From: Mayamaea pseudoterrestris
Taxonomy: Eukaryota
Reading direction: 5' to 3'
Assembly: GCA_027923505.1 (NCBI GenBank)
Contig: BROI01000004.1
Span: 868,001-932,000 of the forward strand
DNA: 64,000 nt
The notes below the pieces were generated by a model. That model was not told the origin of the DNA. It saw nothing but the letters and a program-made list of their open reading frames with translations, and made no database searches. Positions 1 through 64,000 of the stretch are shown in pieces (position 1 is the stretch's first letter; every line of letters begins with the position of its first letter). A program made the translations under genes and the position numbers.

Positions 1-1307
1 AAGAGGACCGTGTCACCAAGCTGAATCCATGTTGCCGCCGATGATCCTCCTCGAAAACTATAAGTGCCACCGGGAGAGTCTCTGGCACTCAAATACACCT
101 CGGTAATCAAGCGGGAGTTGCCGGTCAAGTCGTTGTCTTCGATCGGTTCATGTAAGAGTACCTTGCCCTTGGCTTCTAATGAATGCCCTGCGTCGGCTGG
201 CTGCGGGCAAAGGACCACAATGCCAGTGACCCCGCAAGCAACGGCATCGTGAAACTTGACGCTACCCTTTGGTTTCAACGAAACTCGGCGAGCACTTAAT
301 CGCCTTCGCCCATGTGGCTCACCTCCACCATTGGCTTCGTTAACGACGAGAAACTTCATTTCTTGACCTTCCTTGAGCACGAGGTCACCATCACCCAACG
401 CACGCTCCGTATCGTCCATGTCAATGGTCGAGTAGTGAAAATAGATTTCTTCACGTCGCTTGTTCGACAAGAGAAATCCATACTCGCCCTTGAGCGAGGT
501 GACGACTCCAACTTCTTCCGTCGCTTCAGCCAGCATTTTCGTCTCCTGCTCATGACGCACCCGGTCTCTTTCAGATAAAATCAAGCTTATGCTTCTAGCA
601 AATTGATTCTTGCTGCGCCGGTCTGTCACAATGCTAAACTCAACCAAGTCACCCTTGAGCAGTCGATTTGGCTGTCCCCTTCGACCGTCAGATATAATCT
701 TGGCGTCCTCGCCGTTCAATGGCTCTGGTTCGTCATGCTGCTGCGTTGGCTGATAGTCATTTTGACGAAAATATAACTCTGGTCCATCGGACACGATCGC
801 CGCGACGTCCTTTCCATCACGCTGGTCGTCGAGCAAGCGAATGGTGCCATCCAGCGTTTGGCCACGCTCAAACCGAGTCGGTCGATCCACCAATCCCCGA
901 AAAAGCTTTCCAGGTTCATTTTCCGTCTCCCATGCAATTGAGCCAGGCTCCAGTATCCGCACTTGGTAGGCATTAAGCTTGTCGTTGCGTGTTCCAATAC
1001 GAAACTCCACTTCGGCATCGAGTTGCAGTGAGTCTACTGGTTGCAGTGATTCCGAGTAGTGGAAAAATACTTCCTCCGGTCGATCAGCGCAGTAAATGAA
1101 ACCAAATGATTCCTTGAGACTACAAATGACGCCTTGCTCCAATGGCAATTGCGAGTGATCGGGTGCTTGACGCTGTTGTCTGCCTCCGCGATTGTTGTTG
1201 CTGCGACTGCCGCCGTCGCGATTATTGTAGCTGCGATCTCTATTGTTTCCTCCTTGATTATCAAAATATGACGATTGTCGCGACGAGTTGTTACTGTAGC
1301 TTGTCAT
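1..1307 (-). CDS. CSDE1: Cold-shock domain-containing protein, CSDE1/UNR-like (5' part; runs off the window start)
   Basis: Manual translation; missing from the ORF track because there is no stop in the window. ATG at 1307 gives MTSYSNNSSRQ..., with tandem CSD motifs LEQGVICSLKESFGFIYCADRPEEVFFHYS and EVGVVTSLKGEYGFLLSNKRREEIYFHYS, plus UNR-type linkers LLKGDLVEFSI and RVSLKPKGSVKF. The frame is open to the window edge. Confidence 0.85.
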   Translation of the reverse strand, partial: MTSYSNNSSRQSSYFDNQGGNNRDRSYNNRDGGSRSNNNRGGRQQRQAPDHSQLPLEQGVICSLKESFGFIYCADRPEEVFFHYSESLQPVDSLQLDAEVEFRIGTRNDKLNAYQVRILEPGSIAWETENEPGKLFRGLVDRPTRFERGQTLDGTIRLLDDQRDGKDVAAIVSDGPELYFRQNDYQPTQQHDEPEPLNGEDAKIISDGRRGQPNRLLKGDLVEFSIVTDRRSKNQFARSISLILSERDRVRHEQETKMLAEATEEVGVVTSLKGEYGFLLSNKRREEIYFHYSTIDMDDTERALGDGDLVLKEGQEMKFLVVNEANGGGEPHGRRRLSARRVSLKPKGSVKFHDAVACGVTGIVVLCPQPADAGHSLEAKGKVLLHEPIEDNDLTGNSRLITEVYLSARDSPGGTYSFRGGSSAATWIQLGDTVL

Positions 1308-1724
1308 GTTTGGTCGATGAATGAGGCGTAAAAATATTCAGTCTTTCGAACAAGAAACTTGCGAAAGATTTGGGTGTGTATTACTTGGCTCCTCTAGTAT
1401 CTACCCCGAGAGCAAGTTTGCAATAGCTTAGAATCCGCTCAGAGACACAATTGCTTGACAATCTCCGACTCCCAATCGATGCCGATTGATGAATCGAGAG
1501 TTGTGAAAGGATGCAGCAGCAGTTTCGCTTTTGCTTTCCATGGCGCGCGCTTGGCTCATGATCATAAGTCTGGCCGTCTATCGTCCGTGAGTACCGGTAC
1601 GTCGTCCGTTGCTACCGTTCCCAGTCCCGCTACGACAGCATACGATCGCCGAAACGACGACCGCGAACCTCGCTCCGACGAACCTCAGCCTCCAACAAAC
1701 AACAAACATCGGCACTGCCCGACC

Positions 1725-2907
1725 ATGGGCGTTAACCACCGCAAACGAAGACGGACATGGTCTTCTGCCATTGCATGTTGTTACACTACAATATATTCAT
1801 CCTGGACGACAATTATAGTTCACGCAAGCAGCGACTCGACTGTAACGAAAGGCTCGCTTGACGTTCAATCAACATGCAACGCTAATAAAGTCAAAGTCCG
1901 CAAGTTTATACTTCTTTGTGACAGTCCGGGAGCATATTACTATGGGAGTAATACATATCGAAACTCTCGAGTCTGCATGTCAAATGACAAGGCGAACATT
2001 CAAATAAACTGTGAGTAGTGCATGAGCTGTTGGATGGATGATGTAGAAATCGGCAATGAGAATTATCTAGCTCACTCTAGTACCACCATCTTCTTTCGTT
2101 TGCGAATGTCTACATTCATCATATTCTGGTGCTGTATTGTTTCGCCAATTTATATGAAACGATTCACAATTAACAGTTACAATTTCAGAACGCTACAAGG
2201 GCAACGGCAATGTCCGTGTCACCCTACAGGCCGGCATTTACAATACATACACCACTATTCTCGATAATGTTCGTGTTTGTCAGCTCGGAGTAGCCGGGGA
2301 TAATGCGTATAAATGCCCGAAACCTGGCGACTATGTGCTCAAAACATACTTTTACGTGCCAGCAATTCGCGATTACGATTTTCACTATACACCCGATGTC
2401 AAGCTCACCTTTATGGATGGCGACGGCCAAGACGACAGTATACTAGGATGCTCCGCCACTGGAACCATGGCACTGCACACACGGGCCACGCGCAAGGCGC
2501 AAAGAGGACTGCTCGCACTGGGCTTGTGTACGTTTAGTTTTTTGCTGGTCTTTGGTGGTTTGCTGTGTGCAAGCTATCGACGAAAGAAAGAGATTCAAAA
2601 ATACTTGCATGAGCTCAAGACGAGCCGATACTATATTCAGACCATGCCGAATGGTAATGTTGTGGTGAATGATACGGACGAAGAATATGAGGAGCAGCAA
2701 ACTGGACTGCCCCACTCATCCGTTCGATTAAAAGCAAATGAGCATAGCAGCCAGTATCATGGCAACCTGCAACACCAACTACACGATCAAACGCCGACAA
2801 ACATGGCGGCATTGCATTATGATACTGACGACGATGCTCGACGAATGCTTGACATTCGCAACCCAATCCACAACGAGTCGCAAGTTCCGATGCGTCCGGT
2901 CATATAG
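1725..2907 (+). CDS. Hypothetical single-pass membrane protein with a Cys-containing, ML-like luminal domain; exons 1725-2010 and 2177-2907 (338 aa)
   Basis: A GTGAGT...AACAG intron (2011-2176) joins ORFs 1455-2018 and 2335-2907 in frame. The protein has an N-terminal hydrophobic stretch, LCDSPGAYYYGS...C and CPKPGDY motifs, and a TM helix (LLALGLCTFSFLLVFGGLLCA) followed by RRKK. Confidence 0.7.
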
Positions 2908-3046
2908 CACAAACTTGACTACATGGTATCGCTACATCCATAAATATTGTAAATAGAAGAAGATGCTGCCGGCTTTTGGTTGTTCATATCGTTAAATTGG
3001 CCTTTTCCAAGCTACTTTTGTCAGCTCGTTACAACTTGCAACACCC

Positions 3047-3661
3047 TTACTTTTTCGCACTAATCATTAGCATTTGCATTTGCTGTATCAAATTGGCTGC
3101 CTGTATATATGACTCAAGCGCCTGTTTAGCTTGCGCTTGGGCAGCGAAAAGGTCTCGGGGTGGGAGTGCTCCTCCCAACAGCTGCAATGGATCTGGAATT
3201 GACGAGGCTGCTGGAGTGTCGTCTACCGGTAGTAACTCTTCCTTAGTCATGGATGGCTTGGTTTCGTCATTCTTTGTCGAGTAATCCGACTTTGAGTGGC
3301 GATTGCGTAATCCAGTCGTGTTCTCGTTGTCGCCAATAGCTGCCGTGGAAGTTGCACTCGGAATAGTAGGTGTTGCTGCAGCATTTTCCTTTTCCAGTGG
3401 GTCCTTCTGAGTGACATTTATCAAGGAAAATTGCTCTTGCACCAAGCATGGTTCCTCCTTCAATGATTCTTTCATACGCAGAATGGGTTCAAGGTCCAGG
3501 CGAACATCGGAGGCTCCAATCCCCGGCTTTTCGCGTCGGGCTTTGGTCAAACTCCACATGGAAGCCTTTAGTGAAGCGTTTCCTTGCAATTGAGCAGATT
3601 GGTACGCATCCAGCAATAGAAGAGTATCAAGCGTAGGAGTAGCAGTACTGCTAGGAGACAT
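3047..3661 (-). CDS. CCDC115: V-ATPase assembly factor Vma22/CCDC115-like
   Basis: N-terminal LLDAYQ...LKASMWSLTKARR and C-terminal DPLQLLGGALPPRDLFAAQAQAKQALESYIQAAN resemble the two conserved blocks of Vma22/CCDC115 (LAKARY; DPLxWFGxLVPxxLRxAQ). Start placed at ATG 3661. Confidence 0.65.
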   Translation of the reverse strand: MSPSSTATPTLDTLLLLDAYQSAQLQGNASLKASMWSLTKARREKPGIGASDVRLDLEPILRMKESLKEEPCLVQEQFSLINVTQKDPLEKENAAATPTIPSATSTAAIGDNENTTGLRNRHSKSDYSTKNDETKPSMTKEELLPVDDTPAASSIPDPLQLLGGALPPRDLFAAQAQAKQALESYIQAANLIQQMQMLMISAKK

Positions 3662-3898
3662 GAAGGTGGAGCAATAGAGTAAAACAGGCTGCGTGGATCG
3701 TCCTAAACAATGCAATGAGCGGCTCTGGTCGTACTTGTATCGCCATGGCGCATCCAACGACGCATTTTTGGTACCGGTACGATGCTTGTTCGGCCAGTAC
3801 CGATGCGAGGGATGGAATCTCGCGATCGACGACCATGGTGCTTTTGGCCTCTCATCGGCTCACAACAGTCGGCTCCAACGCGACCTTCTACTTTTGCC

Positions 3899-4702
3899 AT
3901 GAGATTTTTGCTCCTTTATGTGTGCTTGGTGACGAGTATTATCGAGCTTGCATCGTCTTGGGCGCCTTCGTCTCGCCATCTCGGAGGAGCCAGAAAATTT
4001 TTGTATTCACAATCAGCATCTACTGGTAGACAACATCAACATGCGCAGTCCATACAGCTATTGACACAGGTTCGGGTGCCATACAGCTCCATTACAACTT
4101 TTCACTCCTCCGTACCATTCTCCGATGAGAGTAATAACGACCAGTCCCATGCTCCCATGGAACTGCCGCCTCATTCATCTCCTGCTTCAACCAATCAGCC
4201 AACATCATTGGACAACACGTTAACGCCACTGCCACAAGGCAGCAGTTTTATTCAAAGAGTCAAATCTTACCTAAAAGCACCATCGGATGGATTGACCTTT
4301 CGTCAAAGACTCGCCAAGCTTGGTTTGAATGCTGTCCTCAGCTACGGCTGGGTGAGCAACATGAGCTACAGTGTTGCTGTGAGTTTAGCCTGGTACATCT
4401 TCTCCAAACAAACGGGCAAATCACCGCTAGCACCTGGTCAGTGGAAGGGATTCTTGGCCGTATATGCTGGCTTTTTCGTTTTTAACAATTTGGTTCGGCC
4501 AATCCGCATGGCACTGGCCGTGGGAGTGGCACCTGCCTTTGATCGCTTTGTTGCCAGCATTCAAACCAAGTTGAAAGTGAATAAAGGAACGGCTATCTTC
4601 ATCACAGTCATGCTAACGAATCTGCTGGGGTCGATAGTGGCCATGAGCTCTGGTATTTTGCTAGCGGCGACCTTGGCAGGTGTGCCAGTCTTTGCGAAAT
4701 AA
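3899..4702 (+). CDS. Plastid-targeted membrane protein, FAM210/DUF1279-like
   Basis: Signal peptide MRFLLLYVCLVTSIIELASS|WAP (ASAFAP variant) plus a Ser/Arg-rich transit peptide. C-terminal hydrophobic domain LAKLGLNAVLSYGW...NNLVRPIRMALAVGVAP. Confidence 0.65.
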   Translation: MRFLLLYVCLVTSIIELASSWAPSSRHLGGARKFLYSQSASTGRQHQHAQSIQLLTQVRVPYSSITTFHSSVPFSDESNNDQSHAPMELPPHSSPASTNQPTSLDNTLTPLPQGSSFIQRVKSYLKAPSDGLTFRQRLAKLGLNAVLSYGWVSNMSYSVAVSLAWYIFSKQTGKSPLAPGQWKGFLAVYAGFFVFNNLVRPIRMALAVGVAPAFDRFVASIQTKLKVNKGTAIFITVMLTNLLGSIVAMSSGILLAATLAGVPVFAK

Positions 4703-5198
4703 TAGCGACATGGACTTTCCTGGTTGAACGGATGATACAATATTCACCTTTGATACTTGATACAATATGATGCTAAAGATAATAATGATGATTAAATCAT
4801 GGCTAAAAAGTTTGCTTGTCGCTAAACAATTTAGTGCTCACTCGTTGTCATTTAATTTCTTTGGCTCAGCTCGTTACATGAATGATGCTTGCTGGTCAAG
4901 CTCACTGTCACAGTCAACTAAACTTTTATTGATACAATACACGAAACAAAGCCTGGACAAAGGTGACAAAGCTATAAATGGTTAGGGCGTGCAACAGTCA
5001 AGTCTTGGGTAGCTAACATCAGTTCACTCCATCCCTAATTACCATGGATGACGTCGATGCGACATGGATCTTCTCCGCTCGAAACCGTCGGTGCGAGTCG
5101 TTCCAGAACAAACCAGCGGCCGATGCTGCCTCGAGTGTGTCTGAAAAATCGATAGCAAAGAACTTGAAGTAGAGAGAAAAGACAATAAAATTGTCAGC

Positions 5199-8100
5199 AT
5201 GGCGGAGTTTCCGGCGGAACCGAATATTGCTATGGAAAAGTTGTGGGTTGATGTGCGAAATAATTTGGAGGAAAGCAAGAATGGTAAGCGCGCAGCGAAC
5301 ACTAGTCATTGTGCACGTGGAATGTATATATCGGCATGGAAGTTTACTAATAGTTTCACCGTCGTATATTCTTTTGTTTGGATTTAAGTCATCTGGAGGC
5401 ATGCAGTGTCGTCGTTAAAGTTTGGCTACAAATACTTTTTGACGCATCCACCTGCTCGAGCCTTTGTCCAAGACTGCATGCATCAAATATGTTCAATTTT
5501 ACTGGATCAACATTTCAACCGAACTGGTCTCGAGGAGCGCGGCTGCATTCAAGAATCAATACTTTTTGCAGTTTCCATAGTTGCTGCTGATTTAAAGTTC
5601 CAGGTCGAGCACAAGCAAGAATGCAAGCTGCTGTCCACGTTGGAATTGATTTTGGACAGGTCCAAGATTTACTACAAAGGCATAAAAGGGACGTGGCACG
5701 TTGGTTCGCCGGGATCTCCAGAAGTGAGAATGAATGCGATTGAAGAGTTTCGTAATTTGAAGGGCTTCGATCACCTTGCCGATTACCTTACGTTTACGAC
5801 GAGTCTCACGCAAACGAGATTTATCGCACCATCTCTTTCGTCGAACGATATGAACGAGTCGACGGCGGCAGCTGCTAACGCTGCAGTAGATGCACCTGTT
5901 GTTGCTATTCCTCCGCCATCACTGGTCCTCCTGCGTCACGTCGTCATTGCGTTGTCTGATGGCATGAAGCTTTTGCCTTCCGATCCTCGAAACTTTCCAT
6001 ATGATGTAAGCCGTCAACGTTCCGAGCAAGCGCAAGTGTCTCAAGCCGACGCGATTTCATTTGGACAAGCTGTTATGCGTTACATTTACTCGGCCAGTGA
6101 TGACACGTTGAAAAGGTTTTCGACGGATCAAATAACTGAACTCCAAAGCGAATTGCGAATGGTGTTTGACACGTTTGTTAGCACGCCTAATAGTCGGCAA
6201 CACCGGCCAGTCACCATGATGTTTTATCAGTCTTGGCGAGATTTTTGTTGGAGACTGATCTCGTCAGGTTCATTGCCTTTGAAACTTTTTGGTTGGGAGC
6301 AGTTGGCCGACATTTTGGAAGCATGTGCGGCGCATCGACCACCGCCGCGTTACTATATCTGTTCTGGCGCGGGAAGTACTATCTGCGATGGACGCTACGA
6401 TTTTCATGGATCAGTGACGGATGATGGATACGTAGTACCAAAGGAAGGGATATCGTACGTACACATTGTTCCGCCGTCGGTATACGCTGAGGAAATGTTA
6501 AAGGTTGAGTCTCTAGAGCGAGATGCATATGCGTCGCCATTAAGTAGAGCGAAGCCTACCAAAGTTCCAAAGAAGCTGACAATCTTTCGCTGCACTATGC
6601 GGTCACGACACAAGTGGTGGTTTTTGTCGGAAGCGGATGAACAACAGCCTGGAACCGACAAAGATGTCGACTACTACCAGCACAAAAGCAACGAGACGGA
6701 GGAAAGCCAACCACCGAGCACTGGTTGGATTACATGCCGTAACGCAGGAGCCGATCCACCCCCATTTTTGCAAGCGTGTGGGTTGATGGTGCCACCGGGC
6801 GAAGAATATAATACATTGGAGCATCAGTTAGCCAAGTGGGCTATCAAGAATGAAATTGTTGAGCAAGTCTTGGGCGACACAACAATTCATCGGGAGGTCG
6901 TTGCGCGATCGACGGTGCTAATCAAGTTTTTGGCGTCCATGTGTGATCGGTATCTCACTGTTCCGCCGGATGTTGCGCCGCCAGTGGAGATTTATTGCTT
7001 GCTGTCGTCGCATCTTTTGTTCGCCTGGAAAACTTGTTTGCGAAAGGCAGATGCAGCAGTGTCGACGCAGGTGTACCAGTTGCTAGTGTCTGTGCTTCCT
7101 TTATGTCCGGTAGATCTGGCAAACCCTTTGCTTCAGGCTGTTCAACAATCTCTACAAGAAGATGAAGATGATGAGCGAAATCATCTTTTCGAGGTGTCCG
7201 AGTTTTGCTCGGCGCTGGCATCTGGAATACTCGATGCGAAAGCGGATGATGTTGTATTTATGAAGGATGAAGTTCGTCGAGAAGTTTTGAACCTTCTTTG
7301 GTCGGTGCTGACGCATCCGGCGGCTTCTTCATTGCGATCATACGAGACAATGAAGCGATATGTCACCCATGAATTACGCGTCGAGCCAAACGGTAGGGAG
7401 CATCGGGATAATTTGATACGGACATGCTATAAAGCATTAAGCGAAAGCGCTAGCACGATGAAGATTGGTGGGATCGACGAGGTGCAGGTTTTGCGGATGG
7501 TGGAATTGACCAAGTTCATGTTGGATGCGTGCCCTCGAGAGCAAGCAGTTACCATTGTATCCAATGGTAACGGCGAGCTGCCGTTGTTATTGCTGCGAGA
7601 ACTGACAGCTTTTTTGAAGCGAAAGCGTGCAGCCGGGTTCTCTTACAGCAAGAGCTTGCCAGCGACCCATTTAGTCGAAGATGAATTCAAGATGCCAATG
7701 CATGCATTGCGCGAGCGATTACGCGTAGTACGTCATGTCTATGGGCTTTGCGATCCATCGTCACCTTTACAACAGCCTTTGTCGTTGGAAGTTGACGTGG
7801 TGAAAGATCTTTGGGAATTGTGCGATGCTCCGGATGACCGAGAAGCTTTGATGGTATTCATTGCGCAAGCCTCTCGCAGCGGTAAGGTTTCACAATATTT
7901 TTCAGTGTCGACGAGTGGGAGCCAAGGGATTAACAGCGCAGAACCGGTTCTTTATGCTGCGTTTACTCGAGAAGTTGCTTCTGCGGTGTTTCTTGACCTG
8001 TTTTGCTCCTCCACTTTGATGGATCCTGAGTATCTCAGCGACGCCGCGTACAAAAGCTTCCAAGATCTGTTAGCTTCGACAAAAATTGTACCGTCTAGAC

Positions 8101-11100
8101 ACGACGATTTTCCGGTGTTAAATGCCGTTATTGAAGCTCTTTGGCGAATAAGCCTCGTAGTGGCTGATGACAATGTCGCAGCATTGGCTATGAAGGATTT
8201 GCTCAATATGCACGTTGCTACCGCCTCCCCTGAGACGAGCTCGTCCTGGAATGTTTCGTTTAATAATCGGTTTGACGATTTTCGCGATCGAGTTATCAAA
8301 TGCTTCACGATGGTAGAGCGAGAAATAAATTTAAGCTCACGCACTGCAAAACGGACAACAGAGCGCTGCCTTCGGATTGTGAACGCTTCTATTGGGCAGA
8401 GTGGATTTGATGATGTTTCTGTATGCTCATCAACGCTGACTCGATTACAAGGGTTGGCTTTTAACGCGACCCTCGATGATGTTTCAAGGATCATTCCACA
8501 TGGTATGCGAGGGCAGGGCAGTTACCGACGAGTAGGCATTAAGGCCAATCAGGCCAAATGTACATTGTCGCAGAACCAGCTTGAAGCCGACCAGACTGCG
8601 AGACCGAGTAATGTAAAATTTGCGCTCGATCTTCATCCTCTGGAAACACTTGAATCTGTGAAGATAAAGATTGCAACGCACTGTCAATGTCCAATTTCTT
8701 TCGTCAAGCCAATCCAGGTCGACGGCCGAGCAGCTCGTCAGATTGGATTTGATTCCTCTCAAACCTACAGTTCAAATCTAAATATGATGCCTGAAGATAC
8801 GTCTGTGGATGAAATTGGTATCGTTGACGGGTGCGAGCTTGTGGTGGTAATTGTCGAGCCGCGGCAGCTGAGCAGTGTTTCCTCGACGCCAACACTCGCG
8901 ACTCGCGGCGACAAATGGCATGACCTGAGCGATGTTTTCTTTGAGCATAATGGCGAATTTTCGGATCGACTGTTCGGCGTTTTAATGAATGTGCTTAAGC
9001 TAATGTCTTGGAAAGATACGACAAACGGGGAAACCGAAGCTTTGCAGTCTGTTGACACCCATCAATTGGTTTGGGAATTTCTTCTAGCGGCGCCCACCAA
9101 CAGTGTAATATGTGCGCAAGTCAAATCAGCCGCTGCCTCTGGTGACGCTCTGGCGTCAATAGGGACGGACACGATACCTGACGAAAATAATGGAGTGGCT
9201 TGGTCGTATCTCTTGGACTTTGCCGATTTCGACCGTTCAGTTTATGTTCTGTTGACCATCGATGCTCTGTTACGTCCGGCAGGTGAATCGATATCGATTT
9301 TGCGGCCACCTCAACGGGAACAATTCATGCTTGGAATGGAATCGGAGGCTGCAGAGTTTCGAGCCTCTTTCATAAAGGCTGGCGGCTTCCAGCATGTCAC
9401 GCGGTTTTTTTCTGCTGCTGGGGCTGCCGATAAGTCGCGTCGTGGCAAGACGCGCAGAGGAAATGCTGTCGCTTTGCGAATTTTGAAGTCGTGTTTATTT
9501 GGAGACGCTGCTACTTTGGATGGTTTGCACGAAGACTCACTCGACAACAATGGCCGCCAGCTCTTGGAGACGCTAGTTGATGCGCAAGGCTTGCTAACAA
9601 GCTTGTTGGCAATGGTGGTCGACGATGCTGGTATATCCTCTTCTGTTATTGCGGACGTTATCCGGTTTTTGATGCTTGTGTTTCAGTCTTCAAGCTCATC
9701 TGCAAGCGTTGAAGCACTTTCTGGGAAAATGTGGGAAGCTTTTATCATTAAATCGTTGACGCACGAGGTAGTTTCTGATAATGCGTGCTCCAGCTCGATA
9801 ATGAATGCAGCTATGCGCGTGCGGCGAAGCGCGCGTGACCTCATCCTGCAAACAACGCAACTCGCCGATAATGCTGTGCCTTGGCTCACTAAGGCGGTTG
9901 CGAATATTGATGTTGGATCTGAGTGTTCCGAAGAATGCTTTGACGTCCTCGGAAAATTAATAAGTGGGGGCGATTTCAGCGGCAACCGCTTGCTATCTTC
10001 AAATGAAGATGACTTTGCTAACCTTGCAGCGGTCGTTTGTCGGAAGCTCGTTGAATGTCCAAGGCCTCGAAGTGAAAGCGAAGCACTCGAGGTTTCTACT
10101 AGCGTACTCTGTGGCTGCCTGAAATTGCTTCGAGCTCTTGTGGAACGCGGCAGAGCTCATGCCCTCGCTTCTGGAGTGGCGTGTCTTCTTGCTGCTTGCA
10201 GTGTTCCGGGATGGTATAATAGAGCCGAGGCGGACGCAGACGAACACTATATAAATTTGATGGGTGTCATGTTTGATGCATTTCTTTCGCCTGTTGGCAC
10301 TTCGTCAGTCGCTGTGTGCTGCGATAAAGAATCAAGGAGACTTGGTTTTGACATCGTCGAAGCGGCTGCCAGAGCTTGCTCGGGGGACGAAGGTTACAAC
10401 CGACTGATGTTGCATATTAATTCACTTATAGCAGTCGCAGCTCCAAAATTGAAACACCGTTGGGGCCAGTATGGGGCGAGCAGTCATGAGCTGAACATAA
10501 GAACACGATGCGCATCCAAATACTCTGGTCTGAAGAATGCTGGTTGTACGTGCTACATGAATTCGGTTTTGCAACAGCTATTTATGATGTCGGACATCCG
10601 CGAATCTTTATGCTCTGTTCCCTTGCCGTCGGCTCTCCGAACATCCGGTGATGCTTTGCCTAAAGGATTTGAGCTGGTCGGCAAGACGATTTCATTGCAT
10701 TGGGAGACGGGTGCTTCTTATGAAGCGATGGTCGAAGCTTTTGACGAATCGACTGGGACTCATTGTATTCGATATTGTCCTATCAAGCGCGCACTGGCGG
10801 ATCCTAAAGTTGATGACGACGTTGCGAAACTACCCCGCAATCTTTTTGAAGAATTTGTTTTATCTGAAGGACGAACAGGGAAAGAAACTGGAGTATATCA
10901 AATTGTCGTGGAAAGCACAGAAATGGAAGCGGAGACGTGTGCCGATCAGACGATTTTAGCTGCCAACGATGAACTTGTTGAAACCGACGACGAACGTGCT
11001 TCTCGTCGCCTGCTGGAAGAAGTTCAAAGGACATTTATTCATCTCGATGAAGGTGCTCGCGGGAGACATTTTGATCCGAAAGCGCTCGTTGAAGCATGTA

Positions 11101-14100
11101 CCTGTTTGAAACTCGAGTTTGATGTATGGCAGCAGAACGATGCTTCCGAGTTTACGACTAAGCTTCTCGACCGGCTTGAAGTGTCGCTCAGGAAATGGGC
11201 ACCCGCACATTTTCGATATCTGGACCACATGTTTGGAATTAAACAGATTAAGCAGAAGATCTGCCGAGAATGTGGTTTGAAGTCGAACCGCGAAGAGAAA
11301 CTATTGAACATCGACTGCCAGATTCGAGGAAAGACAGACATTCAGGAGGCCCTGGCTACGTTTACGGAGACGGAAATTATGGAAGGTAGCAATCAAGTCT
11401 TCTGCGAAAGCTGCGACAAGAATACAGATGTAAGTTACACAATACCAGAATTATGTCATCTCCTATGTATACTGACCGCGTATCATTCTTTCGATAGACT
11501 ATTTTGCGTACTGCCCTATCAACGCTACCAAATGTGCTCATACTGTCTTTGAAACGATTTGATCTGGACTTTACAACTTTTGAGACAGTAAAATTGAACA
11601 GTCGGTGCGCTTTTGGGCAGACTTTAAACATGAAACAATTTACACTCGAAGGAATTGAGGCCAAGGAGAAGGAAGTTGCCGCTGCCGACAACGTGTTAGA
11701 CACCAGCGACACTGAAAAGCAACGCAGCGAGAGTAATGAAAATGATGAGATGAGCTCTGACGTCAAAGATTATGAGTATCGCCTCGCTGGTGTCCTTGTT
11801 CATGCCGGAGTGGCACAAGGAGGTCACTACTATAGCTTTATTCGAGAAAGGAACGAGGGAGCCGATGACAAATGGTATCGTTTTGACGACGAAGACGTTA
11901 CACCATTTGATCCTGCCAATATTGAAACGGAGTGCTTTGGAGGGCGAGTGAAAAAGGAGACGAAGTGGCCGAATGGGCAAGTTCATACAGTCGAGCAAGA
12001 GCAATTTGCAAATGCGTTAATGCTTTTCTATGAGAAGGTTGAGCCGTTAAAAGTTCCCGCTGATGCATTGGAAAGATCGCAAAATGTGGACTGCATCAGG
12101 TCCTCGGGATACGACGTTTTCAAAGATGATGTGCTCCAGTCAAATGCTGCTCATAGATGGCAAGCCTTTCTATTTGACTCCGAATTCCAACTTTTTTTGA
12201 AACGACTGCTCGGGCATTGCGCGGTACCAAGTCCTCGTGGGGTTTCGCCACAGGTATGGCGTGAGCCGCTACTCCTTATGCTCCTTGAATATTTCTTTGA
12301 TGTAATGCCTTACTCTGTCGATCGCGGCTGTGTTCACGATTGGGTGAATACACTGGAACAAGCACTGTACATAGACGCCAGGAGCGCTCGACGGTTCGTT
12401 CATATTCTTGCCAAGAAGACGAGCCAAATATCGTCCAACTGGTACCGAACCTTTTTGGTCGAGTGTCCGGACCAAGCTGCAAGAAGTGGAGCTGTCCGCG
12501 TCTTTGGTGCCGGTATTCGTTCCTGCTTATCTTTTAACGACGAGCAGCGTGAGCTGGCAGCATGGGTGGATGCATGGTCGCAACAATCGCAGTCATTACA
12601 GTTAAATGGCCCGATACCTATCCCTGCCATTCTCACTGAGCGATGGGCTGCTCATGAAGATATTGAAACATTAGAACGCGGCGGTTCATCTAGTGTGGGG
12701 ATATTAATTTCTTCGCTCAATGTCTTCTTAGATGTGTTGCCTCGATGCTGGCGCATGAATTCGGAGCTTTTCTTGTTGATTCGTCAACTGGCTGTTATGC
12801 AAATTGAACAAGTCTCCATTCTACGTAAATCGCTTATAGCAGCTCTGATCCCCATGCGCTTGCTTGGCATCATCTTACGTGACCGGCTCCAACCTATTGA
12901 TTTACAGGATGCATTTCCAGGTGCTTGCGTTTCATTGGAGACTGCGAACTCACAGACTCGTCCAGAATCAGGCCATGGCCATAGTATTTCGATGACCGGA
13001 AATCACATGAATTCGAACGACAGTGGTCGTGGTCCTAATATAGACTACTTGGTTCTTTTTGAATGTTTGTCCTGCATTGCTTCCCTACCAGGCGCAGTCA
13101 AGGCAATTCTTGTAGTTGATTCGGGCGAATTGATACGAGGCCGTCGACGCTATATTCTAACGGACGCAGCAGTTCAGGCGCTCACTGCTGTTTTTCACGA
13201 GCACTGCCCACAGGGATCGTCTGGCATGGCTCGACGCGATTTGGAAGCTTATTTGAGTCAATGCGGCGCCGAGACAGTCCACACCATAAATCAGAGGGTC
13301 TCTGACATGATGAAACGGTCTGCGATCGACGACACGGCGCACGGCCCAAAGTACCTGACTCTAACCGGATTCCTCGCGTACTATCGCGATGTAGTACAAA
13401 ACGACGATTCGCAGTTGCGAACGGATCTGCATTTTTTAGGATTTCGACCGGATTTGTCACGCCGCTCTTTCGTTTCGAGAAAATTGCTGCGAGATGGTCG
13501 GACTTCGTATCGGGAACCCGCCGAAAGTATCGCCATTGATGTTGGCGAATTTTTTTGCGATTCGTCAGCCAGCTTGGGTGTTATGGCTGACTTGGTCATG
13601 GGGTACACGTTATGGCTCTATGATCTTGCTTTTAGAGTATCTGAAGTACATGCACTCTATCTTCTTGCTGCCGTGACATACCAACGTGACATAAGTGACT
13701 TGCTGAATCGGATACTGCAATCAATTTCAACGAATGCAGCAGATTGGCCAGGTAACGAGAGAGTTAGCATCATGACACAGGCTTTAAAGTGTGTTGCTGC
13801 TGTCCAAGACCGGAACCAAAATAGGAATATTTTTATCATCATGGAGTCGCAATGGCGGCCAGGGAGTGCTGACAACGAAGTGGGTCTGCTACCGATGTTG
13901 CGCAACGTGAAGAGGGCTTTAGGCTCGAATCCATATAGTCAGGAACTTCAATGGATCCGTAGTCGTTATATTGCAATTCTGAGAAATCTGCTCAAGTCAG
14001 CATGTATTCTGCAATGGATGCAATTGAATAAGTCAAATTGGGCGTTCGTCGAACGTGATTTGACCGACGACCGGGTGATTACCCACCAGGTGCGCGACGA

Positions 14101-14734
14101 TTTTATGGGGCGCGACGATATAGGAACGTACGGGCCACGCCAAATAGGCGACCGCAGTATCAGTCAGACAGATGTTGATATGGGGAATATGAACGAGGAA
14201 TCGGAGGACGACGACGATGACGAGGAAGAGTCGCGGTTTGGTGATCAACTGTTGAATGATGATTTGATGACAAACGATGATCAGGATAGCACAATGTATC
14301 TCGAGCCGGATCAATCCAGAATTGAAATTCAAGGCGCAGGCTCTGACGAGGTCAATGGTGTTTATCGAGAGATGAGATATCATGACGGCCATGGTCGGTT
14401 CTCACGACGTGGTATATATGACGGCAAGAAGGTCATGTTTTGGATATGTCTCTGTAACGTGAGCAACAACACGCGTCATTGGTACATTTCTATTGTTCCG
14501 CATAATAAAAGTCCTGGCACATCCAATGACATTGACTTTTACCACGCTCCATGTGATGCGGCATCGCCCGAGATCCCTCCCAGAAGCGGATGGGTTGCCG
14601 CGACGACGGGAAAACTTCCGGCTCCGTATTTGAATTACCTTGATGGTCCTTCGCCAGTGGAGGACGACGACGAATCTTTCGGTAATTATGATTCAACGGG
14701 GCTGAGCGACGATATTAATTCATCGCTCGCATAG
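5199..14734 (+). CDS. Giant ubiquitin-specific protease (peptidase C19, USP9X/24/34-like); exons 5199-5283, 5389-11429, 11498-14734 (3120 aa)
   Basis: Cys box GLKNAGCTCYMNSVLQQL, QQNDASEF, LSLKRF, and His box GVLVHAGVAQGGHYYSFI...WYRFDD. GTAAGC/AAG and GTAAGT/TAG introns restore the frame; total length 9363 nt. Confidence 0.93.
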
Positions 14735-14863
14735 ATAATATTAGACGACACCTGACTAAATCGATTAACATACTCTGTTCCGTGATGCTATTGTATTATT
14801 GATCGAGAACAGGCGCAAGCGCAGTAGCTATCCAGTACTGTATAATGCCAGCCCTCGTCATGT

Positions 14864-16198
14864 CTAGATGCCTTTGTCGACCATTCCGGTAATCCTTTTG
14901 TTTTGTAAATCAACCAACAAATTACTTAGAAAGGCGAGATAAAGTTGCTTATCAAACGATCCACGGAAAAAGTTGCAGCTCAAATTTGTTTCGAGCAGAC
15001 AAATGGGTAGTGTCGGGTCGTTAGAAAAGACTACATCCCATCCGGCGAGCGGCACGCGCGGGCAAAGCTGCAAGTGGCTCTTTTCTACGAGCGAAAGCAT
15101 GCCTTGAATGTCCGGCACAATGCTGCCCGTCACTTCAATATTGCCATCCGGATGATGTTCGTAACTATGCGACGACCGCCACGCGCACTTGAAAGGTTCC
15201 GTCAAACCTAGCTTGTACCAGTGCTGGTTCGTTGTGCCTTTTCGAATCAATCCTGTTTCAGTGTCAACGTCGAACAGGATGGAGTCATGATCCGTCGCTG
15301 CTCCCTCCCGACCGGCTCGAAAAACGCACGAAAGTGCCGTTACGTCCGACGGCCGCGCCACCTGGTCCATGTTACAGGCTGCCTTGCTGCATGTAATGAC
15401 CCGAAATGTTGACAGTGGCGCATTTGGCGGCAATAGCGACTGGACCCATTCGCTGTTTTGCAATCGCTCCTGGATGATCCAGTCTCCTCCGTCTGTGGCA
15501 TTCTTGTAAAAGTAAATTCCCAACCCCCCTTCCTCGTTGCGATGCTTGACTACAATGCCTGGCGTCTTCATGTATGGACTGACAGGAACGCCTCGCTCCA
15601 ATCCAGTTTCCAAAAAAGTCCACTTGTTCTCCATTTGGTAGTCTACCGGCATGTTTTTTGTTACTGGGTCCGTATTCAAATATGAATGCAATCCAACCAT
15701 GACGCAGTTCAGTCGCCAATAAGTGAACCAGTCATCTGGCGCCAACAAACGAATCGAGTACTCCTTGACAAGAGAAACATCTTTGCATGTCAACTTTTTG
15801 TGCACACTGGCCATCAAGGCAATGACGGGGTAGCAAGTTAGCAAGCAACCGGCTGCTAAGTAGCGATTTGAAGCGACAAGACTCAACGGAAATCCCGTGC
15901 CTGGAATGGCCACATTGCGTAGATTATCAAGTAAATCGTCGCGATAGGTCCCCTTGCGATAATGCGGCTTATCGTACAAGTAAAAGTTAGCTGTGAGAGT
16001 ATACAAGTGGATTCGAACGTGCTGTTTGAATAGTTTTTGCATGGGAGTGTCGGTTGGTTTGTTTGGGAGAAATGTCGCTTCATCGCCAGTCAAAAAGGCT
16101 CCACTACGACCTGCTCCACATAGATAGTAGAAGAAGCCATGGTAGTAGGTCTTTGTATGCTCCAAGAGCTCGGCGAACGAAGATAGCTGGTTCCCCAT
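14864..16198 (-). CDS. ATP-grasp fold protein (sugar-transfer-associated / alpha-L-glutamate-ligase-like), 444 aa
   Basis: Motifs VVKHRNEEGGLGI, WIIQERLQN, LSTFRVIT, VFRAGR...TDH, LAGWDVV and LLETN match the ATP-grasp pattern. Likely start MGNQLSS at 16198. Confidence 0.7.
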   Translation of the reverse strand: MGNQLSSFAELLEHTKTYYHGFFYYLCGAGRSGAFLTGDEATFLPNKPTDTPMQKLFKQHVRIHLYTLTANFYLYDKPHYRKGTYRDDLLDNLRNVAIPGTGFPLSLVASNRYLAAGCLLTCYPVIALMASVHKKLTCKDVSLVKEYSIRLLAPDDWFTYWRLNCVMVGLHSYLNTDPVTKNMPVDYQMENKWTFLETGLERGVPVSPYMKTPGIVVKHRNEEGGLGIYFYKNATDGGDWIIQERLQNSEWVQSLLPPNAPLSTFRVITCSKAACNMDQVARPSDVTALSCVFRAGREGAATDHDSILFDVDTETGLIRKGTTNQHWYKLGLTEPFKCAWRSSHSYEHHPDGNIEVTGSIVPDIQGMLSLVEKSHLQLCPRVPLAGWDVVFSNDPTLPICLLETNLSCNFFRGSFDKQLYLAFLSNLLVDLQNKRITGMVDKGI

Positions 16199-16439
16199 GG
16201 TGATGAATGATAAATGTGCCAGGCGTGACAATCGAAAAAGGAAGCGCAATAGCAATCGTCAGAGTCTTAGCGGTAATGACAAAACCAGTGCGACAAGTAT
16301 CGAGAGAGCTTGCGCGAGCCACGAAATCTTTTGAAAATTGGCCATGACATTCGATTTGTTCCTTCATCCGGAGCCTATTGCAGCTATAACCAGCTTTCGC
16401 CTTTAAAAAACTGTTTGAACACATTATTGAACAATCATC

Positions 16440-16850
16440 ATGTCAGTGAACGAAGTGAAATTGAAGCGGGCAACCGAGGCATTTGCAATTAAAGGAACAG
16501 GCCCACCCACCTCACGAACCATAGTCTTGGGCGATGAGGATCACACGCTTGGAAATGCGCTACGACATGTTCTACTGGCATCCGACGCTCAAGTCGCCTT
16601 TGCGGGCTACTCGGTTCCTCATCCAGCGGAACCAATTGTTCAAGTGAGAGTCCAGACGACTGACAAGACGACGGCGCTAGATGCCTTTGTTACGGCATGT
16701 TCGACGTTGCAAAATCAATGCGACATTTTGCTGGAAAAGCTTGAGGAGACGCTTCCTGAAGTTAAAGAGGATCGAATTAAAATGGAAGAGCTGCTACTGG
16801 AGGAAGGGTATGGGCAGGAAGACGACGATGAGGAGGAGCAAGATGAGTGA
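16440..16850 (+). CDS. POLR1D: RNA polymerase I/III subunit AC19 (RPAC2, RPB11/RpoL family)
   Basis: DEDHTLGNALRHVL...FAGYSVPHP...VRVQT signature; acidic tail. Confidence 0.88.
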   Translation: MSVNEVKLKRATEAFAIKGTGPPTSRTIVLGDEDHTLGNALRHVLLASDAQVAFAGYSVPHPAEPIVQVRVQTTDKTTALDAFVTACSTLQNQCDILLEKLEETLPEVKEDRIKMEELLLEEGYGQEDDDEEEQDE

Positions 16851-17142
16851 GGCGACGTAGGAGTTGCTGTTATATGAATCCGTTCGCTTCGACTACTTGT
16901 ACACACAAAACGGAGAATAGACACTACTCTGTTATATCCATTATAGTCTGAACATGTAAAACTAACACTAGTAAATTAATTACAGTTTTGATCATGTAAA
17001 ACCAACTATTGGATAGCATCTTGTAGACATTACAGTCATCTCTATTCTATTACGCAAAGAATGAAACTACCATAATGCAAAAACACATGTTCTTCTCTCT
17101 CATTTTATAATTCAACCAACAGAGACTCGACACGATTTTCAA

Positions 17143-19381
17143 CTACCAGTGACCCGCTCCAAAGTTACCAGAGCCTCCGCCTCCGTAACCACCGCCTCCG
17201 CCATAACCTCCAGACTGCCCGCCTCCGTAGCCGCCAGACTGCCCGCCGCCATAACCACCAGACTGACCACCACCACCGTCGCGACCACCATTACTGTAGC
17301 GGTAATCCACAGATCCAAATTGTTTGCCTCCACCGCGTCCGCCACGATTGCCTCCACGACCACCGCGATGGCCACTGAACTGGCACATACTATTCAACCA
17401 CTGCGGAACCTCCTGCTCGTTCTCATCAAGCAAGTCGCGGAGCTCGCGAACGACGCCAGAGTTCTTTTCATTGACAAAAGAAAGAGCTGATCCAAGGTTT
17501 CCGGCGCGACCAGTACGTCCAATACGGTGGACGTAGTCGTCAATATTCGTCGGCAAGTCGTAGTTGATAACTTGCGTGACATTGGGAATATCCAATCCGC
17601 GACTGGCCACGTCGGTTGCCACCATGACCGGAGTTTCGCCTCGCTTGAAGCTCTTCAAGGCATCCTCACGCTCCCGCTGCGTCTTGTCGCCATGAATCGA
17701 GCAGGCCGGGAACCCCTGACCGCACAAGACATCCTCCAAATAGTCACAAGAGCGCTTGGTTTCAACAAAGATAAGGATCAAGCCATCCTCAATCGTCAAG
17801 AGAAACTTCATGACGGCTTGCAACTTGTCGCGTTCCTCCACGTATTCAACGTGCTGCGAAACATCCTTGGAGGCTGACCCGACGCGACCAACCGTCAAAA
17901 AGACATAGTCCTTCATAAAGTCTCCAGCCAAGCGCTGAATCTGCGATGGAAAGGTTGCGCTAAACATCATCGACTGACGATCATACGGCATGCCTGACTC
18001 AAGGACAATGTTGCGAATCTGCGGCTCAAAACCCTGCAAAAGTAAAAAATGGCTGTGTTAGTTTCACTTGACCTAGAGCAACACTCCAACAAACTAAACA
18101 AAGCTAAGACATACCATATCCAACATTCTGTCCGCCTCGTCCAAGACCAAGAAACGCACTGCTTCCATGCTCAGACGGCCCCGTTCGACCAAATCAACCA
18201 ATCGGCCGGGCGTCCCGACGAGCAAGTCACATCCCATGGAGATTTGACGCAACTGGTCGCGCACGTCGGCACCTCCATAGATGCAAACCGTTGCAATACC
18301 CGTGCGATAGGTGAATCGTTCCGCTTCCACGTGAATCTGCTGGGCCAACTCGCGCGTCGGCGCCAACACCAAGGCTTCCGGATAGGTGGTGTGACTGCGC
18401 CGACCTGGAATGGGTGCGGACGGGTTCGACGGGTCGTTGCTTAAAGCGGCTCCACCATGCTGAAGCATACTCAAGATGATTGGAAACAAAAAGCCAGCCG
18501 TCTTGCCTGATCCCGTCTGGGCGCACGCCATGACATCGCGACCAGCCGAGGCAATGGGCACCGAGTACTTTTGCACGGGCGTGGGCTTGTCGTATCCGCA
18601 AAGCTGCGTGTTGCGATACAAGTCTTCTCCAATCGTTTCGATACTGTACGAGTCAATTGGATCCGGAATGTTTTCACCCGTGACTTCAATGGGAATCTTG
18701 TCGTAATTGTCAAAGTTGATGCCAGTCGTCTGCTGGTCCTCGGCGTGAAAGAGACGCGACTCCAGGCGCTTGTCGGGTAGCACATCACCATGGTAACCAC
18801 GCTCGTTCACCTTGGCGTAGCTTCCTCCTCGTCCACTCGAGTAGTTTCCGCCACCGCCGCCGCGGCCTCCTCCACGACCACCACCCGCGTATCCGCCACC
18901 GCCAGCGTCTCCAACGTTGGACCAGCGCGAGTTGGACGCCTGCGGAGGATTTCCACCGCGCTCATAGTGGTTTCCTCCAGCATCAGCGCCGCGAGTATCG
19001 TTTCCGTAGGACGGCTTGGAGTAACTGCCACGACCTCCTCCGCCGGCTCCTCCCGCGTAGCCTCCGCGACCGCCGCTGTTATTGTTGTTGTTGTTGCTTG
19101 TTCTACCACTGCTTCCACCTGAGTTTCTCAGATGTGGTGGCACATATTTGCTTCCTGATCAACGCGAGTGAGATAAAAGGGTGAGTGATGCGCCTACAGA
19201 AAAAAGGTGCAAGGCCAACAAAGCAAACGAGGCGAGCAGCTGCTCGGCAGTCGTCTAATGTTTCGAATTTCTTCTTCGCCAAGCCTTGTCAAAACTCTAC
19301 CACACCGACCACTCTATATCATCCTTTTTCAATAATCAAAAACATTCTCTCATTTGTCTAGACAAACGTACCATTTTGCAT
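17143..19381 (-). CDS. DDX3: DEAD-box RNA helicase DDX3/Ded1; exons 19381-19372, 19154-18115, 18033-17143 (646 aa)
   Basis: [14 protein letters not shown]-terminus, [43 protein letters not shown], and RGG-rich termini. Canonical GT-AG introns restore the frame. Confidence 0.95.
17173..17277 (-). repeat. Coding tandem repeat (GGGQSGGY)x3 plus GGY units in the DDX3 C-terminal low-complexity tail
   Basis: 24-nt periodic units seen directly in the DNA and the translation. Confidence 0.8.
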
Positions 19382-19815
19382 TACAGGTAAAAAAGTCTTG
19401 TCCAAAGGATGGAACAAAAAAGTTGTGTGGTTGATCCAAGTCGTCGCGCGCCTTCGCGCGGCCAACCGTTTTCCGTCGTGCGCGTCTCGGGGCGGACAGA
19501 CGGTGCAAAACAGTCTTACCGGTATTAAAGCACTTTTTATCCTAGAGTACTTAAGTTCACTCTTTAGCTTACTGTAGGTTCATGGTCGTTCCGGTACTCG
19601 GTACTATTGCGACTTGATTGAGAGACTCATCTGCTTCGTTGTACTTTTGACTTTTGACCATGGGATCCCCAGCTTTCAGAGTAATTACAAAGACCATTTG
19701 GCTGACCTTTTAGTGAACGTGTTTTCACATTGAAAATATCGAGCCACCTGCACTGATCAGCAGAAAGTTGACGCCACGTCTGCATCTTTAGCTGCTTTGA
19801 TAAGCAAGCTGCAGA

Positions 19816-22800
19816 ATGCCTCGCGCAACTCGCGGCGGCGGACAGAAAGGCAAGAAAGAAGCAGATTCAGCTGCGACAGCCGAAGAGCCGAATCCAACGA
19901 TCGCTCGAGCCAGCAGCCGCAATCGAGGCAAGGCAAAGGTCGAGGAAGCGAACCCACTGCAGGCTCCAGTCGCAGCAGTTGCACAGGCGTCAGCTCCGTC
20001 CACTCGACAACGAGCAACGACGCGAAAATCGAAAAAGGCTACGGTAGCAGACCAATGCGAAAAGAGCTCTACAAACGAGGAGGAGGCTCCATTGAAATTG
20101 GAGACTAAGCGAAGAGGTCGCAAGCGAAAGGGAGATCAAGTCGCGCAGCACGAAGAATCTGTCACAGATGCTTCCATGTCAACCGATAATGTTCCGTCTA
20201 CCGGTAGACCGACTCGCCGACGACGCAAGGGAAGTGCAGATTTGGATGCTGCATCAATAAAGCAGCAAGAACAGCCATTTGCACAAGCGAGCGACGAGCC
20301 GAAAGAATTTGATAATGGCCAAGCTGATGGAAGTGAATTCGAGGATACTGACCGAGCAAACGACGCAAACATTCTATCGCCATCTACGCCAAAAAGTGTT
20401 TTGAACGAAGCTGAGGCAGCACAACTCGTTTCGGATGTTTTGAATTCTTACTCGAAGCGAAACAGCAGCAACAACTTGAGCGGTGATGGAGGCGGAAGTA
20501 GTGGTTCACCGGCGTCATCGAATAGAAAACTCGCAACTAGTCAAACGCTTGCCGAAGATCACGCCTTAATATGTTCTGAAAGTCAAATTGACCCAGTGAG
20601 GTTGTCGCCTCGGCACGAGACAGCTGAAGCGTCCAACAACGACCATTATTCAACAGCATTCACAGCAAAAAGTTATCACGAGCAAGGTGCATCAAAGATT
20701 GAACTTGATATCATGGCACTTTCAGATGAGATTCATAATGAAAGTATGGTTGCGTCACCTCGCTTTCATCCGGAACACGATACAGGCAAGACGACAACAA
20801 TGCGGTCCACCATTGAGCCTCCCACATCGGCACCCGCGGGGCCACCCGCCTATCAAATGTCTCCTCTTGAGTTTCTGGCTCGGTCGGCCGTTGCGGCCAT
20901 GAACTTGATTCCTGCCTACGCGCCACGGCTGGATGACGATGATGATGACGACGGCGAAAATGATGATGCGATAGTTTCTCGCTACGTTGCTCGCAAACGC
21001 AGCGGCAGCAGCAACTCTGCTCATGATGCACCAATTTTCGAGGTTAACGAGTCGCAAGCCAATTACCAGCCAATGATATACAGGGAGGATCCAGTCGTGA
21101 CGCAAGATGTTGCGCAAGACGCGGAGGAATTAGTTGTGACGCAAGATGTTGCGCAAGACGAATACAACGAGCAAAATGCGGAGAAATTGTCTTCATTGCC
21201 GGAGCTAATTGCAAAAGAATGTATTTTGGCTGTTTCTGAAAAGGATAACATTGCTATTACACCATGCATTGCCGAAGGCGATGACCCTGGACCAGGGGCC
21301 TTTTCTCGAAATTTTCCCGAGCAATCCGACGACGCCGATCCTCCCTCGACCTCTACATTGCAGGCGATTTACGAAACCCAGCCTGCAACAGAAACAAAGA
21401 CGCCAGAAGCAGCAGCATGCACAAATGTTGAAGCAATGACACCTTCCAATGAAACAAATGCTGATCAATCTAAGGCGATGCAGACCGATTTCTCGTCACC
21501 GCTAGAAAACATGCATCTTGATGATGGGGCGACGGCAATTGACACGATGGATGTTGACGAAGATCAGTTCGCTGCGAAGTCGGAAGTCGCATCAATTGAC
21601 GCAGACGCTGACATGGCGCAGCATGAAGTGCCACCAGAGGCGATGATGATGGCGGTTACGGCTCACATTGACGAGACGAGGGACGGAGAAAAGGAGAGTT
21701 TTACGGGCAATGGGACGGTATTTCCAAATGTTGGGGCAGTAGAGAGCTCGAACAAGACTGGTGTGGAAGTATGGGAGAATACTCCTTTAGTTTTGAATAA
21801 AGAGGTCGGTGCGATGGAGTCTAGCAAGGCGACCTGTGACGGAGAAGAAATAGCTACAGAAAACTCGCAAAAGAGTGGGATAACTGAACAGAACGTTCAG
21901 AACGTTAAAAATCAAAGCGTATCGGAACAGTCATTTGCCGAACCCTCCACATGCGCCGACGATAACAATGAAGCGTTCGTACCGGAAGCAGGTGACATGG
22001 GCACTGCTTCTCAGCTAACTGAAGTGATCACGCCGCAGAAAGAAATACCAGTGTCGACAGAGTCGGACGTCACGAATAAGCCTCAGATCAGCAGTATGAA
22101 TCTTACACAAGAAAAACATCTCAACGAGACAGTACCAATGGAGATTGATGATGCTGCGTCGAACAATGTGGACGCGACTACAACCTCTCCCTTCTCAACG
22201 CCAGGCCCGGAACGCGTTACACACAGCGATTCTGATAGCCATGGCAGCGCAGATGCAGAATTACCGGGACCCGCAAATGCACAATCGCCCATTGATGACT
22301 TTTACGAACATACTCTGCATCATGTTGATAATTTGATCTTTCCTCCCATCATACCTGAATCATCAGCTAATGTTGTGGATTCTTGGCCAGCAAAGACCTT
22401 CCGGATACTCAACCTCGACCGCTTAAAGCTGAAGCTATACATGGAAGGTCGGCGCACGCACCAATGTCAGGAATACGAACGTCGATTTAGTAAATATTGG
22501 GCTGCATTATCTATAAGGCTAGAGGAAGAGCTCTCACCCTCTAATGTACACAAATGCGAAGCGATTTTGCAAAACTTTCTCACAACAAAGAAGTTGCGCA
22601 GACTGCACAACAAGCTCATACTGGGTAAGGAGACAATATTTATTGGCATTTCGCTCCGTATTTTTGCATCTTACAAGTTTCGTATGCATTTCAGGATTAA
22701 TGGAACGCTGCTTGCGGCCCTATACGTTGGTAGACTTTGTCGATGAGGGCTTTCCCGCTGCTTGGAAAGATCGCGTCCAGATCACCACACTTGAACGCTT

Positions 22801-24166
22801 GCATGAAGGCTCTGGGCAGCCGGTGACGCCGACTCCTTCTGTTGTGGCGGCGCAAGTCAAAGAACCTTGCGAAAAACCCGCACCTGCCGCGGTAGACTTT
22901 GCCTATCACTTGATTGAACACGATACACCTTTGATCATGGAGTTTGAGGCGGCGAAAGCTTCCACAGTATTGCCAGTTTCTGCGTCATCACGTCTTCCGG
23001 GCGCATTAGTGGTTGACCCATACGTTCGCTCGCTGTGCACATCAAAGAACATGAAGGTATCCGAGAACGCTGTCTGGCTGCTGGTTATCGCCATTAAACA
23101 CTTTGCAGCTGACTGCCTTACTCAAGCATTGGAAGCATCGAGAACCGTCGAGGATTTGCAGCTATCATTGCCCGATGAACACACAAGCCTTAACCTCGGG
23201 GACACGCGAAAGTTTTCCACTGAACATGCGCGATGCCCGCACAAACAACAGAGGAGTGAGCAAAAGTGTCGCCTTGGGGCCGCCGATTTTCACTCACTTT
23301 TATTTGGAATGCCTTTCAAACAATCTGTCGTCAACTCGCATTCACGTGTTGCATTCGAAGGTAGTTTGCACTCCTCGTTGGACCAATATGCCGGCCAAGA
23401 TATTTCTGGCATGGACATTGTCAAGCGATTCTTGACTGATAAATTGTCCGTGTTTACGCCGGCGCAGGAGAAGCATCAGCCAAGCACGCCCGCAATTGTT
23501 TCTAGTGTTGCTTGTCCGGCCCTGAGCGAAGAACGCACAAGCACTCCCGTTGCTTCGGGTGGCCTTGGTCGCGGAGCCAAGGATCTTGCCTCATTGAAGG
23601 CGAAGACTTCAAAACCCGAGGCACCTGGGAAAATAACCAGTCCCTTTGCTACAGCCACCGAAGATGCTGCTATAGCGAGACCTTTATCATCTGAGACAGC
23701 ACCAATTGCTGCCATTGCAGATGCAAACGATACTCCATTCACATCTTCCCCTGGCGACAAGTCTGACGGAGGTAAACAGTCAGGGAGGCGAGGCAAAGGC
23801 TTTGGAGTCAAGAACCTGGCAGCCATGCGTGCTCGAAGTGTCACGTCCACGACGGACGAGAACACTATCAAGGCGGCAGCTGTGGTCACGGCGGCGGCGG
23901 CGGCAGAAGATGATGATGATAATGAAGAATTTAAGGGCGATATTCAGGACGAGAGCACTATCAAGGCGGCAGCTGTGGTCGCGGCGGTGGCGGCAGAAGA
24001 AGATGATAATGAAGAAGAAAAAGAAGAAGTTAAGGATGATATCCAGGCTTCAGCAGGTGTGGATGTCGATGGTGATGCAGAACTAATTGCCGAAGTTAAT
24101 CTGTCGCCTGCTGCCACTGAACAACTGCCTGCAGCACCCAACGAAACTCAGAGGAACGTTGAATAG
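19816..24166 (+). CDS. TADA1/Ada1 (SAGA)-like protein with a very long acidic disordered N-terminus; exons 19816-22624 and 22695-24166
   Basis: A GTAAGG...TTCAG intron (22625-22694) joins two ORFs. LNLDRLKLKL...KYWAAL...LRRLHNKLILGL resembles the SAGA-Tad1 N-domain. LPGALVVDPYVRSLC...VSENAVWLLVIAIKHF resembles the Ada1 histone fold. Confidence 0.6.
21097..21160 (+). repeat. Exact 25-nt direct repeat (GTGACGCAAGATGTTGCGCAAGACG), 39 nt apart and in frame (VTQDVAQD x2)
   Basis: Seen directly at 21097-21121 and 21136-21160. Confidence 0.9.
23854..24016 (+). repeat. Imperfect internal duplication with 93-nt period (DExTIKAAAVVxAxAA(A)ExDDxEE x2)
   Basis: GGACGAGA(A/G)CACTATCAAGGCGGCAGCTGTGGTC occurs at 23854 and 23947. 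Confidence 0.85.
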
Positions 24167-24432
24167 TAACGTATTCTGTAGCTGATTACACTTCTGCATT
24201 AGCATTAGCACTGTAGCTGGGAGCATTACGTATCTTTTGATTGATGGTAGCAAAATGAATGCGAGCGTCGCTGCGACATGGAGCTATAACGATACGACAC
24301 AATGACGTTTTAATTAAAATCTAGCGTACGTCACCTCGCTGGACCGCTTCCTTGAACCGCTCATTCGCAAGCTTCCCACACTTGCCTTGCAGCAACGAAA
24401 CGAGCCTGGCATTGACAAGCATTATAGCAACC

Positions 24433-25880
24433 ATGGTGGGATATACCGAGACGTTGGACTCTGTTGGAGATTCTATTTTGGCTTGGGCGGATCCGGAGGG
24501 TCAATTTCGCGGACACACGCAAGTACGTTTCGTTTCGTGTCATTGTTGCATTTGTTCCTTCGTTCACGCTACGCACACGACAACGATTTGACGGCGGCTA
24601 CTAAAGATGGGTGAATGCCAAGGAAAAGAGATCATGGCTCTTTTTTGAAAGTAATTGGAGAAAACTGGAGAAGATATTATGATTTCTTTGCTTGCGCCTT
24701 TCCATGAGCGTACATTGTACATTTGACCGAATGATGTGCGATCTGTGTTATTGCGATTGTTTGCATCTACCGGCATGGATGTGCCGATGGCGCCAATCTC
24801 TAATGGAATGTGATGGGCCGTGTTAGCATGCAAGTGAAGCGCTTGCCATCTGCCGTTGGAGGACATGCGCATATGACGCTCGATGACATAGGCAGGGCAG
24901 TCTTTCATCTTTCACATATAACATTTCTCACACAACGCTTCCTTATTTGTAACTCAGGGATGGTTCTTGACGGATTTTGCAACGGCCTTCAACATTGCAG
25001 CGGCATACTTTTGCATGGTGGTGGTTGGAAGCGTCATTATGAAGCTTGGCGTTCCGGCAATGGATCCGTATCCCCTCAAGTTCATCTACAACGTGTCGCA
25101 AATTATGCTGTGCGCCTACATGACAATCGAGGCTCTTTTGCTGGCTTACCGAAACGGATACCATGCCCTCCCCTGCAACAAGTACGACCAGTCAAATCCG
25201 GCGCTAGCGAATCTTCTGTGGCTCTTTTACGTCTCCAAGGTTTGGTGAGTTGAGAAGGCTGAGTACAAAACGTCTATTGTAATCTGGGAATGACATACTC
25301 AAATGCAATATGCATTTCTTTCTATAATTTTGGCTTGCAGGGACTTTTGGGACACGCTGTTCATCATCTTGGGCAAAAAGTGGAGACAGCTTAGCTTTCT
25401 CCACGTTTACCACCACATTACCATCTTTCTCTTCTACTGGCTCAATAGTCACGTCAACTATGACGGAGACATTTACCTTACCATTGTACTGAATGGATTC
25501 ATTCATACGTAAGTCCTTTTGAATAGAGGTGGCGCGTACGCGAAGTTCCTCGGCTCACAGACCCCATCGTATTTACTTCTGACATCAACAGCGTCATGTA
25601 CACGTACTACTTTGTGTGCATGCACACCAAGGTTCCAGAAACTGGAAAGTCGCTTCCCATTTGGTGGAAGTCAAGCTTGACGTCGTTGCAGCTGGTGCAG
25701 TTTGTCACCATGATGTCGCAAGGCACATACTTGCTTGGAACCAATTGCCAAACGACGTCGTTGCGAGTCGTCGCTGCCTACGTGGTTTACATAATGTCGC
25801 TGTTCATCCTGTTTGCCCAGTTCTTTGTGCAATCCTACGTCAAGCCAAAGAAGGCGTCGGAAAAGAAGAAGCGATCGTAA
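24433..25880 (+). CDS. ELO6: Fatty-acid elongase, delta-6 PUFA elongase type; exons 24433-24522, 24958-25244, 25341-25508, 25592-25880 (277 aa)
   Basis: KVWDFWDT, QLSFLHVYHH, HTVMYTYY and KSLPIWWKSSLT motifs, and a Lys-rich ER-retention tail. From recollection it is very similar to the diatom delta-6 elongases. Three GT-AG introns give an intact frame. Confidence 0.92.
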
Positions 25881-26118
25881 AATTACTTGTAAGGCGCAAG
25901 TGCACCCAACGAAACCCAGTGGTACAGTACTAATACAAATTTTTAGTATAGTACAGTACGCGTCAAGTCCGCTTATTTATCTTTTTCATAACGGTCAGGC
26001 AGTACAGTGCTGTGGAATTTATATTATGCCGCACAACGGTTCCACTTCGCCATAACGGCGTTGCAACATTGCTTGACTCGTACTCTACATTTGCAAAACC
26101 AGAACGTTATTCACAAAC

Positions 26119-26828
26119 CTACAAATCCAGTGACAACTGCGCCTTGGTCTCGCATGGCTGCTGCGGCTGAAGTAGCTTATTCAGCGTGGATCGTGTTTTC
26201 CCAAACATGCCACGTCGCTGATTCATCATCGGCAAATCTTGGACCGGAATCTCGGCACCAACGGCCGCCGTAACATTGGTCATGACGTTCAGTAAAAAGA
26301 ATGCCAACAGCGGAGACAAGTCGAGGCCAAAGACTGGTGGAATGAGACCGCGGAACAAGTTCAAGTATGGATCAGTCACAGCGAAAATAGGCTGGAGCAC
26401 AGCAACACCCTGGGCTTGAGGAATCCACGAAAGGAGGACGCGAGCCGTAATAATGAGATTGTAGAGCGATAGAAAGTTGGCAAAGCCGCCTGTTATAATA
26501 ATGAGAGGAGGTGTACGCGATAGAGTGAGGTGCTGCATGATCACGTTTCACAAGTTCCTACATGTCACAACGTACCAACAACAACTTGCTCGGCAATGCC
26601 ATATCCCGGAATCGCCATGGCAGTCGCTCCTCCACTATTCTTGGTCCGTTGTGCATTCAATCGTAGCTTGGTTCGCTGGGTCTGGCTCATGCGCGACGAC
26701 CAAGATGGCTGCTGCAGCCGCAAGGACGAATCCGTGACAACGGCCGAGTGAGGCAGAAAGACGGACGCTGACGCCATTTGAATGACGAGTAGCGGAAATA
26801 GGATAGAGAGACAGGAATGGAGGTTCAT
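26119..26828 (-). CDS. ylmG: Plastid YGGT-family protein (YlmG/Ycf19); exons 26828-26576 and 26489-26119 (207 aa)
   Basis: RVLLSWIP...TDPYLNLFRGLIPPVFGLDLSPLLAF YGGT signature. N-terminal signal plus transit peptide. GTACGT...ACAG intron. Confidence 0.9.
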
Positions 26829-27118
26829 CTTGTTACTGTCAGAGTAAAAAAATGTTTTAAGTCAGTTGACAGTTTTGAGGGTTGGCGCGGATCAGATAAT
26901 GGCCATGGTGAAGATCGCGATCCGTTTCGTAAATCGCGTGGTCGATGAGGTGGCCCAGTGATGGTGCGACAGTTTCGATTACTGATGCGACATTAGCTTT
27001 TGTTGGCACATGCGTTACTCCACGGGAGCATCTTTTGTTTCCCATGTAACGAACAATATATGTAGCGAACAATATAATATCTTAAAGCATGCAGACAATG
27101 GGGGTTTCCAGTAGCGTG

Positions 27119-30100
27119 CTATGTATAGTAGTACTCCTTTAAAAGCCGTCGAACGTTCACAGGTAAACCCTTCTCCACTGCGAACCACGTCTCGTCGCCG
27201 ACGGAAATTTTCATGTCCTGCACAAGCTTGACCAACGCGGCTCCGAGCTCTGCTTCTTGGGGTGGAAACGGACGGAAACTGTAGTCACCAGTCAGCAAGG
27301 CAACGCCCTGGCCATCTGAATCTGGAGGCATATGCCACGTCAAAATGCAGTACAAAATTGACCCCAACACTGTCGGCAAGTCACCACTGCTAGCAGTCTG
27401 CTGGATGGCTTGCGGATTGGCATAGACAGTCTTGACAAAGCCTTGAAAGGCGTCCCGGCGTTCAGTTTGATCGACGATCTTTGCCATGCCATCGCACCAC
27501 CCCAACAAGAAGCGAGGAAGGTCTGGGGCGACAAATTCGGGATTCACCTTTGCCAATCGACCAACACAAGCGGCAGCGTTCTCAACCAAACCTGGAATGT
27601 CTGAGCCCCGAGCGCCATTGGTTCCATTACCCATCAATAGAGCAATCAAATTCTGCATCAGTGAGTTAGCAAAAGGTCGCAGCGGAGCATCGTTTCCTTC
27701 ACATCGCACGCAAATCTCGCCGGCTGCCCATACCGCATTGGTGCAGACTGTTGGATGCGTAGGATCCATTCCGGTAATCGTTTCTTGCAGTATCAGAGGC
27801 AGAGCCGGTTCAATGACGACTGGAGCCTTGCGAGCCAAATCTCCAACCATGGCCAAGGCACTCATTCGAACCGATGGAATTTCATGCTTGCACAGCAAAT
27901 GGACAAACATGGTCAGAAACTGCTGGCCATACCGTTGACTGGACGCAACCAATGCACCAAAATTATCGCCGAGTGCTTCCACTAGCGCATCAAGCAAGTC
28001 TGTTGCGCAAACAATTGGATCGACCTCTTCCTCGTTCAAAATCGCATCACCTGGCGTTGCCGTCACAACTAGCGTCACTGACTCAATGATGGACATGGCG
28101 AGCTCAAACGTCTCCAACGCATACAATTGGTAATTTGTACCGGATGCTAAAACAATGCTCGCCAAGCATTCCATCAATGGCAGCAGTGTCCGATCCGTCG
28201 AGTCATTCTTAGCCAAAGCGTTCCACAGGCGTAGTAATGGTGGCACATACATTGCAGGCAAGTCATGCTCGGCTGTGGCAGGCCCGCAGCAGTTGGCAAG
28301 TATACCAAAGCAGTCAAACACCATTAGTAGACTCCGGCCTTGATATTTAGACAACATTGTCACTAACGTTCGGTAGACTGGTTCGAGGTAGGGTACCATT
28401 AAATCTTCCGCCGCTTCAGCAATGGCACCGAATGCGGAGCAGCATGCGACTTGGATTCTTCGATTGTTGTCGTACAGACGATCCATAAAAATCTTGGTCA
28501 TTTCACCAAGCAACTGACCTTGCGCACCCGTCTGGACCTGCTCCACTGCCCAAGAAGCGTAACGGCTCACTGTCCAAGCCGTAATGACGACTAGCTGCGG
28601 CAAGACGCTGCCATTCGTAGCCGCTAAAACGTTCAAGAGACACGGGTAGAGTTGTGCCATGCTTGCATTTAGCTCCAGCATGCAACCATCCGCGACGGCA
28701 CCAAGCGCTAAAATTGACGCCTCCTGTATCCAAGGGTCGCTACTGACAAGACCATGTTCCAGCGCCGGCAGTAGACATGGTAAAATGTAATCGGCTCCGT
28801 AAAGTGTCGCGAGGCAGTCTAGGGTGGCAGCCGAGCACTTACGCAAAGTCCATTCACCATCATCGTCATCCTCTCGATCATCGTCGTCGTCATCAAAGTC
28901 AGATTCACTCTCGTTTCCGGCATCTTCCGACGCGTTGGCATGACCAATCGCTTCTCCATTAGATTGACCTCCGTGCTTGGATCGACTCTTGTGAAAGAGT
29001 GGTTTCATACTTGTTAGTTGTTGTTGTTGCTGCTGCAGCTGCTGCTGCTCCATCTCCAATTCATTCAGAGCCATAAGTTCCCTTTGCTTGTCCATTGTAT
29101 ACACCATGTTGGTCAGCAAGATGGGAACAAGCTGGGGAAGTAGGACTTGCACCGTTTCAGCCATGTCTGGCGTACAGGCTTCCTCTTCCAAATGGCAAAA
29201 TGTCCACCAAAAGTCACATGCCTCAAAGGCAACGTTGGCGTCCGCGTCGTCTGACAATGCCTGTTGCTGCTGTTTTGCGTTCGTAACATTCATTTGCTGC
29301 AGCATGAACTGACAAAGCGATGCCATGTGAGGTCGAATGTACTCTGTCCGAAGATTCAATAGGGCGACAATGCTTCGACAAACTAAAGTGCGAATCATAG
29401 CCGGCTTGGGAGGCGTTGCACTCGCCAGTGCACTCAATGAGGCAAGGTAATTCGAAAAATGCAAGACTAATGCGTTCGGCATGTAATCAAGGCCAACTAT
29501 ACTGGCAATAATGGCGTGAAGCGAGGCAATGACGAGTTTTTCATGAGGAGACGAAAGATATTGAACCAGCAATGGAATAATCGCATCAACTTGTTCGTGA
29601 CTCAATTCACCCGGTCCATCCTCCAAAATTTTGCGAATTGTTAAAAGTGATCCTTCTATTGTATGTAAACTTGTTGCTTGGTTGTTTTGCAGTGGGTGTA
29701 GCAAGGCCGGAATGAGGGTCGGCCATGCGTGAATCGATAGTGCAGGTTGAATGGAATCGGAGCAAACAGCAGACGTTGCAATAATCGAGCTTGCCACTGC
29801 ACGCAATTCACCATGCTTGCAGTTCAATGCACAAATAAGCGTCTCTTTTAAGTGATTTGAAGTTGGAGGTTGAATGTACAGTACGCCATGAGCGTTCCCC
29901 GCCGTCACAGCATGCATCGGAGGTCGAAGTAGCACATTTTTTAAGATGAACCCCGCTGTTTGCCCGAATGCTAGCCATAGACTCGGATCATGCTGCAGTC
30001 TAAGTACTGAATGATGATCCGTCTGCTTCCATATATCCAGCTCACGCGGATCAATTTGATCAAGCATGCTTTGAGGGTCGTCACTCCCAACGAGAGTGTA

Positions 30101-30265
30101 GGCGAGCTGAAGGCAGAGTGAATTGTAGCTTTCATTAGATGAACTTAACGCGTCATCTCGAGCACGAATCGCTTGGACATGCAGCGCATGATTATCTGGA
30201 TTGGACAAGGCGCTAATGAGCGACAAGGCTTGTCCGCTTGGAGCTGGTGGACGCGTCGCTGCCAT
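27119..30265 (-). CDS. TNPO1: Transportin-1 (karyopherin beta-2), 1048 aa, intronless
   Basis: HEAT-repeat protein with VAFEACDFW, an acidic H8 loop followed by WTLRKCSAATLD, EASILALGAVADGC, NAVWAAGEI and LVENAAACVGRL. Confidence 0.9.
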   Translation of the reverse strand: MAATRPPAPSGQALSLISALSNPDNHALHVQAIRARDDALSSSNESYNSLCLQLAYTLVGSDDPQSMLDQIDPRELDIWKQTDHHSVLRLQHDPSLWLAFGQTAGFILKNVLLRPPMHAVTAGNAHGVLYIQPPTSNHLKETLICALNCKHGELRAVASSIIATSAVCSDSIQPALSIHAWPTLIPALLHPLQNNQATSLHTIEGSLLTIRKILEDGPGELSHEQVDAIIPLLVQYLSSPHEKLVIASLHAIIASIVGLDYMPNALVLHFSNYLASLSALASATPPKPAMIRTLVCRSIVALLNLRTEYIRPHMASLCQFMLQQMNVTNAKQQQQALSDDADANVAFEACDFWWTFCHLEEEACTPDMAETVQVLLPQLVPILLTNMVYTMDKQRELMALNELEMEQQQLQQQQQQLTSMKPLFHKSRSKHGGQSNGEAIGHANASEDAGNESESDFDDDDDDREDDDDGEWTLRKCSAATLDCLATLYGADYILPCLLPALEHGLVSSDPWIQEASILALGAVADGCMLELNASMAQLYPCLLNVLAATNGSVLPQLVVITAWTVSRYASWAVEQVQTGAQGQLLGEMTKIFMDRLYDNNRRIQVACCSAFGAIAEAAEDLMVPYLEPVYRTLVTMLSKYQGRSLLMVFDCFGILANCCGPATAEHDLPAMYVPPLLRLWNALAKNDSTDRTLLPLMECLASIVLASGTNYQLYALETFELAMSIIESVTLVVTATPGDAILNEEEVDPIVCATDLLDALVEALGDNFGALVASSQRYGQQFLTMFVHLLCKHEIPSVRMSALAMVGDLARKAPVVIEPALPLILQETITGMDPTHPTVCTNAVWAAGEICVRCEGNDAPLRPFANSLMQNLIALLMGNGTNGARGSDIPGLVENAAACVGRLAKVNPEFVAPDLPRFLLGWCDGMAKIVDQTERRDAFQGFVKTVYANPQAIQQTASSGDLPTVLGSILYCILTWHMPPDSDGQGVALLTGDYSFRPFPPQEAELGAALVKLVQDMKISVGDETWFAVEKGLPVNVRRLLKEYYYT

Positions 30266-30429
30266 GGTGAAAAATGTGACGAGCAGAACGAGTGGTCGAG
30301 TTTTAGTTAGTCGCGATACGACATATTGGTACCGAAGCGACTATGCTACTGTCCGTCCGTCGTTTCACTCGCGACGTCACCACGGTCTTTCGTTGCGCCG
30401 TCGCTCGATTCCACACCTCAAAAGTCACC

Positions 30430-30890
30430 ATGGCGCTCGAACTGCTATCGAAACGAATTGTTGGTGCCGCCTCGGGCATGTACAAGAAGGCGCTTAGCAG
30501 TGAGCTTAATAAAATGGGTGAGTTATTGTCGCAGTGGGTTGTGAAACATCAAGCACTTTAGGATTGTCCGTTTTGCTCCTGGCTTGCTGAAAATAAAAAA
30601 TAACTCACGTCAATCTTTCCGCATTATCTACAGGCCTTCGATACGAGGACATTCTGAATAACGAATTACCTGCTGTCAAGGAGGCTCTTGAATTGGCTGA
30701 TCCTGATATCGTCAAGGGACGCATGCGTCGATTAAAGCTGGCATCGGACCTAACGTACAAGGGAAAGGTGCTGCAAGACTACGCACCGGACTTAAAGCTG
30801 GATCCATTCAAGTTTGAATTGTATGAGGATATCGAAAAGATCAAGGCGAGAGATGAGGAGATTCAGCTCTTGAACTTGCACAAGATGTAA
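30430..30890 (+). CDS. QCR7: Cytochrome bc1 complex subunit 7; exons 30430-30517 and 30634-30890 (114 aa)
   Basis: The spliced product ...LNKMGLRYEDIL...VKEALEL...RMRRLKLASDL... matches the UCR_14kD pattern. GTGAGT...CAG intron. Confidence 0.88.
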
Positions 30891-31298
30891 TTGACGGATG
30901 TGTGTGCAAAAGAGCTTGACTTGCTTATTGTTGTTGCTTGAACTTTGTTTCACTGTGAGAGTAAATAATAAGCATATTATATCTTGCACTCAAACGATAT
31001 AATGTGCATAGGCTTGTAGCGTGATATTTGGTGATTTCTTCGTTGTCGTTATGAGAAGACTATTTGAAGGTCGATAAGTACCATTGAACTTCAGTCAAAC
31101 AGTATAATCGTTCACTTCTGTTGCCTACCGGTATTTCCAGTACATGCACAAGTTGATTTAATAATACTAAACGTTTTTTCGCATGGATCTTAACATATAG
31201 AAGGCATGATCGCTCACGTAATCTCGGCATTTCAATTTCTCTAAAACCATAACTTCCATTTAAGCCAGATGAACCTGGCACCATCCCAGTTATACTCC

Positions 31299-32684
31299 TC
31301 AAGCCGATCCACTCGTCGCATCTCCACTCTGTCCCTGCGGAGGTCCAGCACTCACCACTTGCTCCACAACAGTGTTGAACGAGTTGCATCGCGGACACTG
31401 AATGCCCAAAAAGTGCCAGTCGCGATTGGCGCTTTTGGTTTCGCAATCATTGCACATGATATCCACAATCCGCATCAAGTCAGACGGCATTGGATGCTCG
31501 GCAATGTCGCGAGCACGCGCTTCCCAAGCAGCCGCCATGCTCTGCTGACTCACCACCGTCTTTTTGCAAATGGGACAGCGATAGTCAAAGCCTGCCAGCT
31601 TGCGAAAGCAATGCGCGTGAATGGCATGTCCGCATGGCAAGTCTTGGGGAGACTGTCGACTCGAAAACATGTCTTCGCGACATACTGGACAATTGTTCTT
31701 GTACTTGTCGCGAAAGCACTGGTGCGTATTAAAGACGCTGACGGAAATGCACATGCAGCACTCGGAGCAGTGGCGAAAGGCTTCAACGCCTCCGACGCGG
31801 CAAAATCCACATTGAGCGCAATGAAACGGCTTTTTGGACTGTCGCAAAGTGCGAACAAACGTTTATTGATGCGGGTGAGCAGCTGTTCCTTGTAACATAC
31901 AGTGGCAATCGCGCAATCGCACGCGAGCACACAACGACGTACCATGGACATCCAAAGGTTGCAAATGTTGCAGTGATACTCTCCAAATACTGTCTGGCAA
32001 GTGATGCATTGATTTCTGAAGAAGATAAGATAAATGAATGAGTAAAATGAGTCAAATCAGGGATGGTGTCATTGTGCGCGACACGATCGAAGCCCAATCT
32101 CTACCTCGCATTGCTCCATTCACCCATTCTCACTCACAAACAAATATAAAGCCAATTAATTGCTCTACTTACCCAGCCGGCTGTCTCGTATTGCAATTCT
32201 TGCAAACCACTTCGCGAATCATGAACCGATTCATCGGCCCATGACCCGTCGGCGACAGTTCATCGTGACAAATCCGACAACCAAAGACTCGGTCACAGCA
32301 GGGCGCCACAATGTTGCAGTTGCGCTCATAGTGGACGCAGGCCGCGTTCGCTTCGGGAACGGCCAGCACGGGTGGAGCTGGTGGAGCCACGTGGGTGCGG
32401 CCGCCGCTCATGAGATTTTGAATGGCGCGATTCTTGTCCTCCTGCGTCATGGCGGTGTTGCGCATGATCTCCTGAATGGCGCGGCGGCGAGCAAGAGCCG
32501 CATCCTCCTCGATTGGAGCGGGGGGTTCGTCGGCATTCATGGCGTCGTCCTCATGGTCATCCTCGTCCTCAAGGTCTTCATCGTCGTCGTCCGAAACGTC
32601 AATGTCTTCGTCGTCCGATCCAGCGTCTTCCTCCAAATCCATTTCGTTTTCTTGATCGTAGGGATTAGATGGATCAGCGCTCAT
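31299..32684 (-). CDS. RCHY1: CHY zinc finger/RING E3 ligase (RCHY1/Pirh2-like); exons 32684-32173, 32015-31943, 31838-31299 (374 aa)
   Basis: CVHYERNC...APCC...CRICHDE (CHY), FHCAQCGFCRVGG (CTCHY), CPVCREDM...LPCGHAIH..C...CPICKK (RING), and CNDC...HFLGIQCPRCNSFNT (zinc ribbon). Confidence 0.92.
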
Positions 32685-33399
32685 CTTACAGATAGTAGTA
32701 CTATGCCTTGGAAACTGCCTTGCTCTCGACCTTTAACGTGGCAGTCGAATGTAGCAACCGAACGCTAGTGTCAAGTCTCAACTGTGAGATTTGCAACTGT
32801 GTATGGCCGTCAAGTCTGCTGGACTTGTGGAACGCTTCAATCTAGAATGCAAAAAACTTTATGTACTGTACCTGCTGCGGCTGTCTAAGACTAAGGCAGA
32901 AGATACCGCTGCAGCTGGTAGGTTTGACAGGATGATCGACTCCGCAAAGAAAAAGCAGCCGCAGACGATTTGGATCGAAGGATCGAAAGACCCGAGGCGC
33001 GGCGCGGTGCCGCGTTGGAGCGACCTTCAAGTCGGTGACCAAGGGCTATAGTAAATGCCAGTCATGCTTTTCTCCGCGTCTTGATTGCCGATTCGAAGTT
33101 TTTCATTGGTTGAGACGATGGATTGCCACGTCAATTGGCTTTAGTTTTGCTAGCTACCGGTATCTTACCAACACCAATCTGCACTTTCGAGAGATGCAAC
33201 AAGCTCGAGGCAATGACTGCTGCATACACAAGAGTGACAAGTAGATACGTGGTGTAAAGCATTTTTTGCCTTGTTGAGCTGCGTGCACCTCTTTGAAGCG
33301 AGCAGTTCAAAAAACTTCCTTCTCTTACGTGCACGATTCTATTAATACTACTACTGCCAGCAAGAATTTCTGAAACATTGATTAAAATCTCTATAGCAT

Positions 33400-35120
33400 T
33401 TACTCCCACTCAATCGTCGCCGGGGGTTTGGAGCTAATGTCATAGCACAAACGATTGATCCCTCGGACTTCATTAATGATTCGACTCGACATGCTGTCCA
33501 TCACTTCATACGGCAAATGGTAAAAGTCGGCAGTCATAAAGTCTGTCGTTTCAACGCATCGAACGGCAGCAACATTCTCGTAAGTGCGACCGTCGCCCAT
33601 GACGCCAACACTCTTGACAGGAAGCAGCACGACAAAGGCTTGCCCAATCAAACGATAGTGGCCAGACTTGTGAAGCTCCTCAATCATAATCGCATCAGCT
33701 TCTTGTAAAATCTTGACTCGTTCGGCAGTCACTTCTCCAATGATACGAATGGCAAGGCCTGGGCCGGGGAAGGGGTGACGCCATACACTTAGTTCGTCAA
33801 TGCCAAGTGCCAAGCCGAGCTCTCGCACTTCATCCTTGAACAGTTCGCGAAGAGGTTCAATCAGCTTCAAATGCATAGATGCGGGAAGGCCACCAACATT
33901 GTGATGCGTCTTGATCGTCGCCGACGGACCCTTGTACGATATGCTTTCAATGACATCCGGGTAAAGCGTTCCCTGCAGCAAGTAGTCGCATGTGCCAATG
34001 TCATCAACAATCTTCTTAGCTTCCTCCTGGAACACATCAATAAATGTTCCTCCAATAATCTTTCGCTTCTTCTCCGGATCCGTTACTCCCTTGAGCAGCT
34101 CCAGGAAACGTTCTGACGCATCCACGCACCGCAGGTTCACACCGCAGTCTTCTCGCAATCGCTTCACGACGGAAACGGCTTCATCCTTTCGGAGGCAACC
34201 ATTGTCAACCATGACGGCATGGAACCGATCGCCAATCGCTTCCTTCATCATGACAGCCGCCACTGTGGAGTCGACACCTCCACTCACTGCTCCCAATACA
34301 TGGCCATCCGGCCCCACCGTTTCCCGAACACTTTGAATAAACTCCTTTGCGTAATCGGCCATGACCCAATCCTGCTTGGCGCCAGCTACACCCACGCAAA
34401 AGTTTTCCAAAATTATTTTACCAAGTGGTGAGTGTGTGACTTCAGGATGAAACTGCAAACCCCAGGTGCGCGTCTCCAAGTTTTCAATTGCGACATATTC
34501 GGCATTGGCCGTGGCAGCGACTGCTTCAAAACCCACCGGAAGTTCCTTCAACTTGTCACCATGCGACATCCACACTTGGAACTCCTGCGGCATGTTTTGA
34601 AAGAGAATGCTGCTACAATCGGATCGCGTCCGATGAGCCATGGCCTTGCCATACTCGTGAAAGAGTCCCTGCTCGACACGTCCACCAAAAACGTGCGCCA
34701 GTTCTTGCATGCCGTAGCAAATACCTAGGACGGGAATGTTTCGCGACTTGATCAATTCCCACACTCCTTGCGACACATGTGGAGCTCCTTCTTCGTAGAC
34801 CGATGATGGTCCACCCGAAAGAATGACAGCAGTGATTTCGTGCTTGGAAAGCAAGTCGGCGTCGACCAAGCACGAGTAGAGTTCGCAGTAAATATGAAGC
34901 TCCCGAACGCGGCGAGCAATCAAATGGGAATACTGCGACCCGAAGTCGAGAATGGCGATTTGAGGCCTGCAAGAAGAGAATTATAGTATTTGGATGAGTT
35001 AGATGCCAACGAACTGCCGTTACAACAAAGCGAGTGCTATTTACTCTACATTTGCGCGTACCGATCCAGGTTTCCCAAATTGGACGCTTGTTGTAGATAC
35101 TCAGGCTCTTCAGGTGGCAT
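33400..35120 (-). CDS. GMPS: GMP synthase (glutamine-hydrolysing); exons 35120-35062 and 34966-33400 (541 aa)
   Basis: ILDFGSQYSHLIARR, LGICYGMQ, QFHPEV, SGGVDS, IKTHHNVGG, RHPFPGPGL and SKPPATIEWE motifs. Confidence 0.97.
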
Positions 35121-35541
35121 ATTTATTAGATTCTACAGTAGTTTCGTCTTCGTCGTTGCAAGGTATACCGGTTGAGGCCAGTTTCATGTTCTTTGGCAAC
35201 CAAATGAAGCGATGATCGGATGGTGGTCGGCGGTCAGTCGATAATGTCTTTTCAATCCCGCCACATTTTGTATCTGAAACGTCCTTAAATCTGACCGGTT
35301 TTGAACTGTCACTGACGTGCTCCGTTTTCTTCGGCTCCACACAACGCACTCGTCGCTATCAAGTTGCAGGCTCCATCTACCTATCTCAGTTGTCACATCG
35401 TTGCAGTCGCGTACATGAGAATACTGATTTTTACTACAGAACAAATTCGGTAGACAAGACTTGTAGTCGTGTGATTTTCAGACTAGCAACTTCACGCTTG
35501 CTTAGCTATACTCCATCTTCCATCTGCCGACATCGGACATC

Positions 35542-38139
35542 ATGATAAAATTCTTTGCATTGGCGTTTACTCTTTGTCTCTTGACGCCCATTGACTCCTT
35601 TTCCATTCAGTCTGGCAATGCATGTCGATCGAGGATACCTTCCTTACTGCGAGCCTCCTCGTCCAAATCATCTCCTTACTATTCCATCGAAACATCCTTG
35701 ACAGGACCAGGCAATAATCCAGTTCATACATTGACCTTTCATAGTCTCCCTCATTCAGAAACTGATGAAGTACAGCATGCAAGCAACGACGACGAGGTCA
35801 TTCATCCATTACAGTCTGCAATAAGCAACACCCAAGCCATTGTCATTGAAACAGGCAAAATTGGTCGACAAGCAGCAGGAGCCGTCACACTCACAAGAGG
35901 TGATACCGTCTTGTACGCAACAGCAGCTCGCGAAAAGGACGCCAAGGAAAGTCTAGACTTTGTTCCACTTTCCGTAGACTACCAGGAGCGCTTTAGCTCA
36001 GCTGGTTTGACGAGTGGATCCTTTCACAAGCGCGACGGTCGACCCGCCGAGCATGAAATATTGACGGCCCGACTCATGGATCGGCCGCTTCGACCACTGA
36101 TTGCGCCGTCATGGCGACACGAAACGCAACTACTAGCGTGGGTGCTGAGCTACGATGGAGTCAGGTCGTGTGATACATTGGCTGTTGTCGCGGCCTCGAC
36201 AGCCATGTACTTGTCGGATATTCCACTGCTAAAGCCAGTGGCGGCGGTGCAAGTGGGAATGATGGAAATGGAAGCAACAAGTGATGCCAGCGGAAAGGGG
36301 TACAAATTCATTCTTAACCCGACGATGGAGCAAATGGAGTCATCGAGACTGAACTTGGTCATTGCCGGCACCGAAGAAGATGTCCTCATGATCGAGGGCG
36401 CTGCTGACTTTTTGCCAGAGGAAGTGTTCCTGGAAGCTATTGAATTTGGACAGGACGTCATTCGAGTGCTATGTCAGGGCATTCAGGAGTTTGCCGACGT
36501 CGTAGGGACTGAACCTAAAACGATGCAAAGCAGTGATGACTTGTCACAAACATTGGCAAACATACAGCAGCGCGTTAATGAAGTCATGACGGAGCAAGTC
36601 GATGCCATGTATAGTACTGATGGCGACAAGGCAGCCAAGGGGCAGCTCATGAGTGAGTGCTACGCATCTGTCATTGAAATTCTCGCAGACGAATTTCCCG
36701 GTCAGGAAGTGGCCATCAAGTCAGCTTTGAAGGAGCTGCTGAGTCGACGCATGTACTATCGCGCCAAGAAGGAAGGTCTTCGCTGTGATAATAGACAGCT
36801 TGATCAGATTCGCGATCTATATATAGAAGCTGGTCTTTTGCCCCGAGTGCATGGGTCGGCTCTTTTTACGCGAGGAGAAACGCAAACGATCGCCACAACA
36901 ACCTTGGGCGACGCTGGAATGCGACAAAAGATTGACAAGATTGACGGAATGACCGAAAAGCGATTTTACTTGCAGTATACCTTTCCACCTAGTTGCGTCG
37001 GCGAGACTGGTCGCGTGGGCGCACCTGGAAGACGTGAAGTTGGGCATGGAAATCTGGCAGAGCGGGCCTTGATTCCAACGCTACCTTCGGAAGCAGAGTT
37101 TCCCTATACAATCCGCCTTGAGTCACTCATCACCGAATCTCATGGCTCGAGTTCCATGGCGAGTGTTTGTGGAGGCTGTTTATCGCTAATGGATGCTGGG
37201 GTGCCGATCAAGCGGCCGGTGGCAGGTATTGCCATGGGTATGCTTCTTGACCACAAGGACAGTTCGTCGGACGAAGGCATTATTTTGTCGGATATATCGG
37301 GAACTGAGGATGCGCTTGGAATGATGGACTTTAAAGTTGCTGGAGACCGCGACGGAATTACTACGTTCCAGCTGGATATCAAGTGCGAAGGCTTAACGCT
37401 GTCAACTATGCAGAGGGCCTTAGAGCAAGCTCGAGTCGGCCGCCTACACTTGCTGGACGAAATGGAAAAGGCTCTGCCAGCAACGCGAGACCAATTGCCA
37501 TCAACAGTGCCGAAAATGGCTACCTTCTTTATTGCGCCAGATTGCGTCGGTAAGCTCATAGGTCCTGGAGGAAAGCAGATCCGTGCCGTAATCGAAGACT
37601 TTAGCCTAGTTAACCTGGACGTGAACGATGTGGGTCGCGTTCAAATGTCATCTTTCGACAGCTCCAAGCTCACAGAAGCCGAGGAATTTGTCAAAAAGCT
37701 CGTCGAGGCCAAGGGTGGTCCCAAAGAGAAGAAGGAACGAGCTGCGTATCAAGGCCCACCGCCAGTAGAGGGAGAAATCTATACTGGCAAAATTACTGGT
37801 ATCCATGCCTTTGGGGTCTTTGTCGAGATATTACCAGGTGCCGAAGATGGTTCATATCCCGGCTTGGAAGGTCTATGTCATGTCTCTGAGTTGGCCAAAG
37901 ACCGTGTCCGAAACTGTGAAGCATATATCAAGAGCATGGGCGTGGAAGAGCTCACCGTTAAATATATAGGGACAACAAAAGGCAAGGTTCAATTGAGCCG
38001 AAGAGCTACTTTTGATGATCGTAGTGGCAGTAGCCGAGGCCAGGAAGGAGATGCGCCGCCGAACGGTGCCCAAGGCAAAATGAGCGACGATGAAGCGGCA
38101 ATTATCGCGAAAGCCATCGAAAAGGTGGCCGAGCTATAA
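35542..38139 (+). CDS. PNP: Plastid-targeted polyribonucleotide nucleotidyltransferase (PNPase)
   Basis: Signal peptide ...IDS|FSI. Motifs IETGKIGRQAAGAV, HGSALFTRGETQ, RREVGHG, ESHGSSSMASVCGG and EDALGMMDFKVAG; KH domain (LIGPGGK) and S1 domain. Confidence 0.96.
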   Translation: MIKFFALAFTLCLLTPIDSFSIQSGNACRSRIPSLLRASSSKSSPYYSIETSLTGPGNNPVHTLTFHSLPHSETDEVQHASNDDEVIHPLQSAISNTQAIVIETGKIGRQAAGAVTLTRGDTVLYATAAREKDAKESLDFVPLSVDYQERFSSAGLTSGSFHKRDGRPAEHEILTARLMDRPLRPLIAPSWRHETQLLAWVLSYDGVRSCDTLAVVAASTAMYLSDIPLLKPVAAVQVGMMEMEATSDASGKGYKFILNPTMEQMESSRLNLVIAGTEEDVLMIEGAADFLPEEVFLEAIEFGQDVIRVLCQGIQEFADVVGTEPKTMQSSDDLSQTLANIQQRVNEVMTEQVDAMYSTDGDKAAKGQLMSECYASVIEILADEFPGQEVAIKSALKELLSRRMYYRAKKEGLRCDNRQLDQIRDLYIEAGLLPRVHGSALFTRGETQTIATTTLGDAGMRQKIDKIDGMTEKRFYLQYTFPPSCVGETGRVGAPGRREVGHGNLAERALIPTLPSEAEFPYTIRLESLITESHGSSSMASVCGGCLSLMDAGVPIKRPVAGIAMGMLLDHKDSSSDEGIILSDISGTEDALGMMDFKVAGDRDGITTFQLDIKCEGLTLSTMQRALEQARVGRLHLLDEMEKALPATRDQLPSTVPKMATFFIAPDCVGKLIGPGGKQIRAVIEDFSLVNLDVNDVGRVQMSSFDSSKLTEAEEFVKKLVEAKGGPKEKKERAAYQGPPPVEGEIYTGKITGIHAFGVFVEILPGAEDGSYPGLEGLCHVSELAKDRVRNCEAYIKSMGVEELTVKYIGTTKGKVQLSRRATFDDRSGSSRGQEGDAPPNGAQGKMSDDEAAIIAKAIEKVAEL

Positions 38140-38464
38140 TTATAGAAATTGCAAAAATGGTGTAAATTTAGTAACATTCATTCGATCGTAAGTGTCTTTT
38201 CAAATCCTTTCTGCCGCAATATGCCTGCATTCGAGTGTCAAGTGCTCGTGAACCAATACATCATTAAAACGCGTTGTGTCTACCGACCACCTTGAAGCTT
38301 GTGCCTCGAACAATGTTTGCAGGCGGAGTCCTGTCATCCTTTATTCAACAAATCATCGAGTCAGCGCGCAACGCCCGTCATGCCGCTCAAAGGAACCCAT
38401 GTGCCAAGGTCGTACCAACTAACATTTGGCAGCTAACCGTCTCGTGAAACATTCTAAATAGTAG

Positions 38465-39688
38465 TTATCTTCTGCATACACTCTGTGATATTTCAACTAT
38501 GTCGGGCAATGAGCTGACGGAGCTATCGTAAACTCTCCAAATGGGAGGAGGAGACGATGGCAATGAGCCGGGCGAATGAGGCTCCGATTGAGGCCGCTTC
38601 AGCGGCGGTGGCAGACTCGACGTTTGGTGTACGTGCGAAAACGGCGTCTCAACCGGAAAATGCGAGATTGTACCATATGGCGACTCTGGCGACATGGGCA
38701 ATGGCGCATGGCATGCGCTGGTCGGCGTGACTCGCTGCTGATGCTCATGACTCCGGTATTGAGACGACGATGCCATTTTTCCCTTTGGCTTTCGCCGTTG
38801 GCTTATACACGTTGGAATAGGCTGTGGTGTTGCTTTGCGAAACACATGTTTCAAGGACGGCGGCACAAATACTTGCTGCATGCAAATCGAATTGTTGGAT
38901 GCCGGCGTGGTTGATACCGACGCCAATGACTCGGAAACAACCGTCGGAGCAGCCGACTTGTCTTCCGTAAACACAGACAGTGATCCAGTGTCGCTCGTAT
39001 GCGAATGATTCGATGCATCCATTTCTCGAAACGCTTCAAGCGTCCTGTCAATGCTTTTCGTCACGCCAATGTCGTTCCACAACCCCGTCATGGAGTCTCG
39101 CACGAGAAAGCGACCAGGCGGCTTGGCAGAGTGAATCAAGTCCACAATGCTTCTCGCAAAATCTTGTCGTTGCTTTGTGGATAGACGAACGTAGGCGTCT
39201 CGATTCGCAGCCACCAGCGCCCGAAGGTTGCGATTACCCACGTGCTGGCTCGGACAATCACTGCTGCCGCCGCTTCGTTCGTGAGCTTGCTGCGTCCCAC
39301 GACTGCACAATACGTCGTTGCAATGAATGTGGCATGTTTCAATATTGTTCATTGGTAAAGACGATGCTTTGGAAGCTGCCTGCTGCGAGTCTTGTTCCGA
39401 AATGGGCATGAAAATGTATGATTCGTCGTCGTCATCTTGCTCGTAAACGCTAGAACTGCTTGCTGGAGGCGTGACGCAGCTCATGATGGGTGACATGATG
39501 CCGTGCATGAGCGTCTGCATGTTTTTGGGTATCGAGTAGGATGTGGTGGGTGACTTGACGGTGTTGTGGAATCGGTCTCGCCAATTAAATGTTGGAGAAC
39601 GTTCAGCGGACGATTTCATGTCAATAGACGAATTTCCACACGACAGTGGAGACTGATCTCCACATCTCCACCATGATTGTGTCGGCAT
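38465..39688 (-). CDS. DUF6824-like domain protein (family expanded in diatoms)
   Basis: DVLCSRG...HVGNRNLRALV...Y...IVDLIH...PGRFL...W motif. The start is uncertain: the frame is open to 40132, and ATG 39688 was chosen. Confidence 0.75.
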   Translation of the reverse strand: MPTQSWWRCGDQSPLSCGNSSIDMKSSAERSPTFNWRDRFHNTVKSPTTSYSIPKNMQTLMHGIMSPIMSCVTPPASSSSVYEQDDDDESYIFMPISEQDSQQAASKASSLPMNNIETCHIHCNDVLCSRGTQQAHERSGGSSDCPSQHVGNRNLRALVAANRDAYVRLSTKQRQDFARSIVDLIHSAKPPGRFLVRDSMTGLWNDIGVTKSIDRTLEAFREMDASNHSHTSDTGSLSVFTEDKSAAPTVVSESLASVSTTPASNNSICMQQVFVPPSLKHVFRKATPQPIPTCISQRRKPKGKMASSSQYRSHEHQQRVTPTSACHAPLPMSPESPYGTISHFPVETPFSHVHQTSSLPPPLKRPQSEPHSPGSLPSSPPPIWRVYDSSVSSLPDIVEISQSVCRR

Positions 39689-40563
39689 GCTTGAGCTTAC
39701 GTTTCGTTTGCTTTCCGTTTTTAGCGACAATACCGCTGGTGGAGGTGTGTGACTCGTGAGTTGATGATGAGCGAGCGAGCGAGCGAGCGACCCGAAGAAA
39801 ATGACAGTTATACAACAATCAAGCCAGAAAGTTTGTAGGCCAATGAATGTTTCCACTTGTCCAGGGTAACTAATTGATGTTTGAACCTTTCTTCTTGCAT
39901 TCTGGTGGTCGTGGAGAGGAAACATTTCGGGATCGTCGCACATGCGGGCATCAAAATTTCGTCGGAAACACGACCCAATGTCGGAGCGCGACTGCAAAAT
40001 GCTAGGAGCGACGATTCGACTTATTTTTATTTTTATGCTAGGGCAGTCTTTTACCGACCCTTTCGCGCAATTTACCTGTACTTGTACTACGGATATAGCA
40101 TCTTTCGTATCAATGGGTGCATAACATGCCATTACAGTAGCCTAAGCAGCATCTACTTCCAACAAGTGCACATGAAGATGCATTAAACACCAAATCATCG
40201 ACACGAACTTGTCTTGCTTCCGTTCCGGCAATTCACTTTGCCGCTACATGATATGCATCGCACATGAAGGCACTCACGTTTGTCATACCATCGAATATTT
40301 TTATACCCGGTTGGAGAAGCCTGCTGCGACTTGCCATGGGCCACTCGGTTCGATTACCGATTCAAGGTGCGAGAATGATAAATCGTCCAGTCAGTGTCGT
40401 AGATGAGCAACGCGCCATTCGAATCCGCAACATCATTATTGTGTGGCTAGTTTCATTCGATTTGGGGGAACTGATACAAATTATACTTTCCATTGCAAAC
40501 TTATATTATTTACAAATTCAATTCCTGCCCAAGCTCTACGGAAAAAGCACTAGCCAAACTCGC

Positions 40564-42756
40564 TTAGAAATTGTCCAAAAGACTTCCTACCATGCGGCCA
40601 CCAAGCTCCTGCAACTCCGCTTCCAGCTCCTCGTCACTATCATGCTCCTCCTTCAAGAAAGGATTGTCGGGCACCGTTTTATGCGTCGAATCCAAACACA
40701 TAGTGTTGTACGAGCGTGGCTGCGGCGCAAACTCACGCGAAGAAGCAGTGCCCAATCCTCCGTATGATCGCGATGGCGGCGGCAGCAATGCAAAAGTGTT
40801 TCCTGTATTGCTAGACTCCAGCGATGATGGACCTAGGCTAGGCGTGCCGACACCATTGCCATCTCGCTGCTGCGTCGGAATTTCGCAAGAAATTCCTGGA
40901 GGCGGCGGAAAGTCGCTGTATCGTTGCGGGCTTGGCGTTAAGATGCTGCTATTCCATACGGAAGGAGAATCAGAAGTGTGGATGTTTAAGTAAGACGTGC
41001 CCTCCGCCGCTGTCGAAGTATAAAAGCCCAAATCACAAGAGACGGGAGTTGCAAATGGCGAAGAAATTGCATTAATCTCATTTTCCTGCGATGGGCTTTT
41101 CCAAAGAGTATTCTCTGCATTCACACGCAAAGGAGAAATGGATGGTACTGGCGATGAAAGAGCCATGCGGACCTGGTTTGCCTCGAGATATGACGAAACA
41201 GGCGGATACTCCGATGCAAATGACAATATCTGCTTATTGTCGTTTGGCGGCGTCGGTGCAACGGGCAATCCAGGTGGAGTTGACACTGTGTTTCTTTCTT
41301 GCCAAACTCTCGACTTTGTAGGAATAGCCGTTGTTGCATGACTTGTCTTGCGAGCCTGTTTTCGTTCCAGCATTCGATGTGGTGTGACTGCTCGACGGGC
41401 TTGATTCGAACGGTGCGCAGTCGTTCTTCCAAGATCTAGCGCCGTAGGAGCAACCTTAAAGTTGTTCCTTGCTGATAATGACTGGTCCGCTGTACTCTTT
41501 GGCGGCGTACTGCAAATCGCCGCTCTACTGAATCCTGGTGGCGGGGGTATATCGACTGCTTTAGTTGGTGCTTGAAACCGATCGGATACGCATGAACTCG
41601 GCTGATATGTTGTTGTTGTCGTTGCTGCGTCGTTCAATGTAGGAAAGTTCGATGAATGCCAGGCTGATTGGGATGTGCTCGTTGCTCTGGCGTGCGTCTC
41701 AGCTGGTAGTTCCTTCGGGGATGACGAAATTTGTGGCTCGTTGGACAAATCGACAGACAATGGCGATATCCGTGCCGATTCATCCGACAGCGTGGGCAGT
41801 ACTTCGTCATTGTTTGATAGCTTCCTTTCATTAATAAGTAAGACGTTTGCAACAGTCTTAGCGAGTGGTTGTGACTGGAATGGCAAAGGTGGTGCATCAC
41901 GACAATCGATGGGCATGTATTCAAATGTTTGAACATTCTCTTGCCTTGCCGCAGCATGCTTATTCGAGCACGGCCGTAATCGATTGTTGACTTTTGGTCC
42001 ATGAGATTTCTTTCGCCTTCTCTTGCCATGTTTATGCTCGGTAGCGTCGTGATATTGAAGGTGCAGTTTAGGTCTGGGCGATAATGCCCTATGCAAAACG
42101 TAGGCAAAGCCAAAGAGCCCGATAAACACACTCGTTGCCATGATGGTAGAAAGAATGGTTCCAAAGTTATTGACGAGTATAGACCAGACCGTCGAAGACT
42201 CCCTAATCGCTATGACCACGCAATCGCTACGAGTGGAAGTAAAAAAGTGAGATTACCTGTACAGACCACGCAACTTCCTCCCATTCTCCACGTCAACACA
42301 ACTAAACATCAATGTCAATCTCACTCACCCAGCCCTTCGAAAAATAATCCACGTATATCCCTCTGGCTGTAGTACAATGGCGACGACTGTCAAGGATGCT
42401 AGGAGCGTCAAGGCTGGCGGCCATGCGTTGAAGTATTGCGGAAGGTCAATGATAAATTGCAGCGGCAACGATAGTAGTCGCAAGAGCTCAGCATGCCAAA
42501 CACAGCCAGCTGTTATAAAGGAGACCAAGACGGATGATGAAAGGGCTTCCCAAATGTCAATGTATGGAAGAGACAAAGCCATTGGCTGTTCTTCATTCGT
42601 GCATGATGTTTCCAACCCATCGTCGTCGTCATCATCATCGACATCTTCGTCCCAAGAAACGGTAGTCGTAGGCGATGCTCGTTGCAGCTCCTCAAAGCGC
42701 AAGATAGCATCAGAAGATTTTACCGCGTCGTCCGAGGCAAAGGAGGTGCGACTCAT
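40564..42756 (-). CDS. Hypothetical membrane protein with N-terminal TM helices and a long S/P/T-rich tail; exons 42756-42329 and 42226-40564 (696 aa)
   Basis: A GTGAGT...GTAG intron (42328-42227) joins ORFs 42325-42981 and 40564-42219 in frame. About three hydrophobic segments, a basic cluster KRRRKK, and a C-terminal ELEAELQELGGRMVGSLLDNF. Confidence 0.7.
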
Positions 42757-43025
42757 GGTGCACCGAGGTCGTTGCGAGCGTTGGTGTTCAGCACCAACAA
42801 CTACTCCAGCAATCTCGGCAGGTTTTGCGACGTTTCGCACTTTCAAGACTTTACAACGTTTCAACTGAAGCAAACAGTAAACGCGTAGGGCGAATTTACT
42901 AAAAAAAGAAAAGAGGCTGTCGTCACAGAGTTGATGCCGACCAAGAACTATGATGGCAATTGTTCCTCCGCGCATCCACACCAGGGTTTCGTCTCACATC
43001 GGGAATGAAAAGGAGTTTCATTCTC

Positions 43026-43129
43026 ATGACGCATTTTTCACTGCTTTTTGACGCATTTTCGTAGTATTTTGTAAAGCCTTTCATTATTACTTGTTTCATG
43101 CAATTGCCTTATGACGCACTTTTCACTGC
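43026..43129. promoter_or_regulatory. Repeated TGACGCAYTTTTC(ACTGC) motif in a divergent promoter
   Basis: ATGACGCATTTTTCACTGC (43026), TGACGCATTTTC (43049) and ATGACGCACTTTTCACTGC (43111). A regulatory function is inferred only. Confidence 0.45.
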
Positions 43130-43361
43130 GTGACAGAAGAGCGCGGTCTCACTCGACGTCGCCACCATCATGAGCGCAGCTTTTCAGCTAATTCCTTCGG
43201 TATAGCCTGTAGATCACACACTAGAAAGGGCTCTACTCGCTTGCAAGTGATTCAAGTGATTTGCAGTGTAGACATCTATATTTTCGTTCGAAAAACTAAA
43301 GTTACGAACAACTTTTCGACCTGCGCGCTTTTACATCGATAGGCCATCCGAAATCCGCATA

Positions 43362-44236
43362 ATGTCGGTTCTTCGCGACTGGATTCTCATGCCAACCATG
43401 TCTCCCCTTATGAATAACATATGTGTGTCGCAGTTGCATCTAATATTGTATAAAATTGCCTTCGTGAGGCTTTCGCAACGACGGAGCAATAGTCGACCTT
43501 ACAAAATGCATCACGTTTCGCGAGAATTGCTGCAAATATTGTCGGGAGCAAGCACCGTCATGCTTTGGCCACTGTATGATACGAGCGACGATTGGAGTTG
43601 GAGGTTGAATGTCATTCTTCCTTGCGTCGTGGCTGCGCGGCTGTCTTACAAGGTATGACATTATTATGATTCATTCGCAACAATGTGACAGAAGACAGAA
43701 GGCAGCAGACTCTTGCAGACGAAGCATCTTGGCTCACTCTGTCTTCTCCTTTTTACCTATAAAAGGGCTATTTTGTAGCATCCAGTGATGATGTGGAAGT
43801 GCAGCTTGTTTCCCGCAGTTCATCGCCTTCGGAACTGCTCTTTGGTCCGCTCCATTTTGCTCTCATCCTCGTTTGGCTCGGCTTGTACGAGTTTCGTACG
43901 CTTCATTCCGCAATCATTGTCGCCGCAGTTGGAATTGGAGACGCGCTCGCTCCAATTCTTGGGCATTGGTGCGGGAGACATTCGTATCAGTCGCCACTGG
44001 CTGCACGGAAGACCATGGAGGGAAGTTTATGTGGTGTTTTTCTCGGAACTGTGACTGGGAGTTACCTGTTTCTGTACGCAAATAGTTTGCCATTGCCGCC
44101 GCTGCGGATTGTGCTGGTATATGGCTTCTTGGCGGCTTTACTGGAGGGTACAGCTTGGAAGGGGATGGACAATATGGTTGTGGCCGTGGTCATGCACTTG
44201 GCCATTAACAAAATTCAAGATTGGATGCCAGCGTGA
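43362..44236 (+). CDS. Phytol/farnesol kinase-like (CTP-dependent polyprenol kinase family); exons 43362-43652 and 43766-44236 (253 aa)
   Basis: VSRSSSPSELLFGPLHF, GIGDALAPILG, KTMEGSLCGVF and GMDNMVV motifs; multiple TM helices; GTATGA...AAAG intron. Confidence 0.8.
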
Positions 44237-44353
44237 CGAGCCTGAATGCTAGTGCTTACCACGTCGTGTAGTACAATGCGGTGGGAGACTAATAGTTTAC
44301 TCTACCTTGACCACATTTACTCTACCGGTATATACGCTCGTCATTGCTTTCAC

Positions 44354-44626
44354 TTACACCCGCTCTGGCAATTGGGGAATCGAGACTTTACTCGTTAATT
44401 GCCCGGTTGCATCGCTACGCCCTTGTAGATAAGCATCGAACTTTGTTCTTACATCAGCGAGTCTCGTTGTTCGCTCTGTGCTACGAGCGAGACTATTTGG
44501 TAATGCAGGAGCATGCTGTTCAGTCGCCACTTGTATTTCGGTGGTACAAATTGGTTCTTCCACCGCCGCTGCGCAGCTATTGTCGGCAAGTACCATAGCG
44601 TCATTCTTCTGCACTAGGAGAATCAT
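44354..44626 (-). CDS. Possible small hypothetical protein (90 aa)
   Basis: ATG in a CAAAATG context, filling the gap between two + strand genes. No recognisable motif. Confidence 0.3.
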   Translation of the reverse strand: MILLVQKNDAMVLADNSCAAAVEEPICTTEIQVATEQHAPALPNSLARSTERTTRLADVRTKFDAYLQGRSDATGQLTSKVSIPQLPERV

Positions 44627-44988
44627 TTTGAAGAATGTTTCGCGGGAGGATGTGGGATGATTGCGAAGCGATTGCGGCTTGAAAGTCTGTCGTTAGAATC
44701 GGAAAACAATAGTAAACACTTGATCTGGCCGTCAATTGATGTTGGTCCTTTTCAGTTATTCTCTCGTGATGATGGAAGCTACAGAAACAACCTTACAAGA
44801 TGCATTCAAATGCAATCTTTAGAATGGAAATGGGTCGCTAGGTTCTTGCTCGCGTTCTTCGCGTGCCGTCACGACGTCATCACTGACACCCTACGTCACA
44901 CTCCAGCAAAAAGTACGCTATATTTCTCAATCCGGGTTTCAGACGTTCGGTACTGCCACCCCAGAACCGCGCAACACACAAATCCACC

Positions 44989-47900
44989 ATGAGCGGTTCC
45001 GCCTCGTTGAACACGGACTTGGAGGCTGGTTTGGTAGCTAGCGCTACCTTTCGCGTCCGCTGCGAGCGATTGGGGCATGGTGAAAATGTTTATCTAGTGC
45101 CAGATGAGCCGCAGGGAATGGAAAAGGTGAGTTTTGACATGTTCCATGTTTGATTGTGTCTTGATTGGTATGATAGTGGCTCTTTCCTGCAAGTGCGGAT
45201 GCACGCGTTTGCACGGCTATGGGAAATTGAACTTATATTATTAAGACGCTTATGTTTCGATTAGATTGAATGAAACGGTGGTTCATGATCTTTTAGTTCG
45301 TCGCATTTCTCGAAGCATTCTGTCACGGAGGAAGTGTAGTCGCCTGCAAATTTTTTTAATTGATATCTTTTTTATTTAAAAACACAGAAGGTCCCTTTGT
45401 ATACGACGGCCGCGCAGTTTCCTTGGTACAAGACCGTCAGCCCCTTGACATTGACGCTTCCAGCTCGCAACATTCACGGCTCGCCACGCAAGGAGATTAA
45501 ATTTATCTATCGCTACGCCATTTTTAGAGCTGGAGTCTTTTATCGATGGGAGAATGCTATGGATGCTCCTACTACGACTACAAATGCAGATGGCATGCCC
45601 ATGGAAACGAGCGCTCCGCCACCGCCACCTCCCTCGTCGGCAGGCTTGATGCAGGTTGATATAACGAGTTCGCATGATGATACTCCGAAACCAACACTTG
45701 GAACACACTCGCTCCACTTGCATCTGTTGACGAATCGGGAAGCTTACGTAGTTTCCAACGTTCTCGGTTTGATAAAGACTGCCGGGAGCGATGTTGAGCA
45801 TGTTCCAGCTCCAACACGACCTGTGTACACACGCGCCGATGCCTTGCACTCGCGCTCCGCTAGTGCATTGGATAATGCCTCTGATCTAATTGGTGCGTCG
45901 CCGAAACCAACCGGCCCAGCTGGTACTGCGATGAGTACGCCAAGCACGCCGAGCGCCAGCCGCAAAAAGTCGGTGGGCTTTGCTCCGTGGCCACCGCATC
46001 ATAACACGGCAGCGACACCTACCAAGCAAGCAGTACATTTGAACTCGACGGACGGCTTGGTCGTAGTCAGCATTTTTCTGCCTGTCCTGTTACATCGGAC
46101 GACGGAGCCGTCAACTGCGGGTTCTTCAATGCCTTGTCAAGTAGTTTGGGTTGCCGAGTGGGACTATGAAATGCTTTTGAGCATGCAGACGCATTTGCGC
46201 GTGACAAGGGTCGGAGTGGTGCGCATTCCAGCGGGCATGACGAGCATTCCTCGCAAGGAGCGACCATTGGTCGAAGAGTGCTTGCGTGCGTTCCACTGCG
46301 TGCCAGTTTGGATCGAAAACAACTTGTTTTCGGAAATGTATGGAGGTTTCTGCAAGGGTGTACTATGGCCGGTGCTGCACAATGTGACTTCTGTGTACAC
46401 GCAAAAGTCGGACGATGATGACGACGTACTCATGGGTGAAGCTTTGAATCAGCCGCAGCATCAGCATCGTGGCGAGTACGATTCACAGTTTTCCGAATAT
46501 AGCCGGGACGACATTGAACAAGGGCCGCTGCATGGTGGACGAGGGCACGAAGCGCGACTATGGGGTGCTTACAATACGGTCAATCGCTTGTTTGCTGAGC
46601 GAGTAGTTCAATGCTTTAACGAAGGCGATTTGGTTTGGATTCACGGTTTTCATTTGCTCATCTTACCTTCGTACTTGACGCGCCGCATTCCCATGGCCAA
46701 GATTGGCATTTTTCTTCACACGCCTTTTCCAAGTTCAGAGATTTTTCGAACGGTTTGGTGCCGCGAAGATTTGCTGCGCGGCATGCTCAATGCCGACCAG
46801 GTTGGATTTCACTTGTTTGAATATGCTAGACATTTCTTAACGTCTTGCCGCCGACTGCTTGGGCTCAATTACGGCATGATTCCAGACTCGTCGGGCGGAC
46901 ATACATTGGCAGTTGACACGAATGGACGACATGTGGTCATTACATCCATTCACGCTGGTGTTGAACCGCCCATTCTTAACCAGATTCTTGCTCATCCGAG
47001 TACTATAGAAAAGTCGAAGACAATTCGCGATCGTTATGAAGGCAAGACAATCATTTGCGGCATTGATCGATTGGAGTCGCTGAAGGGCATTCCACTCAAG
47101 CTTTTGGGATTGGAGCGGTTTTTGCAGCGGCGGCCCGAATGGGTGGGGCGAATTGTGCTCATTCAAGTTGGTATCTCTGCCCCAGAGCGCGGTGAGGACT
47201 ACCATAATGCGAAGGCGGAAATCAGTAAGCTTGTTCAAAAGATAAACGGTATCTGGCCAGGCACTGTTCAGTTTCAAGAATGCCAAGAAGCTGAGATGCG
47301 CTTGCCACAGCGAGTGGCGCTGCTACGAGCATCGGACGTTATTGTCATGACAACGATTAGAGACGGACTGAACTTGTTTCCACTAGAATTCACGATTGCG
47401 CATCATGATGCACTGAAGGAGTATACGCCACCTGGAGTCACGCCGCGGAAGCGAGGCATGTGTATCCTTTCCGAATTTTCGAGCTGCACGCGAGTGATGA
47501 GAGGAGCTCTGCATATTAATCCTTGGAAGATATCGGAGATTGCCAATGCCTTTCACCAAGCGCTGAACATGTCCGAGGAGGAACGTTTGCGCCGGATCAG
47601 CATTGCATCGGAGTTTGTGACTAGGGTGACGACGCAGCGTTGGGCCTTAGCCGTAATGCTTGATTTAAAGGGCGTAAACAAGAATCTCAATCCGGCGCAT
47701 TACTCCGGCGCAGGTCTCGGACTTGGATATCGCCTGCTGGGCATGGACATGGGTTTTCTTTCGCTCGATACAAACGTAGTCGTCAAGGCGTACAAGAATG
47801 CTCGCGCCAGGCTAATTCTGATGGATTATGGCGGTACTATCGTCAACAACGATAATGTAAGTGCATCGGGTCGACTTTGCCCCTATACAATATACCTATT

Positions 47901-49088
47901 TCCACATCCCCTTACGAATAACATGTTGTTTTACAGCTGGACAATCTTACGAGATTTCAAATGGTAAAGGAAAGGAGCGCGCCGTCGGAACCTACTAATC
48001 ACATGCTTCAAGTCATCAAGGAATTATGCGAAGACAAGCGCAATACAGTGTTCATCGTGAGCGGCAAGGAGCGACACTCGTTGACTAAGTCACTTGGAGG
48101 CATTCCTAACCTTGGCCTCGCAGCGGAGCATGGTATGTTTATCTCCTGGCCGACGAGTAAGGCGAATGTCAAGCGTCGGTGGGAGACGCTCGTACCTGAA
48201 ACGGATCGCACTTGGCGTTCTCTTGCCATGTCGATTATGGAAGTGTACGCTTCACGAACCCATGGAAGCTATATTGAAGAGACTGAAATGAAGGTATTGT
48301 GGCAATATCGCGACGCCGATACCGAGTTTGGATCTCTGCAAGCGAAGGAATTGGAGGATCACTTGTCGAAATATTTGCGAAGTTTTCCGGTCGACATTCT
48401 TCATGGTGGCGTCAAGGAGGGCGGTTACGTCGAGGTTCGCCCGAAGGGAGTCAACAAGGGTGTTTTAGCAATGCGTGTCCTCAAGCGATTTCCTGATATT
48501 GCTCAGAAGGATAGAGTCGACTTTGCGTTAATATTAGGTGACGACCACTGCGATGAACCCATGCTTTCCGTCATGCGACAGGTAGGTCGTCGAGTGTCCT
48601 CGGCTCGTCGAGCTATGCGGGGAGAGGAGCCTCTACCAGATTTATCAGCTAATATTCAGCTGGTAGACGTTTCTCCATGCGACCCGTACGTGTCACCCGA
48701 TATGTCTGTATTTACAGCTACTGTGGGAAAGAAGCCAAGCGCTGCAGCCAATTACTTGCACGATGTGGACGAAGTACAGGAGCTTTTGGAGAGTTTGGTA
48801 AAGGTGTCAACAAGAGACCAGCGATACTACTCTTCGGTGGATCTTCGCTCATATACAAGCACGCAGCTATCATTTGGTAATCTGTCGCTCTCGCATGATC
48901 AGAATGCTAGTCCAGCGGGATTGGGCGTAGAGTTTAGCGGTCTGGCGAAGTCTATTAGCATGGGTCAGCATATGCATGCCGCCACGGGCGCGGAAACCTT
49001 TCGAGGTAGACGGGTGAGTGCGAATCTGAATGACTTTCTTTCACCGATTGAAGACGCTGAAGAAGAGGAAGACGCTGTTTTCTTTTAG
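44989..49088 (+). CDS. TPS: Trehalose-6-phosphate synthase/phosphatase fusion with an N-terminal CBM20-like domain; exons 44989-45126, 45388-47856, 47937-49088 (~1252 aa)
   Basis: GT20 motifs YGGFCKGVLWP, FLHTPFPSSEIFR, GIDRLESLKGI and RDGLNL. HAD motifs DYGGT, IVSGK, LAAEHG, EVRPKGVNKG and GDDHCDE. CBM20-like TFRVRCE.LGHGENVYL...LYTT...FPWY...Y.YAI. Confidence 0.92.
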
Positions 49089-49377
49089 CAAACGGGAGAT
49101 GTATCAAGGTGCTCGGCGATAATTTATGATAATGCGTGCAAGCCGATACGATAGATTGTTTTTACATATACAGCTATGCATGCCTGGCACAGGTGGACGT
49201 TTATCTACTAGTTAGTTTAAATCCGACACAGCATGAAATAAGCTTTATGTTTTTTTATTGAAAATATGCATGAGTGGTCACTTGTGTATGTGTATTTCTC
49301 CTGGGGTTGTCTGTGTTGAAAGACTGAAACAAAGCGTATGATTTGCTTTCTTGCACTTTCTTGTTCGCCATTGCGTC

Positions 49378-51042
49378 TCAAGGTGACTGCATGCGACGTT
49401 TCTTGCTGCTTCCTGCCGTTTGGTTGCCAAGCGCCGTATCGACGAGTTTTTCGTCGTGGACTCCATAGGTCGTCATCTCGGGATGAGTCGCTGCAAACGC
49501 ACTTCTTGTCGAACCCGGCGTCACGCTAGGAATCAAGTCGTAGTATCCGCTGGAAGCTGGAGTGTCACATGGCGTGGATCCATCCTCAGTCGGGACACGC
49601 GGAGTTCGAAGACCACCTAATTTTGAAGCCCCGCCATGGCCGCGCAAATAAGAATCAAAGTCCGAAAGTGGCAAAGGACTAACCATGTCACGGCGAGCGG
49701 CAGATGCGCTCTTGCTAAGCCCACTGTTCTTCTTGCGGCCAATCTTGACAGTCACAGTTGCTCCCACAACGTCGCCGTCCACACCGCCGTGAACATTATC
49801 ATAGTCATCATCTTGCTTGACAATGGCGAGTTCAATCGAACGTCGATTGTGCAAACCCATGCCTGCAAGATGCACACTGACCCAGCCATTCGACCACTTT
49901 TCGACAATGCCTTGTTGATGCTTCATGGGGCCTGCCAGGATGGACACGAGCTTGCCGCGCCACTGATCAGAGGGAATCATGCTGAGCAAAAAGTACGGCG
50001 ACTCGGCGTGCGTTTCAGCCAACTTGCTGGCCCGACGGCCGCGTGGCGTTTTGGTGAGCAGCTCCGCACTGGTCAATGGCGATGGAACGAGCTTGGACGA
50101 CGCCAACGTGGCAGCCTTGTCCGTGTTGGAATGTTGCAGCTGCGACAAAGGCCACTGTTGTTGCTTTTCCTTGGAGTTGGCTGCCTTGCTGCGTCGGGCA
50201 AACGACGTTTCGCCGCTCACTCGCTGTACGCCAACACCATGACTCACAGCAGTCGTTGAAGAGTGCAAGTTGCAGAAACTTGTCCCTTCGACTGCCACAT
50301 AGGCGCAGGAGCGTCCGCGCGTCGTGGTAGCCTTGCAGCAAACTTGGTGCAAAAGGCCCGTGAATCGCTTGTCCTGGCGATGCATATTGGCGGCGCTTGA
50401 CGTGTTTGTTTCCTCTGCTGGTTCCGCCAATCGCGGCGCACCCCCGACTTGAGTCTGATGCATCTTGCAGTAAACTTGACCCTTGGGACAGTACCGACGG
50501 CAGGGTGCATTGTTGCGAGCCATGCTGCCCCGACACACCCCCGTGGTTTCCTCCGAGCATCCAGCGACCGACTCGCTACTACTGCCCAAGGTTGACAGGT
50601 CGGATGGCGATTCCTCATCTGCTGCTGCGGCAGCATCAATGGTAAGATCAATGTCTGTATTTTTGAGCGTTGGAGGAACATGCGCAAACGACCGCGCGTG
50701 GAGCGATAACAGTGACAGCTTGGCATCATGTTCCTGCTCAATCCGAGGCAAGAGCGGCAGTAACGTCTGCGGAACTCGCGCGTAGTAGCGATAATGATCA
50801 TCCAAGCGCGACGGTACTGTCGAAGCAGTAGTGGTAGCTGGAGAACCGGATGACGCAGCCTGAATGAGGGCGAGAGCGGCCAAGGTTTCGTCGGCGCTTG
50901 GAATTGACTCATTTTTGTGCCATGCGGGTGAAACTCCTGCTGCTGCGAGTGAGGAGTGCGAGGTGATTCGCTTCTTCAATGGCAGCGATCCTCGACGATG
51001 GTGCAGCTGACGCTCGGGAAGGACAATAGCTCGGATATCCAT
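49378..51042 (-). CDS. Hypothetical nuclear regulator with two CCCH-type zinc-binding repeats and a KOW/SH3-like module (554 aa)
   Basis: CRGSMARNNAPCRRYCPKGQVYCKMH and CKATTTRGRSCAYVAVEGTSFCNLH. WRGKLVSILAGPMKHQQGIVEKWSNGWVSV is KOW-like. Basic motifs LPLKKR and KKRR. Confidence 0.7.
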   Translation of the reverse strand: MDIRAIVLPERQLHHRRGSLPLKKRITSHSSLAAAGVSPAWHKNESIPSADETLAALALIQAASSGSPATTTASTVPSRLDDHYRYYARVPQTLLPLLPRIEQEHDAKLSLLSLHARSFAHVPPTLKNTDIDLTIDAAAAADEESPSDLSTLGSSSESVAGCSEETTGVCRGSMARNNAPCRRYCPKGQVYCKMHQTQVGGAPRLAEPAEETNTSSAANMHRQDKRFTGLLHQVCCKATTTRGRSCAYVAVEGTSFCNLHSSTTAVSHGVGVQRVSGETSFARRSKAANSKEKQQQWPLSQLQHSNTDKAATLASSKLVPSPLTSAELLTKTPRGRRASKLAETHAESPYFLLSMIPSDQWRGKLVSILAGPMKHQQGIVEKWSNGWVSVHLAGMGLHNRRSIELAIVKQDDDYDNVHGGVDGDVVGATVTVKIGRKKNSGLSKSASAARRDMVSPLPLSDFDSYLRGHGGASKLGGLRTPRVPTEDGSTPCDTPASSGYYDLIPSVTPGSTRSAFAATHPEMTTYGVHDEKLVDTALGNQTAGSSKKRRMQSP

Positions 51043-51948
51043 GTTGTTGGTAGAATGGTTGCTTGGAGTAGGCGGGCAAAATGAGAATGGCAAGGAATGG
51101 AGCTGAATCTCGTCGTTGAATATTGACTGTCAATATGCAATCCAAGCAAGCTGTAGCAGCAACAAAATGAGGCAGCTGCGACAAGACTAATGGAGCGTTC
51201 AATGCGTTGACAGACAGTGGTGCAGTCTTACGCCGTCGTCGGTTGAGCTCCTTCACTGCAAAAGCTGGGAGCTTGATGCGCGTGTATGTGGAAGTGAGCG
51301 TGCGTTTTAGTCTCCGCAAAGATTCGAATGATGTAATGGACGAAGGAGGAAACGGATGCTTTGAGTAATGTAGAGCGAGATAATCTTTCTGTAGGATAGC
51401 AAGACGAAGTGAGCCAAGACAATAATTTGAGGTGGCAGGCAACCCTGGATACGGTGCAGCGGTCAATGAGCCTCCCGTTCGCTCTCAAGGCTTTCCAATT
51501 CCATTTGTTCCGTCAAAACCAAGCAAGGTGCGCCGTACATTTTTACAATGCGTTCTCTCTCATGCCGTTCATGCAAGTCTAAGTCGTCAAGCACTTACCA
51601 CTGACTGATTGGAGAGGACAAAGGACAATGCATACGTAACCTTTCAACTGCTGCATAACTGCGTGCAGTCAAAATCAACCAAGCAGCAGCGAGCAGTGAT
51701 GGGAAAAGGATCAAGCATCTCCGGTCACGCATCACGTGTCTGCACGCGGCGGAAAGTGGAATCGCTCCCATTGGCTGCTTGGAAACGAGCGATCCATGAC
51801 GTCGATGCTGCATCCACCGGATACGTTCTTGTCGTAGCGTTACACATGACGTCATTTTTTGTCGTAGCGCAACTCCTTCAGCACTCGCCTCGCCACCATG
51901 GCGTTCATCCTCAAAACGAGTCATTCATTTCGCTCCATCATTTCCACC

Positions 51949-53142
51949 ATGTCCGACTCTAGCGGCTCTGAATCACTTCCACTTCCCAATGGATGGAGCA
52001 AGGGATTTTCCAAGTCGCAGAATCGTCCATTCTACTTTCATGAAGCGACAAAGACGACGCAGTGGCACTTTCCGACGGCTTCCGAAGCGCTCGATCCTAG
52101 TAAAGCCAAGCAGCGCGTCCAAGCGAACATTGAACGAGAGGAAAGCAAGAGAAAACAGCAAGGAAACAATAATAGTCATGATGGAAAGCGACTGCGCGTT
52201 GAAACTAGCGGTGACTCTTCGTTGTTTGATCTCGCCGATAAAACCAACGTTGCAATCATTGTCCCTTTTCGAGACTTGCATACAGAGCAAAAGCGGTCGG
52301 CACACTTGAAACAATTCGTTCCACACATGCATTCATTCTTGGCAAAACTTAAAGCATCTGGCAAAGTCTCCAACTATCACATTTACATCATTGAACAATC
52401 CGACGATCAACGCAAATTCAATCGAGGCAAGCTCCTCAACATTGGTTTTGATTTGGCGCGCAAGGCGCAGCGCAAGCACGACGTTTTCATTTTTCACGAC
52501 GTTGACTTGTTGCCGCAAAATGACTTGCTCGTTTGGTACAGCAAGTTTCCAGTCAAGCCGCTACACATTGCTCGCGTCTGGGATCGCTACTCGAACAATC
52601 CAAAATACTTTGGAGGCGTCGTTAGCTTTTCGGCGAGTGACTACAAGCGAATCAACGGATATCCCAATACTGTGAGTATACGAGTGATGGCTTGTCGTTT
52701 TGTGACTACAGGCAGCAGTAATCAATCATGTCACGTCGAAATTTAAGGTACTCACAGCAATTGCAATCTACCACGTTTGACATGACCACAGTTTTGGGGC
52801 TGGGGCGGCGAGGACGATGAAATGCAGCGACGACTCGAGCGGCTGGGCATTCAGTTTGACATGCCTGACAAGGGCACGCTTGTCGACTTGGAGCAAATGG
52901 ATTTGACGCAAAAGCTGGCCTTTTTGCGCGAGCACAAGTCGTGGAAGTGCATGGTCAAGTGGGAGGCGGCCGATGAGCACGCCGCAACGTGGAAGACGAA
53001 TGGTTTAGCGGATCTTCAGTATCAGCTACTGGAAACAAGGCCGTTGAATGAGCAAAAAACTGCCACCATGTATATGGTTGATGTGCAACTCAATGGCACT
53101 CATTGGGCGAACGACAAGGCTGGAGTTGACTGGGTGGGGTAG
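51949..53142 (+). CDS. WW domain - glycosyltransferase family 7 (beta-1,4-galactosyltransferase-like) fusion; exons 51949-52671 and 52792-53142 (357 aa)
   Basis: WW: LPNGWSKGFSKSQNRPFYFHEATKTTQWHFP. GT7: VAIIVPFRD, FNRGKLLNIGF, FHDVDLLP, YFGGV, INGYPNTFWGWGGEDDE, NGLADLQY. GTGAGT...CAG intron at 52672-52791. Confidence 0.92.
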
Positions 53143-53313
53143 GCGGGCGCCGAATGGATCACTGAAACACTACTAATAGATGCGAGGGCTGTTTTGTCGC
53201 CAAAGGCGTTTGATGCACAAAGCCACATTTTTTGTACTGAATCAATAGTATTGTAAAATAATGCTATGTGTTGAAATTACTGCTCGAAAACTAATATTGT
53301 ACTTGATCCGTGT

Positions 53314-53329
53314 GCCATTGAGAAATGGC
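53314..53329 (-). promoter_or_regulatory. Histone 3' UTR stem-loop of H2A.X (GCCATT-TCTC-AATGGC)
   Basis: 6-bp stem and 4-nt pyrimidine loop about 36 nt after the stop codon, flanked by AACC and ACAC. Same element as in H2B. Confidence 0.8.
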
Positions 53330-53365
53330 GGTTATTTATTATGTTTTGGTCGTCTCTTGATGAGC

Positions 53366-53938
53366 TTAGTAGTCCTGCGACTGACTCTTGCCACCCTTTG
53401 CTCCAGCAATGGCCTTTCCAGTGCTCTTAGGCAACAAGATTTGGTGAATACTAGGGAGCACTCCACCCGATGCAATGGTTACGCTGCCGAGGAGCTTGTT
53501 GAGCTCCTCGTCGTTCTTGATCGCCAATGTTAGGTGGCGGGGAACGATGCGTGACTTCTTGTTGTCGCGAGCGGCGTTGCCAGCAAGCTCCAGGATCTCG
53601 GCGCACAAGTACTCGAGGACAGCAGCGAGGTAGACGGGAGCGCCAGCACCCATGCGGGTGGCGTACTTGCCCTGGCGCAAGTAGCGGCCGATACGACCGA
53701 CGGGGAACTGCAATCCTGCCTTGCTTGACGAAGTCGTCGACTTCTTCTCTCCACGGCCTCCCTTGCCCTTTCCCTTGCCTCCGGTAGTTGCTGCTGTATC
53801 AAGAGGAAGACGTAAATGGTAAGATATTCTGTTCGGTGTCAAGCGCTCGCGTATTTTTGTCGACTTGTCGTTCGACTCAATCATTCACTTGGATAAACTC
53901 GTTCCTTCATTCAGACATCACTTACCCTTTCCGCTCAT
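53366..53938 (-). CDS. H2AX: Histone H2A.X; exons 53938-53926 and 53793-53366 (146 aa)
   Basis: [10 protein letters not shown]...[15 protein letters not shown]...NDEELNKLL...GGVLP core; C-terminal SQSQDY (SQ[D/E]-aromatic); GTAAGT...CAG intron after MSGK. Confidence 0.95.
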
Positions 53939-54328
53939 GTTGATAGTGGTTTCGTAGTTGGTGAGTGTGTAATCGTTTGCGTCTGCGATGCTTTTTGTGA
54001 GAGAATCCCATGTTGGAGAGGATGGACGAGGCCGAAACCTTCAGGACTACTTTAGCTTCTCGGGTTCGAAACGGACGAGCCAAAAGCCGACTTACTTAAG
54101 CCCAGCTCCCATGCGAGCGAGCCAGGATCTTGAAACGTTCGAAATCAATGACATTCTTTAGCCTTTTATCTGAAAGTAAGTGGGTTTTGTACCATGATCC
54201 ATTGGTAAGTTTTGCACGTAGAAATCTGTTCGTCGTGACATTTCGACCTTACCCACAAAAAGCAGCAGCATCCAAGCCTCTTCGCATCCTCTCATCCAAC
54301 TACCAAAACAAACCACCAACTCGCAACC

Positions 54329-54688
54329 ATGGCAAAGACACCATCCAAGCAATCCGCCAAGGCACCCAAGAAGGCTGGCGAGACCAAGAAGCGTAACAAG
54401 CGTACCGAATCGTACAGCTCCTACATCTACAAGGTCTTGAAGCAGGTCCACCCTGACACTGGTATCTCCAAGAAGGGCATGTCCATCATGAACTCGTTCA
54501 TTAATGACATTTTTGAGCGCATTGCCGGAGAGGCTGGCAAGCTTGCCACCTACAATAAGAAGGCGACGCTCAGCAGCCGCGAGATCCAGACGGCAGTCCG
54601 CCTCATGCTCCCCGGTGAGCTTGCCAAGCATGCTGTCAGTGAAGGTACCAAGGCAGTCACCAAGTTCTCGTCCAATACAAGCTCGTAA
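54329..54688 (+). CDS. H2B: Histone H2B (119 aa)
   Basis: [31 protein letters not shown]...[29 protein letters not shown]. Confidence 0.98.
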
Positions 54689-54723
54689 ATACGCTTGATT
54701 CGCAACATTTACAGCAACAAACC

Positions 54724-54739
54724 GCCATTTTTCAATGGC
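54724..54739 (+). promoter_or_regulatory. Histone 3' UTR stem-loop of H2B (GCCATT-TTTC-AATGGC)
   Basis: 6-bp stem with a TTTC loop 35 nt after the stop codon, in the context AAACC...ACAC. Confidence 0.85.
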
Positions 54740-55536
54740 ACACTTGAAATAGAACGAACCACACTATTCGATACACTAAAATGAATTTAATTAGCAACAA
54801 TTGAAATACGTACAAGTTATATCTTTACAAGTATGCTATAAAGAGCGCAGTTGTCAAGGTTTCTGGCGACAAGACAGGCAATTATGATAGCACCATTGCC
54901 CCTGTCCAGCATTCCCATGGTGCGCATCGAGCAAGCGATCTGACCGGTTCTCGTTTCGTGTCTCACCAAGAATGACGAAATTCTTCGTCACAAATCGCGG
55001 TTCAAACGCTCCTTCGCAACTTATCGGTAAAGTACGAAAAACAACTTAGTTGATCTATCTCCCAGGTGCGCCTGTGATACAAGACGAGAGTCCAGCTCCA
55101 CGGTCTTTACGTACTGTTCATAGTTACATCGTAGTCGTACATTGCATTGCACAAGCGAATACCAGTTGTAGTCACACACGACGCAGTACGGTTCACAATC
55201 TACCGGATCGCCAAATACAACCCATTCTCACCATGATTGAGTCAAACTAAAGACTATTCGCACCCATTATTAGAAATTCCACAACAAAATGACGTATAAG
55301 GCAACAAAGCCAAGTCGACACTGGCTGTTTGCTTGTCACTGGAGAAGGTGTTTCGCAACGTGACCACCACTTGCCAAATCATATATTATTGGTAGTCTTG
55401 TAGTATTAGTCTCGAAACAAGTTTTCTTTAACATTTCTAATTTATATTCTCTATATATGCAATTTATAAACACAAAAATGGGGACTGGATGCTGCGCTGG
55501 CGGCATAACTGGGTGCAAGTCGAAGCAGCTGCAGCA

Positions 55537-56857
55537 TTATGGCGTAAACGCCTTTCTTGCAGAGCGTCGAAACTTTCCTGAAAGAGTGACTAAGGATCTG
55601 CTGTCAGTTTTGATCTCAATAACGCTGTTGCCTTTGCCCTTCATGACAAGCTTGTGCTTGTGTCCTTTAATCAGTTGCAATGTAACCGACATGAACTTGT
55701 TCTTGGCAAAGTATGTTCGGGCAGGGTAATTGGCCACTCGCTTGCCTGTCACCGTATCGACAATGCTCCAGGACATGGGAATCGCATCGTACTGTACATT
55801 GACAGTCGCTGTCACGTACGTGTCGGACGACGGCGACTGCACCGGTGTTGTAACGTCGGCTCCTCCGTTGCACCAGCTTGGTGGTGTTGCACTCAAGGCG
55901 CAAACTTGCTGATTGATCCAGTCAGTGGCACCAGATACTCGTGCGTATACACCCTGTTGACGAGAAGGTAAAATTATTGTAAGAAATTGTTTTGGATAGT
56001 GGTGGGCACGTCAAGAAGGCTTCAAAGCACTTACCGGTCGGTTCGCTCGAGCGCAACCATCTCCCCAAGAGACAACACCAACCTGCAAGCCATCTGAGTC
56101 AAACAATGGGCCGCCCGAGTCACCCGAGCATGAGTCTTTTCCGCCCGTAAGTGGCCCAGCGCACATTTCAATCGCTGTGTTTCGAGGACCGTACGAAGCG
56201 TCGCAGGTCGCTGGGGCAATGTACGGAACCGTTACCTTGCGTAGGGCCGAAGTCAAGGAGGTACCGCCTTCAGACGTTACACCAAACCCACACACCTCCA
56301 GATCTTGGTTCACGGCGGGGTAGGCAGGGTCAGTATTCAGAGGCGAAGGCGTCTTGGTGGATGGTTCGATTCTGAAGACCATAAAGTCGTTGGTTGATTT
56401 AGTCGCATCATAGCTTGGATGTGCCTGCAACGGGCTTAGAATGTTGCGCCATTCACCACCTTGGTCGGTGCTCCCTAACTTCATGGCGCCAACGAGGACT
56501 CTGGCTCCAAAACCGCTTGCCTGAAAATGACAAAACATTGTGCGTTAGTTTACGGTGCTATGCGGTCAGCGCGGCATTGCCAATTACGGGATGCTGCTGC
56601 ACACTTACTTTGCAATGCGCCGCTGTGAGGACAATGTCCGTATGAATAAGGTTGCCTCCACAACCACCTCCCAACACGAATGAAGGAAAGTCACCTTGTG
56701 CGGCGAGTGAACCACCGACAATGAACGACTCTGTTTCGCGTCTTCTGAGGTTTTGGGTTAATGCAGCTGTCGTATTGGTTGGTACTCGCGCCGACGGCTG
56801 GTCAGCGGAGGTGCTCTGCACAAGGGCAGCAATGATGATCGAGGAAAGAAGCTTCAT
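55537..56857 (-). CDS. Secreted trypsin-like serine protease (S1A) with a C-terminal beta domain; exons 56857-56609, 56520-56035, 55953-55537 (383 aa)
   Basis: Signal peptide, propeptide, IVGG, LTAAHC, NDFM, KDSCSGDSGGP (Asp in the S1 pocket), VSWGDGCA and PGVYARV. Two phase-0 GT-AG introns. Confidence 0.93.
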
Positions 56858-57241
56858 GTTGAGAGTTTATGATTGAAGCCGATGCTTTTTTAATTTTATG
56901 GAACGATATCGATTTGATGCGATCGAACGTTTCGTCGAAGAAAATGTGAACCCGAATTCCAAATGACTCGAATGACTGTTTCACCAAGACCAAATAAGGT
57001 CACGGAGTGGAGATATCGGAGCAACTTGGTCCAGGGCTTATCACAGGCCCAACACTCATGCAAGACCAAGAGTGATGATGAGTGAGTCACTTGAAGATTT
57101 CGGCAAAATAGTGTCAAAGTTCGACAAGGCCCAACGCCCAAGCAAGACCAAGTGAAGGTGCGCTTATTACATCGGCGGAATAGGTTCACAGGCAATAGCA
57201 AAGAAGCAAGACCAAGACCAAGAGGCTTAGGGGCGGAATTA

Positions 57242-58053
57242 GCGGCGATTTTTTTCGATGTTTCGTTGCACGGTGATGCACGGTGCATCAAATCACCCGG
57301 AACTCACGTTGCACGGTGCATCCGGATCAACGAAACATCGAACCCTCGTTGCACCGTGATGTTTGGTGATGTTTGGAGCCTCTATCTTCACTTTGGAGCT
57401 TGATCCCGCAGCCATACTTTGCATGCTTCATCGTTAGTATATAAAGGACTCACATAACAAATTTTAGCATGATCCCGCGGCTATTTCTGCCTCTAGAGCC
57501 ATTGAAATCCGCATCCTTCCGCGTCGTGGTTCGTCGACCGTCCTGTTGGCACGAGTGAGACTCCATCTACAACCAAACAGTCCTCGGAACCCACGCTACT
57601 ACATGCACAAGACTTTACAATATTGAAAACCTTTACTTTACTAGTAGCTTCGTTATTTATTGACATTAAACTACTGGTATTGATAGAGGCAAGCAATGGA
57701 CAAGGCGGAAAGGAAGGACTGGCGAGGCGCACCATTTTGTGGGTAGGCTGCAGCAATAATGGAATACTCTCATTATGTCTCTCTTTTCCATATAGTCCTT
57801 TGACTCATGAAGAAGCCATCTGCAGAAGAGAATGGAATTTGGTGGCTATCTAGGTAAGCTATGCGCTGGTTTCTGGGGGATCAACCATGGTGGTTTCGTC
57901 TTGAGTTGCATCCGCGACGAACCGCTACTGGAGACTTAAAGTTGGGGTTTGATGACGTGGTTGCACCGTGCAACGAAAATTGAAAGCCCGCTGATTGGTT
58001 ATTGCACCATTGTTTCATTGCACGGTGCAATGAAACAACGAAACATCCGCCGC
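57242..58053. mobile_element. Putative non-autonomous DNA transposon (MITE-like, 812 bp) with TA flanks and subterminal palindromes
   Basis: TA|GCGGCG...GATGTTTCGTTG at the left end mirrors CAACGAAACATC-CGCCGC|TA at the right end. Full or partial TGCAC(G/C)GTG(CA) units cluster at both ends only. No transposase ORF. Confidence 0.65.
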
Positions 58054-58471
58054 TAGTTTCGCGCCTTATGAACGAAAGTCATTTCACGAATAACCGGCTT
58101 GCCAATGTCCCGGTCGCTAGGCAACCCGATACTAAACGACTGTTAGTGGAACTAACTTTTACCTACCAAGGCTTGCCCTACGACAAAACATCTACTCCAA
58201 GTCGTACATGCAGTTTAAGAAGGATAAATTGCGACAACGACTATCGAGCTGCGAGACGTGTGTGGATGAATTCGTCATGGTCCATGACATATTACCATCC
58301 GACTTAAACGTTGATATAAATGCAAGTTGCTCCAACTACCCTTAGATTACGGATATTATTTGTAGTATCATACTGTATCATAACATAGAAGGGAATAATT
58401 AGGTTTACGCGAGCAATATTATGTACCAGTATGCAACATGCAAGTTTTCTCCCCTTCCTTGGCTGAAGGAG

Positions 58472-60613
58472 TTATGTCGCCCATGACAAACGTCGATGGC
58501 TCGCTCCCTTTATCGTCTCGATATTCGATGGTGCCCATGATAAGCGACGTTGGCATGCGTCATGCGCAGAGGGTAACTCTTGAAAACGTCCGCGCAACAT
58601 GTAATGTTGACCTTTGACCAGTGTCAGAAAACCAAGCACAACCTGCACCGCTCCAAACACACCAAGCGGCCGGGTTTGCAGAATCTCCATGCTGCAGGCA
58701 CATTCTGCTGGGTCCATGGCATAGCGCACAATCATGACGATACAATACAGTATGCCGGCGCGGACGACAATAAACTTGACCATGCTCGGTGACACCCAAG
58801 ACTGTTTGAGATACGGATTCACCCTCTGCTTGTTAGCGGAATAAAGAATGGGAGTATTAGGAATGGGAGTACTTGCTCGCATTTTCAATGAGCTTTCGAG
58901 ACTTTGGGACCACGACGAATAACTCTGTAGACTCGAGCAAAGGCTGCTGTTAATGGACGTGTCATCGTCAAGACGACCGTTGATGGCTTCAAAGGACTGG
59001 TTCGGCGAGACAGCCGTTGCATATAGGAACGCATCAAGCACGCCAGGAGCCGTGGATAGAGGATCTTCCATATCGTGCGACTCTTCCGTGAGGGCCATTT
59101 GTGGTACGACGCAGACGGAACGACGCTTGACGACGTTCTTTGCTTTCGGTGTCATGTGACTCTGTTGCGTGGGACTGACTAAAGCCGCTGGTGTAATTGC
59201 TGTGCTTAGCTCGTCATCTGATGCGCCACGGTTCAAGGATTGGGTTTGCTTCGAAAGCTGAGCGGCATACTCCATGGCTCGCTTTACAGAGTCATCAAGA
59301 TCGACACCGTCCACCGTCGGTTCCTCCACCACCTTTTCCATCATTTGAATCGCAGGCGACTGTCCACGCTTGGACTTGCGTATGCGCGGAGCCAAAGGAT
59401 TGGTCCGCTCAAGCAGCTTTTGAATGCGAGGATTCATCAAAATCTTTTTGCTCATGGCAACGACCCGATTGTGCGAGTAACCCAGCGGAAGGGCGACCAT
59501 GATTTCACAAGGAGATATTCCTACCGTTTCTTGCGTCATGACATCTTCGTAAGCTCTAACGGGCGTTTCGAGTTTGGTAAAGTCTCGTGCTCTTTTCTTT
59601 GGACGCGTCAAGCCAATGTACTCTTGGTTGGCAAGGTCCGTTTGCGTGGCATTGCATGGAATCGCACGAAGTAAGTCACCGACTGTCGTTGTTTCCACGG
59701 CAGAAAAGATGAGCTGAATGAGCTCAAATATCTTTTGTTTTGGCTGCACCAGCAAAACAAATATTTTGACCGAGTCTCCATCAAGTGCGATGGAAGTTGC
59801 TTCATCGTCGTGCGCCTTCTGCTGCATCTTGATGGAGATGCGAGACTTGCGGCGCATATCCTTGCTCATGGAGCGAACACCGGAGTCTATAAAGTATTTT
59901 ATATTGCGCAGCGGCGATCCAGGTGTGATGCTGGATGACGAGATTGGAGAAGCAGTGTTACGGCTCGCCGTCGGCATGTGATACATCTTGTCGAAAGCAG
60001 TCGACTCCGGCTCGACAGACTTGATTGATACGGAACCACTCGAAGGCTCTGTCGGTTCAAATTCTTCATCGTCGCTGCTCCATGCGCTTTCAAAAACTGA
60101 TTCGTTGGCAGTCGCCTGCTCAAAGACAATTTCTTGAACAGGGTCATTCGACGATTGAGCATTCTTGCGAAACCGACAGGGAATCCTCTTGCTTACACTC
60201 TTTGAAACGGATGACGATTTGACGGACTCGACAGGTTGCGTATCCATGGAGTGATCGTCACTTCCATCTTGAAACAAGCCGCTTAAATTGCGGCGTATGG
60301 AAGGGGCGTCATCAATGCGAATCTGATGGTCGAGGCCATTTTCAGTCTTGCTGGCGCTGGCGCTCTTGGAGGGCGAGAAGACGCGTCGCAACAGAGAGAC
60401 GGAAGCTTTTGTAGGTGGTGTGACTTCATTACCAGCCTTGGTGACTCGCTTGCGAAGCAAGGATGGGCTGCTGTATGTGGATGTGCATGACGATACATCC
60501 GCTGTCGCCTTCGTTGCCGGCTTTGATGACGGATATTGCTCCGAGATTGACTCGTCTCGCACCTCTGGTGAAATCATGACGGCAGACGAAATTACTCTTT
60601 CCGTATGCTTCAT
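58472..60613 (-). CDS. Hypothetical protein with a central globular (possibly ubiquitin-like) domain and two C-terminal TM helices (713 aa)
   Basis: Long ORF. Ordered block KIFVLLVQPKQKIFELIQLIF...TTVGDLLRAIP.NAT...QEYIGL...EIMVALP lies within Ser-rich disorder. Hydrophobic segments near the C-terminus. Confidence 0.7.
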   Translation of the reverse strand: MKHTERVISSAVMISPEVRDESISEQYPSSKPATKATADVSSCTSTYSSPSLLRKRVTKAGNEVTPPTKASVSLLRRVFSPSKSASASKTENGLDHQIRIDDAPSIRRNLSGLFQDGSDDHSMDTQPVESVKSSSVSKSVSKRIPCRFRKNAQSSNDPVQEIVFEQATANESVFESAWSSDDEEFEPTEPSSGSVSIKSVEPESTAFDKMYHMPTASRNTASPISSSSITPGSPLRNIKYFIDSGVRSMSKDMRRKSRISIKMQQKAHDDEATSIALDGDSVKIFVLLVQPKQKIFELIQLIFSAVETTTVGDLLRAIPCNATQTDLANQEYIGLTRPKKRARDFTKLETPVRAYEDVMTQETVGISPCEIMVALPLGYSHNRVVAMSKKILMNPRIQKLLERTNPLAPRIRKSKRGQSPAIQMMEKVVEEPTVDGVDLDDSVKRAMEYAAQLSKQTQSLNRGASDDELSTAITPAALVSPTQQSHMTPKAKNVVKRRSVCVVPQMALTEESHDMEDPLSTAPGVLDAFLYATAVSPNQSFEAINGRLDDDTSINSSLCSSLQSYSSWSQSLESSLKMRASTPIPNTPILYSANKQRVNPYLKQSWVSPSMVKFIVVRAGILYCIVMIVRYAMDPAECACSMEILQTRPLGVFGAVQVVLGFLTLVKGQHYMLRGRFQELPSAHDACQRRLSWAPSNIETIKGASHRRLSWAT

Positions 60614-61018
60614 TGCTTTACTTTCGTGATGGTTTGGCTACGTTTCAGAATGCAATGGAAACGTTTCTTGCTTCATTCATGGTGGTCGGCCGCTGATGTT
60701 GCTGTGTGGCGTCTCTCCTTCGGTGACGAATTTCGTTGCCGTGCGTCATTTGAATCCTTTCCAGCCAATCGGAGCTTTCCAAGAGGTGCGGCCGGCTCGT
60801 TTGGCGCCACTGCGTTCCGATGTTTAGCTATCCAGATCACACAATGACCTACGGTAGGACAATATTGTTCCCGCCGTCAACAAGAAACAGCAAAGCCAAT
60901 AGGTAGAGTGTAATAGAGCAAGACTAATCATTTAGGAACTAGCTTTCCATGCTACTGCAAAACTACCCACCAGATACCTTGCCGCCAATACTGATTGAAA
61001 CAAGCTGCACTATTTTAG

Positions 61019-61928
61019 TTATCGTCGTCCACCACCACCTCCACCAGTCCGACGACCTGGAGTGCGTCCCAACTGAAACTGCTCCTGGAACGAGAGCCCA
61101 TCGTCCAACTGAGAGGCAGCGTCCTCTCCAGGCTTGGTCAAGTCTTCCACCAGTTCTTCAGCTTCAACAATGTTTTTCAATACTTCACGCTTGTTGTTTT
61201 CGCAAAGCATGCCACCTACAAACATTTCAAATAGAATCAATAGCGACTTGTGCAAGGAAAAGACAAGATCCAATTCACAAACTGCAGCGTCGAGTTGATT
61301 GTGGCGACGAGGGCGAGGAAAATAGAGAAGATGGAACAAATGGCAAGGTGAGATTCCATGACTGTAAACGCATCGCTACCAACGATATTTGATCTGCTAC
61401 TAATACCGATAACCAATTTTTGCACTCCAGTTACGCCAGCAATCATCACCATGCAAACAATTATCAGCAGCAGCGTGGCTCGCACTCACCCGAATTAAAA
61501 TATCCATCCAGCGCCTCGACAAACAAGTGAATCTGCTCCAAAACAATCAACTCATTCATTCCGTCCGGAACTCCTACCACAAAGTACAAGGACGCGTAGC
61601 GCCGGTACACGAGCTTGTATGTTCCCTTGCGGTCCGACTTTTCAATAATGTTGCACATTTTCGGAGCCCGGGGCAAAACGTCACTGACAATCTCGCGGAG
61701 GATGCGCTTCTTGTCGGAATCCGAGTATTGCGTGAAGAATTCAGAGAGTCGCACCTTGCCTTGCCGACTCACCAAAACGATAAAGTTCCATCCTGTGTGA
61801 GAGAAAGCGTGTGTCAGTGACCGCCGAGTTTGAAACGAACACATACATAGTCATTCATAGGCTTCTTAATACATGCCTACAGCGGCCGTTGCGGAGCTAA
61901 CGGCTTCGCCAGTTATATCCGTCGGCAT
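61019..61928 (-). CDS. AP1S: Adaptor protein complex small (sigma) subunit, AP-1 sigma-like; exons 61928-61877, 61792-61490, 61281-61019 (205 aa)
   Basis: [48 protein letters not shown]. First intron is GC-AG, second is GT-AG. Confidence 0.85.
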
Positions 61929-62248
61929 TGCAAATACAGTTAAAGACGCTTTGCTACGATAGCAGCGTCGCGCAAGGGATGAGCGGCCGAAACGTCATGG
62001 TCGCGAGGGACGCGTCGCGACGGAGCTTTTGTTTCTCCGATTCCTTCATGCAACGCTGCAAGCAAGGTTCCACATTCCGCCGCTATTTCCATGGAGGATG
62101 ACGTGGCCGGAGAAATAGATGCGCGCGGGGCCGTCACCCCATCCTCATCGGTTCGAATTCGCCAAGAGCTTCTTTGTTCGATGCTTGCTTCTTGTCACAT
62201 TTAAAACTGCATCCGTTCTGCAACTATTGCACTACCTTAGTTACCGAC

Positions 62249-63445
62249 ATGGAAGCCATTCACCTTTCATCCGACTATCGCACCGACAAGCTCGCTATGA
62301 GCAAGCAACGAGACGATTCATCATCAACGACTCCGACATCCGCAATCGACGATTCATCCACGTCCATCTCATCGTCACGCACACCTTTGCCTACAACAAC
62401 AAGGTCGCTTCCCAATCAGTTGGAGTCAGCCTTGTCAAACAAAACTATACGCAAGCGCAGCGTAAGCCCTTTACCTCCTCGATCTCCTCCAAGAATAGCC
62501 ACCACCGCGACGAGAGAGCAAATTCCAGTCCAAGATCCATTGGAGATCAGCACCGTGGAAGAATTGTCAAATGTTTTGACACGCTACCACCGCAAGTTCG
62601 GCAAGCATTCGGTTCAAGTAGCCCATGTTCATAATTTGATTGGCAATGCATACTTTCGTCAAGGTCAGTATGAAGCGGCGCTGGATGCCTACAAGCGAGC
62701 CGTGCAGTGCACTCCAGGCGAACCTCTCGGAGACTCGTATGCAAACATTGGAACTGTGTACTGGACCATTGGTCAAGTGGACAATGCCATTGACTTTTTG
62801 AAGCGGGCACATGATGTGCACGAGTTTACGGCGGTGGCAAACAGTCAGAATCCAAAAGAGTCACTGCTAATTGCCACGGTAGCTTACCAGCTCGGCATTG
62901 CTTACACGCTCAAGACAAACTATCGCAAGGCACTCAAACACTTTGCCGTTTGTCAGGATATTCGTGAGCGAGTGTTGCCGGCGAATCATATTGACATTGC
63001 TCGCGTCATGGATGCCACTGGCAAGGTCTATGGCTTGCGCAAGCGTCCGGGCGATTTGGAGACGGCGCTCAAATATCACGAGGAAGCCTTTCACGTCAAG
63101 CATAGCCTCCCGAAACGCAAGCGCGATGCAGCCATGCTAGTCACGACCTTACAGTCCATTGCGGCCTTGCACTTGCAGCTTGCCGACTGGGAATCTGCCA
63201 CGTACTCGCACCAGCTTTTGCTCAAGATGCAAAAGAAGTTGCTGCAGAGTAACAAGAGGCGCAGCAATAATCATGACGATTCGCTTCGCAGTGACATTCG
63301 CAGTGACATTCGCGATACATACATTACGCTGTGGCGGCTCTATCAGACGATTCAAGACTTCGAGCAAGCCAAGTGTATACGTCGAGAAGCCTGCCTTTAC
63401 TTTAAGGATGATTTCAAGTGCGACAGCTGGTCTGACAATGAATAA
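62249..63445 (+). CDS. Tetratricopeptide repeat protein (kinesin light chain/NPHP3-type TPRs), 398 aa
   Basis: Repeats HNLIGNAYFRQGQYEAALDAYKRA, YANIGTVYWTIGQVDNAIDFLKRA, YQLGIAY...ALKHF and H.DIARVMDATGKVY. Confidence 0.85.
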   Translation: MEAIHLSSDYRTDKLAMSKQRDDSSSTTPTSAIDDSSTSISSSRTPLPTTTRSLPNQLESALSNKTIRKRSVSPLPPRSPPRIATTATREQIPVQDPLEISTVEELSNVLTRYHRKFGKHSVQVAHVHNLIGNAYFRQGQYEAALDAYKRAVQCTPGEPLGDSYANIGTVYWTIGQVDNAIDFLKRAHDVHEFTAVANSQNPKESLLIATVAYQLGIAYTLKTNYRKALKHFAVCQDIRERVLPANHIDIARVMDATGKVYGLRKRPGDLETALKYHEEAFHVKHSLPKRKRDAAMLVTTLQSIAALHLQLADWESATYSHQLLLKMQKKLLQSNKRRSNNHDDSLRSDIRSDIRDTYITLWRLYQTIQDFEQAKCIRREACLYFKDDFKCDSWSDNE

Positions 63446-63501
63446 TTGTGTTAAAACCATATCTCAAGGATAATTTATAAACATTTTTTTACACCTAAAA
63501 T

Positions 63502-64000
63502 TTACTCTTCATACTTGTCGTCGCCCTCCTCCTCTTCATTTTCTATTTGATATTCCATTGCCACGTCCCAACGCGAACTGGGCGCTTTTGCGCTTAAATA
63601 CTTGACAAACCGCAATGTTCCAGGATCTCGATAGACGATTGAAAGGGTATTAAAGCCAGCCGACACACTGAGAAGCTCCGTGTCATCGTCCTGGTTATAC
63701 TCATCAGCTGGAGTAGATCCTTGCCCATTCTCGTCCTCGTCATCTTCCGCTTCAATGTAACACTCAAATCCTCCCACGTCGCCCGATTGCCACGCCACAT
63801 CCGCTTCATCCAGCGGTGCACTTGTTTTCTTCACAGTGTCATTCTCATCACTCTCATCATTGTCGTCCATGACTTGCTGCTTGCCCGACCCAGCGACAAA
63901 GCATAGAGTCACATCCAGAACGGCCGATTCGGTGAGCAGACCATGGTGCGCCACAGTGTAGTCGAGCCCCGGCCGAAAACGACGAATATGCCCCTTGCAG
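63502..64000 (-). CDS. OGFOD1: Prolyl 3-hydroxylase OGFOD1/Tpa1, C-terminal domain (5' end lies outside the window)
   Basis: HIRRFRPGLDYTVA, WQSGDVGGFECYI and LLSVSAGFNTLSIVYRDPGTLRFVKYLSAKAPSSRWD match the Ofd1/Tpa1 C-terminal domain. Confidence 0.85.
   Translation of the reverse strand, partial: CKGHIRRFRPGLDYTVAHHGLLTESAVLDVTLCFVAGSGKQQVMDDNDESDENDTVKKTSAPLDEADVAWQSGDVGGFECYIEAEDDEDENGQGSTPADEYNQDDDTELLSVSAGFNTLSIVYRDPGTLRFVKYLSAKAPSSRWDVAMEYQIENEEEEGDDKYEE

Follow-up and report, generated by a model that had tools for sequence, protein, structure and literature searches.

Background

The animal beta-1,4-galactosyltransferases of family GT7 (B4GALT1-7) are Golgi type II membrane proteins. 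To our knowledge, all characterised GT7 enzymes use sugar acceptors, and a ribose acceptor would be unprecedented. The WW domains of Pin1 and Ess1 belong to group IV, which binds phospho-Ser/Thr-Pro; the phosphate-binding residues in loop 1 of Pin1 are a Ser-Arg pair. PCIF1/CAPAM is a cap-specific adenosine N6-methyltransferase with an N-terminal WW domain that binds the phosphorylated C-terminal domain (CTD) of RNA polymerase II (Pol II). There are also cytosolic RNA glycosyltransferases, of families other than GT7, that make galactosyl- and mannosyl-queuosine in tRNA.

Here we describe a gene of Mayamaea pseudoterrestris that joins a WW domain to a GT7 domain. It lies in a window of 64,000 nucleotides (contig BROI01000004.1, positions 868,001 to 932,000), and all coordinates below are those of the window. 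We found no published description of the WW-GT7 architecture or of a GT7-capping enzyme fusion in the literature and, as far as our literature search reached, no glycosylated mRNA cap in print. The available portions of a giant-virus glycan review, a protist glycosylation review, and a paper on GT-A evolution do not mention the WW-GT7 architecture.

Gene structure

The gene has two exons on the plus strand and encodes a protein of 357 amino acids, with a WW domain, a basic linker, and a complete GT7 domain. Exon 1 (51949..52671, 241 amino acids) holds the start codon, the WW domain, the linker, and the first two thirds of GT7, and is colinear with homologues. The intron (52672..52791) is 120 nt long, has GT..AG ends, and contains an in-frame stop. 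Exon 2 (52792..53142, 116 amino acids and the stop codon) encodes the catalytic loop and the C-terminal third of GT7. Positions 52671 and 52792 are joined exactly in one assembled contig each of the public runs X3 and X4 (there are four public runs from one study, of a kind not stated, and from X3 and X4 we used only the bridging of introns). The join (YPNT/FWGWGG) is colinear with 13 full-length homologues. A second in-frame ATG at 51898 would add 17 residues, and the start codon at 51949 is therefore not certain.

The initial annotation had proposed a spliced WW-GT7 protein here, which the gene model, Pfam, the motifs, and the intron-skipping contigs confirm. The predicted architecture is far beyond chance at this locus. 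It is conserved: precomputed Pfam annotation finds WW together with GT7 in 114 of the 120 best near-length homologues, and the same architecture occurs in a brown alga and a xanthophyte.

GT7 catalytic domain

The GT7 domain (52249..53139, plus strand, interrupted by the intron) has a GT-A fold of the B4GALT1/B4GALT7 type according to Pfam, sequence searches of the PDB, and Foldseek. Glyco_transf_7N matches amino acids 78-195 (E 1e-23, 84 bits against a cut-off of 27). The Glyco_transf_7C match is split across the exons, with E 7.5e-8 and 2.3e-7 (32.3 and 30.8 bits against a cut-off of 23). The metal and UDP-sugar binding motif DxD is FHDVD (52492..52506), which aligns to the DVD of bovine B4GALT1. 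The catalytic loop WGWGGEDDE (52795..52821) includes the Asp equivalent to the catalytic base of B4GALT1. Pfam and the B4GALT1 alignment thus bear out the annotation of a complete domain with both motifs intact.

Structure comparisons used a model of the homologue P0004, which is 72% identical to the window protein (pLDDT 91.6, pTM 0.81). The best Foldseek matches are B4GALT1 (E 2.5e-20) and B4GALT7 (TM 0.75-0.80), and alignment to these two enzymes gives target-normalised TM values of 0.73-0.80 with 27-34% identity over about 250 columns. Past the catalytic loop, exon 2 aligns to them too weakly (E 0.003-0.01) for the C-terminal metal ligand to be placed. On the donor side, the Arg of FNR and the Tyr before FGG are kept, which makes GalNAc a less likely donor than Gal or Glc. 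Of the Gal/GalNAc-type donor suggested earlier, we retain Gal (or Glc) and consider GalNAc less likely.

The clade to which the protein belongs (see below) has its own conserved residues: H209, W214, R216, Y217, Y223, D276, E278, K285, K296, K300, E302, H307, and W311 (P0004 numbering). Both Asp residues of DxD are 100% conserved in all four architecture groups and the WGWGGEDDE loop is at least 93% conserved across them. The two motifs and the clade-specific residues reach at least 94% in three of the groups (diatom WW, cap-fused, and helicase-fused). Among the 14 WW representatives from outside the diatoms, H307 is kept in 71% and W311 in 50%, and the remaining residues in at least 92%. The predicted active site is the same across all architecture types.

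WW domain

The WW domain (51982..52074, plus strand, amino acids 12-42) covers model positions 1-31 of 31 in Pfam (E 9e-10, 38.8 bits against a cut-off of 26.9), and in the predicted P0004 model the region has three strands at residues 15-37. It has the long loop 1 of the Pin1/Ess1 type (S-x-S-Q-x-R). It aligns without gaps to the domains of Pin1, Ess1, and PCIF1, whereas a one-residue deletion is needed against NEDD4, WWP1, Itch, and YAP. The best single-domain match is Pin1 (29 bits with the single sequence and 36-40 bits with a profile, gapless); the best NEDD4-type domain scores at most 27.5 bits and requires the deletion. The PCIF1 domain scores 27 bits without gaps in single-sequence alignment and falls outside the 60 best PDB matches when the family profile is the query.

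The two Trp residues are spaced by 22 residues, as in Pin1, in 119 of 121 family members, and every one of these 119 has Trp16, Ser21, and Trp39. The counterpart of Pin1 Ser16 is always Ser, and the aromatic residue and the second Trp are likewise retained. At the position of Pin1 Arg17 the window protein has Lys, and among the 119 members the commonest residues are N (59), K (46), and R (9). We assign the domain to the Pin1/Ess1 type by its loop length and its best single-domain score, in agreement with the Pin1-like WW domain that had been suggested.

The WW domain is followed by a conserved segment that is predicted to be helical (TASEAxDPxKAKxR..., 52075..52146, plus strand). The columns P41, T42, E45, P49, K53, and R55 are nearly invariant, and the P0004 model has helices at 43-47 and 49-72, with mean pLDDT of 88-93 for 10-residue blocks over residues 31-70.

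Basic linker and absence of a membrane anchor

The basic linker (52147..52200, plus strand) contains KRKQQ (52147-52161) and GKRLRV (52183-52200), a KRxR-type arrangement that resembles a nuclear localisation signal of the classical kind. The linker is otherwise variable, and the motif K[KR]x[KR] is kept in 114 of 116 homologues, in support of a putative localisation signal.

We found no hydrophobic anchor in the window protein (highest Kyte-Doolittle mean over 19 residues 0.71 in exon 1 and 0.14 in exon 2). The 17 residues gained from the ATG at 51898 have a 19-residue mean of about 0.6 (summed by hand), too low for a membrane segment. In 119 proteins that start with Met (the window protein and near-length homologues), the WW domain mostly begins at residues 9-13, and the MMETSP entries marked complete that we examined start just ahead of it without an anchor. 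Among the 120 near-length homologues, an N-terminal hydrophobic 19-mer occurs only in P0006 (1.65), where it appears to be 5' read-through. Any hydrophobic 19-residue segment is found in two of 111 long relatives and in 15 of 150 clade representatives, with an anchor-like placement N-terminal to GT7 in four of those 15 (P0142, P0187, P0220, and P0251).

Upstream, a divergent neighbour has an exon on the minus strand (51599..51667), about 280 nt from the WW-GT7 gene and spliced across 51389-51598. High-depth X3 and X4 contigs have loose ends at 51599 and 51613, and the loose letters match 51373-51389, with GT..AG on the minus strand. There is therefore no room for an upstream anchor exon of the WW-GT7 gene. 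Hydropathy, the complete transcripts of relatives, and this neighbouring exon all agree with the earlier statement that the protein has no anchor, and we predict a soluble enzyme.

Distribution of the clade

The protein is part of a large GT7 clade, almost entirely anchorless, with members in giant viruses and in ochrophyte algae, oomycetes, and further marine protists. A metagenome scan with P0001 found 47 loci; a scan with P0004 returned no relative among 593 pattern matches (a poly-Asn run made up one of the six patterns). In the GT7 tree, which is star-like, support is below 80% for 51 of 93 inner branches. It is too unresolved for counting fusions or naming the sister of the diatom proteins, so we argue for several fusions from domain orders.

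Fusions to cap enzymes and other partners

Many members of the clade are fused to enzymes that form or modify the mRNA cap. In the 150 best clade representatives, 12 contain PF01331, PF03291, or PF12237, two more contain SNF2 or Helicase_C, and one contains RNA_pol_L. The best 120 of 293 long relatives, counted by hand, include 90 with a cap enzyme (guanylyltransferase, cap N7-methyltransferase, or PCIF1-type methyltransferase), 20 with a helicase, six with another partner, and four with GT7 only. The 90 are not independent events, because each hit stands for a cluster at 90% identity and related giant viruses contribute many of them. The fused proteins come from contigs of giant viruses and from marine stramenopiles and oomycetes.

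The domains follow one another in at least four orders: GT7-guanylyltransferase-N7-methyltransferase, guanylyltransferase-N7-methyltransferase-GT7, N7-methyltransferase-GT7, and WW-PCIF1-N7-methyltransferase-GT7. The gap between the N7-methyltransferase and GT7 is about 0-3 residues in P0137, P0184, P0231, P0291, and P0293. In two viral contigs from IMG/VR the fusion is a single uninterrupted open reading frame (1564 and 1636 amino acids), and several other hits are labelled GVMAG.

PF12237, the PCIF1 catalytic domain, was found only in the fused relatives P0137, P0291, P0293, and P0232 and is absent from the window protein. P0137, P0291, and P0293 combine a PCIF1-type domain, a cap N7-methyltransferase, and GT7 of this clade in one protein. 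Pfam detects an N-terminal WW domain in P0291 and P0293, and P0137 has a WW-like region by eye only. Eukaryote proteome sets, one of them labelled MAST-4 stramenopile, contain members of P0137 and P0291. Both are absent from IMG/VR, where P0137 gave two weak matches to its methyltransferase part only; from the proteome-set labels we take P0137 to be probably cellular.

Fusions to DEAD-box helicases occur in named oomycetes. These oomycete proteins are gene models, in which neighbouring genes could have been merged.

The clade is also fused to GT90, GT61, GT17, GH125, fucosidase, and O-methyltransferase domains. Tandem GT7 copies or fusions to glycan-related domains occur in P0227, P0189, P0197, P0201, and P0223. 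Anchorless GT90-GT7 proteins include P0288 of the diatom Seminavis, which has an RGG-rich N-terminus, and viral-type proteins, one of which (P0269) also contains a capping enzyme. Partners that build or trim glycans are easier to reconcile with a sugar or a protein as acceptor than with RNA.

In the viral structure library the top match is an 805 amino acid putative beta-1,4-galactosyltransferase of an Aureococcus virus, which by description is like AaV_274. According to a proteomics study, AaV_274 (annotated as a putative beta-1,4-galactosyltransferase) is found in virions together with RNA polymerase subunits, a capping enzyme, and helicases; its authors suggest a capsid-glycan role for the packaged enzyme.

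Genomic neighbourhood

An H2A.X gene (53366..53940, minus strand) lies convergent with the WW-GT7 gene. It has one short 5' intron, the Pfam domains Histone and Histone_H2A_C, and the C-terminus SQSQDY. The initial annotation regarded this adjacency as a possible coincidence, which is not borne out: an H2A gene adjoins the corresponding gene in 5 of 20 informative related contigs, and the adjacency is probably not due to chance, given this recurrence. An H2A.X-type end (SQ[DE][YF]) is visible in four of the five linked H2A genes. Neither H2B nor any other window open reading frame of at least 70 amino acids (from 40000-64000) was found in the related loci. The recurrent linkage to H2A.X points towards chromatin rather than RNA.

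Predicted function

We tentatively favour, at somewhat less than even probability, a nuclear hexosyltransferase that is coupled to Pol II and capping and possibly acts on the cap itself. The protein is predicted to be a soluble, inverting, metal-dependent UDP-hexose glycosyltransferase with the GT7 (beta-1,4-galactosyltransferase) fold. It may enter the nucleus, where the WW domain would dock on phospho-Ser/Thr-Pro of the Pol II tail or of a partner protein, as in PCIF1. The catalytic domain would then pass a hexose, with UDP-Gal as the probable donor of Gal, to an acceptor that is available when the cap is made. Recruitment to the transcription machinery, at first a guess from the WW domain, gains support from the fusions to guanylyltransferase, N7-methyltransferase, PCIF1-type methyltransferase (with its own N-terminal WW domain), helicases, and a polymerase subunit. 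The cap-enzyme fusions of the clade point to a putative, as yet undescribed sugar modification made during transcription. The virion packaging reported for AaV_274, in company with polymerase subunits, a capping enzyme, and helicases, would be in keeping with this reading. What weighs against it are the glycan-related fusions, the sugar acceptors of characterised GT7 enzymes, the lack of a glycosylated cap in the literature that we searched, the Asn at the Pin1 Arg17 position in 59 of 119 members, the PCIF1 domain's rank beyond the 60 best profile matches, the non-independence of the cap-fused relatives, the poorly supported tree, the H2A.X linkage, and the possible merging of genes in the oomycete models.

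As acceptor we favour a hydroxyl group on the ribose of the cap guanosine or of the first nucleotides transcribed, since GT7 sits immediately next to the cap N7-methyltransferase in many fusions. It is possible, if doubtful, that the clade glycosylates the mRNA 5' cap in this way, with a hexose on the ribose of the cap guanosine or first nucleotide. Giant viruses and some protists would have this activity within the capping enzyme itself; in ochrophytes, diatoms among them, a Pin1/PCIF1-type WW domain on the phosphorylated Pol II tail would deliver the enzyme to nascent transcripts.

A protein acceptor (the CTD or chromatin) is nearly as likely. The same soluble nuclear enzyme might act on a capping factor, on the tail of Pol II, or on a histone, for which H2A.X is a candidate, with the sugar placed directly on Ser/Thr or on a priming Xyl, Glc, or GlcNAc (made, for example, by GT90). 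This has parallels in B4GALT7, which extends Xyl-O-Ser, and B4GALT1, which extends GlcNAc, and is consistent with the sugar acceptors of known GT7 enzymes, the anchorless GT90-GT7 proteins (Seminavis P0288 and the viral-type ones, including P0269), the binding of proteins by WW domains, and the position of H2A.X beside the gene in the window and in related contigs. The reported packaging of the Aureococcus virus GT7 protein in virions would also fit. However, the commonest fusion partners, by a wide margin, work on the RNA 5' end, and GT7 lies directly against the cap N7-methyltransferase. Gene adjacency in eukaryotes seldom reports a substrate, and giant-virus RNA polymerases generally lack the heptad tail.

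It is unlikely that the protein is a cytosolic glycosyltransferase for a soluble or storage glycan, a glycolipid, or a small-molecule glycoside, with the WW domain as a tether to a proline-rich partner and the viral fusions as co-packaging or genome compaction. The GT61, GT17, GH125, fucosidase, and O-methyltransferase fusions, the tandem GT7 copies, and the capsid-glycan role suggested in the Aureococcus virus study would agree with such an enzyme. A KRxR motif kept in an otherwise variable linker and a WW domain of the Pin1/Ess1 type argue against it, as do cap-enzyme, PCIF1, and helicase partners that recur in several domain orders in cellular eukaryotes and viruses with an identical active site throughout all architectures.

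An ordinary Golgi type II enzyme with a signal anchor missed by the gene model, as established for animal B4GALT1-7 and allowed for by the in-frame ATG at 51898, is highly improbable, since the extra residues are not hydrophobic, homologues and complete MMETSP entries start just before the WW domain, the minus-strand exon lies close upstream, and we know of no WW domain from the secretory lumen.

Implications

What appears to be new is a large anchorless GT7 clade that is often fused to mRNA-cap enzymes. A family known from textbooks as Golgi enzymes contains a whole clade that is predicted to be soluble and is linked by fusion to capping, PCIF1-type methylation, helicases, and a polymerase subunit. 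Its members occur in ecologically dominant algae (diatoms and brown algae), in oomycetes, some of them plant pathogens, in marine protists not yet cultured, and in giant viruses. With the cap as acceptor, mRNA would gain a further layer of chemistry: a cap modification of a new class and a new form of RNA glycosylation, which would bear on translation, on decapping, and on how virus and host are told apart. With a protein as acceptor, the clade would stand for a new system of glycosylation in the nucleus and cytoplasm, coupled to transcription or chromatin. The idea of nuclear glycosylation becomes concretely and cheaply testable.

Comparison with known systems

The WW-GT7 protein has in common with B4GALT1 and B4GALT7 the catalytic fold, the DxD motif, the WGWGGEDD loop, the Arg of FNR, and the Tyr before FGG. 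The animal Golgi enzymes B4GALT1-7 have a signal anchor and a stem (type II topology), whereas the WW-GT7 protein has neither and carries a WW domain and basic linker in their place. It also differs from B4GALT1 and B4GALT7 in the clade residues W214, R216, Y217, K296, K300, and E302 and in the DLE motif (P0004 numbering), and the fusion partners of its clade are nuclear or RNA enzymes.

The layout is like that of PCIF1/CAPAM, in which the catalytic domain also comes after a WW domain at the N-terminus, but the PCIF1 catalytic domain (PF12237) is absent. Pin1 and Ess1 have an isomerase domain, and there is none in the WW-GT7 protein. The queuosine glycosyltransferases are a precedent for soluble enzymes with an RNA nucleoside as acceptor, although they target the side chain of a tRNA base and not the cap.

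The GT7 domains of metagenomic giant-virus capping enzymes (for example L001, L006, P0159, and P0152) are 41-55% identical to the P0004 domain. They belong to the same clade as the WW-GT7 protein and have the same conserved residues. In these viral proteins GT7 is covalently linked to guanylyltransferase and N7-methyltransferase and there is no WW domain, whereas in the WW-GT7 protein the WW domain would supply the link to capping non-covalently.

Fusion of the GT7 clade to mRNA-cap enzymes

The main new result of this analysis is the fusion of the GT7 clade to mRNA-cap enzymes. A profile built from a family alignment (A1) was searched against 1.84 billion representatives and matched 7609 proteins at E<=1e-3, of which 613 reach E<=1e-30. 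Among the best 150 of the 7609, 149 have a GT7 domain by Pfam, and the partner domains include WW (28 proteins), mRNA-cap domains (12; P0137, P0152, P0159, P0180, P0184, P0226, P0231, P0232, P0235, P0238, P0248, and P0269), SNF2 or Helicase_C (P0146 and P0173), and RNA_pol_L (P0239); several have thioredoxin, GT90, fucosidase, O-methyltransferase, and others, including one GT61/GT17/GH125 multi-enzyme. P0004, a homologue 72% identical to exon 1 of the WW-GT7 gene, had 293 matches at E<=1e-10 among longer proteins. We counted the best 120 of these by hand from the Pfam column: 90 carry a cap-enzyme family (PF01331, PF03291, or PF12237), 20 carry helicase domains, six have other partners (three GT90, Arm/Cnd1, Sel1, and DUF3431 with WW), and four have GT7 only; these are not counts of independent events because the entries are 90%-identity clusters, many of them related.

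The cap fusions come in at least four domain orders. The GT7 domain precedes the cap guanylyltransferase (GTase) and the guanine-N7 methyltransferase (N7MT) in P0159 and P0180, follows both in P0152, P0235, P0248, and P0269 (ahead of a methyltransferase or GT90), and follows N7MT in P0184, P0226, P0231, and P0238. P0291 and P0293 have the order WW-PCIF1-N7MT-GT7, with or without a further methyltransferase; P0137 has this order too, but its N-terminal segment is WW-like only by eye. The gap between N7MT and GT7 is 0-3 residues in five fusion proteins. Judged from these domain annotations, the clade as a whole is fused to machinery predicted to act on nascent mRNA at its 5′ end.

Proteins of the P0159 type occur at 18 loci on IMG/VR giant-virus contigs; five match from about residue 1-81 on, GT7 part included, and the others align to the capping enzyme alone. 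The GT7-capping fusion is a single uninterrupted ORF at viral loci L001 (1636 aa) and L006 (1564 aa). The L001 ORF is flanked by a SNF2-type helicase (79-3705) and by an ORF that weakly matches the small subunit of the poxvirus capping enzyme (10993-11961); P0146 is a direct fusion of a SNF2-type helicase with GT7. One viral-type protein joins a capping enzyme, N7-methyltransferase, GT7, and GT90. Some members of the P0137 and P0291 clusters come from eukaryote proteome sets, one with the label MAST-4 stramenopile, and P0137 was not found in IMG/VR. Annotations of Peronospora, Phytophthora, and Lagenidium contain DEAD-box helicase-GT7 fusions, which may be merged gene models.

In a viral structure library, the top match is annotated “putative beta-1,4 galactosyltransferase” (Aureococcus virus, 805 aa). 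According to a virion proteomics paper, AaV_274, a putative beta-1,4 galactosyltransferase, is present in virions together with polymerase subunits, a capping enzyme, and helicases, and its authors propose a capsid-glycan role. The two agree by description and may be the same protein.

We compared GT7 domains (hmmalign) from 65 diatom WW, 14 other WW, 92 cap-fused, and 17 helicase-fused proteins. The active site is the same in all four groups (DxD Asp residues 100%, WGWGGEDDE loop at least 93%), which argues for one chemistry common to all architectures. In P0004 numbering, H209, W214, R216, Y217, Y223, D276, E278, K285, K296, K300, E302, H307, and W311 are conserved at 94% or more in the cap-fused, helicase-fused, and diatom groups; H307 (71%) and W311 (50%) are weaker in the 14 non-diatom WW representatives. 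A tree of 96 GT7 domains is star-like (51 of 93 branches open), with the cap fusions dispersed among its branches (11 rows with 11 changes) and a well supported diatom clade (99).

Gene model and absence of a membrane anchor

The WW-GT7 gene (plus strand) encodes a 357-aa protein from two exons. The region was read and translated: exon 1 (51949-52671) encodes 241 aa, a 120-nt GT..AG intron with an in-frame stop follows (52672-52791), and exon 2 (52792-53142) encodes 116 aa plus the stop. Contigs from four public runs of one study (run kind unrecorded) were aligned to 51400-53400. One contig each of runs X3 and X4 skips exactly from 52671 to 52792, contigs of run X1 retain the intron, and overlapping contigs tile 51924-53067. 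Thirteen full-length homologues are colinear across the exon join, YPNT/FWGWGG. Another in-frame ATG (51898), with a strong CCACCATGG context, may be an alternative start to 51949; it adds 17 non-hydrophobic residues that are absent from the homologues.

Pfam places the WW domain at residues 12-42 (E 9.3e-10), exactly the span of the initial annotation (51982-52074), Glyco_transf_7N at residues 78-195 (E 9.6e-24), and Glyco_transf_7C in both exons, split by the intron (E 7.5e-8 and 2.3e-7). The KRKQQ, GKRLRV, FHDVD, and WGWGGEDDE motifs reported earlier are all in place. In the homologue alignment and model, a conserved, predicted-helical segment directly follows the WW domain, and then a variable low-complexity linker with K[KR]x[KR] in 114 of 116 homologues, usually KRPR. 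This motif fits the consensus of a classical nuclear localisation signal.

No hydrophobic anchor was found in the window protein, as the initial annotation had read it: the Kyte-Doolittle average over 19 residues peaks at 0.71 in exon 1 and at 0.14 in exon 2, and the 17 residues from 51898 (mean about 0.6) add no membrane segment. Precomputed Pfam annotation gives WW with 7N, with or without 7C, in 114 of the best 120 near-length homologues (of 1089 matches), and the architecture also occurs in Nemacystus (brown alga) and Tribonema (xanthophyte). LPxGW is present in 119 of these 120, and in 119 Met-start proteins, counting the window protein, its start is mostly at residues 9-13; those MMETSP entries examined that are labelled “complete” likewise begin just ahead of the WW domain. 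Among the 120, an N-terminal hydrophobic 19-mer occurs only in P0006 (1.65), where it looks like 5′ read-through, and in five further homologues one falls at about residue 243-272, where genomic predictions have the intron. Hydrophobic 19-mers are found in 15 of the best 150 clade representatives, N-terminal to GT7 in only four, and in only two of 111 long relatives. By hydropathy, the clade is nearly anchor-free.

WW domain

The first 50 residues of the window protein were compared with PDB sequences. The WW domain aligns without gaps to Pin1 (e.g., 12-45 on 2-35, 29.2 bits), Ess1, and PCIF1 (13-44 on 12-43, 27.2 bits), whereas NEDD4L, WWP1, Itch, YAP, and Su(dx) require a one-residue deletion, and their best single domain reaches at most 23.5 bits; NEDD4L-type proteins rank higher overall only because the scores of several domains add up. 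A profile of 13 family WW domains (A3) aligns gaplessly to Pin1 at 36-40 bits, against at most 27.5 bits for the best NEDD4-type domain. The Trp-Trp spacing is 22 residues in 119 of 121 members. Given the gapless alignment, top single-domain score, and spacing, the domain is classed as Pin1/Ess1-like in length and best score. PCIF1 is not among the 60 PDB matches listed for the profile. Loop 1 of the family reads S-x-S-Q-x-[RK], with Ser21 invariant and R or K always at position 26. The position aligned with the phosphate-binding Arg of Pin1 is N in 59, K in 46, and R in 9 of 119 members, and phosphate binding is plausible.

Neighbouring genes

High-depth contigs of X3 and X4 cover 51599-51667, with loose ends at 51599 and 51613. 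The loose letters agree with 51373-51389, and the gap has GT..AG ends when read on the minus strand; we therefore place an exon of a divergent neighbour about 280 nt upstream of the WW-GT7 start codon. This gene (minus strand; ORF 49378-51129, intron 51389-51598, upstream exon 51599-51667) encodes a Ser/Ala-rich protein of 553-583 aa with Cys/His-rich repeats, and the ORF has no Pfam match. Its 5′ exon has a depth far above that of the WW-GT7 gene in both runs. The region between the genes (51720-51880) contains a CACGTG box (~51733), two TGACGTC(A/G) elements (~51790 and ~51848), and a direct repeat, TTGTCGTAGCG (~51829 and ~51859), possible promoter elements shared by both genes.

Downstream lies an H2A gene with an SQSQDY end (53366-53940, minus strand; Pfam and translation), and beyond it a divergent H2B gene. 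Among 47 metagenome loci with an exon-1 relative, 20 extend 800 bp or more beyond it on one side; an H2A gene lies within about 0.5-3.4 kb in five of the 20 (L022, L033, L045, L054, and L057), a raw count uncorrected for background synteny. The exon-1 proteins of these five, which represent distinct lineages, share 47-68% mutual identity. Four of the H2A genes finish with an H2A.X-type SQ[DE][YF], whereas the fifth gene is interrupted; L022 is convergent as in the window, and in the other four H2A.X is upstream in tandem. Neither H2B nor any other window ORF of at least 70 aa from 40000-64000 recurs in the related loci. The initial annotation had allowed that the H2A.X adjacency may be coincidental; from this recurrence, and even allowing that histones are far easier to detect than fast-evolving neighbours, chance seems unlikely.

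Predicted function

The predicted product is a soluble GT7 enzyme whose active site is intact and which also carries a WW domain of the Pin1/Ess1 type and a conserved basic motif. The protein would be imported into the nucleus, where the WW domain may dock on phospho-Ser-Pro of the Pol II tail, as that of PCIF1 does, or of a partner, and Gal or another hexose would be transferred at the capping step. We tentatively favour a nuclear, capping-coupled hexosyltransferase with a cap ribose hydroxyl as acceptor, because N7MT is the commonest and tightest partner and because an enzyme with several domains usually carries out consecutive reactions on a single substrate.

A protein acceptor within the same complexes is only a little less likely. 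Known GT7 enzymes take sugars as acceptors, which is in its favour, as are the anchorless GT90-GT7 fusions (P0288, P0289, P0379, P0205, P0261, and P0269), which suggest a two-sugar product; P0288 (Seminavis robusta, 1192 aa) is a diatom paralogue with a 66% identical GT7 part and an RGG-rich N-terminus. The H2A.X linkage also favours it and is the main observation for a chromatin-side reading. A generic role in cytosolic glycan synthesis appears improbable. A Golgi anchor missed by the gene model is very improbable, the divergent neighbour's exon leaving no room for an upstream anchor exon.

Database names for WW-GT7 relatives are “WW domain-containing protein” or “galactosyl transferase”. Searches of openly accessible full-text literature found no description of the WW-GT7 architecture, GT7-capping fusions, or a glycosylated cap. 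We rate the protein as a GT7 enzyme that would work in a new compartment and in a functional association new for GT7; cap glycosylation, if true, would be categorically new.

Comparison with B4GALT1

The nearest solved proteins by sequence are B4GALT1 (E 1e-18 with exon 1; 4e-29 with P0004) and B4GALT7. An AlphaFold2 model of P0004 (360 aa; 105-row family alignment A2) has pLDDT 91.6 and pTM 0.81. Foldseek places B4GALT1 first (E 2.5e-20, TM 0.73) and B4GALT7 next (TM 0.75-0.80), with other GT-A folds far below. In an alignment with bovine B4GALT1, its DVD motif, the Arg of FNR, the Tyr preceding FGG, and the WGWGGEDD loop each have a counterpart. We take these to be D252/D254, R228, Y289, and W314/D318, a numbering that is self-consistent along the alignment. 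Our best guess is a Gal-type donor, since the FNR Arg and the Tyr before FGG are both kept; in B4GALT1, according to a published study, the substitution R228K changes the donor from Gal to Glc.
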